Below are positions 1-64,000 of a stretch of 64,000 nucleotides of DNA, piece after piece. How positions within the stretch are numbered: position 1 is the stretch's first letter; each line of letters begins with the position of its first letter. The stretch comes from a bacterium (lineage in GTDB: Bacteria > DRYD01), in assembly GCA_030549815.1 (NCBI GenBank), contig JAUQQQ010000005.1:6739-70738 (forward strand). The letters are read 5' to 3'. A program made the position numbers and the translations under genes. The notes under the pieces are model-generated. The model worked only from the letters and a program-made list of their open reading frames with translations, had not been told where the DNA came from and did not search any database.

Positions 1-495
1 GGTTTAACAAATGCGATAAATTTAATAGATGGAATGGATGGAGCTTTAGCGGGAATAGGAGCAATCATTTCTTTTTCCTTAGGTATATTAGCAATAATAC
101 AAGGACAAACAGTTTTAGCCATCTTTGTTTTCGCTTTAAGTGGAAGTTTAACAGGCTTCCTAAAATATAATTTTAACCCTGCTAAAGTATTCTTAGGAGA
201 CACTGGTAGCTTATTCATTGGAATGTTTATGAGTATAATCTCAATTTTAGGGTATTTCAAAAAAGCAACACTTATTTCAATAGCAATACCTGTAATAATT
301 TTTGCAATCCCGATATTTGATACACTTTTTGCAATAATAAGAAGAATAATAAAAAGGCAACACATTTTTCAACCTGACAAAGAACATATACATCACAAAC
401 TATTACAATACGGGTTTAATCAAAAACAAGCAGCGTTTATCCTTTACTTTATAACAATATTCCTGTCGATAATTGCAATAACGATAATTAAGTAG
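1..495 (+). CDS. Glycosyltransferase family 4 UDP-HexNAc:undecaprenyl-phosphate HexNAc-1-phosphate transferase (WecA/MraY family). The 5' end is truncated by the window edge.
   Basis: Reading frame is open from nt 1. Translation begins GLTNAINLIDGMDGLA, the conserved NAxNxxDGxDGL motif. It continues with DKEHIHHKLLQYGFNQKQAAFILY, the D..H.HHrLl..G C-terminal motif of WecA/TagO-type GT4 enzymes. C-terminal TM segments follow. Confidence 0.75.
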   Translation, partial: GLTNAINLIDGMDGALAGIGAIISFSLGILAIIQGQTVLAIFVFALSGSLTGFLKYNFNPAKVFLGDTGSLFIGMFMSIISILGYFKKATLISIAIPVIIFAIPIFDTLFAIIRRIIKRQHIFQPDKEHIHHKLLQYGFNQKQAAFILYFITIFLSIIAITIIK

Positions 496-506
496 GTGGT
501 AAAAGA

Positions 507-1232
507 ATGGAAACAAGAGCTAATTGGCTACAAACAGGAATTAATGCTATAAAAGCAAACGTAAAACCCATCTTAATTTCTGTTCTAATAGCTAATCCCT
601 TATTTTCTACCCTATCCTTTGGATTTGTACTTGGGATGCCATTTTTTATATCTTACAAGATATATCAAAAAATAAAAGAATATTATATAACAGGAACGGA
701 AGATTTTGAATTAAAAGATTTCGAAGTAGGTAAATATTTCTTAGAAGGTCTTAAATTCTATTTTTTTCTAATTATTTCTTTACTACCGGTATTTATATTA
801 TCTTTTTTAACATTAGCCTGCCCCCTTGCTTTACTATTATTTACCAATTTTATAACAATTGAAACAACCAGAAATTCTTGGTTTATTTTTTTATTAATGA
901 TATTAATAATGGGAATAATATTCTTAATTACTCTTCTTTCCAATTTTATTGCAGCTGCCTTTAAATATTACTATACAGTGAATTACGAAAAATTTGATCA
1001 AAACATACTAAATTTCATAATGGAAAATTACAAAAGGGTATTTAAGGATCCTTTAAAGACATTACATATAGGGTTAATAACAGCAGTATTTTCATTTATT
1101 ATATACTTTATACTTTTATTGCCAGCAATTTTTTCCCTTTTATTATTATCTTCTTCCTTTATCGTTTTAGCAGATATTTTTGTGTTATCTTATTTTTCAT
1201 CAAAAGAGACAAATCAAAAAAGTAATACATAG
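507..1232 (+). CDS. Hypothetical polytopic membrane protein
   Basis: 241-aa ORF with multiple hydrophobic segments. It starts 12 nt after the GT4 gene. No recognisable catalytic motif. Confidence 0.45.
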   Translation: METRANWLQTGINAIKANVKPILISVLIANPLFSTLSFGFVLGMPFFISYKIYQKIKEYYITGTEDFELKDFEVGKYFLEGLKFYFFLIISLLPVFILSFLTLACPLALLLFTNFITIETTRNSWFIFLLMILIMGIIFLITLLSNFIAAAFKYYYTVNYEKFDQNILNFIMENYKRVFKDPLKTLHIGLITAVFSFIIYFILLLPAIFSLLLLSSSFIVLADIFVLSYFSSKETNQKSNT

Positions 1233-1238
1233 AAAGGG

Positions 1239-2564
1239 TTGAAAAAAATGAAAGATGTATTTATAATAGGAGGTGGGCCTGCAGGAACTAAAGTCGCACA
1301 AGAATTGAGAATTTTAGGATTTGAAGGCAATATAACCATTTTCGAAGACAGGTTCTTAGGTGGAGAATGCACAAACGTTGGATGTATACCATCAAAAACA
1401 CTCTACAATTTTGCTAAATTAAGAATACTTTGCAAAAAACAAGCAAACGTAAACATAGAAATAAATCCATCGACCATAATAAACACTGTAAAAAAAGTCG
1501 TAAATACAATAAGGAAAGGTATTGAATATAATTTAAAACGATACGATATAAAAGTAGAAAACAAGATAGCCAAAGTAAGAAATAACCGAATAGTGATTGA
1601 TGAAAAAGAATATGGTTTTGATGTTCTGGTTTTATCAACAGGATCATCTCCATTAACCTTAGGATATAAAGATGAAAAAATACTTACAAACAGGGAACTA
1701 TGGGGAAATTATTTTGATGATTTTATAAATGAGGTTAGCAAAGGCATAAAAGTCCTAATAGTTGGGGGTGGATATATAGGTTTAGAAACAGCTTCAATGC
1801 TATCAACTATTTTCACAAATAGTAATTTCACTCTAATTGAAAAAGAAAAAGATATAATATTTACAGCCGACACAGATGTTATTAATGAAATCAAAAAAAA
1901 TTTCCAAAAAAATAACCAGAATTTGACAATCTTAACAAATACAACAATAAAAAACATTACAAAAAACTCCGATAATTTGATCGTCGAATATGAAACTCCA
2001 GAAGGAATAAAAAAAGAAGAATTTAATTTCATAATAATGTCAATTGGTAGAAAAATAAATAATCCAATAGAAAACTTAAAAACTTTAGAATTCGATGAGT
2101 ATTTAAGATTAAAAAATTCGGAGAATATATGGTTAGCGGGTGATATAACAGGAGGAAAGATGTTAGCACATAAAGCTGAGTTTCAAGCTAAATTAGTGGC
2201 ACACAATATAATACAAAAAAAACCCACAAAGAGATTCACAAAAACTAATGATCTACAGATACCATCAATAATGTTTTCAATCCCAGAAGCAGGATGGTAT
2301 GGATTGACAGAAAAAGAAGTAAAAGAAATGGGAATAGAGTATATAGTTAAAAAATCTTTCTTATCAGCTAATGCAAGAGCAATCGCAGATAATTCCCGAG
2401 AAGGTTTTGTCAAAATAATATACAATAACAGAGGAGAAATATTAGGTACACATGTAGTAGCAAGTAATGTAAGCGAATTAATAAATATACCAATGGTATA
2501 TAATTCCGAAACAATAGTATATCCTCACCCAACTCTTTCAGAAATTTTTAACGAATTATTATGA
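1239..2564 (+). CDS. Class I pyridine nucleotide-disulfide oxidoreductase, dihydrolipoyl dehydrogenase-like
   Basis: N-terminal GGGPAG FAD fold. Redox-active disulfide motif GGECTNVGCIPSK. Second Rossmann motif VGGGYIGLE. C-terminal HPTLSE signature of the lipoamide dehydrogenase family. Confidence 0.75.
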   Translation: MKKMKDVFIIGGGPAGTKVAQELRILGFEGNITIFEDRFLGGECTNVGCIPSKTLYNFAKLRILCKKQANVNIEINPSTIINTVKKVVNTIRKGIEYNLKRYDIKVENKIAKVRNNRIVIDEKEYGFDVLVLSTGSSPLTLGYKDEKILTNRELWGNYFDDFINEVSKGIKVLIVGGGYIGLETASMLSTIFTNSNFTLIEKEKDIIFTADTDVINEIKKNFQKNNQNLTILTNTTIKNITKNSDNLIVEYETPEGIKKEEFNFIIMSIGRKINNPIENLKTLEFDEYLRLKNSENIWLAGDITGGKMLAHKAEFQAKLVAHNIIQKKPTKRFTKTNDLQIPSIMFSIPEAGWYGLTEKEVKEMGIEYIVKKSFLSANARAIADNSREGFVKIIYNNRGEILGTHVVASNVSELINIPMVYNSETIVYPHPTLSEIFNELL

Positions 2565-4099
2565 AATTATTAAGATTTGTATTAATAATACTTATTTTGA
2601 CAATATCATTAACTTTTGCAAATACAAAAATTGTATATTTCTATTTTCAAGATCAGTTTTTGGTAATATACAATGATGAAAATAATAAATTATTTGTGGA
2701 TATAAATAGTGGTTTTGTGATAAAGCCAGAGCAGCAAGAACAAAAACTAAAATTCGTTGAATATTTATTAGATACAAAAACATTCATAAGTAGAGATGAA
2801 GATGTTTTTACTAAGATATATGTTTTAAAAAAAATCATAAATTTTGATTTTAATGAAGTAGAACCAACAAACATAGATTATTATTCCTGGGGACCTCTAA
2901 CATATAAGTATTTAGCAATCTTCTGTAAAAAAATTAATGATAGCATAACAATAAGGATTCCTTCTTTTGATCAATTACCTGAAGAAATGAAAAAAGATAT
3001 AATAGAAAGATATAGATTAGTATTCGGAACAGCATTCAATGATCCTCAATATTTACAATATGAAATAACTTTCAAAAAATTAATTACAAATGAAGAAAAA
3101 ATAAATACCGATACAACAGAATTATATAAAACAGAATCGATAACTACCACGACAGAAACACAAAACACTACTAATATACAATCGACAACACAAATATCGA
3201 CAATACAAATGCCTCCAATCCAAACAACAAATAATAACCAAAGCACATTCAAAAAAACAATGCCATTATTATTTAATAACTTGGTAATAATAGTTGTTAT
3301 TTTTATTATTCTTTTAGTATTATCATCTTTCATACTTTTGAGATTAACAAACAATAAAAAGCATCTACATAACTCTCAAGAAAACATAGCAATTTTTAAT
3401 GAAGTAAAAATTAATCAGGAAAAAATATCAAATGAAATAGAAATATTGAAAGAAAAAACCTCTGCCTTAGAAAGTAAAATAAAACAAATATTTCAAAGAT
3501 TAGAAGAAATCTCAATGAAAACCGAAATAGCCTACAAAAAAGTAGAAGAGCAAAATATAAAACAAGAAGTTAAAGAAGAAGAATTCCTGGAAACTCAAAC
3601 AATAGATCAAACAAAAGCATTAGATAAAGAATCACTTGAATTAGTAATGTTCAAAATAGATAATATAATTAACAAACTAAAAACTTTGGAAATGTATAAA
3701 GAAATGGATATAAATATAAAAGCGGTAAAAATTATTTCAGATCTTTATGATATTAAGAATAAAATCAGGCAAACAAAAACGATTAACTTTTCTCAATGGG
3801 ATAATTTAGTTAAAAATTCAGTTATTGATCTACTAACAGCAATTGAAAAATATCAAAAAAAATTAGGATATAATGAAAATATAGAAATCATAACAAAACA
3901 AATTATGGAAGAATTCGAAATAGAAGAAATTAATATAATACCAGAACAAACAAAAGTAAATATAATAGATCATAGAGTGGAGGGATACTCAAGAAATCCA
4001 TCTCTACCTAATGGTGTAATAACAGAAGTAAAAGAAAAAGGATATAAATACAAAGGAGTAACAGTAAAAAGAGCAAAAGTTATAGAAAATAGGACATGA
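2561..4099 (+). CDS. Membrane-anchored coiled-coil protein (hypothetical)
   Basis: ATGA overlap with the upstream gene. N-terminal hydrophobic segment, a Thr-rich linker (TTTTETQNTTNIQSTTQ), a central TM helix (LVIIVVIFIILLVLSSFILL), then a long K/E/I-rich heptad-like C-terminal region. Confidence 0.5.
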   Translation: MKLLRFVLIILILTISLTFANTKIVYFYFQDQFLVIYNDENNKLFVDINSGFVIKPEQQEQKLKFVEYLLDTKTFISRDEDVFTKIYVLKKIINFDFNEVEPTNIDYYSWGPLTYKYLAIFCKKINDSITIRIPSFDQLPEEMKKDIIERYRLVFGTAFNDPQYLQYEITFKKLITNEEKINTDTTELYKTESITTTTETQNTTNIQSTTQISTIQMPPIQTTNNNQSTFKKTMPLLFNNLVIIVVIFIILLVLSSFILLRLTNNKKHLHNSQENIAIFNEVKINQEKISNEIEILKEKTSALESKIKQIFQRLEEISMKTEIAYKKVEEQNIKQEVKEEEFLETQTIDQTKALDKESLELVMFKIDNIINKLKTLEMYKEMDINIKAVKIISDLYDIKNKIRQTKTINFSQWDNLVKNSVIDLLTAIEKYQKKLGYNENIEIITKQIMEEFEIEEINIIPEQTKVNIIDHRVEGYSRNPSLPNGVITEVKEKGYKYKGVTVKRAKVIENRT

Positions 4100-6204
4100 T
4101 TAAAGAATTTATTGAAAAAATATTCAGTGAATATAAAAACCAAAAAACATCTTCGTTAACAACTATCGATATCTTATTAGAACTTGATAAAAAAGGAACA
4201 AAAAAACTTAAAAAAGAAGTTAGAGACTTTTTAAAACTATTTTCCTCGCTTAATGTCAAGGGAAATGAAGAAACAGTTATTAGCCCACTTTTAAAAAAAT
4301 TCCAAAAACAATATGAAAATAAAAACCCATCAATAGACGATTTTATTAATTTCTTATTTACTAATAAATCAATCCTTAATGTTATAGCTTCTTTCTTCAA
4401 TACCAATGATGTAAAAAATTTCATTTTTGAAAAAGATGAAGAAGTCAAAAAAGAAGATAAAAAAGAAGATAAAAAAATAGAGTTTTTGGAAAAGTATGGT
4501 AGAAATTTAGTAAAGTTAGCTAAGGAAGGAAAACTTAACAAAGTTGTTGGTAGAGATGAAGAAATACAAAGGGTAATCCAAATTTTATTAAGAAAAACCA
4601 AAAATAGTCCAGTTTTAATAGGAGAAGCAGGAGTAGGTAAAACTGCTATCGTTGAAGGATTAGCACAAAAAATCGCTAATAACCAAATCAAAGAACTACA
4701 AAATGTCGAAATATATGAAATTACTGTATCTTCACTACTTGCAGGTACATCCTTAAGAGGAGAATTAGAAAAAAAATTAGAAGAATTACTTAAAAATTTA
4801 GAAAATCGTGAAAATGTGATACTCTTCATAGATGAAATACATACTATAATGCTTGATAATACTATTTCTAACATCATAAAACCTGCCTTAGCAAGGGGAC
4901 AAATAAAAATTATAGGAGCAACAACAACCGAAGAATATTACAAATACATAGAGAAAGACCCTGCTTTAGAAAGAAGGTTCCAACCTATAATGGTTGATGA
5001 ACCTACACCAGAACAAACATTATTTATTCTTGAAAATATAATTGATACATTTGAACAATATCATCAAGTTAAATACGATAGATCAATATTGGAAAAAATC
5101 ATTAAATTAGCACAAAGATATATACCCCACAGAAATTTACCAGACAAAGTTATAGATATTATCGATGAAGTAGCAACTTATGTTAAGACAGAAAAAAATA
5201 AAAACACTGTCGAATTAGAAGATGTGAAAGAAATAATAAGTAAGCAAACAAACATTCCGATATCAAAAATGCAAGAAGAAGAATTAGAAAAAATAACAAA
5301 CTTAGAAGAAATATTGAAGTCTAAAGTTATAGGTCAAGATGAAGCAATAGAAAAAGTTGCAAAAGTCATAAAAATATCAAAAGCAGGACTTAATCCAAAT
5401 AAAAGGCCATATGGTGTATTCTTATTTTTAGGTCCCACAGGTGTCGGTAAAACATATTTAGCAAAAGTATTAGCAGAAACACTTTTTGACAGTGAAGAAA
5501 ACCTAATAAGGCTCGATATGTCAGAATTTAAAGAAAAACACGAAGTATCAAAACTATTAGGAGCACCACCCGGATACATAGGATTTGATAAAGACGGTAT
5601 TTTGACATTAGCAATAAAGAAAAATCCATATGCAATAATATTGTTAGATGAAATAGAAAAAGCGCATCCTGAAGTATTCGATATATTCCTCCAAGTATTT
5701 GATGAAGGAAAATTAAAGGATTCAAAAGGTAGAACTCTGATATTTTACGATACAGTCATTATAATGACATCGAACATAGGGTCCTCCTTAATATTTGATT
5801 TATTAAATAACAATCCATCAATAACATCAGAAGAACTCAAAAAAGCAGTATTACCAGAAATTATGAAATTTTTACGTCCAGAAATAGTAAATAGAATAGA
5901 CGAAATAATCGTCTTTAAACCCTTAGATAAAGAAAATGTGAAAAGAATAATAGAATTGGAATTAGAACAAATTTCAAAAAAAATTGAAGAAAGTGGAGAT
6001 AGTATAATCTTTACAGAAAATATCAAAAACTACATCTTAGAAAATGGATTTAACTTTTCATTCGGAGCAAGAAACATAAAGAGATTTATTCAATCAGAAA
6101 TCCTCAGTAAAATAGCACAAACCATATTGGAAAATTTACATATAAAAAACAAAAAAATAATAGTTGACTACGAAGAAGGAATAATAGTAAGGATAGAATC
6201 ATGA
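4096..6204 (+). CDS. Clp-type AAA+ ATPase (ClpA/ClpC/ClpB family, two nucleotide-binding domains, no long M-domain)
   Basis: D1 Walker A GEAGVGKTAIVEGLAQ, with the flanking conserved VVGRDEEIQRVIQILLRKTKNSPVLIGE and ILFIDEIHT. D2 Walker A GPTGVGKTYLAK, with LLDEIEKAHPEVFDIFLQVFDEG and the sensor region IIMTSNIGS. Confidence 0.85.
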   Translation: MIKEFIEKIFSEYKNQKTSSLTTIDILLELDKKGTKKLKKEVRDFLKLFSSLNVKGNEETVISPLLKKFQKQYENKNPSIDDFINFLFTNKSILNVIASFFNTNDVKNFIFEKDEEVKKEDKKEDKKIEFLEKYGRNLVKLAKEGKLNKVVGRDEEIQRVIQILLRKTKNSPVLIGEAGVGKTAIVEGLAQKIANNQIKELQNVEIYEITVSSLLAGTSLRGELEKKLEELLKNLENRENVILFIDEIHTIMLDNTISNIIKPALARGQIKIIGATTTEEYYKYIEKDPALERRFQPIMVDEPTPEQTLFILENIIDTFEQYHQVKYDRSILEKIIKLAQRYIPHRNLPDKVIDIIDEVATYVKTEKNKNTVELEDVKEIISKQTNIPISKMQEEELEKITNLEEILKSKVIGQDEAIEKVAKVIKISKAGLNPNKRPYGVFLFLGPTGVGKTYLAKVLAETLFDSEENLIRLDMSEFKEKHEVSKLLGAPPGYIGFDKDGILTLAIKKNPYAIILLDEIEKAHPEVFDIFLQVFDEGKLKDSKGRTLIFYDTVIIMTSNIGSSLIFDLLNNNPSITSEELKKAVLPEIMKFLRPEIVNRIDEIIVFKPLDKENVKRIIELELEQISKKIEESGDSIIFTENIKNYILENGFNFSFGARNIKRFIQSEILSKIAQTILENLHIKNKKIIVDYEEGIIVRIES

Positions 6205-6500
6205 AAATATATATTTTAAGTGGACCATACGAAGGAAATAATTACAATTTTGATTATGATATAACAATAGGAAGGGATAGTTCAAACGACATTCCCCTAC
6301 CCCTTGATCTCTCAATATCAAGAAAACATCTAAAAATATCAACAGTTGGGAAAGAATTAATAATAGAGGATTTGAATTCGACAAATGGGACTTTCTTATT
6401 GGAAAATGGTAAAATGATTAAAGTAAGTGGGAAAAAAATTATAAACAAATTCCCAATCTTTTTGAAAATAGGGAATACCGTTATGGAGGTTGAAGTATGA
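6201..6500 (+). CDS. FHA domain protein
   Basis: 99-aa ORF with ATGA overlap to the Clp gene. Pattern GR.....DI.L......SRKH..I......L.I.DLNSTNGTF.N matches FHA-domain conserved residues (G-R, S-R-x-H, N-G-T). Confidence 0.7.
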   Translation: MKIYILSGPYEGNNYNFDYDITIGRDSSNDIPLPLDLSISRKHLKISTVGKELIIEDLNSTNGTFLLENGKMIKVSGKKIINKFPIFLKIGNTVMEVEV

Positions 6501-7933
6501 GTATTTTGAGTATAGGAGCAATAATAGCAATAGGGGGAATCCTCGCTATTACAACAACCATCCTTACAGCAGCAACTGGAACAACCGCAGTTCTATTACA
6601 AAATAACCAAAATAGAAAAATAGATATTCCCCAAATAAATGAAATATCAAACATATCATATCAAGAACAACAAAAACTATTACAACAAACTCTTAATAAC
6701 CTTAGAAACATAGTTCAAGAAAACCAAATGAATATAGAATTAAAAAATGAGAGGGATAAATTAATAAACAAAATAGAAAATCTTAACAAAATACTTCAAA
6801 ACCCCATTTCAAACTATGATAAAATTAATCAAGAAGCAACAGAATTGGTAGAAGAAATAAACGAATTAATTATTAGAAATCAATCGATAAATTATCAAAA
6901 ACAAGAAATCATTAACCAAATAAAAAAATACCAAAACAAAATAAAAAACGTTGAAGAAATTAAAAATGTAGAGCAAATTATAAAAAATCCTCACAATTTC
7001 CATACCAAAGATATTGAAAATTTACTTAATAAAATCGAAGATGCTTATATATCGTATGAATTAGAAATAAAGGTAACAAAAAGTGAAGCTGAAAATAAAA
7101 AGAGGGAATTAACATTACAAAAAATTCGAGAAAATCTTCTTAAAATTAAAGAAATAGACTTAGAAACATATCAAAAAGTAATTCATAAATATGAAAATTT
7201 AGAAAACCTGGATGAATCATATTTGAAAATATTATATGATCAATCTCAACTCGATTTTTCAAATTTACAAACTAAAAAAATAAGAACAGATATTTATAAA
7301 ATTCAATTAGAATTATTAAAACATAATATTGATAACATTCTAAAAACGGTAGAAAAAGACGTAGAATTAAAAGAATTCTACCCTAAAACTCTTAAAATAT
7401 TCCAAAACATTGACGATTTAATAAAACAAAAATTCATAGAAAAAGAAGAATTTGAAAAACTAAGATTGAAATTCATCGAAGTATACAACTCTATACTAAA
7501 AAAAATAGAATATCTACAAACCCAAAAATTATTACAGAAAAATATAAAAGAAACATTAGAAAAAATAGGATATCAAATCATCGATTCCTTATTAATAGAA
7601 AAATTAACAAAAGGAGAAATCATTTACATAGATATACCATATTCAGATGAATATAAAGTTCAACTAAGGTTAACAGAAGATAATCAAATATATTTCAGAT
7701 TAGTCAAATTCACTGATTCCTTAACACCTACATCATATGAAAAACAAAAAGATTTAGAAATAGCCCAAAAATGGTGTAAAGATTATGATAAAATATTAGA
7801 ACTATTAAAGGAAAATGGAATAATAATAGAAAACATAAAAAGAATAGAACCAGAAGAAACCGAAATAACTTACATACTAAAAGAAGAAAAGAAAAAACAA
7901 CAAGAACAACAAAAATATATGCAAATCGAATAA
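6497..7933 (+). CDS. Membrane-anchored coiled-coil protein (hypothetical)
   Basis: ATGA overlap with the FHA gene. N-terminal TM helix (ILSIGAIIAIGGILAITTTILTAATG). About 440 aa of K/E/N/Q-rich heptad-like sequence follows. Confidence 0.5.
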   Translation: MSILSIGAIIAIGGILAITTTILTAATGTTAVLLQNNQNRKIDIPQINEISNISYQEQQKLLQQTLNNLRNIVQENQMNIELKNERDKLINKIENLNKILQNPISNYDKINQEATELVEEINELIIRNQSINYQKQEIINQIKKYQNKIKNVEEIKNVEQIIKNPHNFHTKDIENLLNKIEDAYISYELEIKVTKSEAENKKRELTLQKIRENLLKIKEIDLETYQKVIHKYENLENLDESYLKILYDQSQLDFSNLQTKKIRTDIYKIQLELLKHNIDNILKTVEKDVELKEFYPKTLKIFQNIDDLIKQKFIEKEEFEKLRLKFIEVYNSILKKIEYLQTQKLLQKNIKETLEKIGYQIIDSLLIEKLTKGEIIYIDIPYSDEYKVQLRLTEDNQIYFRLVKFTDSLTPTSYEKQKDLEIAQKWCKDYDKILELLKENGIIIENIKRIEPEETEITYILKEEKKKQQEQQKYMQIE

Positions 7934-7970
7934 AGAGGATAAGAAAAAAAGTAACAAGAATAATCTATAT

Positions 7971-8705
7971 GTGAATGTTAGCGTATTAGAAGCAATAGGA
8001 TTACAAAAAATTTACTCCAAAAGAGTCGTTGTCAATAATGTTAGTTTAAATATAAAACAAGGTGAAATCGTTGGTTTATTAGGTCCAAACGGTGCAGGAA
8101 AAACAACTACCTTCTATATGTTAGTCGGATTAACAAAACCAAACAAAGGAAAAATATTGATAGATAATAATGACATAACTTTCTTACCACTATACAAAAA
8201 AGCAAAATTTGGAATATCATATTTACCCCAAGAAAGTTCTATATTCAGAGGACTTACCGTGGAAGAAAATTTCCAATTGATCCTTGAATATTACTACAAA
8301 GATAAAAATATAATAAAAGAAAAAATCGATGAATTAATAGAAGAATTCGGTTTACAAAAAGTTAGGAAAAATTTTGGATATACCTTGTCAGGTGGAGAAA
8401 GAAGAAAAGTAGAAATAGCAAGGACAATGATAATTAATCCTAAATTTTTACTTTTAGATGAGCCGTTTAGTGGAGTAGATCCAATAACAATAGAACAAAT
8501 ACAAAAAATAGTAAATAGACTAAAATTAAAAAACATTGGGATAATGATAACCGATCATAATGTATACGAAACATTAAGAATAGTTGATAGAGCGTATATA
8601 ATATCGAATGGAGAAGTAATGGTTGAAGGAACAAGAGAAGAAGTAGCATCTAATGAATTAGCAAAAAAATACTATTTAGGAGAGAAATTTAGACTACTAC
8701 AATAA
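7971..8705 (+). CDS. lptB: ABC transporter ATP-binding protein, LptB-like (LPS export ATPase)
   Basis: Walker A GPNGAGKTT. YLPQESSIFRGLTVEEN matches the LptB-characteristic YLPQE.SIFR.L.V..N block. ABC signature LSGGERRKVEIAR. Walker B LLLDEPFSGVDP. No fused TMD. Confidence 0.7.
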   Translation: MNVSVLEAIGLQKIYSKRVVVNNVSLNIKQGEIVGLLGPNGAGKTTTFYMLVGLTKPNKGKILIDNNDITFLPLYKKAKFGISYLPQESSIFRGLTVEENFQLILEYYYKDKNIIKEKIDELIEEFGLQKVRKNFGYTLSGGERRKVEIARTMIINPKFLLLDEPFSGVDPITIEQIQKIVNRLKLKNIGIMITDHNVYETLRIVDRAYIISNGEVMVEGTREEVASNELAKKYYLGEKFRLLQ

Positions 8706-8761
8706 ATCTCCGCCTGCTGGAAATAGGGCGGAAAAAAATACTCCAGCACCTATTAAAAACT

Positions 8762-9196
8762 ATGGATTACCAAGAATTTGTGAACAAACTAATCGAAAAA
8801 TATGGAGAAGACAGATCAAAACTAATCGAAATGGCTTTCGATATACAAGAACAATATAACTATATACCCAAAGAGTTACTTAAAATCCTTTGTGATCGAT
8901 TAAAAATATTTTACGCAGAAGCTTATTCTTCTATTTCATTCTTCAAAGATTTTAGATTCCAACCCAAAGAAAAAATAAAAATAACAGTTTGTAATGGAAC
9001 ATCTTGCTATTTTAACGGAGGGAAAGAATTGTATGAAGAGTTAATCCAAAATCTTGGAGAAGATTACGAAATTGGATTTAGTTACTGTTACAAATGTTGT
9101 GCTAAATACCCCGTGGTAGTAATTGAAAAAGAAACATTATTAAATGCAAATTACCAAAAGGTTAAAGAAAAAATAAGGTCATACAACAAAAACTAA
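8762..9196 (+). CDS. Thioredoxin-like [2Fe-2S] ferredoxin (NuoE/HydC-like fold)
   Basis: Cx4C (CNGTSC), then about 35 aa, then a CYKCC Cys cluster. The spacing is typical of NuoE-type 2Fe-2S ligands. Small 144-aa standalone ORF. Confidence 0.45.
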   Translation: MDYQEFVNKLIEKYGEDRSKLIEMAFDIQEQYNYIPKELLKILCDRLKIFYAEAYSSISFFKDFRFQPKEKIKITVCNGTSCYFNGGKELYEELIQNLGEDYEIGFSYCYKCCAKYPVVVIEKETLLNANYQKVKEKIRSYNKN

Positions 9197-9222
9197 ACAA
9201 AATTTCAGAGAAAGGGGGAAAA

Positions 9223-10287
9223 GTGCAAAAAAACTGCACAAATATTATGGCAAAAAAGATATTAGTTTTAGAAGGAGATGGAGTTGGGAAAGAAGTTATA
9301 AAATCAGCAATTAAAATACTTGAATTTATACAAAAAAAACTAAAATTAAAAATTGAACTTGAATACGATTACATTGGGGGAGAATGTATAGATAGGTTTG
9401 GTGTTGCTATTAAAGAAGAAACCATAAAGAAAGCAAAAAAATACGGGATTGTGTTATTAGGTGCAGTCGGTGGATACAAGTGGGAAAAATCTAAAGTTAA
9501 ACCCGAAGAAGGATTACTGAAGCTTAGAAAAGAAATGGGAGTTTATGCAAATATTAGACCAATTCACTCTTTTTTCAATAGAAACATTGATATAGTTTTT
9601 GTGAGAGAACTTACAGGAGGGATATATTTTGGGAAACCCAGAAAAAGATGGATAAAAAATAATCGAACTTTTGTAATCGACACTCTTAAATATTCTGACA
9701 AAGAAATAGAAAGAGTTGTAAGGGTAGCGTTTGAAATTGCAAGAAATAGAAAAAAATTTTTGGTAAGCGTCGATAAAGCCAATGTATTGGAATCTTCACG
9801 CCTGTGGAGAGAAATCGTTAATAAAATATCAGAAGAATACAAAGATGTTAAAGTTGAACATCATTTGGTAGATTCCTTTGCTATGAACCTAATCCTGAAA
9901 CCAGAGTATTTTGATGTTGTGGTTACGGAAAATCTTTTTGGTGATATATTAACAGATGAAGCTGCAGTATTAGTAGGAAGTTTAGGGCTATTACCATCAG
10001 CAAGTTTGGCTTTCAAAAAAGAGAAAGTAATAGGTTTATATGAACCAATACATGGGTCAGCACCAGATATAGCAGGTAAAAATATAGCAAACCCCATAGG
10101 AGCAATTTTGTCAGTAGCACTAATGTTTAAATATTCTTTAAAAAGAGATGATATATATGAATTAATATACCAAGCAGTTCAAAAAACTTTAGAAAAAGGA
10201 TACAAAACTTTTGATTTAGATAAAAATAATTACCTTCAAACCGATAAATTCACAGATAAAATAATAGAAAATATGAATGTCAATTAG
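9223..10287 (+). CDS. leuB: 3-isopropylmalate dehydrogenase family (beta-decarboxylating dehydrogenase)
   Basis: ILVLEGDGVGKEV N-terminus. LRKEMGVYANIRP, ENLFGDILTDEAAVLVGSLGLLPSASL and YEPIHGSAPDIAGKNIANPIGAILS are the IMDH/IDH family signatures. The GTG at 9223 carries an AAGGGGG SD. The ATG at 9250 (MAKK) is an alternative start. Confidence 0.65.
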   Translation: MQKNCTNIMAKKILVLEGDGVGKEVIKSAIKILEFIQKKLKLKIELEYDYIGGECIDRFGVAIKEETIKKAKKYGIVLLGAVGGYKWEKSKVKPEEGLLKLRKEMGVYANIRPIHSFFNRNIDIVFVRELTGGIYFGKPRKRWIKNNRTFVIDTLKYSDKEIERVVRVAFEIARNRKKFLVSVDKANVLESSRLWREIVNKISEEYKDVKVEHHLVDSFAMNLILKPEYFDVVVTENLFGDILTDEAAVLVGSLGLLPSASLAFKKEKVIGLYEPIHGSAPDIAGKNIANPIGAILSVALMFKYSLKRDDIYELIYQAVQKTLEKGYKTFDLDKNNYLQTDKFTDKIIENMNVN

Positions 10288-11833
10288 GATAATCTCATTT
10301 TTGGTTTCTTTCTCCCTACTTTTTTTGATCTCAATCCTTATTTTATTTTTCTTTTCAAACACATCAATTAAATACTATATTGATACAAAAAAAAGCGAAT
10401 TAAAATCATACGGACAGTTAATTAAAAACGTCTTAGAAAACACAGATTTATTCACCTTACAAAACAAGGACAATACATTCAACATTTTTCCCCAAATTCC
10501 CGAATATGCTTATTTCATAATATTTGACAAAGATTACAACGTAGTTTTCTATTTTCCTTATTATTTTGAGGTTGACAAAGAGTTTTTAAAAAAATATTCA
10601 CAGGATAAAGAAAAAATAGTAGAAGACAAAAAAAATTACCTGATAACATATTTTTCTCCAATTTTTATAAAAAATGAGCCATATATGTTAGCAATAGAAA
10701 TGGATCTAAGTTTGATAAAGGAGTTTCAAAAAAGCTTATTAAAAACAATTGTATATCTATTACCTATTAACGTTTTATTGTCTTTCATATTTTCACTACT
10801 ATTTTCCAACATAGTAATTAAAAGGTTGGGATTAATAAGGGATTTCGCTGTCAAAGTCGCACTTGGAAATATATACTACAACGCAGAATATAATTACAAG
10901 GACGAATTAGAAGACGTTTTTAGGAGTATAAAAATAATGAAAAATAACTTAATAAAATTAATAAAAGATGTAGAGAATTCCCAGAAAACTTTGAAAAATA
11001 TCTTAACATCATTACCATTTACTATATTTTTGATCGATAAAAATACAAAAAACTTTACTGTTTTAAATAATTTCTACAATCTGAATGTGGATGTTTTTTT
11101 TAACAGGATTGAAAAAGAAGATATAATTGAAGAAAATAGCAAGAAATTCAAGGTAATGAAAATAGATATAAAAGAAGGTTTACTGGTAATAATTATTGAT
11201 TTTACAGAAATCTATGAAATCGAGAAGATTAAGCTGAAATTTTTAAGTGAGATATCACACGATTTAAGAACACCAATTGCTACAACAAAAGCAATAATTT
11301 CCAACATTAAAGATGAAAGGGTAGATAAAGCATTAGAATATCTCGACAAAATGGCTGAAATGGTTAATAAATATCTTTATTACTCCAAGATAAAATTAAG
11401 GAAAATAGAAATAAATTTGGAAAAAGTTAGTTTAATGGATTTAGTTGAAATAGTAAGTGATACGGCATCTTTTTTTTCACTTGATTTCTCTAAGCCTGAC
11501 AATATTCCCGACAGAAAAGTAAAAATGGATATATCTCTTTTCCAGCAAATGCTATTTAACCTACTTGATAACTCAACAAAAAAATCAAAACAAGTTAATA
11601 TAAGAATTAATTTTACAGAAAATGTGGTCGAGGTTTTAATAGAAAATGAAGCAAAATACGAAGATTATGAAAACGTAACAAATATATTCAAAGGATTGAA
11701 GGAAAGCAAAGGAATTGGTCTAAATATTATTAAAGAGATATCAATGATTAATAACTTTTCTATCGATATTCTGTATGAAAACGGTTATATAATCTTCAAA
11801 ACGTCAATACCTTATGCATCCGATCTTATTTAA
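10277..11833 (+). CDS. Sensor histidine kinase (membrane)
   Basis: N-terminal TM helix, a periplasmic region and a second TM. H-box LSEISHDLRTPIA. C-terminal HATPase-like region (N-box LLDNSTK, G-box GIGLNII). No adjacent response regulator. Confidence 0.7.
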   Translation: MSIRIISFLVSFSLLFLISILILFFFSNTSIKYYIDTKKSELKSYGQLIKNVLENTDLFTLQNKDNTFNIFPQIPEYAYFIIFDKDYNVVFYFPYYFEVDKEFLKKYSQDKEKIVEDKKNYLITYFSPIFIKNEPYMLAIEMDLSLIKEFQKSLLKTIVYLLPINVLLSFIFSLLFSNIVIKRLGLIRDFAVKVALGNIYYNAEYNYKDELEDVFRSIKIMKNNLIKLIKDVENSQKTLKNILTSLPFTIFLIDKNTKNFTVLNNFYNLNVDVFFNRIEKEDIIEENSKKFKVMKIDIKEGLLVIIIDFTEIYEIEKIKLKFLSEISHDLRTPIATTKAIISNIKDERVDKALEYLDKMAEMVNKYLYYSKIKLRKIEINLEKVSLMDLVEIVSDTASFFSLDFSKPDNIPDRKVKMDISLFQQMLFNLLDNSTKKSKQVNIRINFTENVVEVLIENEAKYEDYENVTNIFKGLKESKGIGLNIIKEISMINNFSIDILYENGYIIFKTSIPYASDLI

Positions 11834-12551
11834 AATAGGGAATTTAACAATCTATACTTACGGAACCATACTTTACATCGATATATTAGCTTCTTTATAT
11901 CTTCTTTCAATTTATTATAAAAAATTCATCGATACCTCCTTTGATAGTATATTTAACTCATTTATTATTTTGCTTTTGTCTATGTACTTAGGTGGAAAAA
12001 TAGGATACTCCATCTTTAATGAAACAAGTTTAGATAGTTTTATAATAAGCACTATAAATCCGTTTGAAGGTGGTTTAACAATAATAGGGGCAATATTTGG
12101 GGGCATATTAGGAGTTGTTTTAAGTGCAAAAATTCATAAACTTGACACTTTAAGACTACTTGATACTTTTTCATTTATTGCTCCCTTTAGTATTTTCATA
12201 GGAAGAATAGGATGTTTAATGGCAGGCTGTTGCTATGGAAAACCAAGCACATGGGGAATAGAATTACACGGCTGCATAAGATATCCTACTCAATTATTTG
12301 AAAGCATACTTTCTTTGTTTATTTTCATTTATTTCTTATATTCATTAAAGGGGACAAATCAAACAAGAGGTATTTATTTATTTAAATTTCTCATTCTTTA
12401 TGGTATTGTAAGATTTTTTGTTGAATATTTCAGAGAATCACAAATAATATTCTTATCTTTGTCTTTAGCACAAATATTTTCCCTATTTATGATAACTACG
12501 GGGTTAATTGGAATAATTTTACTAAAAAGGAAAGGAGAAAGAAAAGTATGA
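11814..12551 (+). CDS. lgt: Prolipoprotein diacylglyceryl transferase
   Basis: Lgt-type N-terminus (HPILFKIGNLTIYTYG). Polytopic membrane protein with the conserved G-R-x-G-C/N core (GRIGCLMAGCCYGKP) and Y-P-T-Q-L-F-E block. Confidence 0.7.
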   Translation: MHPILFKIGNLTIYTYGTILYIDILASLYLLSIYYKKFIDTSFDSIFNSFIILLLSMYLGGKIGYSIFNETSLDSFIISTINPFEGGLTIIGAIFGGILGVVLSAKIHKLDTLRLLDTFSFIAPFSIFIGRIGCLMAGCCYGKPSTWGIELHGCIRYPTQLFESILSLFIFIYFLYSLKGTNQTRGIYLFKFLILYGIVRFFVEYFRESQIIFLSLSLAQIFSLFMITTGLIGIILLKRKGERKV

Positions 12552-12955
12552 TAGAAATTAACTTAACAACAAAAAATAGGGAAGAATTTATCGATATTAC
12601 TGAAAAATTAATCAATGTGATAAACCAAGAAATAGAAAAAGAAAACATAAAAGATGGTATAGTAGTTATATATGTTCCACACACAACTGCTGGTTGCGTA
12701 ATTAATGAAAACGCAGATCCTTCAGTAAAAAAAGACATTTTAGAATTTCTAAATACCCATATACCAAGAGATAAGAAATATCATCATACAGAAGGGAATG
12801 CAGATGCACACATAAAAGCATCGATAATTGGTAATTCTTTGAATTTAATAATATCCGGAGGAAAAGTAATTTTAGGTTCTTGGCAAGGAATATTTTTCTG
12901 CGAGTTTGATGGCCCAAGAACACGAAAAATTTTTGTCCAAGTTATAAAGAAGTAA
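12548..12955 (+). CDS. YjbQ/UPF0047 family protein (secondary thiamine-phosphate synthase-like)
   Basis: VPHTTAG, ENADPSV, HHTEGNADAHIKASIIG and the SWQGIFFCEFDGPRTR motif are typical of the YjbQ family. Confidence 0.8.
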   Translation: MIEINLTTKNREEFIDITEKLINVINQEIEKENIKDGIVVIYVPHTTAGCVINENADPSVKKDILEFLNTHIPRDKKYHHTEGNADAHIKASIIGNSLNLIISGGKVILGSWQGIFFCEFDGPRTRKIFVQVIKK

Positions 12956-12968
12956 AGGAGAAAACAAA

Positions 12969-13763
12969 ATGAAAGTAGGAATATACACAACAGTAGCTGT
13001 AGAAGCAGCTTTTAAAGCAGGAGAAATACTAAAAAAATACTACAGAAAAAGCTTCGAATACCACTATAAAGGATATAGAAATCCTGTAACACAAGCAGAT
13101 ATTGAATCCCAAGAAGAAATAAAAAGAATAATAAAATCAAATTTCAAGAATCATAGAATATTGGCAGAAGAGGATTGGAATGAAGGAAAAGTAGATTTCG
13201 ATGGTTTTTGGTGGATTATAGATCCATTAGATGGCACCGTTAATTTCAGAAAAGGGTTTCCATTTTTTTGTGTCTCTATAGCACTTGCCAAAGATCAAGA
13301 AATCCTATTGGGAGTTATTTACTTACCTATCTTAGATGAACTATTTTTGGCTGAAAAAGGACAAGGCAGCTATTTTAACGATAGAAAAATAAGTGTATCA
13401 AATGTTGATACTTTAGAAAAGAGTGTATTAGCAACAGGTTTTAGTTATGCATTGGTAAATAATCCAGATCCACATATAGAACTATTTAAGAATTTATCAG
13501 TAAAGACAGAAGCGATAAGGAGAGCAGGTAGTGCAGCCATAGATTTAGCATACACAGCAATGGGCGTATTCGATGGTTTCTGGGAATTCGACCTAAAACC
13601 CTGGGATACAGCAGCAGGAGTTATATTAGTTAAGGAAGCAAACGGAAAAGTAAGCGATTATTACGGAAATGAATTTTCATTATGGAGTAAAACCATAGTT
13701 GCTTCTAACGGAAAAATACATGATCAAATAATTAATCATACAAAAGAAGTAAAAATTGAGTAA
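12969..13763 (+). CDS. Inositol monophosphatase family protein (SuhB/IMPase-like)
   Basis: WIIDPLDGTVNFRKGFPFFCVSIAL (IMPase motif A, metal ligands). AGSAAIDLAYTAMGVFDGFWE (motif B). Confidence 0.85.
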   Translation: MKVGIYTTVAVEAAFKAGEILKKYYRKSFEYHYKGYRNPVTQADIESQEEIKRIIKSNFKNHRILAEEDWNEGKVDFDGFWWIIDPLDGTVNFRKGFPFFCVSIALAKDQEILLGVIYLPILDELFLAEKGQGSYFNDRKISVSNVDTLEKSVLATGFSYALVNNPDPHIELFKNLSVKTEAIRRAGSAAIDLAYTAMGVFDGFWEFDLKPWDTAAGVILVKEANGKVSDYYGNEFSLWSKTIVASNGKIHDQIINHTKEVKIE

Positions 13764-14673
13764 TAAAAATATAATTTTCACACTACTTTTTGTTTTCGCA
13801 TTACTTTGCTTATGTTTTCCTCATAACAATAAATACAAAGAAATTGACGAGTTTTTATACGGTATAGAAAAAATTTATTATGAAGATTTATTCATCAAAA
13901 GGGATATATACACTGTAGAAAATTTAAAAAATTACTTTTTAGAAAGATGTGGCAAGAGTAAAGAAGAAGCATTCAAAGAAACTCTGTATACATTTGTTAA
14001 AGATCCGTTCTTAGAAATAAGAGAAAAACAAGTTTTTGAAAGCAACTACTACAAAGAAAGAGATGTAGAAAATGACATTAAGATAAAAAAGGTTGATGAA
14101 AATATTTATTTAATTACTTTTTATCAAATCAGCCCAAATATGGCAAAAAAATACAAAGAATATTTAACTCAGAATATTGATAAAAATAGCGTAATAATAA
14201 TAGATTTAACGAACAATTTAGGTGGGAGTCTATGGTCCGCCGCATTTTTTATAAGTTTATTCTTTGAACCAAATACTTATTTATTTTCTGTTAATTTCCT
14301 AAAGAAGAACGGGATAAAAACACAGAATTTTTACAATAGTGCAGATTTTGGTGGATATTTTGTCAATAATTTAGTGGCAGTTTTACAGGATGATACTACT
14401 GTAAGTGCAGCAGAAGTTATTAGCGGTGTTTTAAAAAAGAGAGCCTTAATTTTCGGTGATCTTACCTTCGGAAAACCTTATATCCAAAGTGTATTTGATG
14501 TAGGGAATTTAACGATAGTTTACACGAATGCTTTTTTAAATTTTTCATTAGAATTAGAGCCACATAGCAAAATAAGACCTGATTTTTACTTAAACCCTAA
14601 AGAAATCGAAAAAAAAATTATAATCCAATTAGTTAGAAAATTAAATTTTTTTCTAAGTAATAAAGGTGGTTAA
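13756..14673 (+). CDS. Secreted S41-like peptidase domain protein (C-terminal processing peptidase-like)
   Basis: Signal-peptide-like N-terminus. IIDLTNNLGGSL, TTVSAAEVISGVL (the G.SASAAE catalytic Ser block) and LTFGKPYIQSVF (the TFGKG.VQ catalytic Lys block) resemble S41 peptidases. No clear PDZ domain. Confidence 0.5.
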   Translation: MSNKNIIFTLLFVFALLCLCFPHNNKYKEIDEFLYGIEKIYYEDLFIKRDIYTVENLKNYFLERCGKSKEEAFKETLYTFVKDPFLEIREKQVFESNYYKERDVENDIKIKKVDENIYLITFYQISPNMAKKYKEYLTQNIDKNSVIIIDLTNNLGGSLWSAAFFISLFFEPNTYLFSVNFLKKNGIKTQNFYNSADFGGYFVNNLVAVLQDDTTVSAAEVISGVLKKRALIFGDLTFGKPYIQSVFDVGNLTIVYTNAFLNFSLELEPHSKIRPDFYLNPKEIEKKIIIQLVRKLNFFLSNKGG

Positions 14674-14772
14674 TATAATTTAAAAAGTTTGTAAAAAAAA
14701 ATTAACATTTTTTTAACAAAATAAAGAAAAACTAAAAAAGAGGAAAGAAAATTTTAAAAGGGGGAAAAACAA

Positions 14773-15792
14773 ATGTTTAATCTCAATCCAAATAATGCTC
14801 CAATCTTTCAAGGGCAACAAATAAATCCACAAGCAAATCAATCTCAACCAAATGTACAAAATACCTCATCCGATCCTTTTGATAAATTGCTAAATAAATC
14901 TCTAAATGACCAATCCAATAAACAAATAACAACAGATACAAATTTAGAAAACTACAGAAAACAAATAGAACAATTAGATTTAGAACAGTTAAGAATGGAA
15001 AGAAGAAGATTAGTAGATCTAATAGTTAAATACATGAACGAAGGTAAAAGGGATTTGTTAGATGAGGCACAAAAGAAATATAAAATAGCAGTGCAAGTTA
15101 GTGATAGTAAAGTAATGAACTTTTCTGCTGCTTCGATAGCAGAAAAAAAACAAGAACAAAACATTGCCCAAGTATCAAAAGATGATTTCTTGAAAAAGCT
15201 TCAAGAATCTGATATCCTTCCTCCTGACAATTCAACTCCACCAACAATACCTCAACAAACATCGATATCTCAACAAAATAATATCATAAATACAACAGAC
15301 ACGCAAGTATCATCAGCCAATCCAAATGTTCAAATGCTCTCCATACCAAACATTAACAATCAAACAAATCTACAAGGAATGGTAAATCCTAATCAAGGTC
15401 AAAATTTTCAACAACAAAGTTTAATAAACACCTTAAATTCTATGAATCCCAATCAAATTAATACGCTCTTTTCCAATCCTCAAGGAATATTTAATTCTTT
15501 AAATACTTTAAATAATACTAATCAAGCAGGAGTAGTTGGGCAAAGTGTACCCATGAATCCAGGGATTAATAATCCTTTTAATCCTTCATTTTCTAACATT
15601 TTACTAAATGCAGTAAATCCAGTTAATCCTTTTTCCCCATTAATAACGAGTTACGGAGTTTATGCACCAGGGCTAAGAAATAATCCAACGATGAACGCTT
15701 ATTTAAACGGAGAACTTTACCCTACAGATATGGCAGATTTAGGAGTATGGTCAGTACTCAATAAAGAATTATTCACAAAAAACGAAGAATAA
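14773..15792 (+). CDS. Q/N/P-rich low-complexity protein (hypothetical)
   Basis: 339-aa ORF with a strong SD (AAAGGGGG) 8 nt upstream. Extreme Asn/Gln/Pro bias with a short charged helical segment (residues about 60-110). Confidence 0.45.
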   Translation: MFNLNPNNAPIFQGQQINPQANQSQPNVQNTSSDPFDKLLNKSLNDQSNKQITTDTNLENYRKQIEQLDLEQLRMERRRLVDLIVKYMNEGKRDLLDEAQKKYKIAVQVSDSKVMNFSAASIAEKKQEQNIAQVSKDDFLKKLQESDILPPDNSTPPTIPQQTSISQQNNIINTTDTQVSSANPNVQMLSIPNINNQTNLQGMVNPNQGQNFQQQSLINTLNSMNPNQINTLFSNPQGIFNSLNTLNNTNQAGVVGQSVPMNPGINNPFNPSFSNILLNAVNPVNPFSPLITSYGVYAPGLRNNPTMNAYLNGELYPTDMADLGVWSVLNKELFTKNEE

Positions 15793-15938
15793 AATTATAT
15801 CCACAAAATAAAGTTTTCTTTTCTCGTAGTTTTTCCTTTATTGTCAACGGTTTGCTTTTTCTAAATTTTCGTCCAACAGCCCCTTAATTGTTTCATTCTA
15901 AAGGATTAAAAAAGTATGAAATAGAATTATAAAATTGT

Positions 15939-17384
15939 ATGAGGAGAGTATTAATTGCAAATAGAGGAGAAATTGCAGTTAGGATAATTAACACTCTTAA
16001 GAAATTAGGTGTTTACACAATTGCCATACACTCAGAAGTAGATAAACATAGTAAACATGTAAGGTTAGCAAACGAAAGTTATAATTTAGTTGATACATAT
16101 TGCTATCTTGATATTGAAAAAATAATAGAAACGGCAAAGAAAGCAAAGGCTGATGCAATTCATCCAGGCTATGGTTTCTTATCTGAAAATTATTTATTTG
16201 CAAAAGCATGCGAAGAGAATAATATAACTTTCATTGGTCCAAATTATAAAGTAATAGAGCAATTAGGGGACAAAGTTTTAGCAAGAAAGATAGCAGAAGA
16301 ATCAAATGTTCCTATACCGCCTGGCAAAAACATAAGCAATGCAGAAAGTTTTGAAAATATAGTTAAGGAAGCTAAAGAAATAGGTTTTCCAATAATGATA
16401 AAAGCAGCCAAAGGAGGAGGAGGTAAAGGAATAAGAACAGTTTATTCCGAAAGTCAATTGTTTGAAGCAATTCAAGCTGCAAAAAGAGAAGCTCTAACAG
16501 CATTCAAAGATGATTCAATTTATATTGAAAAATTTTTCGAAAGTCCCCGACATATCGAAGTCCAAATATTTGGAGATAACCATGGAAACGTTATTCATCT
16601 TAATGTCAGAGAATGCTCTATTCAAAGAAAACATCAAAAACTAATAGAAGAGGCGCCAGCGTTAGACGAAGAATTAAGAGAACAAATTTGCCAAGCAGCA
16701 ATTAGGATAGCCAAAAAAGTTGGATACTACAACGCAGGTACCGTAGAGTTTATATTCAAAGATAATAAGTTTTACTTCTTAGAGGTCAATACAAGGCTAC
16801 AAGTTGAACACCCTGTTACAGAAATGATAACAGGATTGGATTTAGTAGAATTGCAATACAATATAGCTTTCGGTGGTTATGTTCCAAAGCAAGTTAATTT
16901 CAATGGACATGCTATAGAATGCCGGATAACTGCAGAAGATCCGGAAAATAACTTCATTCCAGTGTCTGGGAAAATATCAGTTTTTGAATATCCACAAAAT
17001 GTAAGAATAGATACATTTATAGAAGAGGGAACAGAAATACCACCTTATTACGATTCACTAATATGTAAAGTCATCGTCAAAGGTAACAATAGGAATGAAG
17101 CAATAGAAAACATGACATACGCACTGAAAAACTTAATTATCCTACCATTAAAAACAAACAAAAGCTTATTATTGGATATAATTAAATCAGAAGCATTCAA
17201 AAAAGGCGACGTTAGCACAGATTTTATACCAAGATATTTTAGTAACTGGAAAGAAAGTTTTGATAATGTATTAAACGAGGAATTAATAAGTGGATTTTTA
17301 AGTAAATATAGAGAACTAATGATTAATAAAAATATTTCAAATAGTTATAAAAAAGAACATAACTTGGAGATGTGGATGGTATGA
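15939..17384 (+). CDS. accC: Biotin carboxylase (acetyl-CoA / pyruvate carboxylase subunit A)
   Basis: [18 protein letters not shown]-terminus. ATP-grasp glycine loop [26 protein letters not shown] and ECRITAEDP blocks of biotin carboxylases. Confidence 0.85.
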
Positions 17385-19777
17385 CAAAGTTATTAGAAGC
17401 AAATTTTGTAGATGAATTAAAAAACAGTTATATAGACTATTCCTTAAGTGTTTTATTATCCCGTGCATTACCAGATGTAAGGGATGGTTTAAAACCTGTA
17501 CAAAGAAGAATTTTATATGCAATGTATGAGATGAATTTATTACCGGATTCTGGTTTCAAAAAATGTGCAAGTGTTGTTGGTGAAGTTTTGGGCAAGTATC
17601 ATCCTCATGGAGATAGTTCAGTTTATGAAGCTTTAGTTAGGATGGCTCAAGATTTTACACTTAACTATCCATTAGTATGGGGACAAGGAAATTTTGGGTC
17701 GATAGATGGAGATCCCGCAGCAGCATACAGATATACAGAAGCTAAATTAACAGAAATCGGATACTTAATGCTAAAAGACATAGATTTAAATACAGTTGAT
17801 TTTAGGAATAACTTTGATGATTCAACTGAAGAACCTGTTGTCTTACCAGCTGCTTTTCCAAATTTGTTAGTCAATGGTTCAACAGGTATAGCAGTAGGAA
17901 TGACAACCAATATTCCTCCTCATAATCTTAATGAAGTTATTGATGCATGCATCTTAGTTCTTGAGAAACCAAACGTCAGCATAAAAGAGATCTTAGAAGT
18001 TATAAAAGGTCCAGATTTTCCTACAGGAGGAATAGTATACACATCGAAAATAATCAAATCAATCTACTCAACAGGAAAAGGAATAATAAAAGTTGAAGGA
18101 AAATATAAGATCGAAACGATTGAAAAGAAAGATTACTTGGTTATTTACGAAATACCCTATTCCGTTAATAAATCAAAGTTAGTAAGAGAAATAGCTGAAG
18201 CAATAAAAGATAAAAAGTTGCCAGATGTTTCAGATGTAATAGACCAAAGTAATAACAAGGAAATAAGAATACTTTTAGAATTAAAAAATCCTTATAATCA
18301 GAAAAACATCGTTGATTATTTAAAAAACTTTACTTCTTTTAGGATAACATTCTACTGTGCTTTTATCGCGGTAGATGGGCATATACCAAGACAGTATTCC
18401 ATTCTTGAATTAATACAGAAATATGTTGAACACAGAAGAGAAATAGTAATAAGAAGAACAAAAGAGATACTTGAAAGCAATTCCAAAAAAGCATTCCTTT
18501 TAAAAGCATTAATAAAAGCAACAAAAAATATCGATAAAGTTATAGAAATAATAAAAAACAGTCAAGATTATAAAACAGCAGCTTATAATTTAATATCAGA
18601 ACTACAGATAAATTATAAACAAGCAGAATACATCCTTAATTTGCAATTACACAGATTGACAAAATTAGAGATAAATAAACTGTTAGAAGATTATAAACAA
18701 ACTATGAAAAAAATAGAGGAATTGGCTCAAATCTTGGATAATGAAAAAAAATTAAAGGAAGTGATTAAAAAAGAACTAATAGAGATAAAAGAAAAGTATG
18801 GTAAAGAGAGAAAAACGGAGATAGCAAAGGATGATGATTTCAAGCAAATAAAGATTGAGAAACCCCAAATTGTTGAAGATTTATTAGTATTAGGTTTCTC
18901 TAACGGATACCTTAGTTCTTTTAAATCGTCGACCAAGTTAGAAAAAATATTTGCCAATGTTGGACCTTATAATTTTATTACTTCCCTTATTGAAATAGCT
19001 TCAAATCAAAAAATCATCGTATTTTTATCAAACGGAAAGTATGCAATATTTGATTTATCTAAATTTATAGATAGTTCTGTATTTTTACCAAAACTTTATA
19101 AAGCTGAAGATAATACCAAAGCAATATTTTTAACAACTACAAAAAAGATTCAAAAATATTCGAAATTTATAATTTTAACCAAAAAAGGAATAGTTAAAGC
19201 AGTTAATTCAAAAGAATTAGCCGATATAACGAGGATAAGTTTATACATTAAATTGGATGAAACTAAATCTGATGAAATTGAAAACAATCAAAAAGACGAA
19301 GTAATTAGAATTATGCCATTTCAAGAAAATTCATTCATTTTAGGTTTGACAGAGATGGGATACGCTTTTAAAGTAAACTCAAACGAAATACCAGAATACT
19401 CAAAAAGTTCAAAAGGTGTGAAAATTGTGGGTTTAAAAGAAAATGATAACATTTATTTAGCAGACGTTGTTAGTAATCTCTTTACTCCTAAAGTAGTTTT
19501 CCTTACAAATGATGGTATTTTGAGTATTGATAATATTGAAGTTTTATCACGAGGAAAAGCAATAACTGAAAAAAATAGAATTTTACCTAAGAATGTTAAG
19601 TTAAAAGCATCTCATTTTACAAGCACTGCCCTATTTTCAAATGATAAGTCAAAATATAATTTAGTATTTTCTGAAGATGGAGTTGTTTTGGTAAATAATT
19701 TTGACGAAAAACAAAATTTATTAAATAATGCAAATCTTGTAAATTATTTAGGTGAAGTTTCGATAAAAAAATTATAG
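17372..19777 (+). CDS. gyrA: Type IIA topoisomerase A subunit (GyrA/ParC family)
   Basis: [19 protein letters not shown] and active-site [11 protein letters not shown] (catalytic Tyr). 801 aa. The C-terminal roughly 300 aa is divergent, with no clear GyrA-box. The 5' end overlaps accC by 13 nt. Confidence 0.7.
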
Positions 19778-20097
19778 CATACCCTGGTATAAGCCAATAT
19801 TCCTACTAATATTAAGGTTCATTTGGGAAAATATTAGTAAAAGTTATTTTCAGATTCAAAGTGAGTTGTTTAGATAATCTACCTAATTCTCCTATAATAT
19901 TAGCTGTTAATTATCATAGTTACATGGTTTCTAACTTTCTATGAATCTATTCCTGTTGCCAATTCCTACTAAATCATACATCCAAAGATCGATAGAATTA
20001 TTAAAACAAGGAAGAAAGATAACATAAAGATTTACCTCAAAAAGAACTACACATCTTATTTGCCAAAACTGTTTTAGAAAGAAGAGTGGTGATTTAA

Positions 20098-20913
20098 ATG
20101 AAAAAACTATACGATTTTATCTACAATTTGCAAAGAAAATTTCCAGACAAGGTTAATCCGAATGATAATTCCCGAGTTTGCTATTTTTTATTATGCAGTT
20201 AATTTTGTAGGAGGAGTAGTAGTTTCCACAAACAGTAATTCCAAGGTTGCAGCAATATTAAAAGAAAATTTTCCAGTTTTTTACAATCTACGGAAATCTA
20301 CAAATTTTGGGATAGTTATCTTAAATAACAAAGAAGATAACCAAAATAAAAAAAATATGGATTTAAAAAAGTTAGGCTTCAATTGATGGAAATATAAAGT
20401 AAAGATATAACGATTTGGCAGTTATAATTTATACTTTTAGGTATAATAAGATTTCCTAAAGATGCGATGTTAAATAATTACAACATAATATCAAATGTTG
20501 TTGCTGTTCAACAAGTTCTTGATTTGTTAATCGATGATGTATTCGTTGGTGCTTTACCATTATTTCATGCTTTTGGTCAAAGGTCATGTATGAACTTACC
20601 GTTATATCTTGGTTGCAGCGTGGTTTTTATTGCTAGTTTTATCCCTCAGCAAGGTTTATCCTTCTGAGGTTGAAAAAATGATATTGGGTTTTGGAGGAAT
20701 TTTAGAATGTGCTGTAATTGGGAAAAAAGATAAGGATAGAGGAGAAGTACTATTGCTTTTGTTGTTCTTCAGATAGATACGAAAGAATTGTTATCATATT
20801 TAAGGAAAAATTTGGCTCCTTACAAAGTGCCTAAAGAAATAATAATAAAAGAAAGGTTTCCAAAATCAAATACAGGTAAAGTTATGAAGAGAGAATTAGT
20901 AAAAGAAAAATAG
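20098..20913 (+). pseudogene. Decayed AMP-dependent synthetase/ligase (acyl-CoA synthetase) gene remnant
   Basis: Three short frames carry AMP-binding family blocks. MKKLYDFIYNLQRKFPDKV is N-terminal type. ALPLFHAFGQ is the LPLFH.FG motif. ECAVIGKKDKDRGEV...LRKNLAPYKVPKEIIIKERFPKSNTGKVMKRELVKEK is the canonical C-terminus. About 0.8 kb remains of an expected roughly 1.6 kb. The blocks are separated by frameshifts, stops and deletions. Confidence 0.6.
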
Positions 20914-20920
20914 ATAAATA

Positions 20921-20950
20921 AAAAAGGGGTGCCTGAAGCACCCCCCACTT
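20921..20950. terminator. Bidirectional rho-independent terminator hairpin
   Basis: GGGGTGC-CTGAA-GCACCCC perfect 7-bp GC-rich stem (20926-20932 with 20938-20944). An A-run precedes it on +, giving a T-run after it on the minus strand. It lies 28 nt downstream of the minus-strand gene stop. Confidence 0.6.
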
Positions 20951-20972
20951 TAAGTTTTAGTAAGTCCTTAGT

Positions 20973-21698
20973 TTATCCAAATCCGAATAGTTTCTTAACG
21001 CCTTCAAAAATTCCTTTACCTACCTCAACTATTCCACCAACTATACCGCCTGCTACTTTACCGATAAATCCTCCAACTGCTTGACCAAGGGCACTTCCTC
21101 CAATACTACCAACAATACCTCCAAGTAATCCACCAACCAATGTTCCAACACCTGGGAATATAGCAGTTCCTAAGGCAGCCCCGATAGATGCACCTGCTTG
21201 CCAACCAACAAATCCTCCGGCAATTCCACCTACTGTTCCACCAACAGATCCACCAATTGCCATACCATAATCTATTGCATTAGGTGGTTGTAATGGAGCA
21301 GGGAAAGGAGGTAATCCTCCAAGTGGAGGAGGAAATCCGATTGGTGGATATGGCATTCCCCCAAATGGAGGTGGAAGTGGAGAACCACAATATGGTGGGA
21401 AAGAAGGAACTCCACCAAAACCTGGGAATCCCCCACCTATCGGACCAAATATTGGTGGTTGATGGCAACCACATTGTTGTGATTGCAATAATTGAATTAG
21501 TAACATTATTAATTGTATTATAATGAATGGTGGTATTTGTGGTTGGCAACAACCACCTGGCATTATACCCATTCCTATGTTTATATTTACATTAGTTAAG
21601 TTATAAGCCCTATATGCATTTAATATTGTTTCCACTTGTTGTTGTCTTATAAGTGATAGCCAAGCTCCATCACCATACAATCCTGGTCCTGGCATCAT
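20973..21698 (-). CDS. Gly/Pro-rich protein with Cys pairs, a central hydrophobic segment and a C-terminal glycine-zipper region (hypothetical)
   Basis: Strong SD (AGGAGGTG) 9 nt upstream of ATGATG. Composition: a GxxxG-repeat C-terminal third (GGIAGGFVGWQAGASIGAALGTAIFPGVGTLVGGLLGGIVGSIGG...), a PG-rich middle, and CC / CGC motifs. Local nucleotide composition is visibly more GC-rich than its surroundings. The terminator lies downstream. Confidence 0.6.
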   Translation of the reverse strand: MMPGPGLYGDGAWLSLIRQQQVETILNAYRAYNLTNVNINIGMGIMPGGCCQPQIPPFIIIQLIMLLIQLLQSQQCGCHQPPIFGPIGGGFPGFGGVPSFPPYCGSPLPPPFGGMPYPPIGFPPPLGGLPPFPAPLQPPNAIDYGMAIGGSVGGTVGGIAGGFVGWQAGASIGAALGTAIFPGVGTLVGGLLGGIVGSIGGSALGQAVGGFIGKVAGGIVGGIVEVGKGIFEGVKKLFGFG

Positions 21699-21880
21699 AT
21701 TTTTTCACCTCCTATTTTTTTCTTCATTATATATATAACATAAACATAAAAAAATGAAAATATTCTGAACCTTTTTTAACATTTTTTTTACATTTCTATT
21801 TACTATTGTAAAATAAGTAAAGTATTCAAAAAAAAGGAAAGAGATAATGAATAGTGAAAAATATAAATGAAAAGTAAAAA

Positions 21881-22507
21881 ATGGGTAAGATTTATATTTT
21901 TCCACTGATTAATGTTGTACTAATGCCCGGAAACATAGTGGGAATAATTATTAATGATGAAAAATTATTGAATAATCTTTCATCTCATGAAAGGAAATTT
22001 ATAGCATCTTTAGTTAAAGATGAAAAAAAATTAGAGCTTAATGATTACGGATGTTTATGCGAAATAATAGGAATGCAAAAGTTATCTAAAAATACTTTTA
22101 TCTTACAATTAAAAGTATCAAAAAGAGTAAAAATAGGAAAAATAGAATTCGATGATATATACCCATTTACAGAAAATTACAAAGTATTAGAAGAAAATAT
22201 AGAAGATGATCCTATTACCAAAGAAAAGCTTCTTAGTTTAGCACAAAAATATATACCCTTCCTTAACTACGAAAACATTTCATCTTTAAGGGACAAAGAT
22301 CTATGCTCCTTAACAGATATTATCGTTTCTATAATGAAAGCTAATATAAAGATAAAACAACAATTTTTAGAAGAACCTATGTGTTTAATAAGAGCCCAAA
22401 AACTAATAGAATTATTAGAACAAATATTGAAAAGATGGCCAGGTAAAATAATTATCCTGAAAAGCTTCCTACCAAAACCATTACCAACAACCATTTACCT
22501 AACATGA
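21881..22507 (+). CDS. Lon N-terminal (LON substrate-binding) domain protein
   Basis: N-terminus IYIFPLINVVLMPGNIVGIIINDEKLL matches the Lon-N block (lPLfPL..vVLFPg..lpL.IfE.ry). 208 aa, with no ATPase or protease domain. Confidence 0.5.
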   Translation: MGKIYIFPLINVVLMPGNIVGIIINDEKLLNNLSSHERKFIASLVKDEKKLELNDYGCLCEIIGMQKLSKNTFILQLKVSKRVKIGKIEFDDIYPFTENYKVLEENIEDDPITKEKLLSLAQKYIPFLNYENISSLRDKDLCSLTDIIVSIMKANIKIKQQFLEEPMCLIRAQKLIELLEQILKRWPGKIIILKSFLPKPLPTTIYLT

Positions 22508-23280
22508 TTTTAAAACAAGAAAAAGGGAAATTAATAATAAAAATAGATAAATTGGAACAAAATGAAATAATAAAAAAATTAGAAGAATTTACAGTTAAAG
22601 GATTAAAAGAGATAGCAGAAAAAAACCAAGTTATACTCGATTTAGGTGACTTGGGATTAAACGAAGATGATTTTAAAAACTTAATTAAAATTTTTTATAA
22701 CTTTTCAATCCCTATTGATTCCATAAGAAATACTAACCCTATAACTAAAATGATTTCGATAAATTATGGGATACCTGTGGATGCTCCTTCAATAATTAAT
22801 ACTCAAAATAAACTTAATCCTCGTGCTAATCCCATAAAAGATGAAATTCCTAAAATAAATAATGATAAAACAAACAAATCTCAAAATTTATCTGCACCCA
22901 CCTTGCCTAACCTAAACCAAGAAACAAATGGTATATTGATATACAGAAAAAATGTCAGGAGTGGTTCAGTACTGGAAAGTGAAAAAACAATTTTACTAAT
23001 AGGTAACGTTAATCCAGGAGCAGAAATAAAAAGTTCAAACAGTATTATAATTTTAGGTAAATTAATGGGGACAGCACACGCAGGATACCCTAATAATCCT
23101 AACGCAATCATCTTTACACTTAAACTTAAAAATCCTCTCATAAAAATAGCGGATATGGTAGCCGAATTCGATGAAGAATCTATAAAAAAACAAGTTAAAT
23201 CCAGAGAAATTTCTAACATCCTATTTTATTCAGACAATAACTCCATAAGGATGGAAATAATAAAAGAACAAAAGGAGTGA
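22504..23280 (+). CDS. minC: Septum site-determining protein MinC
   Basis: C-terminal beta-helix block RSGSVLESEKTILLIGNVNPGAEIKSSNSIIILGKLMGTAHAG matches the MinC C-domain (GDVNPGAEV...VLG.LRG.AHAG). It lies immediately upstream of minD and minE. Confidence 0.7.
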   Translation: MILKQEKGKLIIKIDKLEQNEIIKKLEEFTVKGLKEIAEKNQVILDLGDLGLNEDDFKNLIKIFYNFSIPIDSIRNTNPITKMISINYGIPVDAPSIINTQNKLNPRANPIKDEIPKINNDKTNKSQNLSAPTLPNLNQETNGILIYRKNVRSGSVLESEKTILLIGNVNPGAEIKSSNSIIILGKLMGTAHAGYPNNPNAIIFTLKLKNPLIKIADMVAEFDEESIKKQVKSREISNILFYSDNNSIRMEIIKEQKE

Positions 23281-23287
23281 AGGAAAA

Positions 23288-24103
23288 GTGGAAAAACTAA
23301 AAAGATCAATAGTCGTTACTTCAGGGAAAGGCGGAGTTGGTAAAACTACAATTACCGCCAATATAGGAGCTGCATTGGCAAATATGAACTACGGTGTTGT
23401 TTTAGTTGATGCTGACGTTGGACTTAGAAATTTAGATTTAGTATTAGGATTAGAAAATAGAATAGTTTTTGATTTACTTGATGTAATAGAAAACAGATGC
23501 AGAAGTTATAAACAAGCATTAATAAAGGATAAAAGGATAGGTAATCTTTATCTACTTCCAGCACCACAAACAAAACAAAAAGAAGACGTCCCAATAGAAA
23601 AATTCAAAGAATTAATAGAAGAAATAAGAAATGATTTTGATTTTGTTATAATAGACTGCCCTGCAGGAATAGAACACGGCTTCAAAATGTCAGCCGAAGC
23701 TGCAATCGAATCCATAGTTGTAACAACTCCCGACCTTTCGTCAATAAGAGACGCTGATAGAGTTATAGCTACTTTAGAATCTATGGAAAAAAATCCACCA
23801 AAATTGATAATTAATAGACTTAAGAAGCATATGGTAAAAAAATCTCAGATGTTATCAATTGAAGATATCCTCGAAACTTTAAATGTAGAATTATTAGGAG
23901 TTGTTCCCGATGATGAATATATAACCATCTCAACAAATAATGGAGAACCCGTAGTCTTAAACAAAACTAAACCCCTTTATAAGTATTTTCATAACATAGC
24001 TCAACGAATTATAGATCCACAAGTCGCTTTAGAAAACCCATTCAATGAAGGAAACATTTTCCAAAAATTCGCCAGCTTAGTGGGATTAAAGAAACCAAAG
24101 TAG
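23288..24103 (+). CDS. minD: Septum site-determining ATPase MinD
   Basis: Deviant Walker A SGKGGVGKTT. DADVGLRNLDL block. MinD-type length (271 aa). Gene order minC-minD-minE. Confidence 0.9.
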   Translation: MEKLKRSIVVTSGKGGVGKTTITANIGAALANMNYGVVLVDADVGLRNLDLVLGLENRIVFDLLDVIENRCRSYKQALIKDKRIGNLYLLPAPQTKQKEDVPIEKFKELIEEIRNDFDFVIIDCPAGIEHGFKMSAEAAIESIVVTTPDLSSIRDADRVIATLESMEKNPPKLIINRLKKHMVKKSQMLSIEDILETLNVELLGVVPDDEYITISTNNGEPVVLNKTKPLYKYFHNIAQRIIDPQVALENPFNEGNIFQKFASLVGLKKPK

Positions 24104-24114
24104 GAGGGAAAATA

Positions 24115-24399
24115 ATGTCTCTACCTTCCTGGCTCGAAGAATTAATAAAAGTATTCAAAAAAGAAAAAAAATCATCCAAAATAGCTAAAGAAAGACTGCA
24201 GCTAGTTATAGTCCATGATAGATCACAAGAAAAAAATGAAACAATCGAGAAATTAAAAGAAGATTTAATAGAATTACTATCAAAATACAGGGATGAAGTA
24301 GAAACAGAAGAAATGGATTTCGTTATAAAAGCTGATAACAAAAGAGTATCCTTAGTCGCATCAATACCACTAAAAACCAAAACTATTTCAAAACATTAA
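24115..24399 (+). CDS. minE: Cell division topological specificity factor MinE
   Basis: 94 aa. KERLQLVIVHDR motif typical of MinE. Directly downstream of minD. Confidence 0.8.
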   Translation: MSLPSWLEELIKVFKKEKKSSKIAKERLQLVIVHDRSQEKNETIEKLKEDLIELLSKYRDEVETEEMDFVIKADNKRVSLVASIPLKTKTISKH

Positions 24400-25376
24400 T
24401 GGGAAAGTTAGAATATGCATATTCATGGCTTATAGCAATATTGGCTTTACTCGTTTCAATAAACGTGGGTTCTATACTCACATTCTTCCTCTTTTTAACT
24501 ATTTTCTCTACTTTAATAATATCTCTTATCTATCCCCTAATAATTAGAAAATATATAGAAATAGAAAGATTTTCAATACAATCAACAAACATCTACAAAG
24601 GCCAAAACTTTAAAATTAAAATCTTTATAAAAAATAACTCATCACTACCAATTATACTACTAAAAATAAAAACAAATGATAAACATTTAGAACAAAAAGA
24701 GTCAACTATTTTCTATATAGAATCTAAAAAAATAAAAGAACATACCTTAGAATTAAAAGCTATAAAAAGAGGTTTTATAGATAATTTAGAAATACTAATT
24801 AATATTAGTCTTTTCTTTGATTTATTCCCATCGATTAAAAAAAATATAAATACTTCTTTTTATATTTATCCTAACTTCTCAGCAATAAATTATACCAATA
24901 TTTTACCTTCACAAGACACAAACTTAGGATTAATATATAAATTAACAGAGGAAGGAGAATTTTTTGCAATAAGAGACTATCAATTTGACGATATAAAAAA
25001 AATATCATGGAAACATTGGGCTAAAACGGGAAAATTAGTAGTTAAACAAAAAGCACAGTACACAACCCCAAAATTATTCTTCATTATATTTAACCTATCT
25101 ACAGAAGAGTCTAAAGATGAAGAACTTGTAGAAAAAACTAATACATTTTTTAAATATCTGCTTTCACAAAATATAGAAATATATGCAACAACTTTAGAAA
25201 GACAAGATGAATACCAACACATAACAAACCTAAAGAATTCCTTAGTTTTTCTATCTAAATTGGAATTTTTAAAAAATAAAGAAATTCCAAGTAATATCAA
25301 AAAAATAAATGAAAATAACACATTCTTTATTGTTAATAAGGATCTAAATTTAAATGTCCCTAAAATAAGTTTTTAG
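24399..25376 (+). CDS. DUF58 domain membrane protein
   Basis: TAATG overlap with minE. N-terminal TM helices. FAIRDYQFDDIKKISWKHWAKTGKLVVKQ matches the DUF58 core (R.Y..GD..R.I.WK..AR.g.L.V.e). Confidence 0.5.
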   Translation: MGKLEYAYSWLIAILALLVSINVGSILTFFLFLTIFSTLIISLIYPLIIRKYIEIERFSIQSTNIYKGQNFKIKIFIKNNSSLPIILLKIKTNDKHLEQKESTIFYIESKKIKEHTLELKAIKRGFIDNLEILINISLFFDLFPSIKKNINTSFYIYPNFSAINYTNILPSQDTNLGLIYKLTEEGEFFAIRDYQFDDIKKISWKHWAKTGKLVVKQKAQYTTPKLFFIIFNLSTEESKDEELVEKTNTFFKYLLSQNIEIYATTLERQDEYQHITNLKNSLVFLSKLEFLKNKEIPSNIKKINENNTFFIVNKDLNLNVPKISF

Positions 25377-25496
25377 AAGTACCATTTTGTCTTAAAAAAT
25401 CATCCTAAAAATGTAAAAAAAATGTAAAAAAATTTTCAATCTATTAGGGAAAAAACAAAAAATAACAAAATTTAAAATAGAGGGTGTTACTATAAA

Positions 25497-27095
25497 ATGA
25501 TAAAAAAAAAAGAAGGATTTTACCTTTACTTATGGTTAGGACTTTTTGCATTATTTATTAGTTTTTTTGGTATCGTTCTATTCAATTACGTAGGAGCGGA
25601 TATCAAAGCAACTAGGAGCATTTACCAAGACTCCAGACTCTACTATGATATAAAATCAATTCTAGTATCAATTACAGAAATATACAGAGAAAGTAACTTC
25701 AACTCCCCCAATAACCCTTCAATTCGAAGAGGACAGTATGAATACAAAAATGGATCAAAAAGATATCAAGTTGATTATGAAATCAATCCATTAAATAGCA
25801 CCCATTTACTAATTGAAATTCATGAGAATAACAAACTACGGGCAAGAGGAATTGTTAAATGGAGAGAAAACATAAGTGATTTTGCTCTTATTACAGCAAA
25901 AAATAATGAAGAGTTTAAATCAAATTCATTCTATTCTTCTGCAGCAATTTTCTCTAACACCATAACTATACCCGAAACTAACAGATTTATTTTTAATAAA
26001 GTAGTAATAAATGAAGATACAATAGTAAATGGAATAGGTCCACTTAATAACCTACAGGAAATGCAAAAATTTGCTCAATTTATCGAAATTAATAACTCTC
26101 TTAACGATATAATTCAATACTATAATCAAGTACTAAACGAAGTATATGACAAAATTGTTACACCCTTAAACTCAACATATACTTCGCAATACTCTAATGC
26201 AGGAAATGTTGTTTTAACACCATATGGAGGAATATATATCAAACGAATAAATACACTTCAAGCAATAAAAATAAACTTCTCAATTCAAAATGGTAATCAA
26301 ATCATAGAATTCTTCGGAATACAAAATAATAATATTACCGGTCGCATTGCAACATTTAAACATATATTACAAGAACCTGACGTAGTTACCTTACAAAATG
26401 GAAATGAAGTAATTTCAAATGATAATACCATAATCAATAGCATTAGATCTCATAACCCCTACATAGTAATAAACCCCATATCAAAAATATTACAACACAA
26501 TGATCTTTATACAATCTACACAAACCTAAATATGGATAACACCATAATATACAGCGAAATACCTTTAGAAATAGGAAGTGATGGTCCTGACAACCCTAAT
26601 AATGCTACAATAAACACAAAAATAATGATAATAACTCCTAACAATATTATCATCAAAAATAACATCCTTTACTCCCACTTTAATAATCTATCAAATTACA
26701 TTAATCAAATAGAAAACAATAATACAATCAATTTAAGAGATAGTAACGATCTATTACGAATAATAGCAGATAACATAACTTTTGATACATCTGAATTCCA
26801 ACAAACTGATACTAACAAAAATACAATGTGCTTGAATGGACAGTTTGTAGCAATGTTTAGTAGAAATAGTCAAGTGAGAATTACTAACCCTAGCAACATT
26901 TCCAATTTCTTCATCTTTGGATCTCTACAAGCATCACAGAGAATGAACTTTGATCAAAATTTTCAAGAAAGATATATATTAGATGGAAGACTTACTACTT
27001 TAGACCCAACTCTATCAATTATTATTGATAACATAGACAATTCTATATACCTTAATAAAGTGAGTGTCTTGGGAATAGAAATATTGAGCAAATAA
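25497..27095 (+). CDS. N-rich membrane-anchored / secreted protein (hypothetical)
   Basis: 532 aa. N-terminal hydrophobic anchor (FYLYLWLGLFALFISFFGIVLF). Asn/Ile-rich, beta-rich composition. It sits immediately upstream of the prepilin-Hint gene. Confidence 0.45.
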   Translation: MIKKKEGFYLYLWLGLFALFISFFGIVLFNYVGADIKATRSIYQDSRLYYDIKSILVSITEIYRESNFNSPNNPSIRRGQYEYKNGSKRYQVDYEINPLNSTHLLIEIHENNKLRARGIVKWRENISDFALITAKNNEEFKSNSFYSSAAIFSNTITIPETNRFIFNKVVINEDTIVNGIGPLNNLQEMQKFAQFIEINNSLNDIIQYYNQVLNEVYDKIVTPLNSTYTSQYSNAGNVVLTPYGGIYIKRINTLQAIKINFSIQNGNQIIEFFGIQNNNITGRIATFKHILQEPDVVTLQNGNEVISNDNTIINSIRSHNPYIVINPISKILQHNDLYTIYTNLNMDNTIIYSEIPLEIGSDGPDNPNNATINTKIMIITPNNIIIKNNILYSHFNNLSNYINQIENNNTINLRDSNDLLRIIADNITFDTSEFQQTDTNKNTMCLNGQFVAMFSRNSQVRITNPSNISNFFIFGSLQASQRMNFDQNFQERYILDGRLTTLDPTLSIIIDNIDNSIYLNKVSVLGIEILSK

Positions 27096-27107
27096 GGGGG
27101 TGAATTT

Positions 27108-28385
27108 ATGAAAACAAAAAAAGGAATTACTATCGTTGAAGTCGTAATTAGTTTTACTATTGCTCTTATACTCATCATGTCCCTATATATGATAGTTTAC
27201 TGGGGAACTAATACAAACACCATAAACAATAAAATAATAAGAATAAACAACGCAATGACTTTTATTCAACAAGATATGCTTAATAATACACCATTGTATT
27301 TCGAATTACAATCAAACGGTTCCATAAACCCTAAGCAAAATATCAACGATATATTAAAAACAAGATTACAACAATTCAAGTTAAATGATCCCATCATCAT
27401 AAACGTGAGATTGGTAAGCTTTCAAAGAGAAAGAATAAACAATTCATTACAACAATTCAATAATATATATAGAGTAAGGATAGAAATAGAATGGATACAT
27501 AAAGGACAAAATAGACGTTATCAAACCGATTTTCTTATTAGCGACTATAGCCTAAAAAAAATCTCTTCCTCACAAGATCCCGTATCAACCAGCCTTAGGA
27601 TTAATTTACCAAATAACTACTATTCGCCCGTAATCAGAGAAACCTATGTTGATGGCATTCCTGGTGTTAATCCAGGCACTCCTTCTAGTCCAGGCACTCC
27701 TTCTGACCCAGGCACTCCTTCTGACCCAGGCACTCCTTCTGACCCAGGCACTCCTTCTGACCCAGGCACTCCTTCTGAGCCAGGCACCCCCTCTGACCCA
27801 GGTGGAGGTTTTGGAGGTGGAGGATGTTTTGAAAAAGGAACACTTATACCTGTCTGCAAAAATGGAAAAATTTTAACCAAAAATATTGAAGATATAAATG
27901 AGCAAGATTTTGTTGTATCTTTCCATAATAACCAAATTATGCCCATAAAAGTCGAAAAGTTACATGCACACGAAGGAGAATTCCAAATTGTTCAAATTCA
28001 AACCAAATCAGGATTGACCTTCAGAGCAACACATAATCATCCTGCAATAGTTAATAACTGTCTCAGAAAATTTGGAAAGCTACAAATTGGAGACTATATC
28101 ACTATTCTAAAAGATAATCAAATAATTACCGACCAGATATCCAATATATCCACACAAATAATCAAAGGTAAAGTATATTCTATTGAGATTGAATCAAATG
28201 AAAAATATTGCTATAACCACTTTATAGGAAATAATGATGCTTTTATGTTAGTAAACTGTGGTATGATGAAAATTAGTAAAGTATTAGCTAATCTATGTGT
28301 TTCAACTCTTTCATTAATTACAAGCATAGCTATAGGAACAGTAGTTAAAACCTATGGATTACCAGGAGGTTCACAAACAAAATAA
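27108..28385 (+). CDS. Prepilin-type N-terminal domain protein with a (PGTPSD)7 linker, a Hint (intein/Hedgehog-like) autoprocessing domain and a C-terminal hydrophobic tail
   Basis: SD AAGGGGGTG upstream. N-terminus KKG|ITIVEVVISFTIALILIM is the class III signal / prepilin cleavage-methylation motif. The Hint domain spans 27825-28256. It opens with GGGG|CFEKGTLIPV (Gly-Cys-Phe), includes the TxxH block (RATHNHPA) and ends VYSIEIESNEKYCYNHFIGNNDAFMLVN|C. Confidence 0.65.
   Translation: MKTKKGITIVEVVISFTIALILIMSLYMIVYWGTNTNTINNKIIRINNAMTFIQQDMLNNTPLYFELQSNGSINPKQNINDILKTRLQQFKLNDPIIINVRLVSFQRERINNSLQQFNNIYRVRIEIEWIHKGQNRRYQTDFLISDYSLKKISSSQDPVSTSLRINLPNNYYSPVIRETYVDGIPGVNPGTPSSPGTPSDPGTPSDPGTPSDPGTPSDPGTPSEPGTPSDPGGGFGGGGCFEKGTLIPVCKNGKILTKNIEDINEQDFVVSFHNNQIMPIKVEKLHAHEGEFQIVQIQTKSGLTFRATHNHPAIVNNCLRKFGKLQIGDYITILKDNQIITDQISNISTQIIKGKVYSIEIESNEKYCYNHFIGNNDAFMLVNCGMMKISKVLANLCVSTLSLITSIAIGTVVKTYGLPGGSQTK
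27672..27797 (+). repeat. Perfect or near-perfect 18-nt tandem repeat x7 (coding, PGTPS[D/S/E])
   Basis: ccaggcactccttctgac repeated 7 times with 2-3 single-nucleotide variants. In frame inside the 27108-28385 CDS. It creates spurious ORFs on both strands (27644-27946, 27646-27876). Confidence 0.9.
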
Positions 28386-28617
28386 TAAAAAAGATACTAT
28401 AGAGAAATTCCACGTAATGATAAATTACTAAAGAAATCAATACACATCTAAACTATAACCAAAGATTCATGATCACCATTTTCATTTTTTTAACCCTTCC
28501 AGTTTTCTTTCTACACTTTTTAAAGATAATTTTAGTTTATAGATAATTTTGTATGTTTACCATGAAACATCTATTTGTTTTGATAAAAATTTATTATCTA
28601 TTAAACCTTATAAAATC

Positions 28618-28836
28618 TCAATATTTCTTTTCTAAAATTGCATTAAATTCATTTTCACAATCACAGCAACATTTGCAATAGTTACAGATTGAACATTTTA
28701 TACCATAACAATCCAAACAATCACATTCTTCTTTATTTTTGCAAGAACAGTATCCACTTTCTGTACAACATCTACAGTTGTATCCTTCGCATTTACAATT
28801 CCTACACTTACATAATAACATGATTAAGTTCATCAA
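28618..28836 (-). CDS. Small Cys-rich protein (22 Cys in 72 aa), hypothetical
   Basis: Uninterrupted minus-strand frame in otherwise stop-dense AT-rich DNA. CxC/CC/CxxC motifs throughout (CKCRNCKCEGYNCRCCTESGYCSCKNKEECDCLDCYGIKCSICNYCKCCCDC). Start is TTG at 28836 or ATG at 28833. There is no strong SD, so coding status is uncertain. Confidence 0.4.
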   Translation of the reverse strand: MMNLIMLLCKCRNCKCEGYNCRCCTESGYCSCKNKEECDCLDCYGIKCSICNYCKCCCDCENEFNAILEKKY

Positions 28837-29007
28837 AAAACGTAGATTATCAACAATCCTTTCCTGATAACCTCACAATGGTTCGGACATTTTGTCATAA
28901 TAAAACCCTTCACTTTACCACTACTTTAGTGATAACCAAATTATAAATCAAACTCTTTAACCCGCACATGTATACCAGCATTCTTGCAATGATTTTATTA
29001 AAAAATT

Positions 29008-29316
29008 TTAAAAAACTATTTGTAATTTAGTTAAATTTTGTCTATGTCCTCTTTTCTTTCTGTATCTTTTTTTGGGAGTATATTTGAAGTCTACGATTTT
29101 AGGGCCTTTAAAGTGTTCTAAAACCCTGGCTTTTATAGTTTTGTTAAGATAAGGCTTACCTACTTGCAATTCTTTTCCATCATAAAAGAGTAACGTATTT
29201 TTAATTTCTATTTCTTTCCCCACTTCTTCATCTATTTTTTCAGTAGTGATTACTTGCCCATTTTCTACTTTGTATTGATGTCCTTTCACCTCTATTATTG
29301 CAAACACGCTTACCAC
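29008..29316 (-). CDS. rplU: 50S ribosomal protein L21 (bL21)
   Basis: IIEVKGHQYKV.NGQVI..EKI...G.EI (the L21 N-terminal pattern A.IETGGKQYKV). C-terminal FKYTPKKRYRKKRGHRQNLT matches the conserved KRRK.Y.RK.GHRQ block. Confidence 0.85.
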   Translation of the reverse strand: MVSVFAIIEVKGHQYKVENGQVITTEKIDEEVGKEIEIKNTLLFYDGKELQVGKPYLNKTIKARVLEHFKGPKIVDFKYTPKKRYRKKRGHRQNLTKLQIVF

Positions 29317-29379
29317 TCCTTAACTTTTGGGTTCTATTAATAACAATTCTATAATCTTCCAAAACTGTCCTTCTTTAAT

Positions 29380-31827
29380 TTACATTCTAATTGGGAATTG
29401 AATAGCAAACTTAGAATAATATTTATTAAACTCTGCGGTTAGGCCCAACCTCACTTTTCTATTTTGTTTATCTTGATAAAATGCACCAAATCTTAAGGTA
29501 AATTCAGATAGATTATTTTGGAAAATATAATCAGATCCTTGCAAATTTTCAATTACCTGAATTTCCTTGTTATTCAAAAGAAAATATCCCCTCACAGTAA
29601 GGAAAAAGATATCTGTATTTGTAAAATCAATTTTATCAATCCCTAAATAAAATTGATCAATACTTTGTTGATCTACTTTTATATTTTTTTGCCATAACAA
29701 ATTTTGAGTATTAGTTACATAATTCAATTTAGAAAGAATATTATTTTCAAATCCCAAAACTATATTTTCTTTATTTCTTGTTTTCCAAGAAAATTCTAAT
29801 CTAAAGTTTTTAGTATTAGAATTAAATTTTAGTGTTTCTTGAACACTTAAATCAACCCCTGTGTAAGAATTAATTTTATTACTCAAATTATAATTATTAA
29901 AATTTGCAAGCACATAAAATTTTGCTTGATCAAATAAAAAGTAAAGTCCATAACCTAAATAATTTGTTTTTCTTTCAAAAGGTATTTGACTTCGAAAGTA
30001 ATTTTGATTTGAGGATTCCACTTTTCCTGTAGATATAATTACACCCAATTTCATATTTTCTTTTAGGTATTTGTCGGCAACAAAATTAGTTCCCCACAAT
30101 TTACCATCAAAGTTAAATTGATTAGATTCAAATTTCTCAAAAACATTGAAATTTCTTAATTTTACGTTTTTAGAAAATTTTGATTCCTCACTATCGCTAC
30201 TTAAGTTCAATACAACTTGATTCCTTATGTGCTCAGAAATATTTGTTCCAATAATAAAATCCTGGATTCTACTGCTATTAGCAATACTACTTCCACTTGC
30301 TGAATTTATAGTAAAGATAATAGAAGAATTATCTCCTACATTATCAAACCAGGAGACTTTAATATTAGGGTTAAGTACAAAATGGCTTACAAAGTTTAGA
30401 TCAAACTGACCACTGACATTGGACCCTTGGTTTTCTATTAAATAGTAGGGTTTATTTAAATGTATATCTTGCCCTACATAAAGGTGTAAAATAGTATTGT
30501 TTAGATTCAAGTTAGAAGCATTATATACAAGTATTGGTCGCAACATAGTATTCGGATCACCGTTAATAAAGTAAGCAAAATTCAACAATTCAGCATTAGA
30601 ATTATTTACGATTATGTGTCTTACATTATTATCCAGATCCATCAATACTGGAGTTTGAATTTGTATTGGATTAGTCCAACCTGATTGAAACAAATTTATT
30701 CCTGCAGCAGAAAAGTTATTCACAGTACTCCCCTTAACTCTTATCATTCCTGTATTTAAAATACTTCCTGAATTTACGTTAGCAAAATAAATTCCACTCG
30801 TAGAATCAACAGTTCCACTAAATGAACTATCCCAACTATTAAAAACATTTATTATTCCATTATTTGAAACATTAACAAAATTACATCTAAAAACAGCAAT
30901 ACCATCATTGGATAAAAAATTGTAGTTAGATCCCGATAGTAAAATATCCGTTTGAATTAAACCACTATTTTGAATATTTACAACATTATTTGTATTATTA
31001 GGATTATAAACCAATAATGCTTGATTACGAAATAAAGAGGCAAGGGAATTAGTTGAATTAGCAATATTGAAAATATTTCCATCGTTGGAAAAATTAACAT
31101 TTATAGAGTTAGAAAAAGATAAAGAATTAAAAGTATAATTATATACTCCTCCAATAATTTGAGTATTTTGAAGATTGATCGTATTTTGAATATTACCAGA
31201 ATTTTGAAAATTATCTGCGATTTTCGTATCAAAAGAAGTTAAAGAAAAATTATATAGATTATCTATGTTAGAATTTTGAACATTTATATTGTTAGTTATA
31301 TTTCCTATATTTTGGATATTAGAAAAATCAACGTTAACTGAATATAGAGAATAGTTATAAAAATTTCCTGTCGGTTGATTTGTTATATCAATGTTATTAT
31401 TAATAATACCATTATTTTGCAAAAAAGAATTTTGACTATAATTTACCCAATTATATCCAACCCAACTAACAACGTTTATAAAATTAAACCCTAATAAATT
31501 CTGGTTATTAATGTTTGCATAATTAGATATAGTGGAATTGTTGGTGAAAGTTGATGAACTACCACTTCCAGTTCCTCCATAAACATAGGTAGCAAAATTA
31601 TGATTCCAACCGTTATTAAAAGAAGAAGAAAAGGTATTATTAAGATTAGAGTTAATCGTAAGTGTAGATGAATTAATAATAGGAGGATTAATTACAGTAA
31701 AACCAAAAGGACTTCCATCAATAGATGCTGCTGTGTGAACTTGATTCCCCGCATAGACAATATTTAAAAAAAGCAAAAAAATAATAAACGAAAAAATAGT
31801 TAAACTTAAAATTACTTTCATACCCAA
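29380..31827 (-). CDS. Large secreted Asn/Ser-rich repeat protein, probable outer-membrane/surface protein (autotransporter-like architecture)
   Basis: Classical signal peptide (MKVILSLTIFSFIIFLLFLNIVYA|GNQ). About 550 aa of N/S/G-rich beta-type repeats (NxSG, NIQNS patterns). The C-terminal roughly 250 aa has alternating hydrophobic/polar residues suggestive of a beta-barrel. Confidence 0.5.
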   Translation of the reverse strand: MGMKVILSLTIFSFIIFLLFLNIVYAGNQVHTAASIDGSPFGFTVINPPIINSSTLTINSNLNNTFSSSFNNGWNHNFATYVYGGTGSGSSSTFTNNSTISNYANINNQNLLGFNFINVVSWVGYNWVNYSQNSFLQNNGIINNNIDITNQPTGNFYNYSLYSVNVDFSNIQNIGNITNNINVQNSNIDNLYNFSLTSFDTKIADNFQNSGNIQNTINLQNTQIIGGVYNYTFNSLSFSNSINVNFSNDGNIFNIANSTNSLASLFRNQALLVYNPNNTNNVVNIQNSGLIQTDILLSGSNYNFLSNDGIAVFRCNFVNVSNNGIINVFNSWDSSFSGTVDSTSGIYFANVNSGSILNTGMIRVKGSTVNNFSAAGINLFQSGWTNPIQIQTPVLMDLDNNVRHIIVNNSNAELLNFAYFINGDPNTMLRPILVYNASNLNLNNTILHLYVGQDIHLNKPYYLIENQGSNVSGQFDLNFVSHFVLNPNIKVSWFDNVGDNSSIIFTINSASGSSIANSSRIQDFIIGTNISEHIRNQVVLNLSSDSEESKFSKNVKLRNFNVFEKFESNQFNFDGKLWGTNFVADKYLKENMKLGVIISTGKVESSNQNYFRSQIPFERKTNYLGYGLYFLFDQAKFYVLANFNNYNLSNKINSYTGVDLSVQETLKFNSNTKNFRLEFSWKTRNKENIVLGFENNILSKLNYVTNTQNLLWQKNIKVDQQSIDQFYLGIDKIDFTNTDIFFLTVRGYFLLNNKEIQVIENLQGSDYIFQNNLSEFTLRFGAFYQDKQNRKVRLGLTAEFNKYYSKFAIQFPIRM

Positions 31828-31973
31828 TCACCCTTCCCTTTACTATTTATTATTGTTAAAATTTTTATTACTTTCTTTTTGAATTCTATTAAATTAATTC
31901 TACAGCCCTCTTTTATTATCCTCCATTAAATATTTAAAAAAGAAAAATAAAACAATTGTAGAAATAATATAAA

Positions 31974-33536
31974 ATGATGAAATTAGGGCAAATAGGGTTA
32001 GGATACTGGGGAGAAAATATATTCAGAAATCTTTTAAAAATCGACAAAGTAAACTCAATTACTATATTTGATGAAGATAAAACAAGAATCAATTACATTA
32101 TTGAAAAATACAAAGGAGTAAAAGAAATTTTGGTAGCAGAAAAAAAGGAAGATCTAATAAACCTCGATTGTATTTTTATATCCACTCCCGCAGCAACACA
32201 TTATGACTTAGCAAAGTTCTTTATTGAAAACAAAAAACACATCTTCGTAGAAAAACCACTATCCCTAAAAGTTAGCCAGGCAATAGAATTAAAAGAACTA
32301 TCAAAAAAGAATGGAGTAATCTTAATGGTAGGGCACCTACTGCTCTACCACCCAGCAGTAAAAAAAATCAAACAAATAATAAAAGAAGGATCCTTAGGAA
32401 GAATATACTACATTTATTCAAACAGGTTGAATCTAGGTAAATTAAGGACAGAAGAAAACATACTGTGGTCTTTCGCACCACATGATATATCCGTAATCCT
32501 TTATTTATTGGAAGAAGAACCAAAAAATGTATCCGCATTCGCATCAGCACATATAAACCCAGAAATTTTTGATATAACACTTACAACTCTGGAATTTTCT
32601 AATAACATTAAAGCCCATATATTCGTTAGTTGGCTAAACCCATTCAAAGAACACAAAATGACAATCATAGGATCAAAAGGAATGTTAGTTTTTGATGATC
32701 TAACAAAAGAAAAATTATTTTTCTACCCACACAAAATAGAATGGAAAGAAGGAAAGATACCAGTTGCAAACAAAGCAGAATACCAAACAATAGAAATTGA
32801 AAACTCTGAACCTTTATACAATGAATTAACGCACTTTTTAGAATGTATAGAAAAAAATTCGGAACCTTTAACTAATGCTGACGAATCTATTAGAGTGTTA
32901 AAAATAATAGAAAAAGCAGAGAATTACATAAAAAATAACCGAGAAAGAAAAAATCAAGAAAGAGAATATTTCATCCATGAAAGCAGCTATATAGATGAAA
33001 ACGTTGAGATTGGTAAAAATACTAAAATATGGCATTTTTGTCACGTTTTAAGAAACACAAAAATAGGAGAAAATGTTATATGTGGGCAGAACGTAATGAT
33101 TGGTCCTGATGTGATTATCGGTAATGGTTGCAAAATACAGAACAATGTTTCAATATATAAAGGTGTTGAATTAGAAGATGATGTTTTTTGCGGTCCTTCC
33201 TGTGTATTCACAAATGTATATAATCCAAGGGCTTTCATCGAAAGAAAAAATGAATTTAGGAAAACATTGGTAAAAAAAGGAGCAACAATAGGAGCAAATG
33301 CAACAATAGTGTGCGGAGTAACTATCGGGAAATATTCTTTCATAGGTGCAGGAGCAGTTGTTAATAAAGATGTACCTGACTATGCTCTTGTTGTAGGAGT
33401 ACCTGCAAAACAAATAGGATGGGTATGTAAATGCGGAACACGACTAAAATTTGAACAAAACTACGCAGTATGCCAATATTGTCAAAACGAATATAAATTA
33501 GAAGAAAATAAAGTTATACCTGTAAAAGAAAAATAG
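31974..33536 (+). CDS. Fusion of a Gfo/Idh/MocA NAD-dependent sugar oxidoreductase (WbpB-like) with a left-handed beta-helix (hexapeptide) N-acetyltransferase (WbpD-like)
   Basis: N-terminal Rossmann [14 protein letters not shown], the [14 protein letters not shown] block and FVEKPLS (Gfo/Idh/MocA motifs). The C-terminal roughly 180 aa contains tandem hexapeptide repeats ([44 protein letters not shown]...) ending in a Cys4 knuckle (CKCG...CQYCQ). Confidence 0.7.
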
Positions 33537-33538
33537 AG

Positions 33539-34471
33539 GTGATTGAAATGTTAAAAAATATTACAGAAAAAAACAAAATTTTTTTAACAATTTTACTTCT
33601 ATTTATTTTTACAATCAATATTTCCTTTGCACTAAGTGTATCACCTAACAACGAATATTGCTGTTATCTTTATTTGTATAACAAATATTACCTTTTCGAT
33701 CTAAAAGAGAAAAAAATAATAAAAAACGTTGAAATGCCTGATTACTATGACAATGTATTTTTCATTTCAAAAGATAAAGTTGCCTTTGTAAAAGGTCAAA
33801 AGATAGAAATTATGGATAGCTTAATTTTAAAACCAGAGGCACAATTTAATTTTAATCAAACAATTAGAGATCTAAAAGTTGTAAAAGAAAACGATACAGA
33901 AAGTTTCTTCCTTATATTCACTGACTACTCTATTAGATATTTTAAATATGACAAAAACAAGGGCATAATTAATTTAATAACTCAAAAAGATTTAGTAAAA
34001 TATCATGACTCATTAATCAAAGATAATGAAATATTCGTTGCTGACAATATGTTTATCTCTATTTTCAGAGAATCATCGTTTCTTTTCTTTAAATGGCTGA
34101 GTTCAAAAAAAATAAAACTTGAAGATGTTGTTTATAGTTTAGATGTAGGGAAAAATAAATACGCAGTTCTATATTATGTTTCTACAAGCAAAAGAAAAGT
34201 TTCTTTTTATACACTAAATGGAATGGAAATAACAACAAAAGAATTGGAAGGTAATTACCAAAAATTGTGGTTCGACAAATCTGAAAAAGAAGTTGTTCTT
34301 TTTGATAATTCAAACAGTATTAAAATACTTTCTCAAAATGGGGAAATAAGGGAAAGCAACATATATGGTGGAAAAATAGACCAAATGCAAAAATTCAACG
34401 AAGGATTCATATTAGTAGTAATAGAAGACAAACCCAATTTTGTTATTTTAGATAGTAATTTTAATATGTAA
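33539..34471 (+). CDS. Hypothetical secreted protein
   Basis: 310 aa with a signal-peptide-like N-terminus (IFLTILLLFIFTINISFALSV). No recognisable motif. Confidence 0.4.
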   Translation: MIEMLKNITEKNKIFLTILLLFIFTINISFALSVSPNNEYCCYLYLYNKYYLFDLKEKKIIKNVEMPDYYDNVFFISKDKVAFVKGQKIEIMDSLILKPEAQFNFNQTIRDLKVVKENDTESFFLIFTDYSIRYFKYDKNKGIINLITQKDLVKYHDSLIKDNEIFVADNMFISIFRESSFLFFKWLSSKKIKLEDVVYSLDVGKNKYAVLYYVSTSKRKVSFYTLNGMEITTKELEGNYQKLWFDKSEKEVVLFDNSNSIKILSQNGEIRESNIYGGKIDQMQKFNEGFILVVIEDKPNFVILDSNFNM

Positions 34472-34624
34472 ATCTAATAACAATCTTCATTTCTTAAAAC
34501 CCTACCTATTTTTTCAATAGAGAGTATCTTTTCATATTCCCAAAAGAGTGTTTGGAATATCTTTGTTGAAATTTTTTTGTAAGGGAAGTTTGTGTAAGGA
34601 AGGTTCGCGAAAAAGGGGTGAAAA

Positions 34625-35857
34625 ATGATGAAACTCATTATTCCAGCTTTAATCTTAGCACTTATATTTTCTTTAAGTTATTCCAAAACTATAAGTATTT
34701 TAATAGGTGGGTCATTAGATGGATGGAAAGAGATAGCAGACGATTTCTGCAAACAAACAGGAATAAAAGTAGATGTAGTCCAAGGCCCTCCATCTACAGA
34801 CGGAAGAGAAATAATGTATTCTATTTCTTTATTGACTAAAACAAAAGGTTTTGATATAGTTTATTTGGATGTTGTATGGCTAGGTAAATTTGCATCTGCT
34901 TCTTGGCTTACTCCGATATCGAATTTCGTAGATCCTTTGAAATATTTTAAAGAAAATAATTTAGCTGAATCGAGTTTTCTCGCATCCCTATATAAAGATA
35001 CATTTTACACAGTTCCCATAAAAGCAGATGCAGGCATCCTTTACTACCGTAAAGACTTATTAGAAAAATATGGCTATAATGTGCCACAAACATGGGAAGA
35101 ATTAAAAAATATAGCGTTGAAAATTAAAGAAGAAGAAAGAAAACAAGGAAACATAATAGAAGGATTTGTTTTTCAAGGTAAACAATATGAAGGATTGGTA
35201 TGTGATTTTTATGAAGTACTCAGAGGAATGGGATATGAGTTAATAGGTCAAAAAGAAGGGAAATTCGTAGTAAAAATTAAAGAAGATGAATTAGAAAAAG
35301 TGTTGCAATTTTTTAGAAGTTTAATAGAGGAAGGAGTAAGTCCTCAGTCAGTGGTTAATTATGAAGAAGAAGAGTCAAGAATAGTATTTCAGCAAGGGAA
35401 AGCAGTTTTCGCCAGAAACTGGCCATATGCTATAAAAATGTTGGCAGAAGATGAAAATATGAAAGACAAATTCGGTGTTTCTGTTCTACCAGGTAAAAAT
35501 CCTACGCTTGGAGGATGGGCACTGGCAGTTTCTAAATACTCACCAAATCAAAAAGAAGCCTGGATGTTCATCGATTTTGTCGTAAAAAACGGATTAAAAA
35601 CACTTTTTCTAAAACGTGGAGATATACCAACAAAAATCGATTTATTCCAAGATCCTGCAATAAATCAAAAACTACCTTATTATGATGTTATAATGGAATC
35701 GATAGATTTTTCAAAGCCTCGAACAATACACCCTCTTTATCCAAGAATTTCCAATATAATCCAAATTTATGTAAGTGGAGTTTTAGCAGGAAAAATAAAA
35801 CCCAAAGAAGCAGCAAAAAAAATGATTAACGAAATACAAAAAATTATTTCTTTATGA
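34625..35857 (+). CDS. ABC transporter substrate-binding protein (extracellular solute-binding family 1, sugar-type)
   Basis: Signal peptide MMKLIIPALILALIFSLSYS. Family-1 SBP-like blocks (GIKVDVVQGP, DIVYLDVVW, ARNWPYAIKM). No permease or ATPase gene is adjacent. Confidence 0.6.
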   Translation: MMKLIIPALILALIFSLSYSKTISILIGGSLDGWKEIADDFCKQTGIKVDVVQGPPSTDGREIMYSISLLTKTKGFDIVYLDVVWLGKFASASWLTPISNFVDPLKYFKENNLAESSFLASLYKDTFYTVPIKADAGILYYRKDLLEKYGYNVPQTWEELKNIALKIKEEERKQGNIIEGFVFQGKQYEGLVCDFYEVLRGMGYELIGQKEGKFVVKIKEDELEKVLQFFRSLIEEGVSPQSVVNYEEEESRIVFQQGKAVFARNWPYAIKMLAEDENMKDKFGVSVLPGKNPTLGGWALAVSKYSPNQKEAWMFIDFVVKNGLKTLFLKRGDIPTKIDLFQDPAINQKLPYYDVIMESIDFSKPRTIHPLYPRISNIIQIYVSGVLAGKIKPKEAAKKMINEIQKIISL

Positions 35858-35894
35858 AAGGAAACAAGATATTTATTCAGAATTATATGTAAGT

Positions 35895-36869
35895 ATGGAA
35901 GCAACGATAGATTTCAAATTAGCCGATAAAGTGTCAAAATTGATAGATGAAGTTAATAAAGTGATCGTGGGCCAGAGAAGTGTTATTTTGAAATGTATCT
36001 TAGCATTACTTGTTGATGGTAATGTTCTAGTAGAAGGTGTTCCTGGTTTAGCCAAAACATTGATTTTTAAAACCTTAGCTTATGCAACAGGTGGAACATT
36101 CAGGAGAATTCAATTCACACCCGATTTACTACCAGCAGACATAACAGGAACAAGGGTTTTCAACCCCCAAACATTAAATTTTGAAGTAGTATTGGGTCCC
36201 ATATTCGCAAACTTTGTTTTAGCAGATGAGATAAATAGAGCTCCTGCAAAAGTACAAAGTGCTCTTTTGGAAGGAATGCAAGAAAAACAAGTAACCATAG
36301 GAAACCAAACTTTCCCATTGCCACGGCCATTCATAGTAATGGCTACACAAAACCCCATAGAAAGTGAAGGAACTTATCCACTTCCAGAAGCCCAATTGGA
36401 TCGCTTCATAATGAAAGTTAAAATAGATTACCCTACTTTTGTTGAAGAAAAGGAAATACTAAGACGAATGCAAAGTAATTTTGACGTACCTAAGGTGGAA
36501 AAAGTAATAGAAATAAACGAAATCATAGATTTACAAATGGAAGTCGAGAAAATAAAGGTAAGCACTAAGATTGAAGATTATATAACAAAACTCGTTTTTA
36601 TTACAAGAAAACCACATTTATATGGTTTAAATGCTTTATCTAAGTATATAATGTATGGAGCAAGTCCAAGGGCAACACTGGCATTTATCAAGCTCTCTAA
36701 AGCCCTTGCTTTCATAGACAAAAGGAGCTTCGTAATACCAGAAGATATCGAATATCTCGCTTTCGACGTATTAAGACATAGAATAATCCTAACTTATGAA
36801 GCACAAGCAGAAAACATAACAACAGAAGATATAATCCTTACAATCATTAAATCACTACCTAAAGTATGA
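35895..36869 (+). CDS. MoxR-family AAA+ ATPase
   Basis: VLVEGVPGLAKT Walker A. FRRIQFTPDLLPADITG (the MoxR signature). LADEINRAPAKVQSALLEGMQE and ATQNPIESEGTYPLPEAQLDRF. Confidence 0.85.
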   Translation: MEATIDFKLADKVSKLIDEVNKVIVGQRSVILKCILALLVDGNVLVEGVPGLAKTLIFKTLAYATGGTFRRIQFTPDLLPADITGTRVFNPQTLNFEVVLGPIFANFVLADEINRAPAKVQSALLEGMQEKQVTIGNQTFPLPRPFIVMATQNPIESEGTYPLPEAQLDRFIMKVKIDYPTFVEEKEILRRMQSNFDVPKVEKVIEINEIIDLQMEVEKIKVSTKIEDYITKLVFITRKPHLYGLNALSKYIMYGASPRATLAFIKLSKALAFIDKRSFVIPEDIEYLAFDVLRHRIILTYEAQAENITTEDIILTIIKSLPKV

Positions 36870-36885
36870 AAGGAGGTTAAAATTA

Positions 36886-37968
36886 ATGTATATTAATAAG
36901 CAATTTTTGTTTGATCTCCTTAACGCAATAGGACCCTCAGGATATGAAAAAGATGTTAGCAAAATATGGAAAGAATATGTATCGAAATTTGCAGACAATG
37001 TATTTACTGATTTTCATGGAAATTCATTCGCACAAATCAACAAAGGAGCAAACATCAGGTTCCTAGTAGCAGGTCATATAGATGAAATCGGCTTTATGGT
37101 ATCACAAATAACAGAAGACGGGTTCATAAAATTCATCCCAATCGGTGGATGGGATACACAAATCCCACAGGGCCAGAGAGTATGGATTAAATCCTCTAAA
37201 ACAGGAAAAATAATAGAAGGTGGAATAGGCAAAAAACCTATACATTTATTAAAAGATGAAACTGAAAGAAATAAAGTAGCAAAAATAGAAGATTTATGGA
37301 TAGATATAGGAGCTTCGTCTAAACAAGAAGTAGAGGAGATAATTTCAATAGGAGACCCTATAGTTATTGCTGCGTCAGCAAAAGAAATTCTTAATAATAA
37401 CATAATGTCAAGAGCTATAGATAACAGAGTAGGGGCTTTCACTGTTGCAGAAGCACTGAGATTAGCCAAAGAATTAGGAGTTAAATCCGATATAGTTAGC
37501 GTAGCTACAGTTCAAGAAGAAATAGGCTTAAGAGGAGCATATACAAGTGCATACAGAGTTAATCCACACGTAGGAATAGCAGTAGATGTAACTTTTGTAT
37601 CAGATGATCCTGGAACTAAAGAATCAGCAAAAATAATCGGAGAAATCAAGGTATCAAAAGGAGCAGTCCTGACAATAGGACCCAACATTAATCCAAAGTT
37701 ATTTGAAATACACAAATCAGTTGCAGAAAAACATCAAATCCCTTATCAAATTCAGCCTGCCCCCAGAGGAACAGGTACAGACGCTAACATAATTCAACTA
37801 ACAAGAGAAGGACCTGCAACATCTTTAATATCAATACCTACAAGATACTTGCATACCCCAATAGAATTATGTAATCTTAACGATTTGGATAACGTCGTCA
37901 AAATCATAGCATACTCAATAAAGGAAATCGAAGAAAATTATAAACTCGAAGATTTAATCCCTTGGTAA
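36886..37968 (+). CDS. M42 family metallopeptidase (FrvX / CelM glutamyl-aminopeptidase-like)
   Basis: LLNAIGPSGYEKDV N-terminus. AGHIDEIGFMV (metal-binding His). The GAxxDNR and EEIGLRGA blocks are typical of M42 peptidases. Confidence 0.85.
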   Translation: MYINKQFLFDLLNAIGPSGYEKDVSKIWKEYVSKFADNVFTDFHGNSFAQINKGANIRFLVAGHIDEIGFMVSQITEDGFIKFIPIGGWDTQIPQGQRVWIKSSKTGKIIEGGIGKKPIHLLKDETERNKVAKIEDLWIDIGASSKQEVEEIISIGDPIVIAASAKEILNNNIMSRAIDNRVGAFTVAEALRLAKELGVKSDIVSVATVQEEIGLRGAYTSAYRVNPHVGIAVDVTFVSDDPGTKESAKIIGEIKVSKGAVLTIGPNINPKLFEIHKSVAEKHQIPYQIQPAPRGTGTDANIIQLTREGPATSLISIPTRYLHTPIELCNLNDLDNVVKIIAYSIKEIEENYKLEDLIPW

Positions 37969-38123
37969 AATAATTATCACACAAAATAAAAGAACCAGTT
38001 AAACATATTTTTCAATGATCTTTTTTAAATATTTTCACAAATATTTTAAATTTGTAAAAAAAAAAATACTTTTTACTCGTTAGTTTTTTTTTATATTCTT
38101 TAAAGACAGGAGTTGATTAAACT

Positions 38124-39650
38124 ATGACAACAAGTAGTGTTAATAATAACCCAAGCAATAACACTACAAACACCAACAATTCGGTAAATACAAAACCTGT
38201 CCAAAGTCAAACAATATCATGTTCAACAACCACAGAGTCTACTTCAAATACAACAAAAGATAACATACATCTTAAATATCAAAATTTAAAAGATATTCAA
38301 GTAGATAAAGTAATTAGTGGAGAAACAAACAAAAAACCAGAAAACAATCAATCATCCATAGGAGTTAATTCCAACAGCTTAGTTAATTCAGTAGGAGAAA
38401 TATCAAACCAAATTGACCCCCATGCTCAAATATATCCATCCAACAACTACAGCCAAATAGGATATCCCAGAAAACCAGATACCGAACTCAAAGATACTCA
38501 CCTATCTAACATCGTATCAAAAGACGTCCAAAACCAAAAACAAAACCCTCAAAAACCAGATACTGAACTCAAAGATACTCACCTGTCTAACATCGTATCG
38601 AAAGATATCCAAAATCAACAACAAAACAACATGGATGAAAATACAAAACAATTCGTAGATAAAGTAAATGATGTAGTTAATAATCCTGAAAAATATGCAA
38701 ATCCATTTACAGGTAAGAATGGAAAAGGTGAGCAATGGAATAATTGGGGCCTTGGATTATTTAACACTTTAGCAGAAGGAAAGGATGAAGCATTAAAGCA
38801 AAAAGATGCTAAGGCGGCTCTTCAAAAACTAAGAGAAGAAGGTAGGTTAAGAACAGATTGGGATAACTTAGCTCCAGGGTCATACATTTTGTGGGATGAA
38901 GGACAATGGGGGAAAATAGGAGTCTTCACAGGAGAAAGAAATGAAAAAGGAGAACCATTAATAGTCATTACTGGAAATGGACAAGGAGATTTTACAGGTA
39001 TAAAGAAAATCCCACTATCAGAAGCAGAAAAAATTCTCGGAGCCAAACCTGAAGGCTTCGCTTTACCACAGTTTGGAAATAACCAAACTCAACCTAATCA
39101 ACCAAATCAAATTAACAACCAACCTAATAATGAACAAAATAATCCTTCACAAGTAAATCCAAACAATTCAGGGCAAGTATCATTCCCACCTGATATGGAT
39201 CCTGCTCAAAGAGAAAAAATAGAAAGATATTTAGCAAAAGCCAATGACGCCCTTGTTAATCCTCAGAAATATAGAAACCCTGGTAATAAAATGACGGGAA
39301 ATGGGGAACAATGGGACCTCTGGTGCTTAGGATTTGTCAATGAAATGGGTGACAAAAAAGATCCTTCGCTACAGCAAGACAGTGCAAAATTAGCATACTA
39401 TGATCTTCTAAATAAAGGTAGAATAAGAACAGATTGGGATCAAATGGTACCAGGATCATACATCTTATGGGATGAAGGAGAATGGGGACATATAGCAATA
39501 TACACAGGAGAAAAGAATGAAAAAGGAGAACCCATAGTGATAACAACTACTGGTTGGGGCGGAGTAAGCGGAATCCATAAAATGCCACTTTCCCAATTAA
39601 TACAAATGATGGGAGCAAAACCAGATGGTTGGGCAATACCTAAATTATAA
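38124..39650 (+). CDS. Protein with two tandem CHAP-like (Cys/His amidase-peptidase) domains; the first copy is catalytically degenerate
   Basis: Two roughly 130-aa paralogous modules (NPEKYANPFTGKNGKGEQWNNWGLGLF...GSYILWDEGQWGKIGVFTGE and NPQKYRNPGNKMTGNGEQWDLWCLGFV...GSYILWDEGEWGHIAIYTGE). Only the second keeps the Cys (WCLGFV) and His (WGHIAIY) at CHAP-like positions. N-terminal Asn/Thr-rich region. No signal peptide. Confidence 0.5.
   Translation: MTTSSVNNNPSNNTTNTNNSVNTKPVQSQTISCSTTTESTSNTTKDNIHLKYQNLKDIQVDKVISGETNKKPENNQSSIGVNSNSLVNSVGEISNQIDPHAQIYPSNNYSQIGYPRKPDTELKDTHLSNIVSKDVQNQKQNPQKPDTELKDTHLSNIVSKDIQNQQQNNMDENTKQFVDKVNDVVNNPEKYANPFTGKNGKGEQWNNWGLGLFNTLAEGKDEALKQKDAKAALQKLREEGRLRTDWDNLAPGSYILWDEGQWGKIGVFTGERNEKGEPLIVITGNGQGDFTGIKKIPLSEAEKILGAKPEGFALPQFGNNQTQPNQPNQINNQPNNEQNNPSQVNPNNSGQVSFPPDMDPAQREKIERYLAKANDALVNPQKYRNPGNKMTGNGEQWDLWCLGFVNEMGDKKDPSLQQDSAKLAYYDLLNKGRIRTDWDQMVPGSYILWDEGEWGHIAIYTGEKNEKGEPIVITTTGWGGVSGIHKMPLSQLIQMMGAKPDGWAIPKL
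38475..38636 (+). repeat. 81-nt tandem direct repeat x2 (coding, 27-aa repeat PxKPDTELKDTHLSNIVSKD[V/I]QNQ)
   Basis: The unit beginning ccagataccgaactcaaagatactcacct recurs 81 nt later (38556) with about 90% identity. Confidence 0.8.
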
Positions 39651-39672
39651 GAAATAAAAAATAAAGAAAATA

Positions 39673-39708
39673 AAGGGGGTTTCACAAAAGAAGCCCCCTT
39701 ATTTTTTT
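39673..39708. terminator. Bidirectional rho-independent terminator between convergent genes
   Basis: AAGGGGG-(14-nt loop region)-CCCCCTT stem followed by a T7 run. It sits between the + gene ending at 39650 and mutL ending at 39733 (minus). Confidence 0.7.
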
Positions 39709-39732
39709 ATCAAAATTTTAGAAAATTCTTAA

Positions 39733-41547
39733 TCATTCTCTTTCAAACATTTTGTCTATATCTTTAAAAGATATCTTAACCATAACATTTCTGCCATGAG
39801 GACAAAAATAAGGATTTAGTTCTTCCAATTCAATCAATTCATTGAATATTTTTAACAGTTCTTCTTCGGACAATTTATGTCCCTTCTTTACTGCAGCTTT
39901 ACAAGCTACTTTAGATAATACATCCTTAATAATCTCTTCATCATCAAAAACAATGCTATCAAAATTATCAACTATAAATGAAACAGTTTCCCTAATGTAG
40001 TTAATATTAAAGATAGAAGGGAAAGAAAGGATAGACAATTCCTTTTCTTTTAATTCCGCCTCAAACCCCAACTTCCTTAAAAAATCAATGATTTCTTCTA
40101 CATTTTCCTCTTCCTTCACTTTCAAAGTTATTGGTATAAGCAATTTTTGGATTTTTTGTTTTTCCTTTTCTTTGAAAATTTTTAATAACTTAGAATAAAT
40201 AACTTTTTCATTAGCATTATGTTGATCAACAATAAAGAAATTATTTTCGAAAAGGACGAGGAAATAACAATTATCCCAATAATGAAGTAGTTTAGGCTTT
40301 TTTTTGTCTTCCAAATTATCAAGCTTAACTATTTGTATAACATTAGTTTTCATTTCTAACTTTTGGTCAGTATTTGAAAAATCCAATAAAGAAGGAGTAT
40401 TTTTTTCTTGCACCTTATCCTCTATCTTTTCCTCTATTTTTTCAACTTTCTCTTCTATTTTTTGTGCTATATTTTTTAGATTCTGATACCAATTAATTTG
40501 TTCGCTTTTTTCCTCAACTCGCTGGTCAATAAAAATATTAGGTTTAGACAACAAGTATTTATTTATAAAGTTTTTAATAGTTTTTTGCAAGAAATCTTTA
40601 AGAAAAATAGGTTTAAGGAAACGGACTTCTAATTTTCGAGGGTGCACATTGCAATCAACGTCGTAAGGCGGTAATTCTATTGACACTATTCCCTCTATTC
40701 TCCCTCGTTCCCCTAAAACCGTTCTAAATGTATTTACAACTATCTTTTCTAACTCATTCATCAACACAATCCTCTTATTAACATAAACATAAAAGTTGTT
40801 TTTAGCAGTTTCAATTTTTTCGTCATATTTATAATTAGTTGATAAAACAAGAGTTATTTTGTAACCCTCTATCTCTTGGATTTGCAAAGCAACTTCTTTT
40901 ATTCTAAAAATTTCTTTTACTCTTGATTCTAAAGTAGTAGGGATAAAATTATGTCTGAGTTTGTCTTCAACATATAAGGAAAACAGTATGTTGTTGTTTA
41001 TTGCTGCAAATTGTTTAAAAGTATTCATTATGTTGTGTAATTCAATTTTCTCGGATTTAAGGAAATTTCTTCTAACAGGAGAGTTGAAGAATAGATCATT
41101 AACTTTTATAATCGTGCCGCTTTTTGGGTTAAAACTTGTAGGTTCGATTCTAATTATTTTTCCTTCACTTGCCACCAAGGTATATGCTTGTTCTTGCTCA
41201 AGAGTTTTGGATGTTATTTGAATGTTAGATATTTGTGAGATAGCGTATAGGGCCTCCCCTCTAAAACCAAAAGTTTGTATTTTAAGCAAGTCTTCTTCAC
41301 TATTTATTTTGCTTGTTGAATATCTTTGGATTGTATAAGGTAGGTCATCTTTGTCGATACCAATCCCGTTGTCCCTAATTTCAATAAGTTTAAGGCCGCT
41401 ATTTAAGATCCTAACACTTATGTTTGTTGAATTAGCATCTATAGAGTTTTCGATTAGTTCTTTTAGTGCATTAGATGGTCTTTCTATAACTTCACCGGCA
41501 GCTATTTTGGAAAAAACACTTTCAGGTAACTGCTTTATCCTACCCAT
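39733..41547 (-). CDS. mutL: DNA mismatch repair protein MutL
   Basis: N-terminal IKQLPESVFSKIAAGEVIERPSNALKELIENSIDA (GHKL ATPase motif I). GFRGEAL. C-terminal FCPHGRNVMVKISFKDIDKMFER endonuclease/dimerisation region. Confidence 0.9.
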   Translation of the reverse strand: MGRIKQLPESVFSKIAAGEVIERPSNALKELIENSIDANSTNISVRILNSGLKLIEIRDNGIGIDKDDLPYTIQRYSTSKINSEEDLLKIQTFGFRGEALYAISQISNIQITSKTLEQEQAYTLVASEGKIIRIEPTSFNPKSGTIIKVNDLFFNSPVRRNFLKSEKIELHNIMNTFKQFAAINNNILFSLYVEDKLRHNFIPTTLESRVKEIFRIKEVALQIQEIEGYKITLVLSTNYKYDEKIETAKNNFYVYVNKRIVLMNELEKIVVNTFRTVLGERGRIEGIVSIELPPYDVDCNVHPRKLEVRFLKPIFLKDFLQKTIKNFINKYLLSKPNIFIDQRVEEKSEQINWYQNLKNIAQKIEEKVEKIEEKIEDKVQEKNTPSLLDFSNTDQKLEMKTNVIQIVKLDNLEDKKKPKLLHYWDNCYFLVLFENNFFIVDQHNANEKVIYSKLLKIFKEKEKQKIQKLLIPITLKVKEEENVEEIIDFLRKLGFEAELKEKELSILSFPSIFNINYIRETVSFIVDNFDSIVFDDEEIIKDVLSKVACKAAVKKGHKLSEEELLKIFNELIELEELNPYFCPHGRNVMVKISFKDIDKMFERE

Positions 41548-41715
41548 TTCGTAATACCTTCCTCAGAAAAATCATCCACATATCCAAAAACTAGGCTCAC
41601 ATACGCACTTTATTAATATTATCCATCCCAATATCAAAGTCCTTTATTAATATTTAGTTAACAAAATTTTAACAAAATATCGTGTTTTTTTACATTTTTT
41701 TTACAATTATTCCAC

Positions 41716-41744
41716 TTGACAAATCAAAAAAATTGATTATATAT
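41716..41744 (+). promoter_or_regulatory. Candidate sigma70-type promoter for the prepilin-like gene cluster
   Basis: TTGACA (41716-41721), then a 17-nt spacer, then ATATAT/TATATA. It lies about 60 nt upstream of the 41802 start, in the divergent mutL/pilin intergenic region. Confidence 0.35.
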
Positions 41745-41801
41745 ACAAAGGATGATAATAATTATCCAAAATAATACCTAAGTAAAAGGGGGTTAATACA
41801 A

Positions 41802-43491
41802 ATGAAAAAAAAGAAAGGTATAGTTTTAATGATAACCATTGCATTTTTAACAGTTCTAATAGCAGTTGTAATTCTTGCCCTTAACTCTTACAACTCAAGG
41901 TTTTCTTCAAACAATATAGAAAGATATTATGTAATGCAAAACATTGCAAAAGGTGCTTTAAATAGAGCTATCGCTCAATTGTATGCCAACCCTGGATGAA
42001 ATGGAGAAACATTCACATACAGAACTCCCTTAAGAAATTATAACGTTACAACAACAGTTACACCCCAGGGATTCCCCTCAGATACAGTTATAATAAACAT
42101 CGCTGTTTCAAATGGCAGAAATAATATAGACTTAGTTGGAATAGCGCAAGTTGACATTCTTTTTGATCCTGGGTCATTTGCAATAGCAACAGGCTCAAAC
42201 ATAACAACACAAGGAGGAAACCAATTGGTATTTACCTCTGACGACCCAAATGTAAGACTAAAAATATTAACAACTCAAGATATAACATGGGTTAGAGACT
42301 ATCAAAATAATAACATCCAAGCACAAAACTATTCTATAGACCAAGCTATTGAAACTCAGGAAATAAGCACAATAATAGCAAAAAAGTATTACAGGAAGAG
42401 GGACAGTAGACGCAGCAATAGCACAACAAATCGATCCAAATTTTAAACAAAGATTACAAAGCAACAATGATTTAGTAATAGATAACATAAATATAACTCC
42501 AGAATTTATAGAACAAAAATTTAGAACTTTTGTCGGCTCATTCCCAAATTTTGGAACAATCACAAATACAGGTAGCCTCTCATTTACAAACAGTGAAGCC
42601 ATTGCACAACCAGGTGTTAAATACATAAACCCATCTATACCCAATCAAGGAGTAATCTATATAACATCTCCTGGAGAATATTACTTCGATGGAAGTTTAG
42701 ATCTACAAGGCCAAGGAAATCTTAATATGGGTAGAATCCAAGTAAGATTACCAAAAGCAGGAGAAGGGCAACTATATGATAATTACAGAAACTTCTTTAA
42801 TTACGTTAGAACAACATTTGGTAATAATTCAAAATATACCTTTGATGGGACAATATATACAAACAACCCACCAGGGGGACAATACACAGCTAAAATAAGA
42901 CCTTTAAGTGAAGCCCCACAAGATGCACTACCCATATTTATACAGGCAAACTACTCAGATACAACAACAAGCAGCGGTAGTGGTGGAGGTAGAGGCAGAG
43001 GTGGTGGAGGAAGTGGCAACGCAACAACAACAATAATAGACCCAGACTTTTATTTCAGAACTAATGGGAAAACAGGCCAAAATTTCGCTTTTTACGGTAA
43101 TAAAAAAGCTGGTATTAATATATATATAAACGGTAATGTACAAGTAGGCGGTAATGCTATTATTAATCAAATAGATACAGATAGAAGCAATTTAACCTAC
43201 AATACACTCTTAAGGAAACCATCAACACTAAGGTTATATTTAGCATCAGGATACAACTTCACAGCAGGGAATGCTACAATAAATGCTGCTATAATTACCG
43301 ATAATTTCAGGATAAATGGAAATCCAACAATATACGGTGCAATGTATGGAATGAATTTTTCAAATAACAATAATTCCTCATATAGTTTCGCAGGATCAAT
43401 AACATTTACATATGATTCATCATTATTATCAAGAAGTCAAAATAGACAGAGGTTCAACCCAAGGTTGCTACACGTTTATATCCAACAATAA
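41802..43491 (+). pseudogene. Large prepilin-type N-terminal domain protein, disrupted by an in-frame TGA (41997-41999) and a frameshift at an A6 run (about 42380-42385)
   Basis: SD AAGGGGG. N-terminus KKKG|IVLMITIAFLTVLIAVVIL is a prepilin-type leader. ORFs 41802-41999 and 42225-42446 are in the same frame, separated only by one TGA. The frame 42379-43491 continues the protein after a +1/-1 shift. Merged length would be about 560 aa. Confidence 0.5.
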
Positions 43492-43505
43492 TGAAGGAGG
43501 AAAAA

Positions 43506-43934
43506 ATGAGAAAGAAAAAAGGATTCTCAATTTTAGAAGTATTAGTATCTTTTCTAATAGTAGTAATTGCCATATTTGGAGTGGTGAATTTTATCCTTTT
43601 TTACTCAAATTTTAATAGATCCTTAGAAAATAGGATACTCACATATACAATTGCCAACCAAGTATTAAACAACTTACTTTCAAGACCATACAATGACTTA
43701 AGAAATCTGGTAAATCAAAGTATAACAATAACTCGCGGAAATATAACGATTACATATACTGTAAATGAAAGAGCTTTTAGACCCATATGGTTACCCGTGG
43801 GATCCAATGAAAATATGCTAATAGAAATCTACGTCAATGCAACATATGTTGACAAAGGTAGAACGATTTCTAACATAAGGCTTTGGGGAACAAAATACAG
43901 ATGGGAGGGTATTATTAATGAAAGACCACAATAA
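43506..43934 (+). CDS. Small prepilin-type N-terminal cleavage/methylation domain protein (minor pilin / pseudopilin-like)
   Basis: AAGGAGG SD 6 nt before the ATG at 43506. KKG|FSILEVLVSFLIVVIAIFG matches the prepilin motif, with Glu at +5. Confidence 0.6.
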   Translation: MRKKKGFSILEVLVSFLIVVIAIFGVVNFILFYSNFNRSLENRILTYTIANQVLNNLLSRPYNDLRNLVNQSITITRGNITITYTVNERAFRPIWLPVGSNENMLIEIYVNATYVDKGRTISNIRLWGTKYRWEGIINERPQ

Positions 43935-45042
43935 AAAAGGATTATCATTAGCTGAAACCATCATAGCAATTGGCTTAGCATCATTACTAATGATTATAAC
44001 ATACACACTATTTGATATAACAATGAAAAACTACTATAGGAACGAAGAATTAAACTCTAATTTAGATAGAGCAAGAAAAATAGTCCCAATTATTAATAGA
44101 CATTTACTAAATGCAGGCTTTGGATTCCCTTCAGGAGCTACTTTTGCAGTAGTATCGGCAGGAACAGGAAATGTAATAACAAGCAATGAAAGAGCAGATA
44201 TACTCTTTTTAGCAGATTATACCGCATTTAACAATACCCCAACAAATATAAGAAGAAGAGACATATTCTTTACTCCACGGAGTTTTTCAACATCCGGAAA
44301 CCAGTTTAATCTACAAATTGATAGATTAAATGGAGAAGATGATGGAACTATAGATAACAACTACTTTGGATTAAATATAAATAGTTTTAGAGTAGGTAGC
44401 GGTATAATTTTCCTTTCTTACTACATATACAATCCATCATCACCTTCTCCCGCACCTAATAACAGTATAAGACAAAACTTTGCTCAAATAAAAGCCGTAG
44501 GAATAATAACTGCCAGGAATGGTAATCAATTAAGAGGAGAAATCATAGGACCACATAGGCTTTCTATTGCCGATAATTTTCCAGCAGCATATCAAATGGT
44601 TACTTCTAATGGAATAACAAATTTCAGCGGCGTTATACCGGCTATAATTATAGGTATAAATGATAACAATGACTCCCCATTGTTTATAAATAGCTCAAGG
44701 AATAATCAAAGAGTTTTAGATGATGCAGCTTTTTTTAAAATTTTCTATAGATACAATGATGGAACAGTTGTATTCTCTCAAGATACATTAACAAATAATA
44801 ATCAAAACATTGTGCTTGATTCTTCAGCAGTCTTACAAAGGTATGTCGATAGCATAGGATATGTTTTAATATTTAGAGAAAGAAGGAGAAGGACAGATGC
44901 AAACTGGATGCAACGTAATATAAGGTTTGTTACAAGAGGGATAGATGTACAATTCACATTTAACAACGAAAGAAGAACACACCATATATTAAGTGATGAA
45001 GTAAAATTATTCAACATATACAACAGGAATAATTTCCAATGA
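43918..45042 (+). CDS. Prepilin-type N-terminal cleavage/methylation domain protein (pseudopilin-like, 374 aa)
   Basis: KKG|LSLAETIIAIGLASLLMII prepilin motif with Glu at +5. Overlaps the upstream gene by 17 nt (operonic). Confidence 0.6.
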   Translation: MKDHNKKGLSLAETIIAIGLASLLMIITYTLFDITMKNYYRNEELNSNLDRARKIVPIINRHLLNAGFGFPSGATFAVVSAGTGNVITSNERADILFLADYTAFNNTPTNIRRRDIFFTPRSFSTSGNQFNLQIDRLNGEDDGTIDNNYFGLNINSFRVGSGIIFLSYYIYNPSSPSPAPNNSIRQNFAQIKAVGIITARNGNQLRGEIIGPHRLSIADNFPAAYQMVTSNGITNFSGVIPAIIIGINDNNDSPLFINSSRNNQRVLDDAAFFKIFYRYNDGTVVFSQDTLTNNNQNIVLDSSAVLQRYVDSIGYVLIFRERRRRTDANWMQRNIRFVTRGIDVQFTFNNERRTHHILSDEVKLFNIYNRNNFQ

Positions 45043-45099
45043 ATGAATTTTCTTCAACTATCTCTATTTCATTTTCCTCTTTTTGCTGTATTTTAAAGT

Positions 45100-45345
45100 T
45101 ACTTCTAACATAATAACAAATTTCAGTGGTGTTATCCCTGCTATAAATGATAACTATAAATCCCTCTCATAATAGCATTAAAACAATCATAAAGTTTATA
45201 TAGATAAACAAATAACAATCAAAAGCTTTTCTTAACTATCCAGTAGACCTACAAACAAAAAATAATTACTTAAGTGATGGAGTAAAATTATTCAATATAT
45301 ACAACGGGAACAATTTCCAATGAATTAATTTTCTTCAATTATCTT
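45100..45345 (+). repeat. Decayed partial duplicate of the 3' part of gene 43918-45042 (gene-fragment remnant)
   Basis: 45108-45150 matches 44608-44650 (ataacaaatttcag[c/t]gg[c/t]gttat.cc.gctataa). 45270-45345 matches 44986-45060 at about 85-90% identity, including the stop and 3' flank (LSDGVKLFNIYNGNNFQ* vs LSDEVKLFNIYNRNNFQ*). Intervening parts are missing. Confidence 0.6.
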
Positions 45346-45771
45346 TATTTCATATTCTACTTTTGCAGCCTTTTTAAGCATATGACTAACAGAGCAGTAT
45401 TTTTCTTGAGAAAGTTTTACTGCTTTTTCTACGTTTTCATATTTAAGATTTTTTCCCTTAAACTGATAAATTAATTTTATTTCGGTAAATACTTTTGGAT
45501 GTTCTTCGGCTCTTTTACCTTCAAAAAAAATTCTAAAATCAACTACTTCCTCTCTCATTTTTTTCAGTATAGAAATTACATCCATCGCGGTGCATCCCAT
45601 CAATGAGATGGCTAACAATTCCATAGGACTGGGAGCACTTTCAAATCCCCCAACATCCTTCTTACTGTCCAAAACAACCGCATGATTAGAATTAGTTATT
45701 CCAATAAACCTCAACCCTTCATTCCAAACCAATTCAGCTTTCATTAATAATCTCCTCCTTTCAATCGACAA
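45325..45771 (-). CDS. OsmC/Ohr-family protein
   Basis: GFESAPSPMELLAISLMGCTAMDVISILKK, the conserved Cys-containing OsmC core. 130-140 aa. The likely true start is the internal Met (MKAELV). Confidence 0.7.
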   Translation of the reverse strand: MSIERRRLLMKAELVWNEGLRFIGITNSNHAVVLDSKKDVGGFESAPSPMELLAISLMGCTAMDVISILKKMREEVVDFRIFFEGKRAEEHPKVFTEIKLIYQFKGKNLKYENVEKAVKLSQEKYCSVSHMLKKAAKVEYEIKIIEEN

Positions 45772-46993
45772 TAAACATCGATTCTCTAGTATTAAATACC
45801 TTTCTTAATTCGTTAACTTCATCCAAAGTTGTATTCTTGATAATATCTAAATGATTAAACAAGTATTCATCAGGTATATCAAATAATTTTAACTTAGCCA
45901 ATAAAGAAGACTTAAAAATTCTTTTTTGCAAGGAAGAGGAAAATAAACCAATAAGGTAATTCTTTGCTACTTCCAATTCATCCTCTTTAAAACCCTCTTC
46001 AACAATTTTTTCTATTTCTTGTTTAAGTGCTTCTATTGCATTCTTCTTTTTATCTTTAGAAGTTAGCATAAGGATTTTAATATTCCCATAATACTTATTT
46101 TTCCCATCATCATGTAACAAAGGAACAGGATCGTATGAAGAAGTTATAGCATAGGCTAATTCTTTTTTTTCTCTAATGTTTATAAAAAGCCTTCCGGACA
46201 TAGAGCTAAGGATTCCATTTAACACTTTAAATTTAACCGATGTTAAAGATAGCGAAGGAGCAGGATAAAGCAAAGCTATACCCGCTTCTTTTTTATTCAA
46301 CTTTTCTGTTTTTCTCACGTTTATTACATCAAAATCCTTCATTTTATCATAATAAAAGTACTCGGTTGTCAAAAACTTTCCAAAATTTTTATAAACAAAA
46401 TTCTCCATATTCTCACTTACATATCCACTTATAACCATTATTTTCTTAACATTCTTATCAAAAATTTTTTCTTCCACCCATTTAATTAGGTTATATCTTG
46501 AAATAGAATTGATTGTTTTAAAAGTTCCTCTCGTATCCCAACTTAAGAAAGAGTTGTAGAATACCTTATCAGCATTTTCATATAAATATGTCCATACATC
46601 GTCCTTAGATAATTTTATGGAATTAATAAGATCTCTTTTAACCTCATCTATATCTTGCTGTCTTAAACCATAGTTAAATATTACTTCCTTAAGAGCATAG
46701 ATAGCATTTTTATAATTGTAAGAAGGGAAAGAGACAGAAATAGCACTACTAAAATTACCTCCCGACGAACTTAGTGAAACAGAATTCTTTTCAAGGTAAT
46801 ACTGAAAAGATTCAAACTTCATAGTCTTGGGTGCCCTTATTAGCGTTTTTAAACACAAATTATTTATTCCCATATTATTCAAACTCTCCATGTAGTTACC
46901 TAATAAAAAAACAACAGACACATAAGTGATAGGTATAGAATTATCAGGGATGATAAAAATTTTGTTTTCTATACTTTTATAATTCATTTCCAT
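45761..46993 (-). CDS. M16 (pitrilysin)-like peptidase domain protein, probably a non-catalytic subunit type
   Basis: 410 aa. Insulinase-like fold pattern (N-terminal beta-alpha region GNYMESLNNMGINNLCLKTLIR in place of HxxEH). Overlaps the flanking genes. Low-specificity call. Confidence 0.35.
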   Translation of the reverse strand: MEMNYKSIENKIFIIPDNSIPITYVSVVFLLGNYMESLNNMGINNLCLKTLIRAPKTMKFESFQYYLEKNSVSLSSSGGNFSSAISVSFPSYNYKNAIYALKEVIFNYGLRQQDIDEVKRDLINSIKLSKDDVWTYLYENADKVFYNSFLSWDTRGTFKTINSISRYNLIKWVEEKIFDKNVKKIMVISGYVSENMENFVYKNFGKFLTTEYFYYDKMKDFDVINVRKTEKLNKKEAGIALLYPAPSLSLTSVKFKVLNGILSSMSGRLFINIREKKELAYAITSSYDPVPLLHDDGKNKYYGNIKILMLTSKDKKKNAIEALKQEIEKIVEEGFKEDELEVAKNYLIGLFSSSLQKRIFKSSLLAKLKLFDIPDEYLFNHLDIIKNTTLDEVNELRKVFNTRESMFIVD

Positions 46994-47919
46994 ATTTCTA
47001 CCTCTTCTTCCAATTCTATTCCTATTTTTTTAGAATTCTGTTTAATAATATTAATGATATTATAAACGTCGTTAAATTTAGCGTTATTAAAATTAATGAT
47101 AAAATTGGCATGTTTTTCAGATACCTTTGCACCACCTAAAACAAAACCCTTATATCCTAACATTGAGATAACTTGCCAAGCTGCAATATTAGGCAAGTTT
47201 TTAAACACACTCCCACAAGATTTCTCATTCAAAGGTTGAGTAATCATTCTTTTCTTCCAAACCTCATCATATTTTGCTTTCAATAAATCAGGATTTGACA
47301 AATTAGATTTTGGAAACTCAAAAACAAAGGACAAAAAATCAATGTAAAACCCTTTATTAAAACATTCTTCTTTGAAGAAAGAGTTTCGGTATGAGAAAAA
47401 GCTCTGATCTACCTCTATAGTTCTAACAGTTTTCCTTATTCTGTCAAAAAATGTAACTTTTTTTAAATACATTGAAATTTCTACATTTTTTACTCCTGCG
47501 TTGTTAAATACTGCTCCACCAACAGAAGCAGGTATAGCTGCCAATTCTTCATACCCACCAATACCTTTACTTATTAACTTCCTTATAAAATATTGTAACT
47601 CCGTAAAAGGAGTAGTAAAAACTCTTATTACCTTTTCATCCTCAAAAAAGTATATACTTCTATATTTACCGGTAAGAATAAAAAATTCTACTCTCTCGTC
47701 ATTAATTAATAAATTACTACCTTTTCCGATTATCCTGTACGGTAATTTTGTATTAAGCTTATTAAGTAGTTTAATATAGTCTATATGATTTTTGAGGATA
47801 AAAACCCCTAAAGGTTTTCCGCCTATTGAATAGGTAGTAAATGAAGAAAGGTTAATATCGTCATAAAAAAAAGAATCCAGCCATTTTAGTGGCAGGATCC
47901 TTTCCAAATAGGTTTTCAT
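46984..47919 (-). CDS. murB: UDP-N-acetylenolpyruvoylglucosamine reductase
   Basis: FAD-binding region YSIGGKP...IIGKGSNLLI. C-terminal GGAKVSEKHANFIIN matches the MurB GGA.VS.KHA.FIVN block. Confidence 0.8.
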   Translation of the reverse strand: MKTYLERILPLKWLDSFFYDDINLSSFTTYSIGGKPLGVFILKNHIDYIKLLNKLNTKLPYRIIGKGSNLLINDERVEFFILTGKYRSIYFFEDEKVIRVFTTPFTELQYFIRKLISKGIGGYEELAAIPASVGGAVFNNAGVKNVEISMYLKKVTFFDRIRKTVRTIEVDQSFFSYRNSFFKEECFNKGFYIDFLSFVFEFPKSNLSNPDLLKAKYDEVWKKRMITQPLNEKSCGSVFKNLPNIAAWQVISMLGYKGFVLGGAKVSEKHANFIINFNNAKFNDVYNIINIIKQNSKKIGIELEEEVEIWK

Positions 47920-47924
47920 TTGGA

Positions 47925-48419
47925 TTATTTTTTCTGCTTAGATTTTTTTATTTTTCTGAATTTCTTTTTAAGAGGAGGTAGTTTAACAAACTTTCCGCCT
48001 ACTTTTTCCAATTTCTCTAAAGCTTTTTTTGTAATTTTATGTGCATGAACTTCCAATTTTTTGGTTATACTACCATTTCCTAAAATTTTTATTTCTTTTT
48101 TGTTATCTTCTATTAACCCAGCTTCGATTAATTTTTCAGGAGTAATAACAGAATTATTATCGAATCTTTCCAAGTCCTGAATTTTTACCAAATGATATTC
48201 TTTTTTAAAGATATTGGTAAATCCTTTTGATGGTATTCTTAGGTAGAGTGGGTTTTGTCCTCCTTCAAACCACTCTGGTTTAGCTCCACCACTTCTTGCT
48301 TTTTGCCCTTTAGTACCTCTTGTTGCAGTTACACCATGCCCACTACCCAGTCCTCTACCAACTCTTTTTCTTTTGTGTTTGCTTCCTGGAAAAGGCTTTA
48401 ATTCATGTAATTTTATCAT
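47925..48419 (-). CDS. rplO: 50S ribosomal protein L15 (uL15)
   Basis: MKLHELKPFPGSKHKRKRVGRGLGSGHGVTATRGTKGQKARSGG, the canonical uL15 N-terminus. Confidence 0.85.
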   Translation of the reverse strand: MIKLHELKPFPGSKHKRKRVGRGLGSGHGVTATRGTKGQKARSGGAKPEWFEGGQNPLYLRIPSKGFTNIFKKEYHLVKIQDLERFDNNSVITPEKLIEAGLIEDNKKEIKILGNGSITKKLEVHAHKITKKALEKLEKVGGKFVKLPPLKKKFRKIKKSKQKK

Positions 48420-48425
48420 TTCTTA

Positions 48426-49073
48426 TCACCTACTTTTTCTTGGTTGTTTTTGGTAATTTCTTTGATAATTTTTCTGTTGATAATTTTTTTCTTTCTCTTC
48501 ATTTTCTTTTTCTTCTGTTCTTTCAGTTCTTTCAGAATAGTTTTTCTCTTGTTTTGATTTAATTAAATACTTTTCAAATTCATCAATTTGAGTTTCGGAT
48601 TTCAGTATTTGTTCGTACTCTTCTTTTGTTTTTAGGTTTTTAAGAGCATTAATGGTTGCCCATACCAAGTTAATGTGATTGTTACTACCCAAGGATTTGG
48701 TTAATACATTTTTATATCCTGCTTTTTCTAATACACTTCTGACTGGCATTGAGGCGATGATACCAGTTCCTTTTCCTGCAGGTTTAAGCAAAACTCTCGA
48801 CGTAGTATTTTCACCTATTATTTCATGTGGTATAGTATCATTAACTATTGGGACTTTAAATACATTTTTTTTAGCTTTATTTTCTGCTTTTCTTATTGCT
48901 AATAATGCTTCGGGAGCTTTAGCCAATGCTACACCAACATTTCCCTGTCCATCACCAACAACTACAAGAGCACTGAATCTAAATCTTTTTCCACCTTTCA
49001 TGACACGAGTAACTCTTCTTAATGAAACTAATATACTTTGATATTCAGAGCCTTGTTCTAAATTTTCTAACAT
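48426..49073 (-). CDS. rpsE: 30S ribosomal protein S5 (uS5) with an unusual roughly 50-aa K/E/N/Q-rich C-terminal extension
   Basis: [36 protein letters not shown] core. The C-terminus ...[40 protein letters not shown] runs beyond the usual end of S5. Confidence 0.85.
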
Positions 49074-49084
49074 ACTCTACCTCC

Positions 49085-49459
49085 TTACATTTGTATCCCT
49101 TTTTCTCTTAAAACATCAGCTATTTTTTTAATATTTCCGTGGTATTTGTATCCTCCCCTGTCAAAAACAAGCTTAGTAATGTTTAATTTTTTACATCTTT
49201 CTGCCAACCTATTAGCAACCTCAACAATTAAATCTTTGTATTTTATTTCTTTTTTTTGTAATTTTTCCCTTAAGTCTTTTTCTAAAGAATTAGCATATGT
49301 TAGTGTATGTCCCTTTGTATCATCGATTACACTAAGGTATATATGTTTATTACTTCTAAAAACATTGCATCTTGGTCTTTCTGAAGTTCCTTTTACTTTC
49401 TTTCTAAGTCTTATATGTCTTACCTTTCTTTTTTGATTTCTACTTATCTTCTTTATCAT
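49085..49459 (-). CDS. rplR: 50S ribosomal protein L18 (uL18)
   Basis: RLRKKVKGTSERPRCNVFRSNKHIYLSVIDD and C-terminal VFDRGGYKYHGNIKKIADVLREKG are canonical uL18 blocks. Confidence 0.85.
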   Translation of the reverse strand: MIKKISRNQKRKVRHIRLRKKVKGTSERPRCNVFRSNKHIYLSVIDDTKGHTLTYANSLEKDLREKLQKKEIKYKDLIVEVANRLAERCKKLNITKLVFDRGGYKYHGNIKKIADVLREKGIQM

Positions 49460-49548
49460 CTTCTACACCTACCTTATACTAAAGTATCTTAGACCATATA
49501 GATAGTAATATAATTCTACCTTCTAAAAGACAAATCCTTTTTGTTTTA

Positions 49549-50580
49549 CTATATTTTTAATACCGCTCTCAATTTAGCTTTACCATTTCTCACTAAATCC
49601 AATGCTTTTTCTAATTCATTAAATTCAAAAACTTGCACAATAGGTTTTAAATTATTAGAAATAGAAATTTTCAGAGTTTCTAATAAATCCATTCTGCTAC
49701 CAACAGCATTCCCCGTAAGAACCAGATTTTTCGAAATTAATTCTATAGGCTTAAAATTTAGGTCATCAATATGTGCTCCAACAAAAGATATTTTTCCATA
49801 GGGTCTGAGATAAGAGATGAACTTTGTTGCTACTTGGGAATTAGGTAATGTAGAAAGAACAACATCCACTTTTCCCATTCTTTCAATTTCATCATAAGTT
49901 AAAAAATCATCTGCTCCCAATTGATAAGCCAAATCTTTTTTAGTTTTGTCCGAAGAAAAAACTATAGTATAAGCACCAAAAAGTTTAGAATATTGCACTG
50001 CCATATGTCCTAATCCACCAAGCCCTAATATTGCTACCTTTTGATAAGGATGGATATTTAATTTTTTAAGAGCAGTGTAAGTAGTTAAGCCAGCACAATA
50101 AAGGGGAGCAATCTCCTCTAACTTCCATTTACTAATATCCACCACCTTATTAACAGCTATAGCAAAATTTTTATTAACAACACAATATTCAGAATACCCA
50201 CCAATAACGTCTATCCCTGTAACCTTTCTTTTTTCACAAAACTGTTCACTACTATTGAAACAATATTCACAACTACAACAAGATGAATGAACCCATGGTA
50301 ACCCAACAACATCACCTATATCAACATTGTCAACATTTTTTCCAATTTTAACAACTTTTCCTACTACTTCATGGCCAGGTGTAAGTGGATATTTAACAAA
50401 TCCTCGTTTCTCCCAATCTCCATCGATTATATGTATATCGCTATGGCAAATACCACAATATTCAACCTTTATAAGTATATCGTCATCACTCAACACAAGA
50501 CCATCATCGTTTTTTATACTCAGCTTTTTAGGTTCAAAACAAACCCATCTTTTATAATCCAACTTCTCGATAACATTCAT
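49549..50580 (-). CDS. Zinc-dependent alcohol dehydrogenase (MDR superfamily)
   Basis: GICHSDIH (catalytic Zn Cys/His), GHEVVGKVVKIG, structural-Zn Cys cluster (CCSCEYC...C) and Rossmann VAILGLGGLGHMAVQ. Confidence 0.8.
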   Translation of the reverse strand: MNVIEKLDYKRWVCFEPKKLSIKNDDGLVLSDDDILIKVEYCGICHSDIHIIDGDWEKRGFVKYPLTPGHEVVGKVVKIGKNVDNVDIGDVVGLPWVHSSCCSCEYCFNSSEQFCEKRKVTGIDVIGGYSEYCVVNKNFAIAVNKVVDISKWKLEEIAPLYCAGLTTYTALKKLNIHPYQKVAILGLGGLGHMAVQYSKLFGAYTIVFSSDKTKKDLAYQLGADDFLTYDEIERMGKVDVVLSTLPNSQVATKFISYLRPYGKISFVGAHIDDLNFKPIELISKNLVLTGNAVGSRMDLLETLKISISNNLKPIVQVFEFNELEKALDLVRNGKAKLRAVLKI

Positions 50581-50717
50581 ACTTTTACCCCCTTTCCAAC
50601 AATAAAAAATTTTCTGAAAAAATTGAAAAAACCTTCTGAAATTTTGAAAAAAGGTATTGGTAATAAGTAGGTAGAATATAAAAATGGGAATATTTAAGTT
50701 TAAGGGGGTAGTTTTTT

Positions 50718-51554
50718 ATGAGAAAAAAAGTAGGAAAAAAGATATTAAGAAGTTTATTAACTCTGGCAATAATTATTTCAATTTTCACTATCTCTTTTGC
50801 TCAAAATCTGTATATTTTCATACATAATAAACCTTTTAAAGGAGATTACATCTATCAAGGAAATAGAATATACGTTGAACTAAAAGAATTTGTAAAAATG
50901 ACAAATCTAAAAATGTATAACCAAGGTAATTACTACGTTTTAAGTGATAAGAATATCATACCTCCATCGACATTTACAAGCTTAGTCTATTTCAATAACA
51001 AACCATTAAAATATGTTATTTTCCAAAACTCCAAAGTTTATATAGATCTCTTTGAAATAGCATCCTTTACAAAAGCAACAGTAGAATTCAGTAAAGACAC
51101 AGGAATAGTAGATTACTACAATAAACAAAAAATAGAATCAACAGCAGAAGAAGTTTACAAAGCAACTCAACAAGTATACAATACTAAACAAGAAATATAT
51201 TCTAAAGATAAAAAGAAAATACAAGCAGGAGAAAAACCCAAAATCCCCGCAGACGCAATAAAAATAATAGATGAAAATCCCCAATATGATGACAGAAACA
51301 ACAGAGGAGAACTCAGATATACAGCCAAAGTTAAAAACACATACAAAGAACCAATAGAGGATATAAAAGTTAAAATAAAAGTTGTCAGCTTAGCAAACGA
51401 TGTATTGTACGAACAAGTATTCACTTTTTCTAAACTTCAACCCGGAGAAACTAAAGAAATAAGTCTCTATTGGATAAACAACTCCACTGTGCCCAACCCT
51501 CAAATAAAACATGAAATCGATTTCAAAGGTAAAGAAGAACAAGAAAAGCAATAA
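50718..51554 (+). CDS. Hypothetical secreted protein
   Basis: 278 aa. Signal peptide (LRSLLTLAIIISIFTISFA|QN). No recognisable motif. Confidence 0.4.
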   Translation: MRKKVGKKILRSLLTLAIIISIFTISFAQNLYIFIHNKPFKGDYIYQGNRIYVELKEFVKMTNLKMYNQGNYYVLSDKNIIPPSTFTSLVYFNNKPLKYVIFQNSKVYIDLFEIASFTKATVEFSKDTGIVDYYNKQKIESTAEEVYKATQQVYNTKQEIYSKDKKKIQAGEKPKIPADAIKIIDENPQYDDRNNRGELRYTAKVKNTYKEPIEDIKVKIKVVSLANDVLYEQVFTFSKLQPGETKEISLYWINNSTVPNPQIKHEIDFKGKEEQEKQ

Positions 51555-51575
51555 AAAATAACAAAGAATTTAACA

Positions 51576-52154
51576 GTGAAGTTAATTAATAAAATCAAAA
51601 ATAGGTTTAAAAATTTTATAAAGAGAAACATAATACTACTAGTTCCAACTTTAATCTATGATAGCATAGAAAAAATACCAATTAATGAATTAAAAAAAAT
51701 AAATGTTAATACTTTATTAATAGACTTGGATAACACATTAGTTCCATGGCACAAAAATGAAATACCGGCAAAGATAATTAATTACTTGCAAAATTTAAAA
51801 AAAGAAGGATTTAAAATATGCATAGTCTCAAACGCTTTACCCTTTAGAGTGAAAAAAATCAGCAAAGAGTTGAACATTCCCTACATAGCATTAGCAATAA
51901 AACCCTCAACAAAGCCATTAAGGAAAGCCATAAAGTTATTAAACTCAAATATAGAAAATACTGCAATAATAGGAGATCAATTATTTACCGACGTATTAGC
52001 AGGAAATAGGTTAGGAATAAAAACTATTTTCGTTAAACCATTAGCAAAATTTGAATTAATTACATCAAAATTCATTAGATTAATAGAAAAAAGAATTATC
52101 TCATACTTAATCAAAAAAAATTACATAAAGAAAGAAAAAAAACAAGGGGTATAA
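51576..52154 (+). CDS. HAD-superfamily phosphatase, YqeG-like (subfamily IIIA)
   Basis: LIDLDNTLVPW (the HAD motif I DxD). K..G.KICIVSNA. IGDQLFTDVLAGNRLG (motif IV). Length 192 aa. Confidence 0.65.
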   Translation: MKLINKIKNRFKNFIKRNIILLVPTLIYDSIEKIPINELKKINVNTLLIDLDNTLVPWHKNEIPAKIINYLQNLKKEGFKICIVSNALPFRVKKISKELNIPYIALAIKPSTKPLRKAIKLLNSNIENTAIIGDQLFTDVLAGNRLGIKTIFVKPLAKFELITSKFIRLIEKRIISYLIKKNYIKKEKKQGV

Positions 52155-52157
52155 AAA

Positions 52158-52817
52158 ATGAGAAAAGGGATAATTTGGTCTTATACCAAAGGAGAATTTG
52201 TAATATTCGATCACTACTATTTCTCAAAACTATACAAATATATTAATACCAATTACAATCTTTTTATACCGACAAAATTCAGTAGTTTACTTAAAGCAGC
52301 AAATAATGATAATTTTAATATGATTGTGTTTAACTACCCTGAAAAACCGTTTACCAAAAATCAAATAAAATCAATAATTAATTTATTCAAGAATGGAAAA
52401 ACTATTCTATTCTTAACTTACTATAAAAACGAAGATAATAGTAGCAAAATAGCAAATTCTGTTCTCAAAAATTTCGGTTTATCAATAAAATACGACGAAA
52501 TAACTCAAAAAGAAAATATTCATGACAATGATAAATATCTTGTAATAACATCAAAAATAGCAAGTAATCTTAAAGAAAATGTGAATAAAGTCATAATGCC
52601 ATGTGCTTCTAGCATAGAAATAAAAGAAAAAAAAGGAATGGAATATAAAATTTTACTTTCATCAGAAGAAGATAACAAAGTAATAGCAGCGGAAGCAAAA
52701 GGAAAAGGAAGGATCATAGCTTTCGGGACCTGCGTCTTCTGGGACAATTTCTCAATATCGATGTATGACAATTTACAATTCACAAAAAATTTAATAAATT
52801 ATTGCATGGAGGGATAA
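52158..52817 (+). CDS. Hypothetical protein
   Basis: 219-aa ORF with no recognisable motifs. Tightly packed with the flanking genes. Confidence 0.35.
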   Translation: MRKGIIWSYTKGEFVIFDHYYFSKLYKYINTNYNLFIPTKFSSLLKAANNDNFNMIVFNYPEKPFTKNQIKSIINLFKNGKTILFLTYYKNEDNSSKIANSVLKNFGLSIKYDEITQKENIHDNDKYLVITSKIASNLKENVNKVIMPCASSIEIKEKKGMEYKILLSSEEDNKVIAAEAKGKGRIIAFGTCVFWDNFSISMYDNLQFTKNLINYCMEG

Positions 52818-52820
52818 GAA

Positions 52821-53312
52821 ATGGAAAACCTCTACATATTGCTTAATAAATTAGAATCATTAATGAAAAAGAAAGTTTTCGGTTTATCAATAGTAAAAAC
52901 CAAAGAAGCTTTATCAATCATTAATAAAATCAGACAAATTTTAACAGAAGGTTACACACCAATAGAAGAAGTTACAAAATTAAGAAAAGAGCTGGAAACA
53001 ACAAGAATAGAACTTAATAATTTGAAAAGTAATTTAGTAGAAAATGAAGAGATAGTAAAAATGGCAAGGTCCAAAGCACAAGAAATTGAAACATATGCAA
53101 AAGAAGAAGCTCAATTGATTATTAGTGAGGCAGAAAAGTATGCCATCAAGGTCCTCTCTCATTTTGAAGAAGAACTAAAAAAATTATTGTCTATAGTACA
53201 GAATAGCAAGAAAAATTTAGAAGCCGAAATACAATTGGAAACTAATAAAGTAGGAGCCAAGAAAATAGAAACTAATCAGGAATTGAAAAAGGTTAATATA
53301 AAATTAAAGTGA
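52821..53312 (+). CDS. Hypothetical coiled-coil protein
   Basis: 163 aa, K/E-rich with heptad character. A weak hairpin (CCGCT-N8-AGCGG) follows. Confidence 0.35.
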   Translation: MENLYILLNKLESLMKKKVFGLSIVKTKEALSIINKIRQILTEGYTPIEEVTKLRKELETTRIELNNLKSNLVENEEIVKMARSKAQEIETYAKEEAQLIISEAEKYAIKVLSHFEEELKKLLSIVQNSKKNLEAEIQLETNKVGAKKIETNQELKKVNIKLK

Positions 53313-53367
53313 AAACCGCTAAACTGGAAGCGGTATAAAAGTATCCAGTTACTAAAAGGAGGTCTAT

Positions 53368-54081
53368 ATGAATCAAATAAATCTTGAATACAAAATGAAA
53401 GAAGGCCAAACTTACTTATATGATGTATACATAACTAACACCAAAATATTTAAAGATGGAGAAAGAGAAGAAAAAGAGATAGATGAAATGAAATTAAAAC
53501 TTTCTCAAAAAGTTGTAAAAGTTTTACCAAATCAAACATATGAATTGGAAATAGAAATAGAACCAATTTCCTTCCTAAGAAATTCAAACCCGCAAGAAAT
53601 AGCAATACCTTCACAGATGATGAAAATGACAATGGATAAAAAAGGTAAAGTTTTAGCATCAACGATGGACAGCCCCGTAAATTCTCCAAACTTCCCAGAA
53701 AAACCAATAAGTATAGGAGAAACATGGATCTCTCCTGCAGAACTGAAATTACAAGATGGAGGAAATATAAAATTAAACTATTACTACACAGCAAAGGGAA
53801 TCGAAAAATACAAAAACTACGAAACAGTCTTAATAGAAGTAAATAGCGACGAATGGACAAATAAAACTCAAGATGTCAGTCAATACCTAAAATCCAAAGG
53901 ATTCTCCTTATTCTCAGTTGAATATGGAGCACTTATGAAATCAGAAGTGGAAACAGAAGTAAAAGCAAGTATTGAAAGTCAAAATCAACACTTCATCTCA
54001 ATTGTTAAAGTAATTGTTGAATTAGATAAACTGTCTCAAAGAGATTTGGCAACAAGCGAAGAAGGTTTTATTATTAAATAA
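53368..54081 (+). CDS. Hypothetical protein
   Basis: 237 aa. SD AAAGGAGG upstream. No recognisable motifs. Confidence 0.35.
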   Translation: MNQINLEYKMKEGQTYLYDVYITNTKIFKDGEREEKEIDEMKLKLSQKVVKVLPNQTYELEIEIEPISFLRNSNPQEIAIPSQMMKMTMDKKGKVLASTMDSPVNSPNFPEKPISIGETWISPAELKLQDGGNIKLNYYYTAKGIEKYKNYETVLIEVNSDEWTNKTQDVSQYLKSKGFSLFSVEYGALMKSEVETEVKASIESQNQHFISIVKVIVELDKLSQRDLATSEEGFIIK

Positions 54082-54096
54082 AGGAGGCGGGTTAGT

Positions 54097-55428
54097 ATGG
54101 TTAAAACTCAAGATGTAATATCTATTCTGAAAGAGCAGAAGGTTCAAAGTATTAGAATGATGTTTGTGGATATCTTAGGGATACCTAAAGGGGTTCAAAT
54201 TCCTGTATCTCAAGCAAAAAAAATGCTGGATGGGGAAATACTATTCGATGGCTCATCCATAGAGGGATTTGTTAGAATAGAAGAATCTGATATGAAATTA
54301 GTTCCTGATTTAAATACATTCTGTGTAGCAGATTTAAAAGGTTACAACGAAGCGTTTGTAGTATGCGATGTTTATTATCCAAATGGTAAAAGGTTTGAAG
54401 GTGACCCCAGATTTATATTACAAAGGGTTCAAGAAAAAGCCCAAAAAATGGGATATATTCCAATGGTCGGAGTGGAAGCAGAATTCTTTCTCTTCCCTCT
54501 TGATACAACCAATGGATTTAATGTCATGCCTCTATTAGAACATACCGATTGCGGTGGATACTTTGATATGTTGTCATTAGATGCTGCTGAAGAGGTAAAA
54601 TTAGATATCCTAAAAAAGTTAGAAGAATTCGGCTTTGAAGTGGAAGCATTACATCACGAAGTAGCACCTTCACAACATGAAATAGATTTTAAATATAGTG
54701 ATGCTTTAACAACAGCAGATAGATTGCTACTTTTTAAGATGATAGTTAAAACAGTAGCTTTAAAACATGGATTACACGCAACCTTCTTACCCAAACCTAT
54801 AAAAGGAATAAATGGGTCTGGATTACATATGCATCAATCATTATTCAAAGGAGAAATAAACGCATTTTTTGATATGAAATCATCAAATGGAATAAGTGAA
54901 ACAATGCTAAACTACATTGGTGGTATATTCAGACATGTAAAAGGATTTACAGCAGTAACCAATCCTTTAGTTAATTCATATAAGAGATTGGTTCCTGGGT
55001 ATGAAGCTCCAGCTTATGTATCATGGGGAGAACACAATAGGAGTCCTTTGATAAGAATACCTGCCAAAAGAGGTAATTCAACAAGAATAGAATTGAGAAG
55101 CCCAGATCCATCATGTAATCCCTACCTTGCTTTTGCAGTTATAATAAACTCAGGATTAGATGGTATAATAAATAAAGCACAACCTCCAAAACCTGTTGAT
55201 ATAAACGTTTATGAATTAGATGATCAAATGATGAAGAAATACAAAATAGAAAAACTACCTGCTAATTTATACGAAGCCTTAGTTGAAATGCAAAAAGACA
55301 GTTTAATTAAAGAAACACTTGGAGAACATATATACACGAATTTTATTAACGCAAAGTTAAAAGAATGGAAAGATTACTCAACTGAAATAACTCCTTGGGA
55401 ATTAGAAAAATATTTCAAAATTTATTAA
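54097..55428 (+). CDS. glnA: Glutamine synthetase, type I
   Basis: FDGSSIEGF. Metal/ATP-site blocks (EAEFFLFP, KP..G.NGSGLH.HQS, NPYLAFA). 443 aa. Confidence 0.9.
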   Translation: MVKTQDVISILKEQKVQSIRMMFVDILGIPKGVQIPVSQAKKMLDGEILFDGSSIEGFVRIEESDMKLVPDLNTFCVADLKGYNEAFVVCDVYYPNGKRFEGDPRFILQRVQEKAQKMGYIPMVGVEAEFFLFPLDTTNGFNVMPLLEHTDCGGYFDMLSLDAAEEVKLDILKKLEEFGFEVEALHHEVAPSQHEIDFKYSDALTTADRLLLFKMIVKTVALKHGLHATFLPKPIKGINGSGLHMHQSLFKGEINAFFDMKSSNGISETMLNYIGGIFRHVKGFTAVTNPLVNSYKRLVPGYEAPAYVSWGEHNRSPLIRIPAKRGNSTRIELRSPDPSCNPYLAFAVIINSGLDGIINKAQPPKPVDINVYELDDQMMKKYKIEKLPANLYEALVEMQKDSLIKETLGEHIYTNFINAKLKEWKDYSTEITPWELEKYFKIY

Positions 55429-55440
55429 AAACACGAATTA

Positions 55441-56349
55441 ATGTATGAAACAATAAAATCTTTTGCTAAAATTAACTGGGTTTTAGAAATACTTAGTTTA
55501 AGACAAGATAATTATCATAATATTTCTTCAGTTTTTGATTTTGTTGACTTATATGATAAAATTCACGTAAAGATAGAAGAAAGTAATAAATGTGATATAA
55601 ACATAAGGTCTAATTTAAAAGAATTAGAAAAAAATAATATTTTACATAAAGTTGTTGAAATTTTAGATTATATTAAGGGGGGAGCCAAATACAAGCTTGA
55701 TATTTTTTTGGAAAAAAACATTCCATTAAAAGCGGGCTTGGGAGGAGGTAGCTCTAACGCCGCAAGCTTAATATATTTCCTCTTTTCAAAAAAAATCGTA
55801 GACTTAAAACAATCAATAAAAATATGTAAGGAAACAGGTAGTGATGTCCTACCAATTTTTCTTTTATATCTTTACAAAAATTATTATATAGCATGTTTTG
55901 AAAAACAAAACATTTGTGTTAATATAAAAAAAAATTTACTAAACAGTTTTGAATTTTACCTAATTAATTCGTCAATTGGAATAAAAACAGAAGAAGCATA
56001 CAAAGCATATGATAAAATCCTTATAAACAAAAACTATATGATCGGAAACAATACTTATCGATTTATCTATTTTTCAAAAAAAAATATATTAGATATTTAC
56101 TTTCCTTTTCTCACGCACAATGATTTTGAAAAAATAGTTTATAATAAATTTTCGGTAATTGATGAAGTTAGAAAAACGATAGAAGAGGAGTTTAAAGGAA
56201 AAGTAAGAATCCTATTGTGCGGCAGTGGTAGTAGCTTGATTTCTATCCTACCAAAAGATAAAAACAATAAAAAGGAAATTTGGGAAAAAATAAAAAAACA
56301 TTTTCCAGAAATAAATATAAGAAAAGTTAACTATGTCCATCATCTTTAA
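55441..56349 (+). CDS. ispE: GHMP-family kinase, 4-diphosphocytidyl-2-C-methyl-D-erythritol kinase-like
   Basis: AKINWVLEIL (the IspE N-terminal K.N..L.V pattern). GHMP ATP-binding motif IPLKAGLGGGSSNAASL. Confidence 0.6.
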   Translation: MYETIKSFAKINWVLEILSLRQDNYHNISSVFDFVDLYDKIHVKIEESNKCDINIRSNLKELEKNNILHKVVEILDYIKGGAKYKLDIFLEKNIPLKAGLGGGSSNAASLIYFLFSKKIVDLKQSIKICKETGSDVLPIFLLYLYKNYYIACFEKQNICVNIKKNLLNSFEFYLINSSIGIKTEEAYKAYDKILINKNYMIGNNTYRFIYFSKKNILDIYFPFLTHNDFEKIVYNKFSVIDEVRKTIEEEFKGKVRILLCGSGSSLISILPKDKNNKKEIWEKIKKHFPEINIRKVNYVHHL

Positions 56350-58099
56350 ATTAGAAGAAGGAAAACTAATTAAATTAGAACTTGAAGAATTAGAAAAACT
56401 TGAAAATTATGATAATAGTTTAGGAAAAACTTTTTTCTATAACGAATATGTTTTAAAAGTTTTTCCCATAAATCCTATAACAGAAAACATAATCGGAAAA
56501 TTTAAATTCTTGAATAAAAAAATTTCTTCAATAAACGATAATTTTAAAAATTTAAAAAAATTTATTTTCTACAGATCAATTCCATTGAGTTGTTTTATTG
56601 ATGCAAAAAATGTATTACGTTTTCTTCCTCAAAAAAACAAAAATACCCCAGCTGAAAGGTTAATTTGGTTTATATTTAGTAAAATAGAAGGGATTAGTTT
56701 AGACGAGTATTTAGAAAATGAGTCTCCTTTCAGCAAAAAAAGAATAAACATTGCAGAGAAAATAATAAACATCGTCAATTTTTGTAATAAACAAGGTATA
56801 ATTATTAATGACATCTATCAAGATAATTTCATAATAGACAAAGATATGAATGTTTATATTCTTGATTTATACAAATGCGGAATATTAAATGAAGATGATT
56901 ATTGGGAATGGGAACCGATAATATCAATAAAAGAAGAGCTCTTCTATCCACCTGAAGCCATACTAACTGAAGCCATACTAAAACAAAAAATCAATAAAAA
57001 CATAGAAAATTGGGCTCTTGTTTATCTAATTTTCTGGATATTAACTGGCCTAAAACCCTTTGATTTTTTACCTCAAAACAATCATAAAAACCTTGAAACT
57101 TTTATTCTAAACATCGATAAACCCATAGTATCCTGGCCCCCACTAATTACAACATTTCAAGAATCATCAAAAAAAATTATCTCTTCAAAAACAATAAAAA
57201 AAGAAAAATACGAGATATTCCGAAATTTATGCAATGAATTGGATAATGAAGATATAAAGGCGAAAATTTTTGAACTCTCATTCAACACTTTTATAAAAGG
57301 ATACCTTGATCAAAATTACAGGTTTTCAGCAGAACAAATAAAAAATTTTCTTTTCAAAAGCTCAAGAAAAAATACCGAATTTAGCGAATTTGGATTCCCA
57401 TCTACACAAACAAAAGAAAATATTGAAAACTTAATTGAAGACAAAGATCAAAAAGAACAAAAAAAAGAAGAAGAAATAAAAGTAAAACCACAAACTACAA
57501 AAAAACAAGAAACAAACGAAGAAAAATTAAAAATAATTAAAAACCTTCCAATCTCAACAAGAGAATATATAACTAAAATCATTAAACAATTGGAAAAAAC
57601 AAGATTATATAACAAAGAAGTGGAAAAAAATATAGAAGAAATAATCAAAAAACAACAGATAAACCTTGTTATAAATGTATTTATATCAACAAGAGATTTA
57701 AACACAGTGCTATGGCTTATATACATAATGAATACAGAATATTGGGAGTCCCTATTTAACCAGTTAACTAAATTATCTGAAATTCTAAACATTAGCATAT
57801 ACAAAGTAATAGAGCAAAAAGTTGTACCTATACTATATAAAAATCAAAACATCGAAGAAAATTATAAAGAAATTCTAAATCAAGTTCAATTAGAAATCTT
57901 AAGAGAAACAAAAAAACAAAATGACATAAAGATTAAAAATCTAACAAACATATTTTTAATAACAATCTCAATAATTTTTTTTCTCCTACCATTCATCCTG
58001 TTTTTCGTTTTTAAAATTAAAATTCTCTACATAATTCTTTTATACCCTGTTCTCTTTGGTTTATCAATGATAAGTTCTAAAATCTTGATACAACAATGA
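56333..58099 (+). CDS. Atypical protein-kinase-like domain protein with a K/E-rich region and C-terminal TM helices
   Basis: INDIYQDNFIID aligns with the kinase catalytic loop HRDLKPENILLD (Asp and Asn retained, HR lost). DLY replaces DFG. YPPEAI aligns with APE. ENWALVYLIFWILTGLKPF aligns with subdomain IX (DIWSLGVILYELLTG.PPF). Confidence 0.4.
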   Translation: MSIIFKLEEGKLIKLELEELEKLENYDNSLGKTFFYNEYVLKVFPINPITENIIGKFKFLNKKISSINDNFKNLKKFIFYRSIPLSCFIDAKNVLRFLPQKNKNTPAERLIWFIFSKIEGISLDEYLENESPFSKKRINIAEKIINIVNFCNKQGIIINDIYQDNFIIDKDMNVYILDLYKCGILNEDDYWEWEPIISIKEELFYPPEAILTEAILKQKINKNIENWALVYLIFWILTGLKPFDFLPQNNHKNLETFILNIDKPIVSWPPLITTFQESSKKIISSKTIKKEKYEIFRNLCNELDNEDIKAKIFELSFNTFIKGYLDQNYRFSAEQIKNFLFKSSRKNTEFSEFGFPSTQTKENIENLIEDKDQKEQKKEEEIKVKPQTTKKQETNEEKLKIIKNLPISTREYITKIIKQLEKTRLYNKEVEKNIEEIIKKQQINLVINVFISTRDLNTVLWLIYIMNTEYWESLFNQLTKLSEILNISIYKVIEQKVVPILYKNQNIEENYKEILNQVQLEILRETKKQNDIKIKNLTNIFLITISIIFFLLPFILFFVFKIKILYIILLYPVLFGLSMISSKILIQQ

Positions 58100-58950
58100 T
58101 ATACTTAATAACAGATTACGGAGAAAAAGATTATTTTGTTTGTGCTCTAAAAACAGTAATAATAAACTTTTGTAGAATTTTAAATACAAATCCAATTATT
58201 TTAGACATAACACACCATATTGATAGTTACAACGTATTTGAAGCTTTATTAAACATAAAAGGAATGTTAAATATAATTCCTAATAAATCTGTAATAGTTG
58301 GAGTAGTAGACCCGGAAGTAGGTTCAAATATAGAAGGATGCGTTTCTAAACATATCTTTAAAAATAAAGAAATATACTTTATTGGGAGAAACAATGGAAT
58401 ACTCGGAGCTTTTTACAAATCCAGACACATTTTTACTTACAAAATAGATATCAAAAAAATAGAAGAAAATATAAAAAGAAAAGGTATATTTTATAAAGCA
58501 GGAATAAAGGAAATAAGTAAAACTTTTCACGGCAGAGATGTATTCGCACCATTGTCGGCTATCCTTTACCATGACACCCAAAATAATACAAATCTGCTAA
58601 AAGAGTTCTTAAGTTCTAGAATAAAACCACTTTACTATAAAATACCAACAATAAAAAAAGAAAATAACAAAATAGTTGGAAAAATTATCTATACCGATAA
58701 GTTTGGCAACCTTATAACTAACATACCAATAAAAACACTAGAAAAAGCTAAAAAAGTAAGACTCGTTAATACTAATCAAAAGATAGATCTAAAAATTTTA
58801 AAAAATTACATTGAAGGTGAGAAAGAGGATCTATTTGCCGTCGGAGATAGTTTCGGATATTTAGAAATAAGTAGGTTTAAACAAAGTGCAGAAAAATTTT
58901 TAGAAAATTATGGTAATATTTGGAATTTTAGAGTAGAAGCGATATTTTGA
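58096..58950 (+). CDS. SAM hydroxide adenosyltransferase family protein (DUF62 / SalL-FlA-like)
   Basis: N-terminus MIYLITDYGEKDYFVCALKTVI (DUF62 TDFG..D.YVG.MKGV block). FHGRDVFAPLSA (FHGRDIFAP motif). Confidence 0.7.
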   Translation: MIYLITDYGEKDYFVCALKTVIINFCRILNTNPIILDITHHIDSYNVFEALLNIKGMLNIIPNKSVIVGVVDPEVGSNIEGCVSKHIFKNKEIYFIGRNNGILGAFYKSRHIFTYKIDIKKIEENIKRKGIFYKAGIKEISKTFHGRDVFAPLSAILYHDTQNNTNLLKEFLSSRIKPLYYKIPTIKKENNKIVGKIIYTDKFGNLITNIPIKTLEKAKKVRLVNTNQKIDLKILKNYIEGEKEDLFAVGDSFGYLEISRFKQSAEKFLENYGNIWNFRVEAIF

Positions 58951-59220
58951 AATATCCTTGGGTTCCAAGAATCCTTTACTTTTCAGATGAAATCTGTATG
59001 AAGCAATTATACATTGACATTTTGAGAAAAAACTATTGAAAAGATTAAAGAAGTTGTGCATAAAATAGCAAGAGAAATCGGTATCCAATCTTGACAGAGT
59101 TTTCAAAAACTTGTTTGCTGAAAGGACAAGAGTTTGTTTATTAAAGAAACTTCTACTTGAACCACCATTTGATGAGAGACTTCACGTAAAGAAAAGAGTA
59201 AAAAGCTTTTGTAAAGTATT

Positions 59221-60702
59221 TTATTTTCTCACATCTATTGCTGCTGGCGTTGAAAATAATCCAGGTATAGTTGATGCCACTACAGCATTCCTTGTTAAAT
59301 CAACAACATCTACCTTTTTATCAGCTTTACAAGATACATATAATTTCAATCCATTAGGGTCTATACCCATATAAGTAGGTCCCGCACTGGTTTGAATATT
59401 AGCTACGATTTTACTACTTAATACATCTATTACACTTACCGTATTTGATCCCTCATTTGACACATAAACCCATCTCAGAGAAGGATGAACAATTATCTTT
59501 GATGGTTTATAACCAGTCCTGAATCTTCCCACCTCTATATTATTTTTTGCATCAACCAATGAAACTGTATTATCGTTGTAGTTAGCGACATAAACTCTTC
59601 TTCCATCAGGTGTAGCCACCCCTAAAGGCTGATTACCAACTTTCAATATATTTAATACTTCGAGAGTTTTAGCATTTAAAGTTAGCAAGTAACCATTACT
59701 GTTATCTCCATAGGAAACAAACAATTTTTCATTATCGGGAGAAATAGCAAGACCATTAGGTTGCAATACTCCAAGTTTAGATGTTTTTGGATTCTTATAA
59801 AGTTCTATCGCAGACACGGGGAAATCTTTCGATGAATCAATCATCAATATTTTCGGGCTCGGTCCCATCAAAGAAACATAAACGTAATTTTGTCCCACTA
59901 CCATATCAGAAGGAATACTTTCATTCGAAAGTGAAAATTTATTCATAACTTTATTATTTTGATCAGGAGAAATAACGTAAAAATTAGATTTATAATCAAG
60001 CGCGTATAATTTTCTGTATGAAGGATGAAATTTAACCAAATTAACCCTTCCATCAACCTTAGCAACTGCTTTTATTTTGCCATCAGTTTGGGTACTCATG
60101 ATAGATATAGCATTAACCGAGTTGTACATCATTATGCCATCTTGCCCATACTGGGTAAAATACTTTCTATCTGCGTATTCTAAGGGGTTATGTCCGTACT
60201 GAATGGCAGCCATATCCGAAACATCTTCGGGGCCGGCAGAAAATGGTATCCCACCAGGAGCATCAGTATCAGCAGGAAAAGCTATATAAACTTTATCAGT
60301 TGCTGGATTATAATCCATCCCAACTGTTGATGTATCCAAAGTTGCTGTTTTCTCAGGTTCAAGAATAACATTAATTATCTTTGTTTCTCCCGGATTAAGC
60401 AATATTTGCAATATTTGTGGTTTGAATTGTGGTTTCGATAATGTCATTTTATACTGTCCTGGGGGTAAATTTATAAATTCGAAGGATGCACTTGCTGTTG
60501 TCACAAATTGTTGAGGCAAACCAGGAGTTGGTTGTATAGGTTCAAGATAGATAATTACTCCTATGCCTGGAGCAACACCAGATCCAACTCCAGGGGTTAC
60601 AGAATAATCCAACATTACATTTCCCCTTATCTGACCTAAATTAGCCCAAACCGATATAGTAAATAATGTTAATATCAATGCAAAAAATAGCAATCTCCTC
60701 AT
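59221..60702 (-). CDS. Secreted YVTN-type beta-propeller repeat protein with an N-terminal Ig/CarboxypepD_reg-like domain
   Basis: Signal peptide (LLFFALILTLFTISVWA). Repeated about 40-aa units with the Y-V-x-N...N-x-V-S-V-I-D pattern (YVANYNDNTVSLVD, YVSNEGSNTVSVID, LYVSCKADKKVDVVD). Confidence 0.6.
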   Translation of the reverse strand: MRRLLFFALILTLFTISVWANLGQIRGNVMLDYSVTPGVGSGVAPGIGVIIYLEPIQPTPGLPQQFVTTASASFEFINLPPGQYKMTLSKPQFKPQILQILLNPGETKIINVILEPEKTATLDTSTVGMDYNPATDKVYIAFPADTDAPGGIPFSAGPEDVSDMAAIQYGHNPLEYADRKYFTQYGQDGIMMYNSVNAISIMSTQTDGKIKAVAKVDGRVNLVKFHPSYRKLYALDYKSNFYVISPDQNNKVMNKFSLSNESIPSDMVVGQNYVYVSLMGPSPKILMIDSSKDFPVSAIELYKNPKTSKLGVLQPNGLAISPDNEKLFVSYGDNSNGYLLTLNAKTLEVLNILKVGNQPLGVATPDGRRVYVANYNDNTVSLVDAKNNIEVGRFRTGYKPSKIIVHPSLRWVYVSNEGSNTVSVIDVLSSKIVANIQTSAGPTYMGIDPNGLKLYVSCKADKKVDVVDLTRNAVVASTIPGLFSTPAAIDVRK

Positions 60703-60819
60703 TTCTTACACCCCCTATTTTTATTTTACACAAAACATCACTAAAATCCTCACTTTCCAACAAAATTTTTACTGAAAAAGGAAAAATCAAAATAATATAC
60801 AAAATAAGATATTGGGAAG

Positions 60820-61338
60820 ATGTTAAAAAATAACAAAGCAAATGATATAGAAGTTAGCGTAGATAATCTATCTTTTTTAGACGTTTTTACTGTTCAAAAA
60901 TATCTGGACGATATAGAAATAGCTAAAAAAGCTTTTGGTGTTACTAATGAAAGTCAACAACTGTTTGAAAATATAAACAAACTAAAAAAAAGTCTCTTAC
61001 TAAACAGAAGCAATTTTAAATCAATAAAATACAATAGGAAAACAGTTGGATTCATTCAAATACATTACGAAAATATCAATCAAGTTAAAATAGGTATAGT
61101 AATAGGAGAAAAAAAGTATTGGGGTAAGAACATAGGTAGCATAGCATTAAAAAAAACCATAGATCTACTTTTCAAGAATGATAATAACTTAACTACTATA
61201 ACTTTAGACACAGCATCCTACAACGTTATAGCAAAAAAATGTTTTGAGAAAGTTGGGTTTAAGGTTTACAAAGAAGAAAATGGAAAAGTTTATATGTTTT
61301 TAAGTAGAGATAGTTATGAGAAGGGAAATATTAAATAA
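60820..61338 (+). CDS. GNAT-family N-acetyltransferase
   Basis: Motif A-like V.IGIVIGEKKYWGKNIGSIALKKTIDLLF (Q/R-x-x-G-x-G/A pattern). 172 aa. Confidence 0.6.
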   Translation: MLKNNKANDIEVSVDNLSFLDVFTVQKYLDDIEIAKKAFGVTNESQQLFENINKLKKSLLLNRSNFKSIKYNRKTVGFIQIHYENINQVKIGIVIGEKKYWGKNIGSIALKKTIDLLFKNDNNLTTITLDTASYNVIAKKCFEKVGFKVYKEENGKVYMFLSRDSYEKGNIK

Positions 61339-61363
61339 TGGAGAATTTTATATAATGATGTAT

Positions 61364-61448
61364 GGGCAGGTGGCCGAGCGGTCAAAGGCATGGGACTGTA
61401 AATCCCACGGGCGAGAGCCCTTCAGTGGTTCAAATCCACTCCTGCCCA
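61364..61448 (+). tRNA. tRNA-Tyr (anticodon GUA), class II with a long variable arm, no encoded CCA
   Basis: Acceptor GGGCAGG/CCTGCCC with discriminator A. D-arm GCC-GAGCGGTCAAA-GGC. Anticodon arm TGGGA-CTGTAAA-TCCCA. Long variable arm CGGGCGAGAGCCC. T-arm AGTGG-TTCAAAT-CCACT. Confidence 0.85.
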
Positions 61449-61472
61449 AACTTCCTGGGAGCTGAGTAAAGA

Positions 61473-62024
61473 TTGCTCAAAAAAGGAAATGTTTTCCTTA
61501 CTCCTATAGAGAGGCACAACCTGGTAACGTTCCATCAATGGCTAAAAGAACTTGAAAATTTTTTCCTTTTCTCGGAATTCTTCATAACCCAACCAAGTTT
61601 AGATGAATTAGAATACTGGTATAACTCACTTCTAAATAACTTTAGAAATAAAGTATTTATCATAAACTCAATCGACTCAAGAACACCCATAGGAATTGTA
61701 GAATTATCAAGAATAGATTGGAAAAACAGAAATGCAGCCATAGGAATAATAATAGGAAATAAACAACACAGGCAAAAAGGATTTGCAACAACCGCAATAA
61801 AAATTATCATAGATTTAGCATTCAATCATTGGAACCTACACAAATTATACGCTTTAGTAGTAGAAAACAACTTACCTTCAGTAAAACTATTCGAAAAATT
61901 AAAATTTACCAAAGAGGCAGTTTTAAGAGAAACCATATTCTTTGAATCAAAATATTACAACCAAATAGTTTTCTCACTCCTTAAAAACGAATATGAACAA
62001 AACATTGATTTCTACAACAGTTAA
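61473..62024 (+). CDS. GNAT-family N-acetyltransferase (RimJ/RimL-like)
   Basis: GIVELSRIDWKNRNAAIGIIIGNKQHRQKGFATTAIKIIIDLAF (acetyl-CoA binding motif A) and LHKLYALVVENNLPSVKLFEKLKF. Confidence 0.7.
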   Translation: MLKKGNVFLTPIERHNLVTFHQWLKELENFFLFSEFFITQPSLDELEYWYNSLLNNFRNKVFIINSIDSRTPIGIVELSRIDWKNRNAAIGIIIGNKQHRQKGFATTAIKIIIDLAFNHWNLHKLYALVVENNLPSVKLFEKLKFTKEAVLRETIFFESKYYNQIVFSLLKNEYEQNIDFYNS

Positions 62025-62277
62025 TACATTTAAAATAATTTTAATAGCAATGATTATCTTTGCAATTTATAAAGAAATAGGGGAATTAACTAAATTACAA
62101 AAGACAAACCAACACCTAAAACAGGAAATAACAGAAAAAGAAACACATTTACAAAAATTACAAAACATCATTATTTTATACTCAAACAAAGATTTTATAT
62201 ATCCATATTTAGTAAGAAAATATGGATTGACAGATAAAAAGGAAGCAAAACTCTACATAATGGAGGTGCAAAACTAA
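61993..62277 (+). CDS. Small membrane-anchored coiled-coil protein, possible septum-formation initiator (FtsB/DivIC-like)
   Basis: Single N-terminal TM helix (FKIILIAMIIFAIY) followed by a short leucine-zipper-like helix (LTKLQKTNQHLKQEITEKETHLQKLQ). Overlaps the upstream GNAT gene by 32 nt. Confidence 0.3.
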   Translation: MNKTLISTTVNTFKIILIAMIIFAIYKEIGELTKLQKTNQHLKQEITEKETHLQKLQNIIILYSNKDFIYPYLVRKYGLTDKKEAKLYIMEVQN

Positions 62278-62433
62278 ATGTCAAAAAAGAAAAATAATAA
62301 AGAAAACATGAAACAAGAAAACCCACAAGAAAAATCAGATAGAGAATTTGAAAAAAAATTAAAGAAATTTCTTAAAGATAGTGCACAAAATATTGCACAA
62401 GCCAAAAAAAATATCGAAAGAAAACAAAAATAA

Positions 62434-63147
62434 ATGAATACCGATTTTGTAGGATATACAGGTAAAACAGGAAGCATAGTATTTAACGAACTTAAAAAAG
62501 AATTTAATTTTAAAAATCTAATTAACTCCAAAAACTACAAAGAATACATAAAAAATATCGAAGATAATACAATAATAATCGACTTCTCCACAAAAGAATT
62601 CGTTATAGAATTTATTAATTCGGTTAATAAAAATTTTTCATCGTTTTTCTACATAACTGGTGTTACAGGCTTTTCCGAAGAAGAATTCCAAAGAATAAAT
62701 ATAAAGTTCAAAGAACTAAACATAAAAGGCTTTCACTTCCCAAACTTCAGCATAGGAGTTAATTTACTAAATAGTTTCGTAAAAAAAATTAGCATGTATT
62801 TCGATAACGCAGAAATAATAGAAATGCATCACAAAACAAAAAAAGATAAACCATCAGGAACCGCATTAACAACTTCTAAAATAATAAAAAACACTTGGAA
62901 AGAAAAAAACCTGGAAAATGAAGTTAATATCCACTCAGTTAGACTGCCCTCATTAGTAGCACACCAAACAGTAATATTTTCCAACGAATTTGGAGAAGTA
63001 TTGGAAATTACGCACCACAGCCTAAACAGAATATCCTTCGCTTTGGGAGTAAAAAAAGTACTTGAAAAAATATTAAAAGATGGGATTGAAAAATGGGAGT
63101 CAGGATTATCTTACAATCTCAATCTTTTTGATGTTATAGAAAAGTAA
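62434..63147 (+). CDS. dapB: 4-hydroxy-tetrahydrodipicolinate reductase
   Basis: N-terminal dinucleotide fold (VGYTGKTGSIV). DapB signature EIIEMHHKTKKDKPSGTA (E.HH..K.DAPSGTA). C-terminal tetramerisation region. Confidence 0.7.
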   Translation: MNTDFVGYTGKTGSIVFNELKKEFNFKNLINSKNYKEYIKNIEDNTIIIDFSTKEFVIEFINSVNKNFSSFFYITGVTGFSEEEFQRINIKFKELNIKGFHFPNFSIGVNLLNSFVKKISMYFDNAEIIEMHHKTKKDKPSGTALTTSKIIKNTWKEKNLENEVNIHSVRLPSLVAHQTVIFSNEFGEVLEITHHSLNRISFALGVKKVLEKILKDGIEKWESGLSYNLNLFDVIEK

Positions 63148-63287
63148 TATACAAAGGGTTCCTAGTGCAAATAATTTGTATTGTTAGCCCATAGTTAGAT
63201 AAAAAAACACCAAGTTAAGTAGATAGTATCGGTTCATCGTAAAGTTGAAAGCAAATTTTGGGTTTCCCCAATCGTATCAATTCATTT

Positions 63288-63902
63288 CTATCTAGCTTTT
63301 CTATTTATTCTGTTTATTACGTTATTCGTTACTCCTTCATTGAAAACTATATAAATACTACTACCATAAGGCCTTGTAGAATCGACAGTAAATTGCCCAT
63401 ACCATGCCTCTACTGAGCTATAATAGTTGTCCCCTATTTTTACTATATAATCATATTGGTTGTAATAAGAATAAATCCCAATATCAACACGGCTGACTGT
63501 ATATGTATCGTAATTGAACTTTGAATACGTTCCTCCATACCCATCATTAACATAAACAGTTTTGTTATTATTCCAGTTATTAGCGTCAAAATATACGTAT
63601 GCGGTTTCATTCCATTCATAACTGCCAAGCCACTCTATTCCCCCACCTGCAACCTTCCTTAAAACCTTTACATAAAGGTACTTATAATTAAGGTTGGTAG
63701 TAGTAGTGGTTGTATTAGTTGTAGTTATTGTGGTTGTAGGGAATGTATTAGTAGTTGTAGTAGTGAAAGTGGGAAAAGAGGAAGTAGGGAAAGATGAAGT
63801 ATCAAAAGTTGGTAGAGGACCTACTCCACCTCCACCACCAGAACATGCTAATATTATACCCAATGAAACCAATACTATAAAAACCAAGAATAAGTATCTC
63901 AT
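63288..63902 (-). CDS. Lipoprotein with a Thr-rich linker (hypothetical)
   Basis: Signal peptide with lipobox (LGIILA|CSGGGG). Then a poly-Thr/Asn tract (TTTTNTFPTTTITTTNTTTTTTN). Then a Tyr/Asn-rich beta-type domain. Confidence 0.45.
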   Translation of the reverse strand: MRYLFLVFIVLVSLGIILACSGGGGGVGPLPTFDTSSFPTSSFPTFTTTTTNTFPTTTITTTNTTTTTTNLNYKYLYVKVLRKVAGGGIEWLGSYEWNETAYVYFDANNWNNNKTVYVNDGYGGTYSKFNYDTYTVSRVDIGIYSYYNQYDYIVKIGDNYYSSVEAWYGQFTVDSTRPYGSSIYIVFNEGVTNNVINRINRKAR

Positions 63903-64000
63903 ATCACTCCCTCCTTTGACCTATTTCAAAGCATTTAGAGTTATATTTAAGGAATTTATTTATAGGCATAGCACCTACCAAAAAGTTAGCATTTTCGTAC

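Follow-up and report, generated by a model that had tools for sequence, protein, structure and literature searches.

A conserved, essentially undescribed fusion of a type IV pilin module with a Hint domain and a C-terminal anchor

Hint domains carry out the chemistry of protein splicing and of Hedgehog cholesteroylation, and the type IV pilins belong to the most widespread of all surface-filament subunits. BIL domains occur in secreted or surface proteins outside the housekeeping set, where they mainly cleave rather than splice; they are defined by the lack of a +1 nucleophile, and those of type A end in His-Asn (PMC4031507). Modular type IV pilins, such as PilB and PilC of S. sanguinis, combine an N-terminal pilin carrier, a linker and a grafted C-terminal module, and among the grafts already seen often are the self-cleaving S74/ICA modules (IPR030392) (PMC8179133).

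A Hint architecture is not mentioned in the main text of the latter study, and its Dataset S1 lists “IPR012902 - PF07591 (PT-HINT), 1 protein” without comment (PMC8179133). Full-text searches of the literature on Hint- or intein-pilin fusions and on Calescamantes pili returned no paper describing such a fusion. The statement of the first-pass annotation that it was aware of no described Hint-pilin fusion is thus upheld as far as describing papers are concerned, but has to be qualified by that single uncommented row. Here, we report a gene in a 64-kb stretch of DNA (the window) that encodes such a fusion. The pilin-Hint-anchor design is real, conserved and essentially undescribed.

Architecture of the pilin-Hint-anchor protein

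Positions 27108-28385 of the forward strand are a real ORF of 425 aa, as had been proposed from the sequence. The parts of the encoded protein follow one another in the order prepilin leader, small minor-pilin module, tandem-repeat linker, Hint domain, C384-G385 dipeptide and one transmembrane helix (Table 1). Homologues of the same architecture exist and the Hint domain is under purifying selection, which argues against a chance ORF. The host is a hot-spring bacterium of the Calescibacteriota that lives at ~80°C.

Table 1. Features of the pilin-Hint-anchor gene and its upstream neighbor (positions are those of the window)
Feature	Position	Strand	Basis and remarks
Upstream partner gene, 532 aa	25497..27095	+	ORF; conserved in homologous loci
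Shine-Dalgarno sequence GGGGGTG	27096..27102	+	Read in the sequence; ends 5 nt before ATG; strong
Class III (prepilin) leader MKTKKG, Gly-1 last	27108..27125	+	Motif and N_methyl profile
Pilin module, residues 7-185	27126..27662	+	α1-N (7-30), long α1 helix, 3-4-stranded antiparallel sheet
Disordered linker, residues 186-239	27663..27824	+	PGTPS[S/D/E] x7 (27672-27797), then GGGFGGGG
Hint domain, C240-N383, 144 aa	27825..28256	+	Profiles, AF2/Foldseek, alignments
Post-Hint dipeptide C384-G385	28257..28262	+	Alignments; family motif [C/S]-G-[Y/F/M], Gly invariant
C-terminal tail from C384, 42 aa	28257-28382	+	Stop codon 28383-28385
Predicted single transmembrane helix, residues 392-413	28281..28346	+	Kyte-Doolittle 19-mer 1.87-1.95

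The N terminus reads MKTKKG followed by ITIVEVVISFTIALILIMSLYMIV, with the prepilin peptidase site predicted between G6 and I7. It combines a basic leader, Gly at −1, Glu at +5 and a hydrophobic α1-N of ~24 aa (about 20 aa being expected of a class III signal), and the mature protein would start with ITIVE. The Pfam N_methyl model gives 17.8-19.9 bits (E=5e-4 to 2e-3, the former when the N-terminal domain is scored alone) against a gathering cut-off of 21.2; the homologue P0006 exceeds it with 22.0 bits, and a search of NCBIfam returned no prepilin-type model for the window protein at E<=1. Residues G6 (−1), T8 (+2) and E11 (+5) are at least 90% conserved in 18 aligned pilin modules and invariant in a set of 13 sequences. 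The motif is present, but “textbook”, the word used in the first-pass annotation, is slightly generous, given a profile score just under the cut-off and Ile rather than Phe or Met at +1. The module has the fold of a pilin, in which a long helix at the N terminus packs against an antiparallel β-sheet, and together with the prepilin motif this bears out the pilin assignment.

The linker has pLDDT values below 40 in the AF2 model. TRF detects 7.3 copies of an 18-nt unit at 27672-27802 (93% matches), encoding PGTPSS, four times PGTPSD, PGTPSE and again PGTPSD, and the glycine-rich GGGFGGGG spans residues 232-239. The seven units reported earlier are present, but they are not all perfect PGTPSD, since one ends as PGTPSS and one as PGTPSE. 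Among orthologues the linker is hypervariable in length and composition, with 4 units in L004 and 13 in L015, other sequences altogether (PPPP+TTQQ, GGSGGGD, TTTAPTTTTAL, GDPGGV) elsewhere, and a length of only ~15 aa in P0005. With its pilin module, linker and module foreign to pilus biology, the window protein falls within the definition of modular type IV pilins (PMC8179133).

The Hint domain occupies exactly the segment to which the first-pass annotation had assigned it. Cys1 is C240 in CFEKGT (block A), RATHNHP holds T308-x-x-H311 (block B), and block F reads VYSIEIE. In profile searches, TIGR01445 (intein_Nterm) was passed marginally, with 24.6 bits against a cut-off of 24.5, and Pfam Intein_splicing gave E=1.9e-5 and 25 bits, below its cut-off of 35.8. 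The best match by sequence, obtained with phmmer, was the KlbA intein 2jmz (E=8e-7). In two homologues, P0006 (34.1 bits) and P0020 (34.4 bits), the score with PF01079, the Pfam Hint model derived from Hedgehog, exceeds the cut-off of 29.7. The AF2 model has pLDDT values of 80-96 across residues 240-385, and Foldseek returned 58 PDB matches below E=1e-3 (best E=2.8e-8; target-normalised TM 0.7-0.84), those listed being all inteins, BIL domains or Hedgehog. Profile searches, phmmer and the structural comparison thus agree on a Hint domain, and both the fold and the presence of Cys1 with Thr-x-x-His place it in the Hint superfamily.

The tail behind the Hint domain had been described as 41 aa long and strongly hydrophobic. 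It does contain one hydrophobic segment, of ~22 aa, but numbers 42 aa and is polar outside that segment; AF2 places a low-confidence helix at 391-415. A hydrophobic tail is found in every family member, with sequence identity down to 25% between L013 and L020. This combination of universal hydrophobicity and poorly conserved sequence is as expected of a generic anchor. A sorting signal was rejected, given that comparison by eye revealed no LPXTG, PEP-CTERM or GlyGly-CTERM motif, only a generic hydrophobic helix.

Conservation, gene context and Hint-less relatives

Across 15 family sequences there is no variation at C240, E242, H288, T308, N310, H311 or G385, and H286 is conserved in all family sequences but P0016. 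The dN/dS ratios of the Hint domain in three independent pairs (0.13, 0.23 and 0.29) reveal purifying selection, and in every pair compared the domain is more conserved than the pilin module. The residue before Cys1 is mostly Gly, also Ser, Val or Ala, and position 4 of block F is Ser, Ala or Thr instead of the usual Asp. The invariant Cys1, Thr308 and His311, together with the purifying selection, fit a Hint domain that would act at the X/Cys240 junction (the slash marking the scissile bond), as the first-pass annotation proposed.

At its C-terminal end the domain of the window protein reads FMLVN383/C384-G385. A segment resembling block G, FMLV[H/N], can be recognised, with Cys or Ser behind it. 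Position 383 is Asn in the window, in L004/P0001 and in L015, which are at least 84% identical, and His in the other 12 sequences aligned. The family motif is thus [V/A]-H-[C/S]-G, which becomes VNCG in the window through a single CAY-to-AAC change, the Asn replacing the family His, and His and Asn never occur together. The earlier interpretation of the terminal Asn followed by Cys as an intein splice junction is therefore not supported. In its nearest relatives the Hint domain is C-terminal and ends in AHN plus 2-6 residues, which is the typical layout of N-terminally cleaving domains, and in an ungapped alignment to them residue 384 could instead occupy the Asn position.

Only 12 nt separate the gene from the upstream partner. 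The partner has a pilin-like N terminus, KKKEG followed by FYLYLWLGLFALFISF, without Glu at +5, which resembles that of PilX/GspK-type subunits; the protein matched no Pfam or NCBIfam family. A full-length homologue of it (541 aa, E=1e-69) lies directly upstream of the Hint-less P0017 in L006. P0006 in L003 has an N-terminal homologue (E=2e-19) on its upstream side, and another is found in L018. Indeed, every gene type with resolved flanks, that of the window included, adjoins other prepilin-like genes. Pfam scans of 45 ORFs detected no pilus assembly ATPase, platform, secretin or prepilin peptidase in the 64-kb window.

Homologues sharing the whole architecture were found, which makes this a conserved design, and three relatives (P0017, P0136 and P0153) are genuinely Hint-less. 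P0017 is an orthologous pilin of 188 aa whose C terminus coincides with the start of the linker, and P0136 retains both linker and poly-Gly run; neither has the transmembrane peptide. The fact that P0017, in the same gene context, stops at the start of the linker suggests that the mature functional unit is the pilin module. Moreover, the decayed copy in L017 indicates that the Hint module can be lost. The pilin-only entries were dismissed as a sign of phase variation through the repeat, since at least P0167 reflects an assembly break or frameshift there, with an out-of-frame Hint ORF behind it in L010.

The comparison of the window with L004 showed dS values of 0.34 in the partner gene and 0.08 in the pilin module, against a background of 0.03-0.05. 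The break in divergence falls in the linker, and the Hint domain and tail are identical. This identity is more readily attributed to a 1.2-kb identical tract, in which Hint and tail are at background divergence, beside a recombinant divergent cassette (25400-27800), than to special constraint. Selection on the Hint domain was measured on the more divergent pairs given above. The overall pattern fits a variable part that is exposed and a processing part that is not.

Candidate functions of the Hint module

Rather than splice the pilin, the Hint domain probably releases it from its anchor or passes it on to another molecule. From the sequence, the best reading is N-terminal autocleavage between G239 and C240 by the membrane-anchored Hint domain, and we propose with moderate confidence that the protein is a modular type IV minor pilin with a membrane-tethered autoprocessing Hint domain, whose cleavage would free the pilin from the anchor. 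The two hydrophobic segments suggest that the chain crosses the inner membrane twice: the short basic leader would be cytoplasmic, everything from the pilin module to the Hint domain would be periplasmic, and the C-terminal helix would lead back through the membrane. Prepilin peptidase would cut the leader between G6 and I7, as the motif implies. Cys240, aided by Thr308 and His311, would turn the Gly239-Cys240 peptide bond into a thioester, a step that the established Hint mechanism and the invariant catalytic residues make plausible. Water or a small nucleophile would resolve this thioester, releasing the pilin and its linker ending in GGGFGGGG and leaving the Hint-transmembrane remnant in the membrane. 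Only after this release would the subunit leave the membrane and join the filament with the 532-aa partner encoded upstream.

The Hint-transmembrane unit would then be a self-removing C-terminal anchor, or a timer, and not a spliced intein. Cleavage without splicing is suggested by the fact that most members (the 12 with His) lack the C-terminal Asn for succinimide formation. The conserved [C/S]384-G385, which N-terminal cleavage does not need, counts against simple cleavage and hints at a further step, for example a branched ester intermediate, or at another role. The variable −1 residue, the unusual position 4 of block F, the lack of pilus machinery among the ORFs scanned in the window and the decayed copy in L017 likewise count against this reading. 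Furthermore, the selective rationale of an anchor that removes itself is not obvious, as orthologues lacking the Hint module do without one.

A Hedgehog-like reaction would give the module such a rationale, since it would explain why the Hint module is retained although plain pilins exist. The membrane-proximal Hint domain would pass the pilin C terminus, as the Gly239 thioester, to a specific nucleophile rather than to water, and we consider this unlikely. This nucleophile could be the head group of a membrane lipid, an amine of the cell envelope or a residue of the 532-aa partner; the product would be a pilin lipidated or covalently tethered at its C terminus. The hydrophobic tail would play the part of the sterol- or adduct-recognition region of Hedgehog. 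The tether of ~7 residues between the Hint domain and the transmembrane helix would place the active site at the membrane surface. A poly-Gly run and a small −1 residue favor attack on the thioester, and H288 (and H286) may lie near the position of the Hedgehog general base Asp46 in an ungapped alignment. The layout of the protein, in which an X/Cys-Phe junction leads into the Hint domain and a hydrophobic region closes the C terminus, is Hog-like in the sense of the SRR/ARR concept (PMC2362128). The scores of P0006 and P0020 with PF01079 point in the same direction, as do the Hedgehog HhC structures among the fold matches (TM 0.77-0.79).

This likeness is, however, not matched by a direct sequence alignment to Hedgehog, as phmmer and hmmsearch against the PDB produced intein matches only and no HhC alignment. 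The tail, conserved only in its hydrophobicity (25% identity in the distant pair), argues against a specific adduct-binding site. A lipidated C terminus would also hold the pilin in the membrane, which seems hard to reconcile with its assembly into a filament. An acceptor is not identifiable, and the Hint-less orthologues do without any such modification. That the Hint domain activates the C-terminal Gly of a minor pilin and ligates the pilin to a lipid, an envelope amine or the partner, as a bacterial counterpart of Hedgehog processing, appears distinctly unlikely to us.

A permanent tether is improbable. The protein would stay intact, with an inactive or conditional Hint domain, and the linker would tie a priming or tip minor pilin to the inner-membrane anchor, limiting the length of the filament or retaining it; any cleavage by the Hint domain would be a regulated release. 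The 54-aa disordered linker could extend up to ~19 nm, roughly the width of the periplasm, and its variation from 4 to 13 repeat units between strains is what is expected of a spacer selected for reach. The deviations of the −1 residue and of block F position 4 from the optimal intein consensus also speak for a tether. The strict conservation of Cys1 and TxxH under purifying selection is, however, hard to explain for a passive spacer, and the linker of P0005 is short. Moreover, Hint domains with intact Cys1 and TxxH have been autoprocessing in all studied cases (PMC4031507).

True splicing, which would excise the Hint domain and join the pilin and linker to the CGMMK...TM peptide to give a pilin with a C-terminal membrane anchor, is very improbable: the window junctions do read G/C and N/C, Cys or Ser follows the Hint domain in all members, and the Asn variant is common to three independent assemblies (window, L004 and L015), but that variant is confined to one clade, the His of the other 12 is incapable of forming a succinimide, the pair of penultimate His and terminal Asn is never complete, no “empty” allele with the pilin fused to the transmembrane tail is present, and a doubly anchored pilin could not polymerise. 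The clade-specific Asn383 and the end of P0017 before the linker make canonical splicing unlikely, and a canonical intein was rejected as the family function. The splicing of the pilin to the membrane peptide, which the first-pass annotation had offered as an alternative, is thus unlikely for the family.

The statement that the protein is neither a housekeeping-gene intein nor a toxin-tipped PT-HINT protein was corroborated, as only the 42-aa anchor, and no toxin domain, follows the Hint domain. Delivery of a toxin was likewise rejected, with no immunity-like gene seen.

Significance and comparison with known systems

The family offers a testable system for asking whether bacterial Hint thioester chemistry matures, times or covalently modifies pilus subunits. 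It raises the questions of how a Hint domain without the His-Asn pair but with a downstream Cys or Ser resolves its intermediates, and of why several unrelated pilin lineages independently gained Hint modules. If the module only cleaves, it would extend the range of modular pilins and BIL-like domains neatly but only incrementally. If ligation proved true, it would mean covalently lipidated or cross-linked pilus subunits, a chemistry that to our knowledge has no precedent in type IV filaments, and the Hint fusions of unrelated pilin classes would then point to a general strategy of pilin C-terminal ligation. With a host living at ~80°C, a size of 144 aa and a poly-Gly N-terminal junction, the domain might also serve as a thermostable self-cleaving or ligation tag.

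The family shares with Hedgehog and Hog proteins the order of cargo, X/Cys-Phe, Hint domain and C-terminal hydrophobic region, the conserved Cys1 and TxxH, and the lack of a conserved C-terminal Asn. It differs from them in being bacterial and, by its predicted topology, periplasmic, in having a type IV pilin module as cargo, and in its tail, which is a single generic transmembrane helix and not a conserved SRR.

As in BIL proteins, the Hint domain resides in a bacterial protein other than a conserved housekeeping gene, and two BIL structures, 2lwy and 6y75, rank with the best matches to its fold. In contrast to BIL domains, the Hint domain of every member is followed by Cys or Ser, and no member has a complete His-Asn pair, so that the C-terminal His-Asn without a +1 nucleophile that marks type A is not found here. 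Type B is marked by a lack of similarity to intein block G, by cleavage that is independent of splicing and by the lack of a +1 nucleophile; in the window family, the segment resembling block G and the Cys or Ser behind it are what bears on this type. The literature searched contains no BIL domain with a C-terminal transmembrane anchor on a pilin.

The class 1 mini-inteins Ssp DnaB and Mja KlbA have the same fold, with blocks A, B, F and G recognisable in the window protein. Of the hallmarks of class 1, the family has a +1 residue of the required kind (Cys or Ser at 384 in all members) and lacks the C-terminal Asn with penultimate His. The Hint domain, unlike these inteins, is not inserted in a conserved host protein, its C-extein is only the anchor peptide, its terminal Asn is not conserved, and the Hint-less relatives (P0017 and P0136) are truncated instead of having contiguous exteins.

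The known modules of modular type IV pilins are displayed adhesive or enzymatic effectors, whereas the module described here is predicted to be autoprocessing, brings its own membrane anchor and is expected to be removed.

Other, unrelated prepilin-Hint fusions are present in metagenomes. These combine a prepilin part with PT-HINT and come from Candidatus Omnitrophota and from other uncultured bacteria (P0064, P0105, P0093, P0133/P0179 and P0028), of which the first three pass both Pfam cut-offs; one protein of this type is named “polymorphic toxin-type HINT domain-containing protein” at NCBI. They have in common with the window protein the prepilin N terminus, a pilin-like region, a Gly-rich junction and a C-terminal Hint domain beginning with CF. 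Their pilin modules are, however, unrelated and GspG/PilA-like, and they carry one to three tandem Hint domains that end in the canonical VHN followed by K, Q or A, with no transmembrane tail. At least two unrelated classes of pilins, the minor pilins of the Calescibacteriota and the PilA/GspG-like pilins of the Omnitrophota, and possibly Flp-like pilins too, have independently acquired a C-terminal Hint domain.

Architecture and folds of the pilin-Hint protein

The pilin-Hint gene begins only 12 nt after that of a 532-aa pilin-like protein (the partner), and its ORF and domain layout agree with the first-pass annotation apart from three details. The linker had been read as seven perfect PGTPSD units; seven are present, but as PGTPSS, PGTPSD x4, PGTPSE and PGTPSD (18-nt unit, 7.3 copies, 93% matches in TRF). 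The tail, given as 41 aa, has 42 when counted from the Cys. The supposedly textbook prepilin motif is there, but at 17.8 to 19.9 bits for N_methyl the window protein lies just under the Pfam threshold of 21.2, which the homologue P0006 exceeds (22.0 bits).

Features of the pilin-Hint gene and its surroundings (window positions)
Feature	Nucleotides	Strand	Residues	Remarks
325-aa membrane protein	24399-25376	+		weak DUF58 match; between minE and partner gene
Partner, 532 aa	25497-27095	+		pilin-like N-terminus KKKEG|FYLYLWLGLFALFISF
Ribosome-binding site GGGGGTG	27096-27102	+		strong; upstream of pilin-Hint ORF
Pilin-Hint ORF	27108-28385	+		425 aa
Leader MKTKKG			1-6	
Hydrophobic alpha1-N			7-30	
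Pilin module			up to ~185	
Linker			186-239	
Hint domain	27825-28256		C240-N383	
Histidine pair in K-[LI]-[HN]-x-H motif	27963-27971		H286/H288	conserved
Post-Hint C384-G385, then tail			384-425	
Hydrophobic helix within tail			~392-413	
72-aa Cys-rich ORF	28618-28836	-		just downstream of pilin-Hint gene
815-aa Asn/Ser-rich protein	29380-31827	-		N-terminal signal-like segment
MoxR-type AAA ATPase	35895-36869	+		9 kb downstream
Second pilin-like cluster	41802-45042	+		four ORFs

Profile searches and structure prediction, both proposed with the annotation as checks on the Hint domain, bore it out. TIGR01445 (NCBIfam, intein N-terminal region) passed marginally, with 24.6 bits against a cut-off of 24.5, Pfam Intein_splicing matched with E=1.9e-5, short of its own cut-off, and phmmer matched the KlbA intein 2jmz (E=8e-7). 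The AlphaFold2 model, built from nine family sequences, contains a Hint fold at residues 240-385 with pLDDT of 80-96. Foldseek gave 58 PDB matches below E=1e-3 for this domain, and all matches listed are Hint domains, including mini-inteins (7oec, 1mi8), bacterial intein-like (BIL) domains (2lwy, 6y75) and Hedgehog HhC (6tyy, 1at0), with target-normalised TM of 0.7-0.84. The model also has a tail helix at 391-415 (Kyte-Doolittle 19-mer score ~1.9); the linker (pLDDT <40) and tail are predicted to be disordered or are of low confidence.

For the pilin module, Foldseek gave no significant match, and support for a pilin fold is therefore moderate. Its structural matches include Thermus TTHA1222 (6.2), Neisseria PilV (6.0), Thermus PilA4 (5.7), EpsI/GspI (5.6), PilX (5.5) and XcpV (5.3), and pilins make up about 20 of the best 50 by hand count. 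Both domain identifications are correct, and the gene is real and conserved.

Conservation and selection

An exhaustive profile search over 1.84 billion representative proteins gave 2561 matches at E<=1e-3; among the matches listed, almost all cover the Hint part only, and the full architecture occurs in a handful. Homologues of the same architecture, proposed as a further check, were thus found, and this search, a word-indexed search and a metagenome scan yielded 15 usable Hint and tail sequences. Invariant in their alignment are C240, E242, K284, H288, I297, T299, R306, T308, N310, H311, K321, I344, V356 and G385, so that the candidate Cys1 nucleophile and TxxH block of the annotation are kept. 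Position 384 is Cys or Ser, position 286 is His except in the homologue P0016 (Asn), and position 239 (-1) is mostly Gly, with Ser, Val and Ala also occurring.

There is no conserved terminal Asn. Position 383 is Asn only in the window and the homologous locus L015 (with L004/P0001 sharing it), carriers that are mutually at least 84% identical, and His in the other 12 sequences; the window codon, AAC, differs from the family His by a single base. In the nearest Hint relatives matched through to the C-terminus, only 2-6 residues come after a terminal ...ILAHN or ...LVHN; the family may have lost this Asn or may now have Cys/Ser in its place. The His-Asn pair is a feature of inteins and type A BILs (PMC4031507). 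Since the family has the His without the Asn, and the window has changed that His to Asn, the pair is never complete.

The Hint domain is under purifying selection and is better conserved than the pilin module in all three independent pairs compared: window/L015 (Hint dN/dS 0.13; amino acid identity 0.97 for Hint and 0.93 for pilin), L003/L018 (0.23; 0.98 and 0.91) and L013/L020 (0.29; 0.64 and 0.51). The tail is generic, being hydrophobic in every member and little kept in sequence (25% identity in a distant pair). Both the length and the composition of the linker are hypervariable, with PGTPSD x4-13, PPPP+TTQQ, GGSGGGD, TTTAPTTTTAL, GDPGGV and a shortened PGTD type among the examples.

Identity between the window and L004 is 97.6-98.1% across the 21 kb that were compared, with differences concentrated at 25400-27800 and sharp edges at the start of the partner gene and within the linker repeats, which differ by three units; 27763-29000 is identical. 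The partner gene has dS 0.34 (dN/dS 0.13) and the pilin module 0.08 (0.24), against 0.03-0.05 (0.03-0.33) in neighbouring genes; Hint and tail have no differences (dS 0, dN/dS not applicable). The likeliest explanation is that partner and pilin module form a recombined or imported variable cassette with its right-hand breakpoint in the linker repeats. This pattern fits a partner and pilin that are exposed, exchangeable parts, and a unit of Hint domain and C-terminal hydrophobic helix (Hint-TM) that is not.

Gene neighbourhood and Hint-less forms

The nearest genome matches are MAGs of Candidatus Calescibacterium (phylum Calescibacteriota, formerly Calescamantes), and window G+C is ~29%. The lineage has been reported from hot-spring streamer communities at ~80 C (PMC11696919). 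The upstream gene order is minC, minD, minE, the 325-aa membrane protein, the partner and the pilin-Hint gene. Proteins with DUF58 commonly act with MoxR proteins, and a MoxR-type ATPase gene lies further downstream.

The neighbourhood is one of pilin genes. The partner has no family match and lacks Glu at +5, as in PilX/GspK-type subunits. Its gene is conserved: L006 has a full-length homologue (E=1e-69) directly before the orthologous pilin, and L003 and L018 have N-terminal homologues upstream of P0006-type genes, with a canonical prepilin of 207-208 aa in between. Genes of a second type (P0020; L013/L014, L020/L021) have as flanking neighbours a 222-229-aa protein and a canonical prepilin of 171-177 aa. 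In the second window cluster, a 65-aa ORF whose N-terminus is PilX-like (MKKKKGIVLMITIAFL) is accompanied by a 254-aa Gly-rich protein (DUF7305, E=1e-5), a 147-aa prepilin of canonical type (KKKG|FSILEVLVSF, N_methyl 22.8 bits) and a 374-aa prepilin (KKG|LSLAETIIAIG); its first ORFs may represent a single gene with a frameshift. Pfam scans of 45 ORFs in the 64-kb window turned up no assembly ATPase, platform protein, secretin or prepilin peptidase.

Two other nearby ORFs were noted, neither with a Pfam match. The 72-aa ORF has ~21 Cys in CxxC/CC patterns (MMNLIMLLCKCRNCKCEGYNCRCC...) and no gene called at its place in L004; it could encode a small Cys-rich protein, or else be spurious. The 815-aa protein (dN/dS 0.33 between strains) may be an outer-membrane or surface protein.

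Hint-less orthologues exist. P0017 (188 aa, on 23 contigs), 49% identical to the window pilin module, follows directly after a 541-aa partner homologue, is followed by a convergent gene and terminates where the linker would start. Two paralogues, P0153 and P0136, stand alone and lack a Hint. The latter (L011 4001-4651) keeps a Thr-rich linker and GGGSGGGGGGG, then ends in eight residues, YIKPPQVM, which resemble the post-Hint residues of P0004 (...VH|CGYIKQP...) and may be what a deletion of Hint-TM left behind. In P0015 (272 aa), a homologue of this pilin module and a Thr/Ser-rich linker precede a Cys-rich C-terminal module (CPVCGQSLVTCSKCGQCLNCTKGQSC) replacing Hint-TM; the pilin module therefore carries different C-terminal modules. 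L017 4255-5465 is a decayed P0016-type copy: its linker is frameshifted, and a deletion has taken out block G together with the junction and some of the tail. Some "pilin-only" database entries were discounted as assembly breaks in the repeat (P0167 in L010). By these comparisons, Hint-TM is an add-on to the pilin.

Proposed processing and relation to known systems

With the leader inside, the pilin, linker and Hint domain would be periplasmic and the tail would cross the membrane. Prepilin peptidase would process the leader, an N-to-S acyl shift would occur at Gly239-Cys240, and resolution of the thioester would release pilin and linker. The Hint domain would remain membrane-anchored, since it lacks the Asn that would be required to free it from the tail. 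Self-cleavage is plausible from the conserved residues, and hydrolytic or thiol-mediated N-terminal cleavage is the reading that we favour, by a little over even chances. Simple cleavage does not account for the conserved [C/S]384-G385, and a branched (thio)ester intermediate may form on residue 384.

The main rival, rather unlikely, is Hedgehog-like transfer of the activated pilin C-terminus to a lipid, envelope amine or partner protein. Plain cleavage has no obvious benefit, the Hint domain lies close to the membrane, P0006 and P0020 are above threshold on the Hedgehog-derived PF01079, and the layout resembles Hint plus the sterol/adduct-recognition region, SRR/ARR (PMC2362128). Moreover, H288 is invariant and H286 nearly so, in a motif 20-22 residues upstream of T308, and the best Hedgehog fold match is 6tyy, a D46H mutant. 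T308 and H311 are positions 69 and 72 from Cys1, as in Drosophila HhC, and the histidine motif would adjoin the position of Hedgehog's general base Asp46. A permanent or regulated tether is improbable. True splicing, suggested earlier from the N|C junction, is very improbable, given that Asn383 is confined to one clade with His elsewhere.

As the annotation had stated, the protein is neither a housekeeping-gene intein nor toxin-tipped. A class 1 intein was rejected for lack of a conserved Asn and of insertion in a contiguous host protein, a type A BIL since the His-Asn pair is missing and a +1 nucleophile present, and a polymorphic-toxin Hint (PT-HINT) for lack of a toxin domain. In line with the annotation, no description of a Hint-pilin fusion turned up in full-text searches of the literature; the only published trace found is one line in Dataset S1 of PMC8179133 ("IPR012902 - PF07591, 1 protein").

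Other prepilin-Hint fusions differ from the window family in having no transmembrane tail. P0064, P0105 and P0093 are above both N_methyl and PT-HINT thresholds, and P0133/P0179 and P0028 are from Candidatus Omnitrophota; these, P0067 and P0072 carry 1-3 tandem PT-HINT domains with the canonical ending VHN|K/Q/A. P0028 has a further C-terminal region after the Hint. P0146 (209 aa) and P0085 (415 aa) have N-termini like Flp/Tad-type pilins (...AQSILEYVIIMGVVAAAVVG..., assigned to Flp by eye), then a PT-rich linker, poly-Gly and a C-terminal Hint ending CHN|R/K; they would make up a third class of pilins with a Hint fusion. The pilin modules of the other fusions are unrelated to that of the window, and prepilin-Hint fusion therefore arose more than once.

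Beyond the pilin family, the Hint relatives that come closest (E down to 1e-41) form a large family (P0023-P0026, P0029, P0033-P0037 and many others) for which we know of no function. In its members, 3-5 tandem Hint domains (each ...VHNKGG|CF...) come directly after a signal peptide with the ending ...ARGGGG|CF, and the C-terminal region, ...EESSxEQxQWYYxxxRA, is conserved.

What is new is that modular pilins and Hint/BIL autoprocessing, each a known kind, are combined; it is unusual that the Hint is anchored in the membrane, that its His-Asn pair is incomplete and that a Cys/Ser-Gly downstream of it is conserved. Ligation of the pilin to another molecule by the Hint would be a finding of high interest. 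Formally, the protein counts as a modular type IV pilin as PMC8179133 uses the term, and that paper has the self-cleaving S74/ICA module (IPR030392) among the common grafts; in function, it is most like the Hedgehog/Hog and BIL autoprocessing domains.

Follow-up and report, generated by a model that had tools for sequence, protein, structure and literature searches.

Does the minus strand directly downstream of rplU, in the 64,000-nucleotide stretch of DNA analyzed here (the window), encode a protein, and could this protein act in the manner of a metallothionein (MT)? The question is raised by a short open reading frame (ORF) exceptionally rich in cysteine codons, which an earlier note on this DNA had likened to metallothioneins or to RiPP/ranthipeptide-type precursors. 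Our results show that this Cys-rich ORF (Cys ORF) is real and far from what chance would produce. From its sequence features, we put the probability that it encodes a translated, lineage-restricted, metallothionein-like thiolate protein at roughly 0.4. This refers to a metallothionein-like function only, and membership in a known bacterial MT family is not claimed.

A Cys-rich open reading frame downstream of rplU

The window has a G+C content of 29%. On its minus strand, as the earlier note had described, a frame is open for 72 codons from TTG 28836, the earliest possible start, to the stop codon at 28620-28618; it lies within a stop-to-stop stretch of 84 codons (28872-28621). The translation reads (L)MNLIMLLCKCRNCKCEGYNCRCCTESGYCSCKNKEECDCLDCYGIKCSICNYCKCCCDCENEFNAILEKKY and contains both motifs to which attention had been drawn, CKCRNCKCEGYNCRCC and CKCCCDCENE, while the 22 cysteines claimed there came down to 19 upon recounting. 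Both the allele L001 and the gene call P0001 start at ATG 28821, and the resulting 67-aa form has a Cys content of 28%, a mass of 7.74 kDa and a pI of 6.2. Its cysteines are arranged in seven CxC, four CxxC and three adjacent CC spacings (one CC and one CCC). The product further contains five Tyr and one Phe (aromatics 9% of the residues) but no His, and its C-terminal 12 residues, ENEFNAILEKKY, are free of Cys. The coordinates of all features of the locus, and those of the tRNA genes found after rplU in related genomes, are compiled in Table 1.

Table 1. Features of the rplU-Cys ORF locus in the window and tRNA genes following rplU in related loci.
Feature	Position	Strand	Description or basis
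rplU (ribosomal protein L21)	29008..29316	-	102 aa from GTG; PF00829, E 2.9e-31
Leader, rplU to upstream ORF	28899..29007	-	~70% identical homologue of the L001 leader; flanks 100%
SD-like GAAGGG	28906..28911	-	7 nt before the ATG of the upstream ORF; sequence, alignment
Upstream ORF	28833..28898	-	21 codons, MTKCPNHCEVIRKGLLIIYVF*; in window and L042, absent from L001
T6 run at junction of upstream ORF and Cys ORF	28835..28840	-	T6 in window and L042
Cys-rich ORF	28618..28833	-	71 aa from ATG 28833 (putative coupled start), 67 aa from ATG 28821
tRNA-His(GTG) after rplU	L002 6321-6396		ARAGORN
tRNA-His(GTG) after rplU	L005 6333-6408		ARAGORN
tRNA-His(GTG) after rplU	L006 6321-6394		ARAGORN
tRNA-His(GTG) after rplU	L043 2091-2166		ARAGORN
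tRNA-His(GTG) after rplU	L046 766-841		ARAGORN
tRNA-His(GTG) after rplU	L047 3113-3188		ARAGORN
tRNA-His(GTG) after rplU	L048 1815-1889		ARAGORN

The cysteine bias is not random and the frame is gene-like

The earlier note had judged so strong a bias unlikely to arise by chance, and the statistics agree with this view. Nineteen of the 21 TGY triplets of the Cys ORF lie in frame (frame 0), and the binomial probability of at least 19 Cys among 72 codons is ~8e-13 under the local composition. Of 20,000 shuffles that preserved dinucleotides, none reached 19 TGY triplets, the highest number in any frame being 14, and only three left frame 0 open. The window contains 295 stretches that are open for 50 codons or more, and of these the Cys ORF has the highest Cys density. 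By comparison, the 45 long ORFs of the window contain 102 Cys in 17,183 codons (0.59%), indicating a Cys-poor proteome, and the 67 codons of the Cys ORF hold about one-fifth as many Cys codons as ~52 kb of genes. No tandem repeats were detected by Tandem Repeats Finder and no direct repeats are present inside the Cys ORF, ruling out repeat expansion as the origin of the TGT bias. Since the genome is Cys-poor and such DNA repeats are lacking, neither drift nor repeat expansion is a likely source of the Cys bias.

The codon usage was evaluated by a coding-versus-off-frame log-odds score derived from the genes of the window, with Cys codons excluded. The 48 non-Cys codons of the Cys ORF score 0.50 bits per codon, which equals the median of real-gene chunks. 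Real-gene chunks of 67 codons reach 0.475 ± 0.13 and spurious overlapping ORFs 0.14 ± 0.25, and 6.9% of the spurious ORFs score as high as the Cys ORF.

That this region is instead a non-coding element of either strand, such as a structured RNA, is hardly credible. The strict triplet phasing of TGY indicates coding, Rfam returned no match at the gathering score in the window and only chance-level matches locally up to E = 10, and the fold z-scores of the Cys ORF region relative to shuffles are -0.50 for the plus strand and +0.27 for the minus strand. G+C is somewhat higher in the leader preceding the Cys ORF, as it might be in a non-coding element, but the fold of this leader is not significant either (z = -1.05). 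A structured RNA on the plus strand, which the earlier note had named as the alternative that would undo the ORF, was thus not seen. For the leader as well as the plus strand, a riboswitch, a structured RNA and a terminator were all rejected, as Rfam was empty, the folds were non-significant and no terminator-like site was present.

The Cys ORF is an orphan restricted to one species

Searches covering ~15 billion proteins and the JGI metagenomes retrieved only two copies of the Cys ORF, both conspecific and nearly identical. P0001 (67 aa, 98% identical) was the sole match in a word-indexed search of 5.8 billion protein clusters and again the single match in an exhaustive phmmer search of 1.84 billion representatives, while the scan of the JGI metagenomes yielded a single contig, L042 (Ga0105160_1000509). 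No match was obtained in the viral (IMG/VR) scan, nor in Pfam, NCBIfam, PHROGs, PADLOC or the PDB sequences, even at permissive thresholds, under HMMER compositional filters that may mask weak Cys-driven similarity. L042 and L001 (Logan DRR082460) belong to the same species as the window, with flanks 96-100% identical. The identity ladder of L21 drops from 98% to 76% or lower, with no intermediate relative found. Since there is no homolog outside the species, purifying selection on the Cys ORF is not demonstrable.

L001 and L042 are 100% identical to the window in rplU, over 900 nt of the gene that lies upstream, and in the Cys ORF as far as its nucleotide 159. Only three allele differences were found in the Cys ORF, namely D54N, a silent Ala change and Y67C, the last of which provides a 20th Cys. 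Two of the three are non-synonymous, and all are located within the last 45 nt, where a haplotype diverged by ~4% begins (the downstream spacer is 95.7% and the convergent gene 96.2% identical). As the differences are confined to this haplotype boundary, they permit no inference on purifying selection, and a dN/dS analysis of three such differences was set aside as uninformative. The Cys-rich body is unbroken in each of the three independent assemblies.

Upstream of the Cys ORF the alleles differ more strongly. Positions 28822-29007 of the window and 4886-5000 of L001 are ~70% identical and differ by a 77-nt block, with flanks 100% identical, and L042 combines the leader of the window with the downstream haplotype of L001. 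This pattern suggests a mosaic formed by recombination or, alternatively, a chimeric assembly of the Logan contig.

The rplU locus is rearranged and offers no vacated rpmA position

As stated in the earlier note, the Cys ORF directly follows rplU in the same orientation. The closest L21 proteins outside the species, at 66-76% identity, are those of 'Candidatus Calescibacterium' and of MAGs. This affinity places the window in the candidate phylum Calescamantes (EM19), a lineage that has been described from geothermal springs (PMC4791363, PMC5877337).

The earlier note had placed the Cys ORF in the position normally occupied by rpmA, the gene for L27, and had found L27 absent. A tblastn search with an E. 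coli L27 query indeed detected no L27 in the 64 kb of the window. The proposed rpmA slot, however, does not withstand comparison with relatives: in none of the 10 related rplU loci examined, which were fetched through L21, is rplU followed by rpmA. Instead, tRNA-His(GTG) is located directly 3' of rplU in seven of these loci (Table 1); it is nearly invariant and separated from rplU by ~3-33 nt. A class-III aminotransferase gene follows the tRNA in six of the seven, the exception being L006, whose next ORF looks fabF-like by eye. Where the genes ahead of rplU had been called, they were usually rpmB, which directly precedes rplU in three related loci, and a PilT-like ATPase, which is encoded farther upstream in several. 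Since rpmA never follows rplU in these relatives, the absence of L27 here is a trait of the lineage, and no rpmA slot has been vacated for the Cys ORF to occupy. The association with a missing rpmA is spurious and arises when the gene order of E. coli or Bacillus is expected in a lineage that lacks it, and the Cys ORF has no bearing on ribosome biology. That the Cys ORF itself might be L27 was rejected as well, as it has no Pfam match and the place after rplU is not that of rpmA in this lineage.

No Cys-rich ORF was found after rplU in the relatives (L21 identity at most 76%), where the earlier note had proposed to look for one. The usual partners rpmB, tRNA-His, the aminotransferase and PilT are found nowhere in the 64 kb of the window, and rplU stands between a gene for an 815-aa N-rich protein without Pfam match and the Cys ORF. 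Since these partners are missing, the rplU locus of this species must have been rearranged, and to judge by the gene order the Cys ORF sits at a lineage-specific rearrangement. Between rplU and the upstream ORF, the leader resembles neither tRNA-His nor the spacer of the relatives, and it was rejected as a remnant of either.

Two further observations concern the surroundings of rplU. Asn-rich proteins without Pfam match flank the locus, namely the 815-aa protein (29380-31827, minus strand) and a 532-aa protein (25497-27095, plus strand); the former has an N-terminal hydrophobic segment and, by eye, the look of a C-terminal beta-barrel or autotransporter. In addition, positions 31974-33536 (plus strand) encode a 520-aa fusion of a GFO/IDH/MocA-type NAD oxidoreductase with a hexapeptide-repeat acyltransferase, which is also present in L001 and looks like a fused sugar-nucleotide modification enzyme.

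One ribosome-binding site may serve the Cys ORF in both alleles

Most long ORFs of the window are preceded by Shine-Dalgarno (SD) motifs (GGAGG, AGGGGG, AAGGAG) at a distance of 6-9 nt. No SD is found directly before AUG 28833 or AUG 28821 in the window allele, and to this extent the earlier note was correct in seeing no convincing SD. It overlooked, however, an SD-bearing upstream ORF that ends in UGAUG: the UGA of this ORF (28835-28833) overlaps the AUG at 28833-28831, from which MNLIMLLCKC... would be read. Such an overlap is the classic arrangement for termination-reinitiation.

The window and L042 share a longer leader, in which the upstream ORF begins with GAAGGG-N7-ATG. In the allele L001, the sequence AAGGAG-N7-ATG directly precedes the Cys ORF (MLLCKC...), and the GAAGGG of the window aligns with it. 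The alignment of the two leaders has a forward score of 46, compared with 18.5 ± 2.8 for shuffles and 17 for the reverse complement. As the SD and ATG of L001 are homologous to those of the upstream ORF in the window, the same ribosome-binding site would serve the Cys ORF in both alleles, and we infer from the sequences that it drives the Cys ORF directly in L001 and via the coupled upstream ORF in the window. An invertible promoter as the origin of the divergent leader was rejected, the reverse-complement alignment being at chance level. The upstream ORF may have arisen when the SD-ATG-Cys start was duplicated in tandem, but the similarity is only weak.

The distance between ATG 28898 and ATG 28821 is 77 nt. 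One T added to the T6 run at the junction would bring both ORFs into a single frame of 93 aa with a hydrophobic, signal anchor-like N-terminus, MTKCPNHCEVIRKGLLIIYVFLMNLIMLLCKC... The window allele may accordingly be read in three ways, as a coupled pair of ORFs, as a frameshifted longer gene that reinitiates internally, or as a slippage site.

The region 28300-29450 contains no terminator-like site that would separate the Cys ORF from rplU, and promoter-like matches around the locus are near chance level. Co-transcription of the two is plausible. The next gene downstream (27108-28385, plus strand) is convergent, so that the Cys ORF is no leader peptide of an operon, and a Cys-sensing attenuator of a downstream operon was rejected for the same reason. 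This convergent gene encodes an unusual pseudopilin-Hint fusion of 425 aa, with an N-terminal prepilin methylation motif (PF07963), a run of PGTPSD-type repeats, a Gly-rich linker and a Hint/intein-splicing-like domain (PF14890), whose E of 1.9e-5 does not reach the Pfam cutoff. Between this gene and the Cys ORF, we noticed by eye a mini-ORF of 10 codons (28455-28487, minus strand; MKMVIMNLWL*) preceded by GGAAGGG-N8-ATG, which is probably due to chance.

The state of the leader and of the locus would also fit an ORF that is non-functional or untranslated, having recently arisen, or now decaying, at a rearrangement breakpoint and staying open by chance over a short time. In favour of this view, the Cys ORF is an orphan (one other protein cluster and one JGI contig, all conspecific), its locus is rearranged relative to all relatives, and the three differences at the haplotype boundary carry no measurable selection signal. 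The window allele has moreover lost the direct SD and may carry a frameshifted N-terminus. We nevertheless regard this explanation as unlikely, as 19 in-frame Cys codons in a genome with 0.59% Cys, and without repeats, are hard to obtain without selection, the codon usage is gene-like, and an SD has been kept in both leader variants, placed for a direct or a coupled start.

The neighbouring genes reveal neither a maturase nor a metal sensor

The scan of the neighbourhood comprised 28 products from ~14.8-47.9 kb of the window. They include accC, gyrA, a Lon-N-domain protein, minC, minD, minE, pseudopilin-like proteins (one with Hint), the GFO/IDH/MocA-hexapeptide fusion, a solute-binding protein, MoxR, an M42 peptidase, mutL, OsmC, an M16 peptidase and murB; the scanned neighbours are housekeeping or surface proteins. 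No metal sensor (ArsR/SmtB-like), regulator, transporter or other metal gene was found among these 28 neighbours; none lies within ~10 kb.

This neighbourhood bears on the second likeness suggested by the earlier note, that of a RiPP precursor (ranthipeptide/SCIFF-like or another Cys-modified peptide), for which the maturase would have to be encoded elsewhere. The note itself had seen no radical-SAM or other maturase nearby, and the scan confirmed it: the 28 neighbours include no radical-SAM protein or other RiPP maturase (cyclodehydratase, lanthipeptide synthetase, MNIO, peptidase) and no exporter. A small, Cys-rich product with a non-Cys segment at one end would be compatible with a precursor, and precursors without homologs are common among RiPPs. 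However, no NCBIfam match (e.g., SCIFF) was obtained at E <= 10, the cysteines extend from residue 4 across nearly the whole chain and leave no leader, and their number of 19 is far above that of known cores. We consider a RiPP precursor highly improbable.

A metallothionein-like function is the proposed reading

Our proposal is that a small, species-restricted gene encodes a protein of 67-71 aa (7.7 kDa) with 19 Cys and a short Cys-free tail, in which thiolate clusters would coordinate several ions of soft metals (Zn, Cd or Cu(I)). The protein would fold only upon metal binding and, by analogy with eukaryotic MTs containing 20 Cys, could accommodate ~6-7 divalent ions or a larger number of Cu(I) ions. 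The gene would be transcribed with rplU or just after it. Translation would start directly from the AAGGAG site in the L001 allele, and in the window allele it would proceed by termination-reinitiation after the 21-codon, SD-bearing upstream ORF (UGAUG). Translation, metal binding and any physiological role of the product are what we infer from these features, and composition alone does not separate metal buffering from other thiol-based roles.

The metallothionein-like composition recognized in the earlier note stands, with 28% Cys in CxC, CC and CxxC spacing. The mass is below the limit of ~10 kDa customary for MTs (67 aa, or 71 aa from the coupled start), and the high Cys content (19 of 67) in such motifs is likewise as in MTs. 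The product departs from the classical scarcity of aromatic residues (5 Tyr, 1 Phe), a criterion that is relaxed for plant and bacterial MTs, and metal-responsive linkage to a sensor such as smtB was not found among the 28 neighbours. The single-sequence AlphaFold model of the product has a pLDDT of 48.5 and draws short beta-hairpins at residues 3-18 with low confidence; the low pLDDT is compatible with metal-dependent folding, though non-diagnostic. MTs have been reported to fold only on metal binding, and MTs with 20 Cys to bind up to seven ions (PMC7558416). In 20 of 23 tests, moreover, resistance to Cd or Cu was conferred by small, homology-free Cys/His-rich proteins that had been mined from metagenomes (PMC11705764).

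The same coding evidence would equally fit a real protein that is not a metal buffer, and this we consider doubtful. The protein could be zinc-knuckle or zinc-ribbon-like, serve in thiol/redox chemistry or as a sulfur reserve in a Cys-poor proteome, or be an exported, disulfide-cross-linked peptide. A zinc-knuckle/zinc-ribbon-like protein would be structural or regulatory, and possibly ribosome-associated given its place after rplU, with which it is co-oriented and from which no terminator separates it. The four CxxC pairs and the low-confidence beta-hairpins at residues 3-18 agree with such a protein, whereas runs of CxC, CC and CCC are what one expects of thiolate clusters and less of a zinc ribbon. 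Export could come about if the hydrophobic N-terminal extension were joined by frameshifting, and the product of the two ORFs with one extra T (MTKCPNHCEVIRKGLLIIYVFLMNLIMLLCKC...) does resemble a signal anchor; the frame is broken at T6, however, in both assemblies with the extension, and L001 does without it. 'MLLC' is also not a canonical lipobox, for which the consensus is [LVI][ASTVI][GAS]C. Finally, no partner genes were found for a protein of any of these kinds.

Implications

If the metallothionein-like function of the Cys ORF is taken one step further, it could represent an unseen bacterial MT family of recent origin in one Calescamantes species, whose synthesis is gated by a short, Cys-containing upstream ORF. 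Such a reading, which would bring together a eukaryote-like Cys density (28%, no His), a rearranged rplU locus and termination-reinitiation at UGAUG, is speculative and on balance improbable. If it were true, the making of a Cys-expensive protein in a proteome with 0.59% Cys could depend on the passage of ribosomes through the leader, and the natural allele L001 would bypass the gate of the upstream ORF via its direct AAGGAG site. The two natural leaders, one with a direct SD and one with upstream-ORF coupling, offer a ready comparison for the expression of such a costly protein.

To our knowledge, very few bacterial MTs are known, essentially the SmtA/BmtA family and MymT. Those known contain comparatively little Cys, are assisted by His and adopt well-defined folds. 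A bacterial protein with a mammalian-level Cys density and no homologs would point to an independent origin of the metallothionein solution, and, should the metallothionein-like function hold, also provide a compact metal chelator derived from a thermophile. In any case, the Cys ORF illustrates that a strongly biased orphan gene can stay unnoticed in uncultivated lineages.

Comparison with known systems

SCIFF and ranthipeptide precursors are, like the product of the Cys ORF, small Cys-rich bacterial peptides. SCIFF, however, has ~6 Cys in ~45 residues and is always encoded beside its radical-SAM maturase, whereas the Cys ORF has no maturase nearby.

The SmtA/BmtA family (Pfam Metallothio_Pro), with SmtA of Synechococcus, PflQ2MT of Pseudomonas and TvMT, likewise comprises small bacterial Cys-rich proteins. 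The spacing CxCxxCxC is common to SmtA (CACEPCLC) and to the first eight residues of the Cys region of the Cys ORF product (CKCRNCKC). A BLASTP comparison with SmtA gave E = 1.5 over 11 residues, and neither Metallothio_Pro nor any other Pfam profile matched the Cys ORF at E <= 10. SmtA-type MTs have a well-defined fold built on a GATA-type zinc-finger core (PMC10612145). Unlike SmtA, the Cys ORF product has no His ligands, 19 instead of nine Cys and no sign of a zinc-finger core, and with no profile match either, membership in the SmtA/BmtA family was ruled out.

MymT of Mycobacterium tuberculosis is a copper-binding MT that was found as a non-annotated small ORF (PMC7558416). MymT and the Cys ORF have in common that they are lineage-restricted, small, easily overlooked and Cys-rich; no similarity to MymT was found in the exhaustive searches with the Cys ORF. 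MymT differs in its mass of 4.9 kDa and its far lower number of Cys, and its role in copper resistance has been shown experimentally, whereas the role of the Cys ORF product is predicted. The prokaryotic MT candidates of DeepMetagenome were, like the Cys ORF, found by composition and not by homology (PMC11705764). These candidates are reported to be, as a tendency, shorter (mean ~40 aa) and to favour His over Cys (PMC11705764); compared with them the Cys ORF product is atypical, being longer, without His and extreme in Cys.

Mammalian MT1/2 consist of 61 aa with 20 Cys and bind ~7 divalent metals. A BLASTP comparison with human MT2A gave E ~6-8 and aligned short Cys motifs only. The Cys ORF product differs from eukaryotic MTs in its six aromatic residues, its 12-residue Cys-free tail and its bacterial host, and its metal binding is only predicted. 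It resembles them in its size of ~7 kDa, its Cys content of 28% compared with ~33%, the dominance of CxC, CC and CxxC motifs, the lack of His, and a metal-free chain to which AlphaFold assigns no confident fold (PMC7558416).
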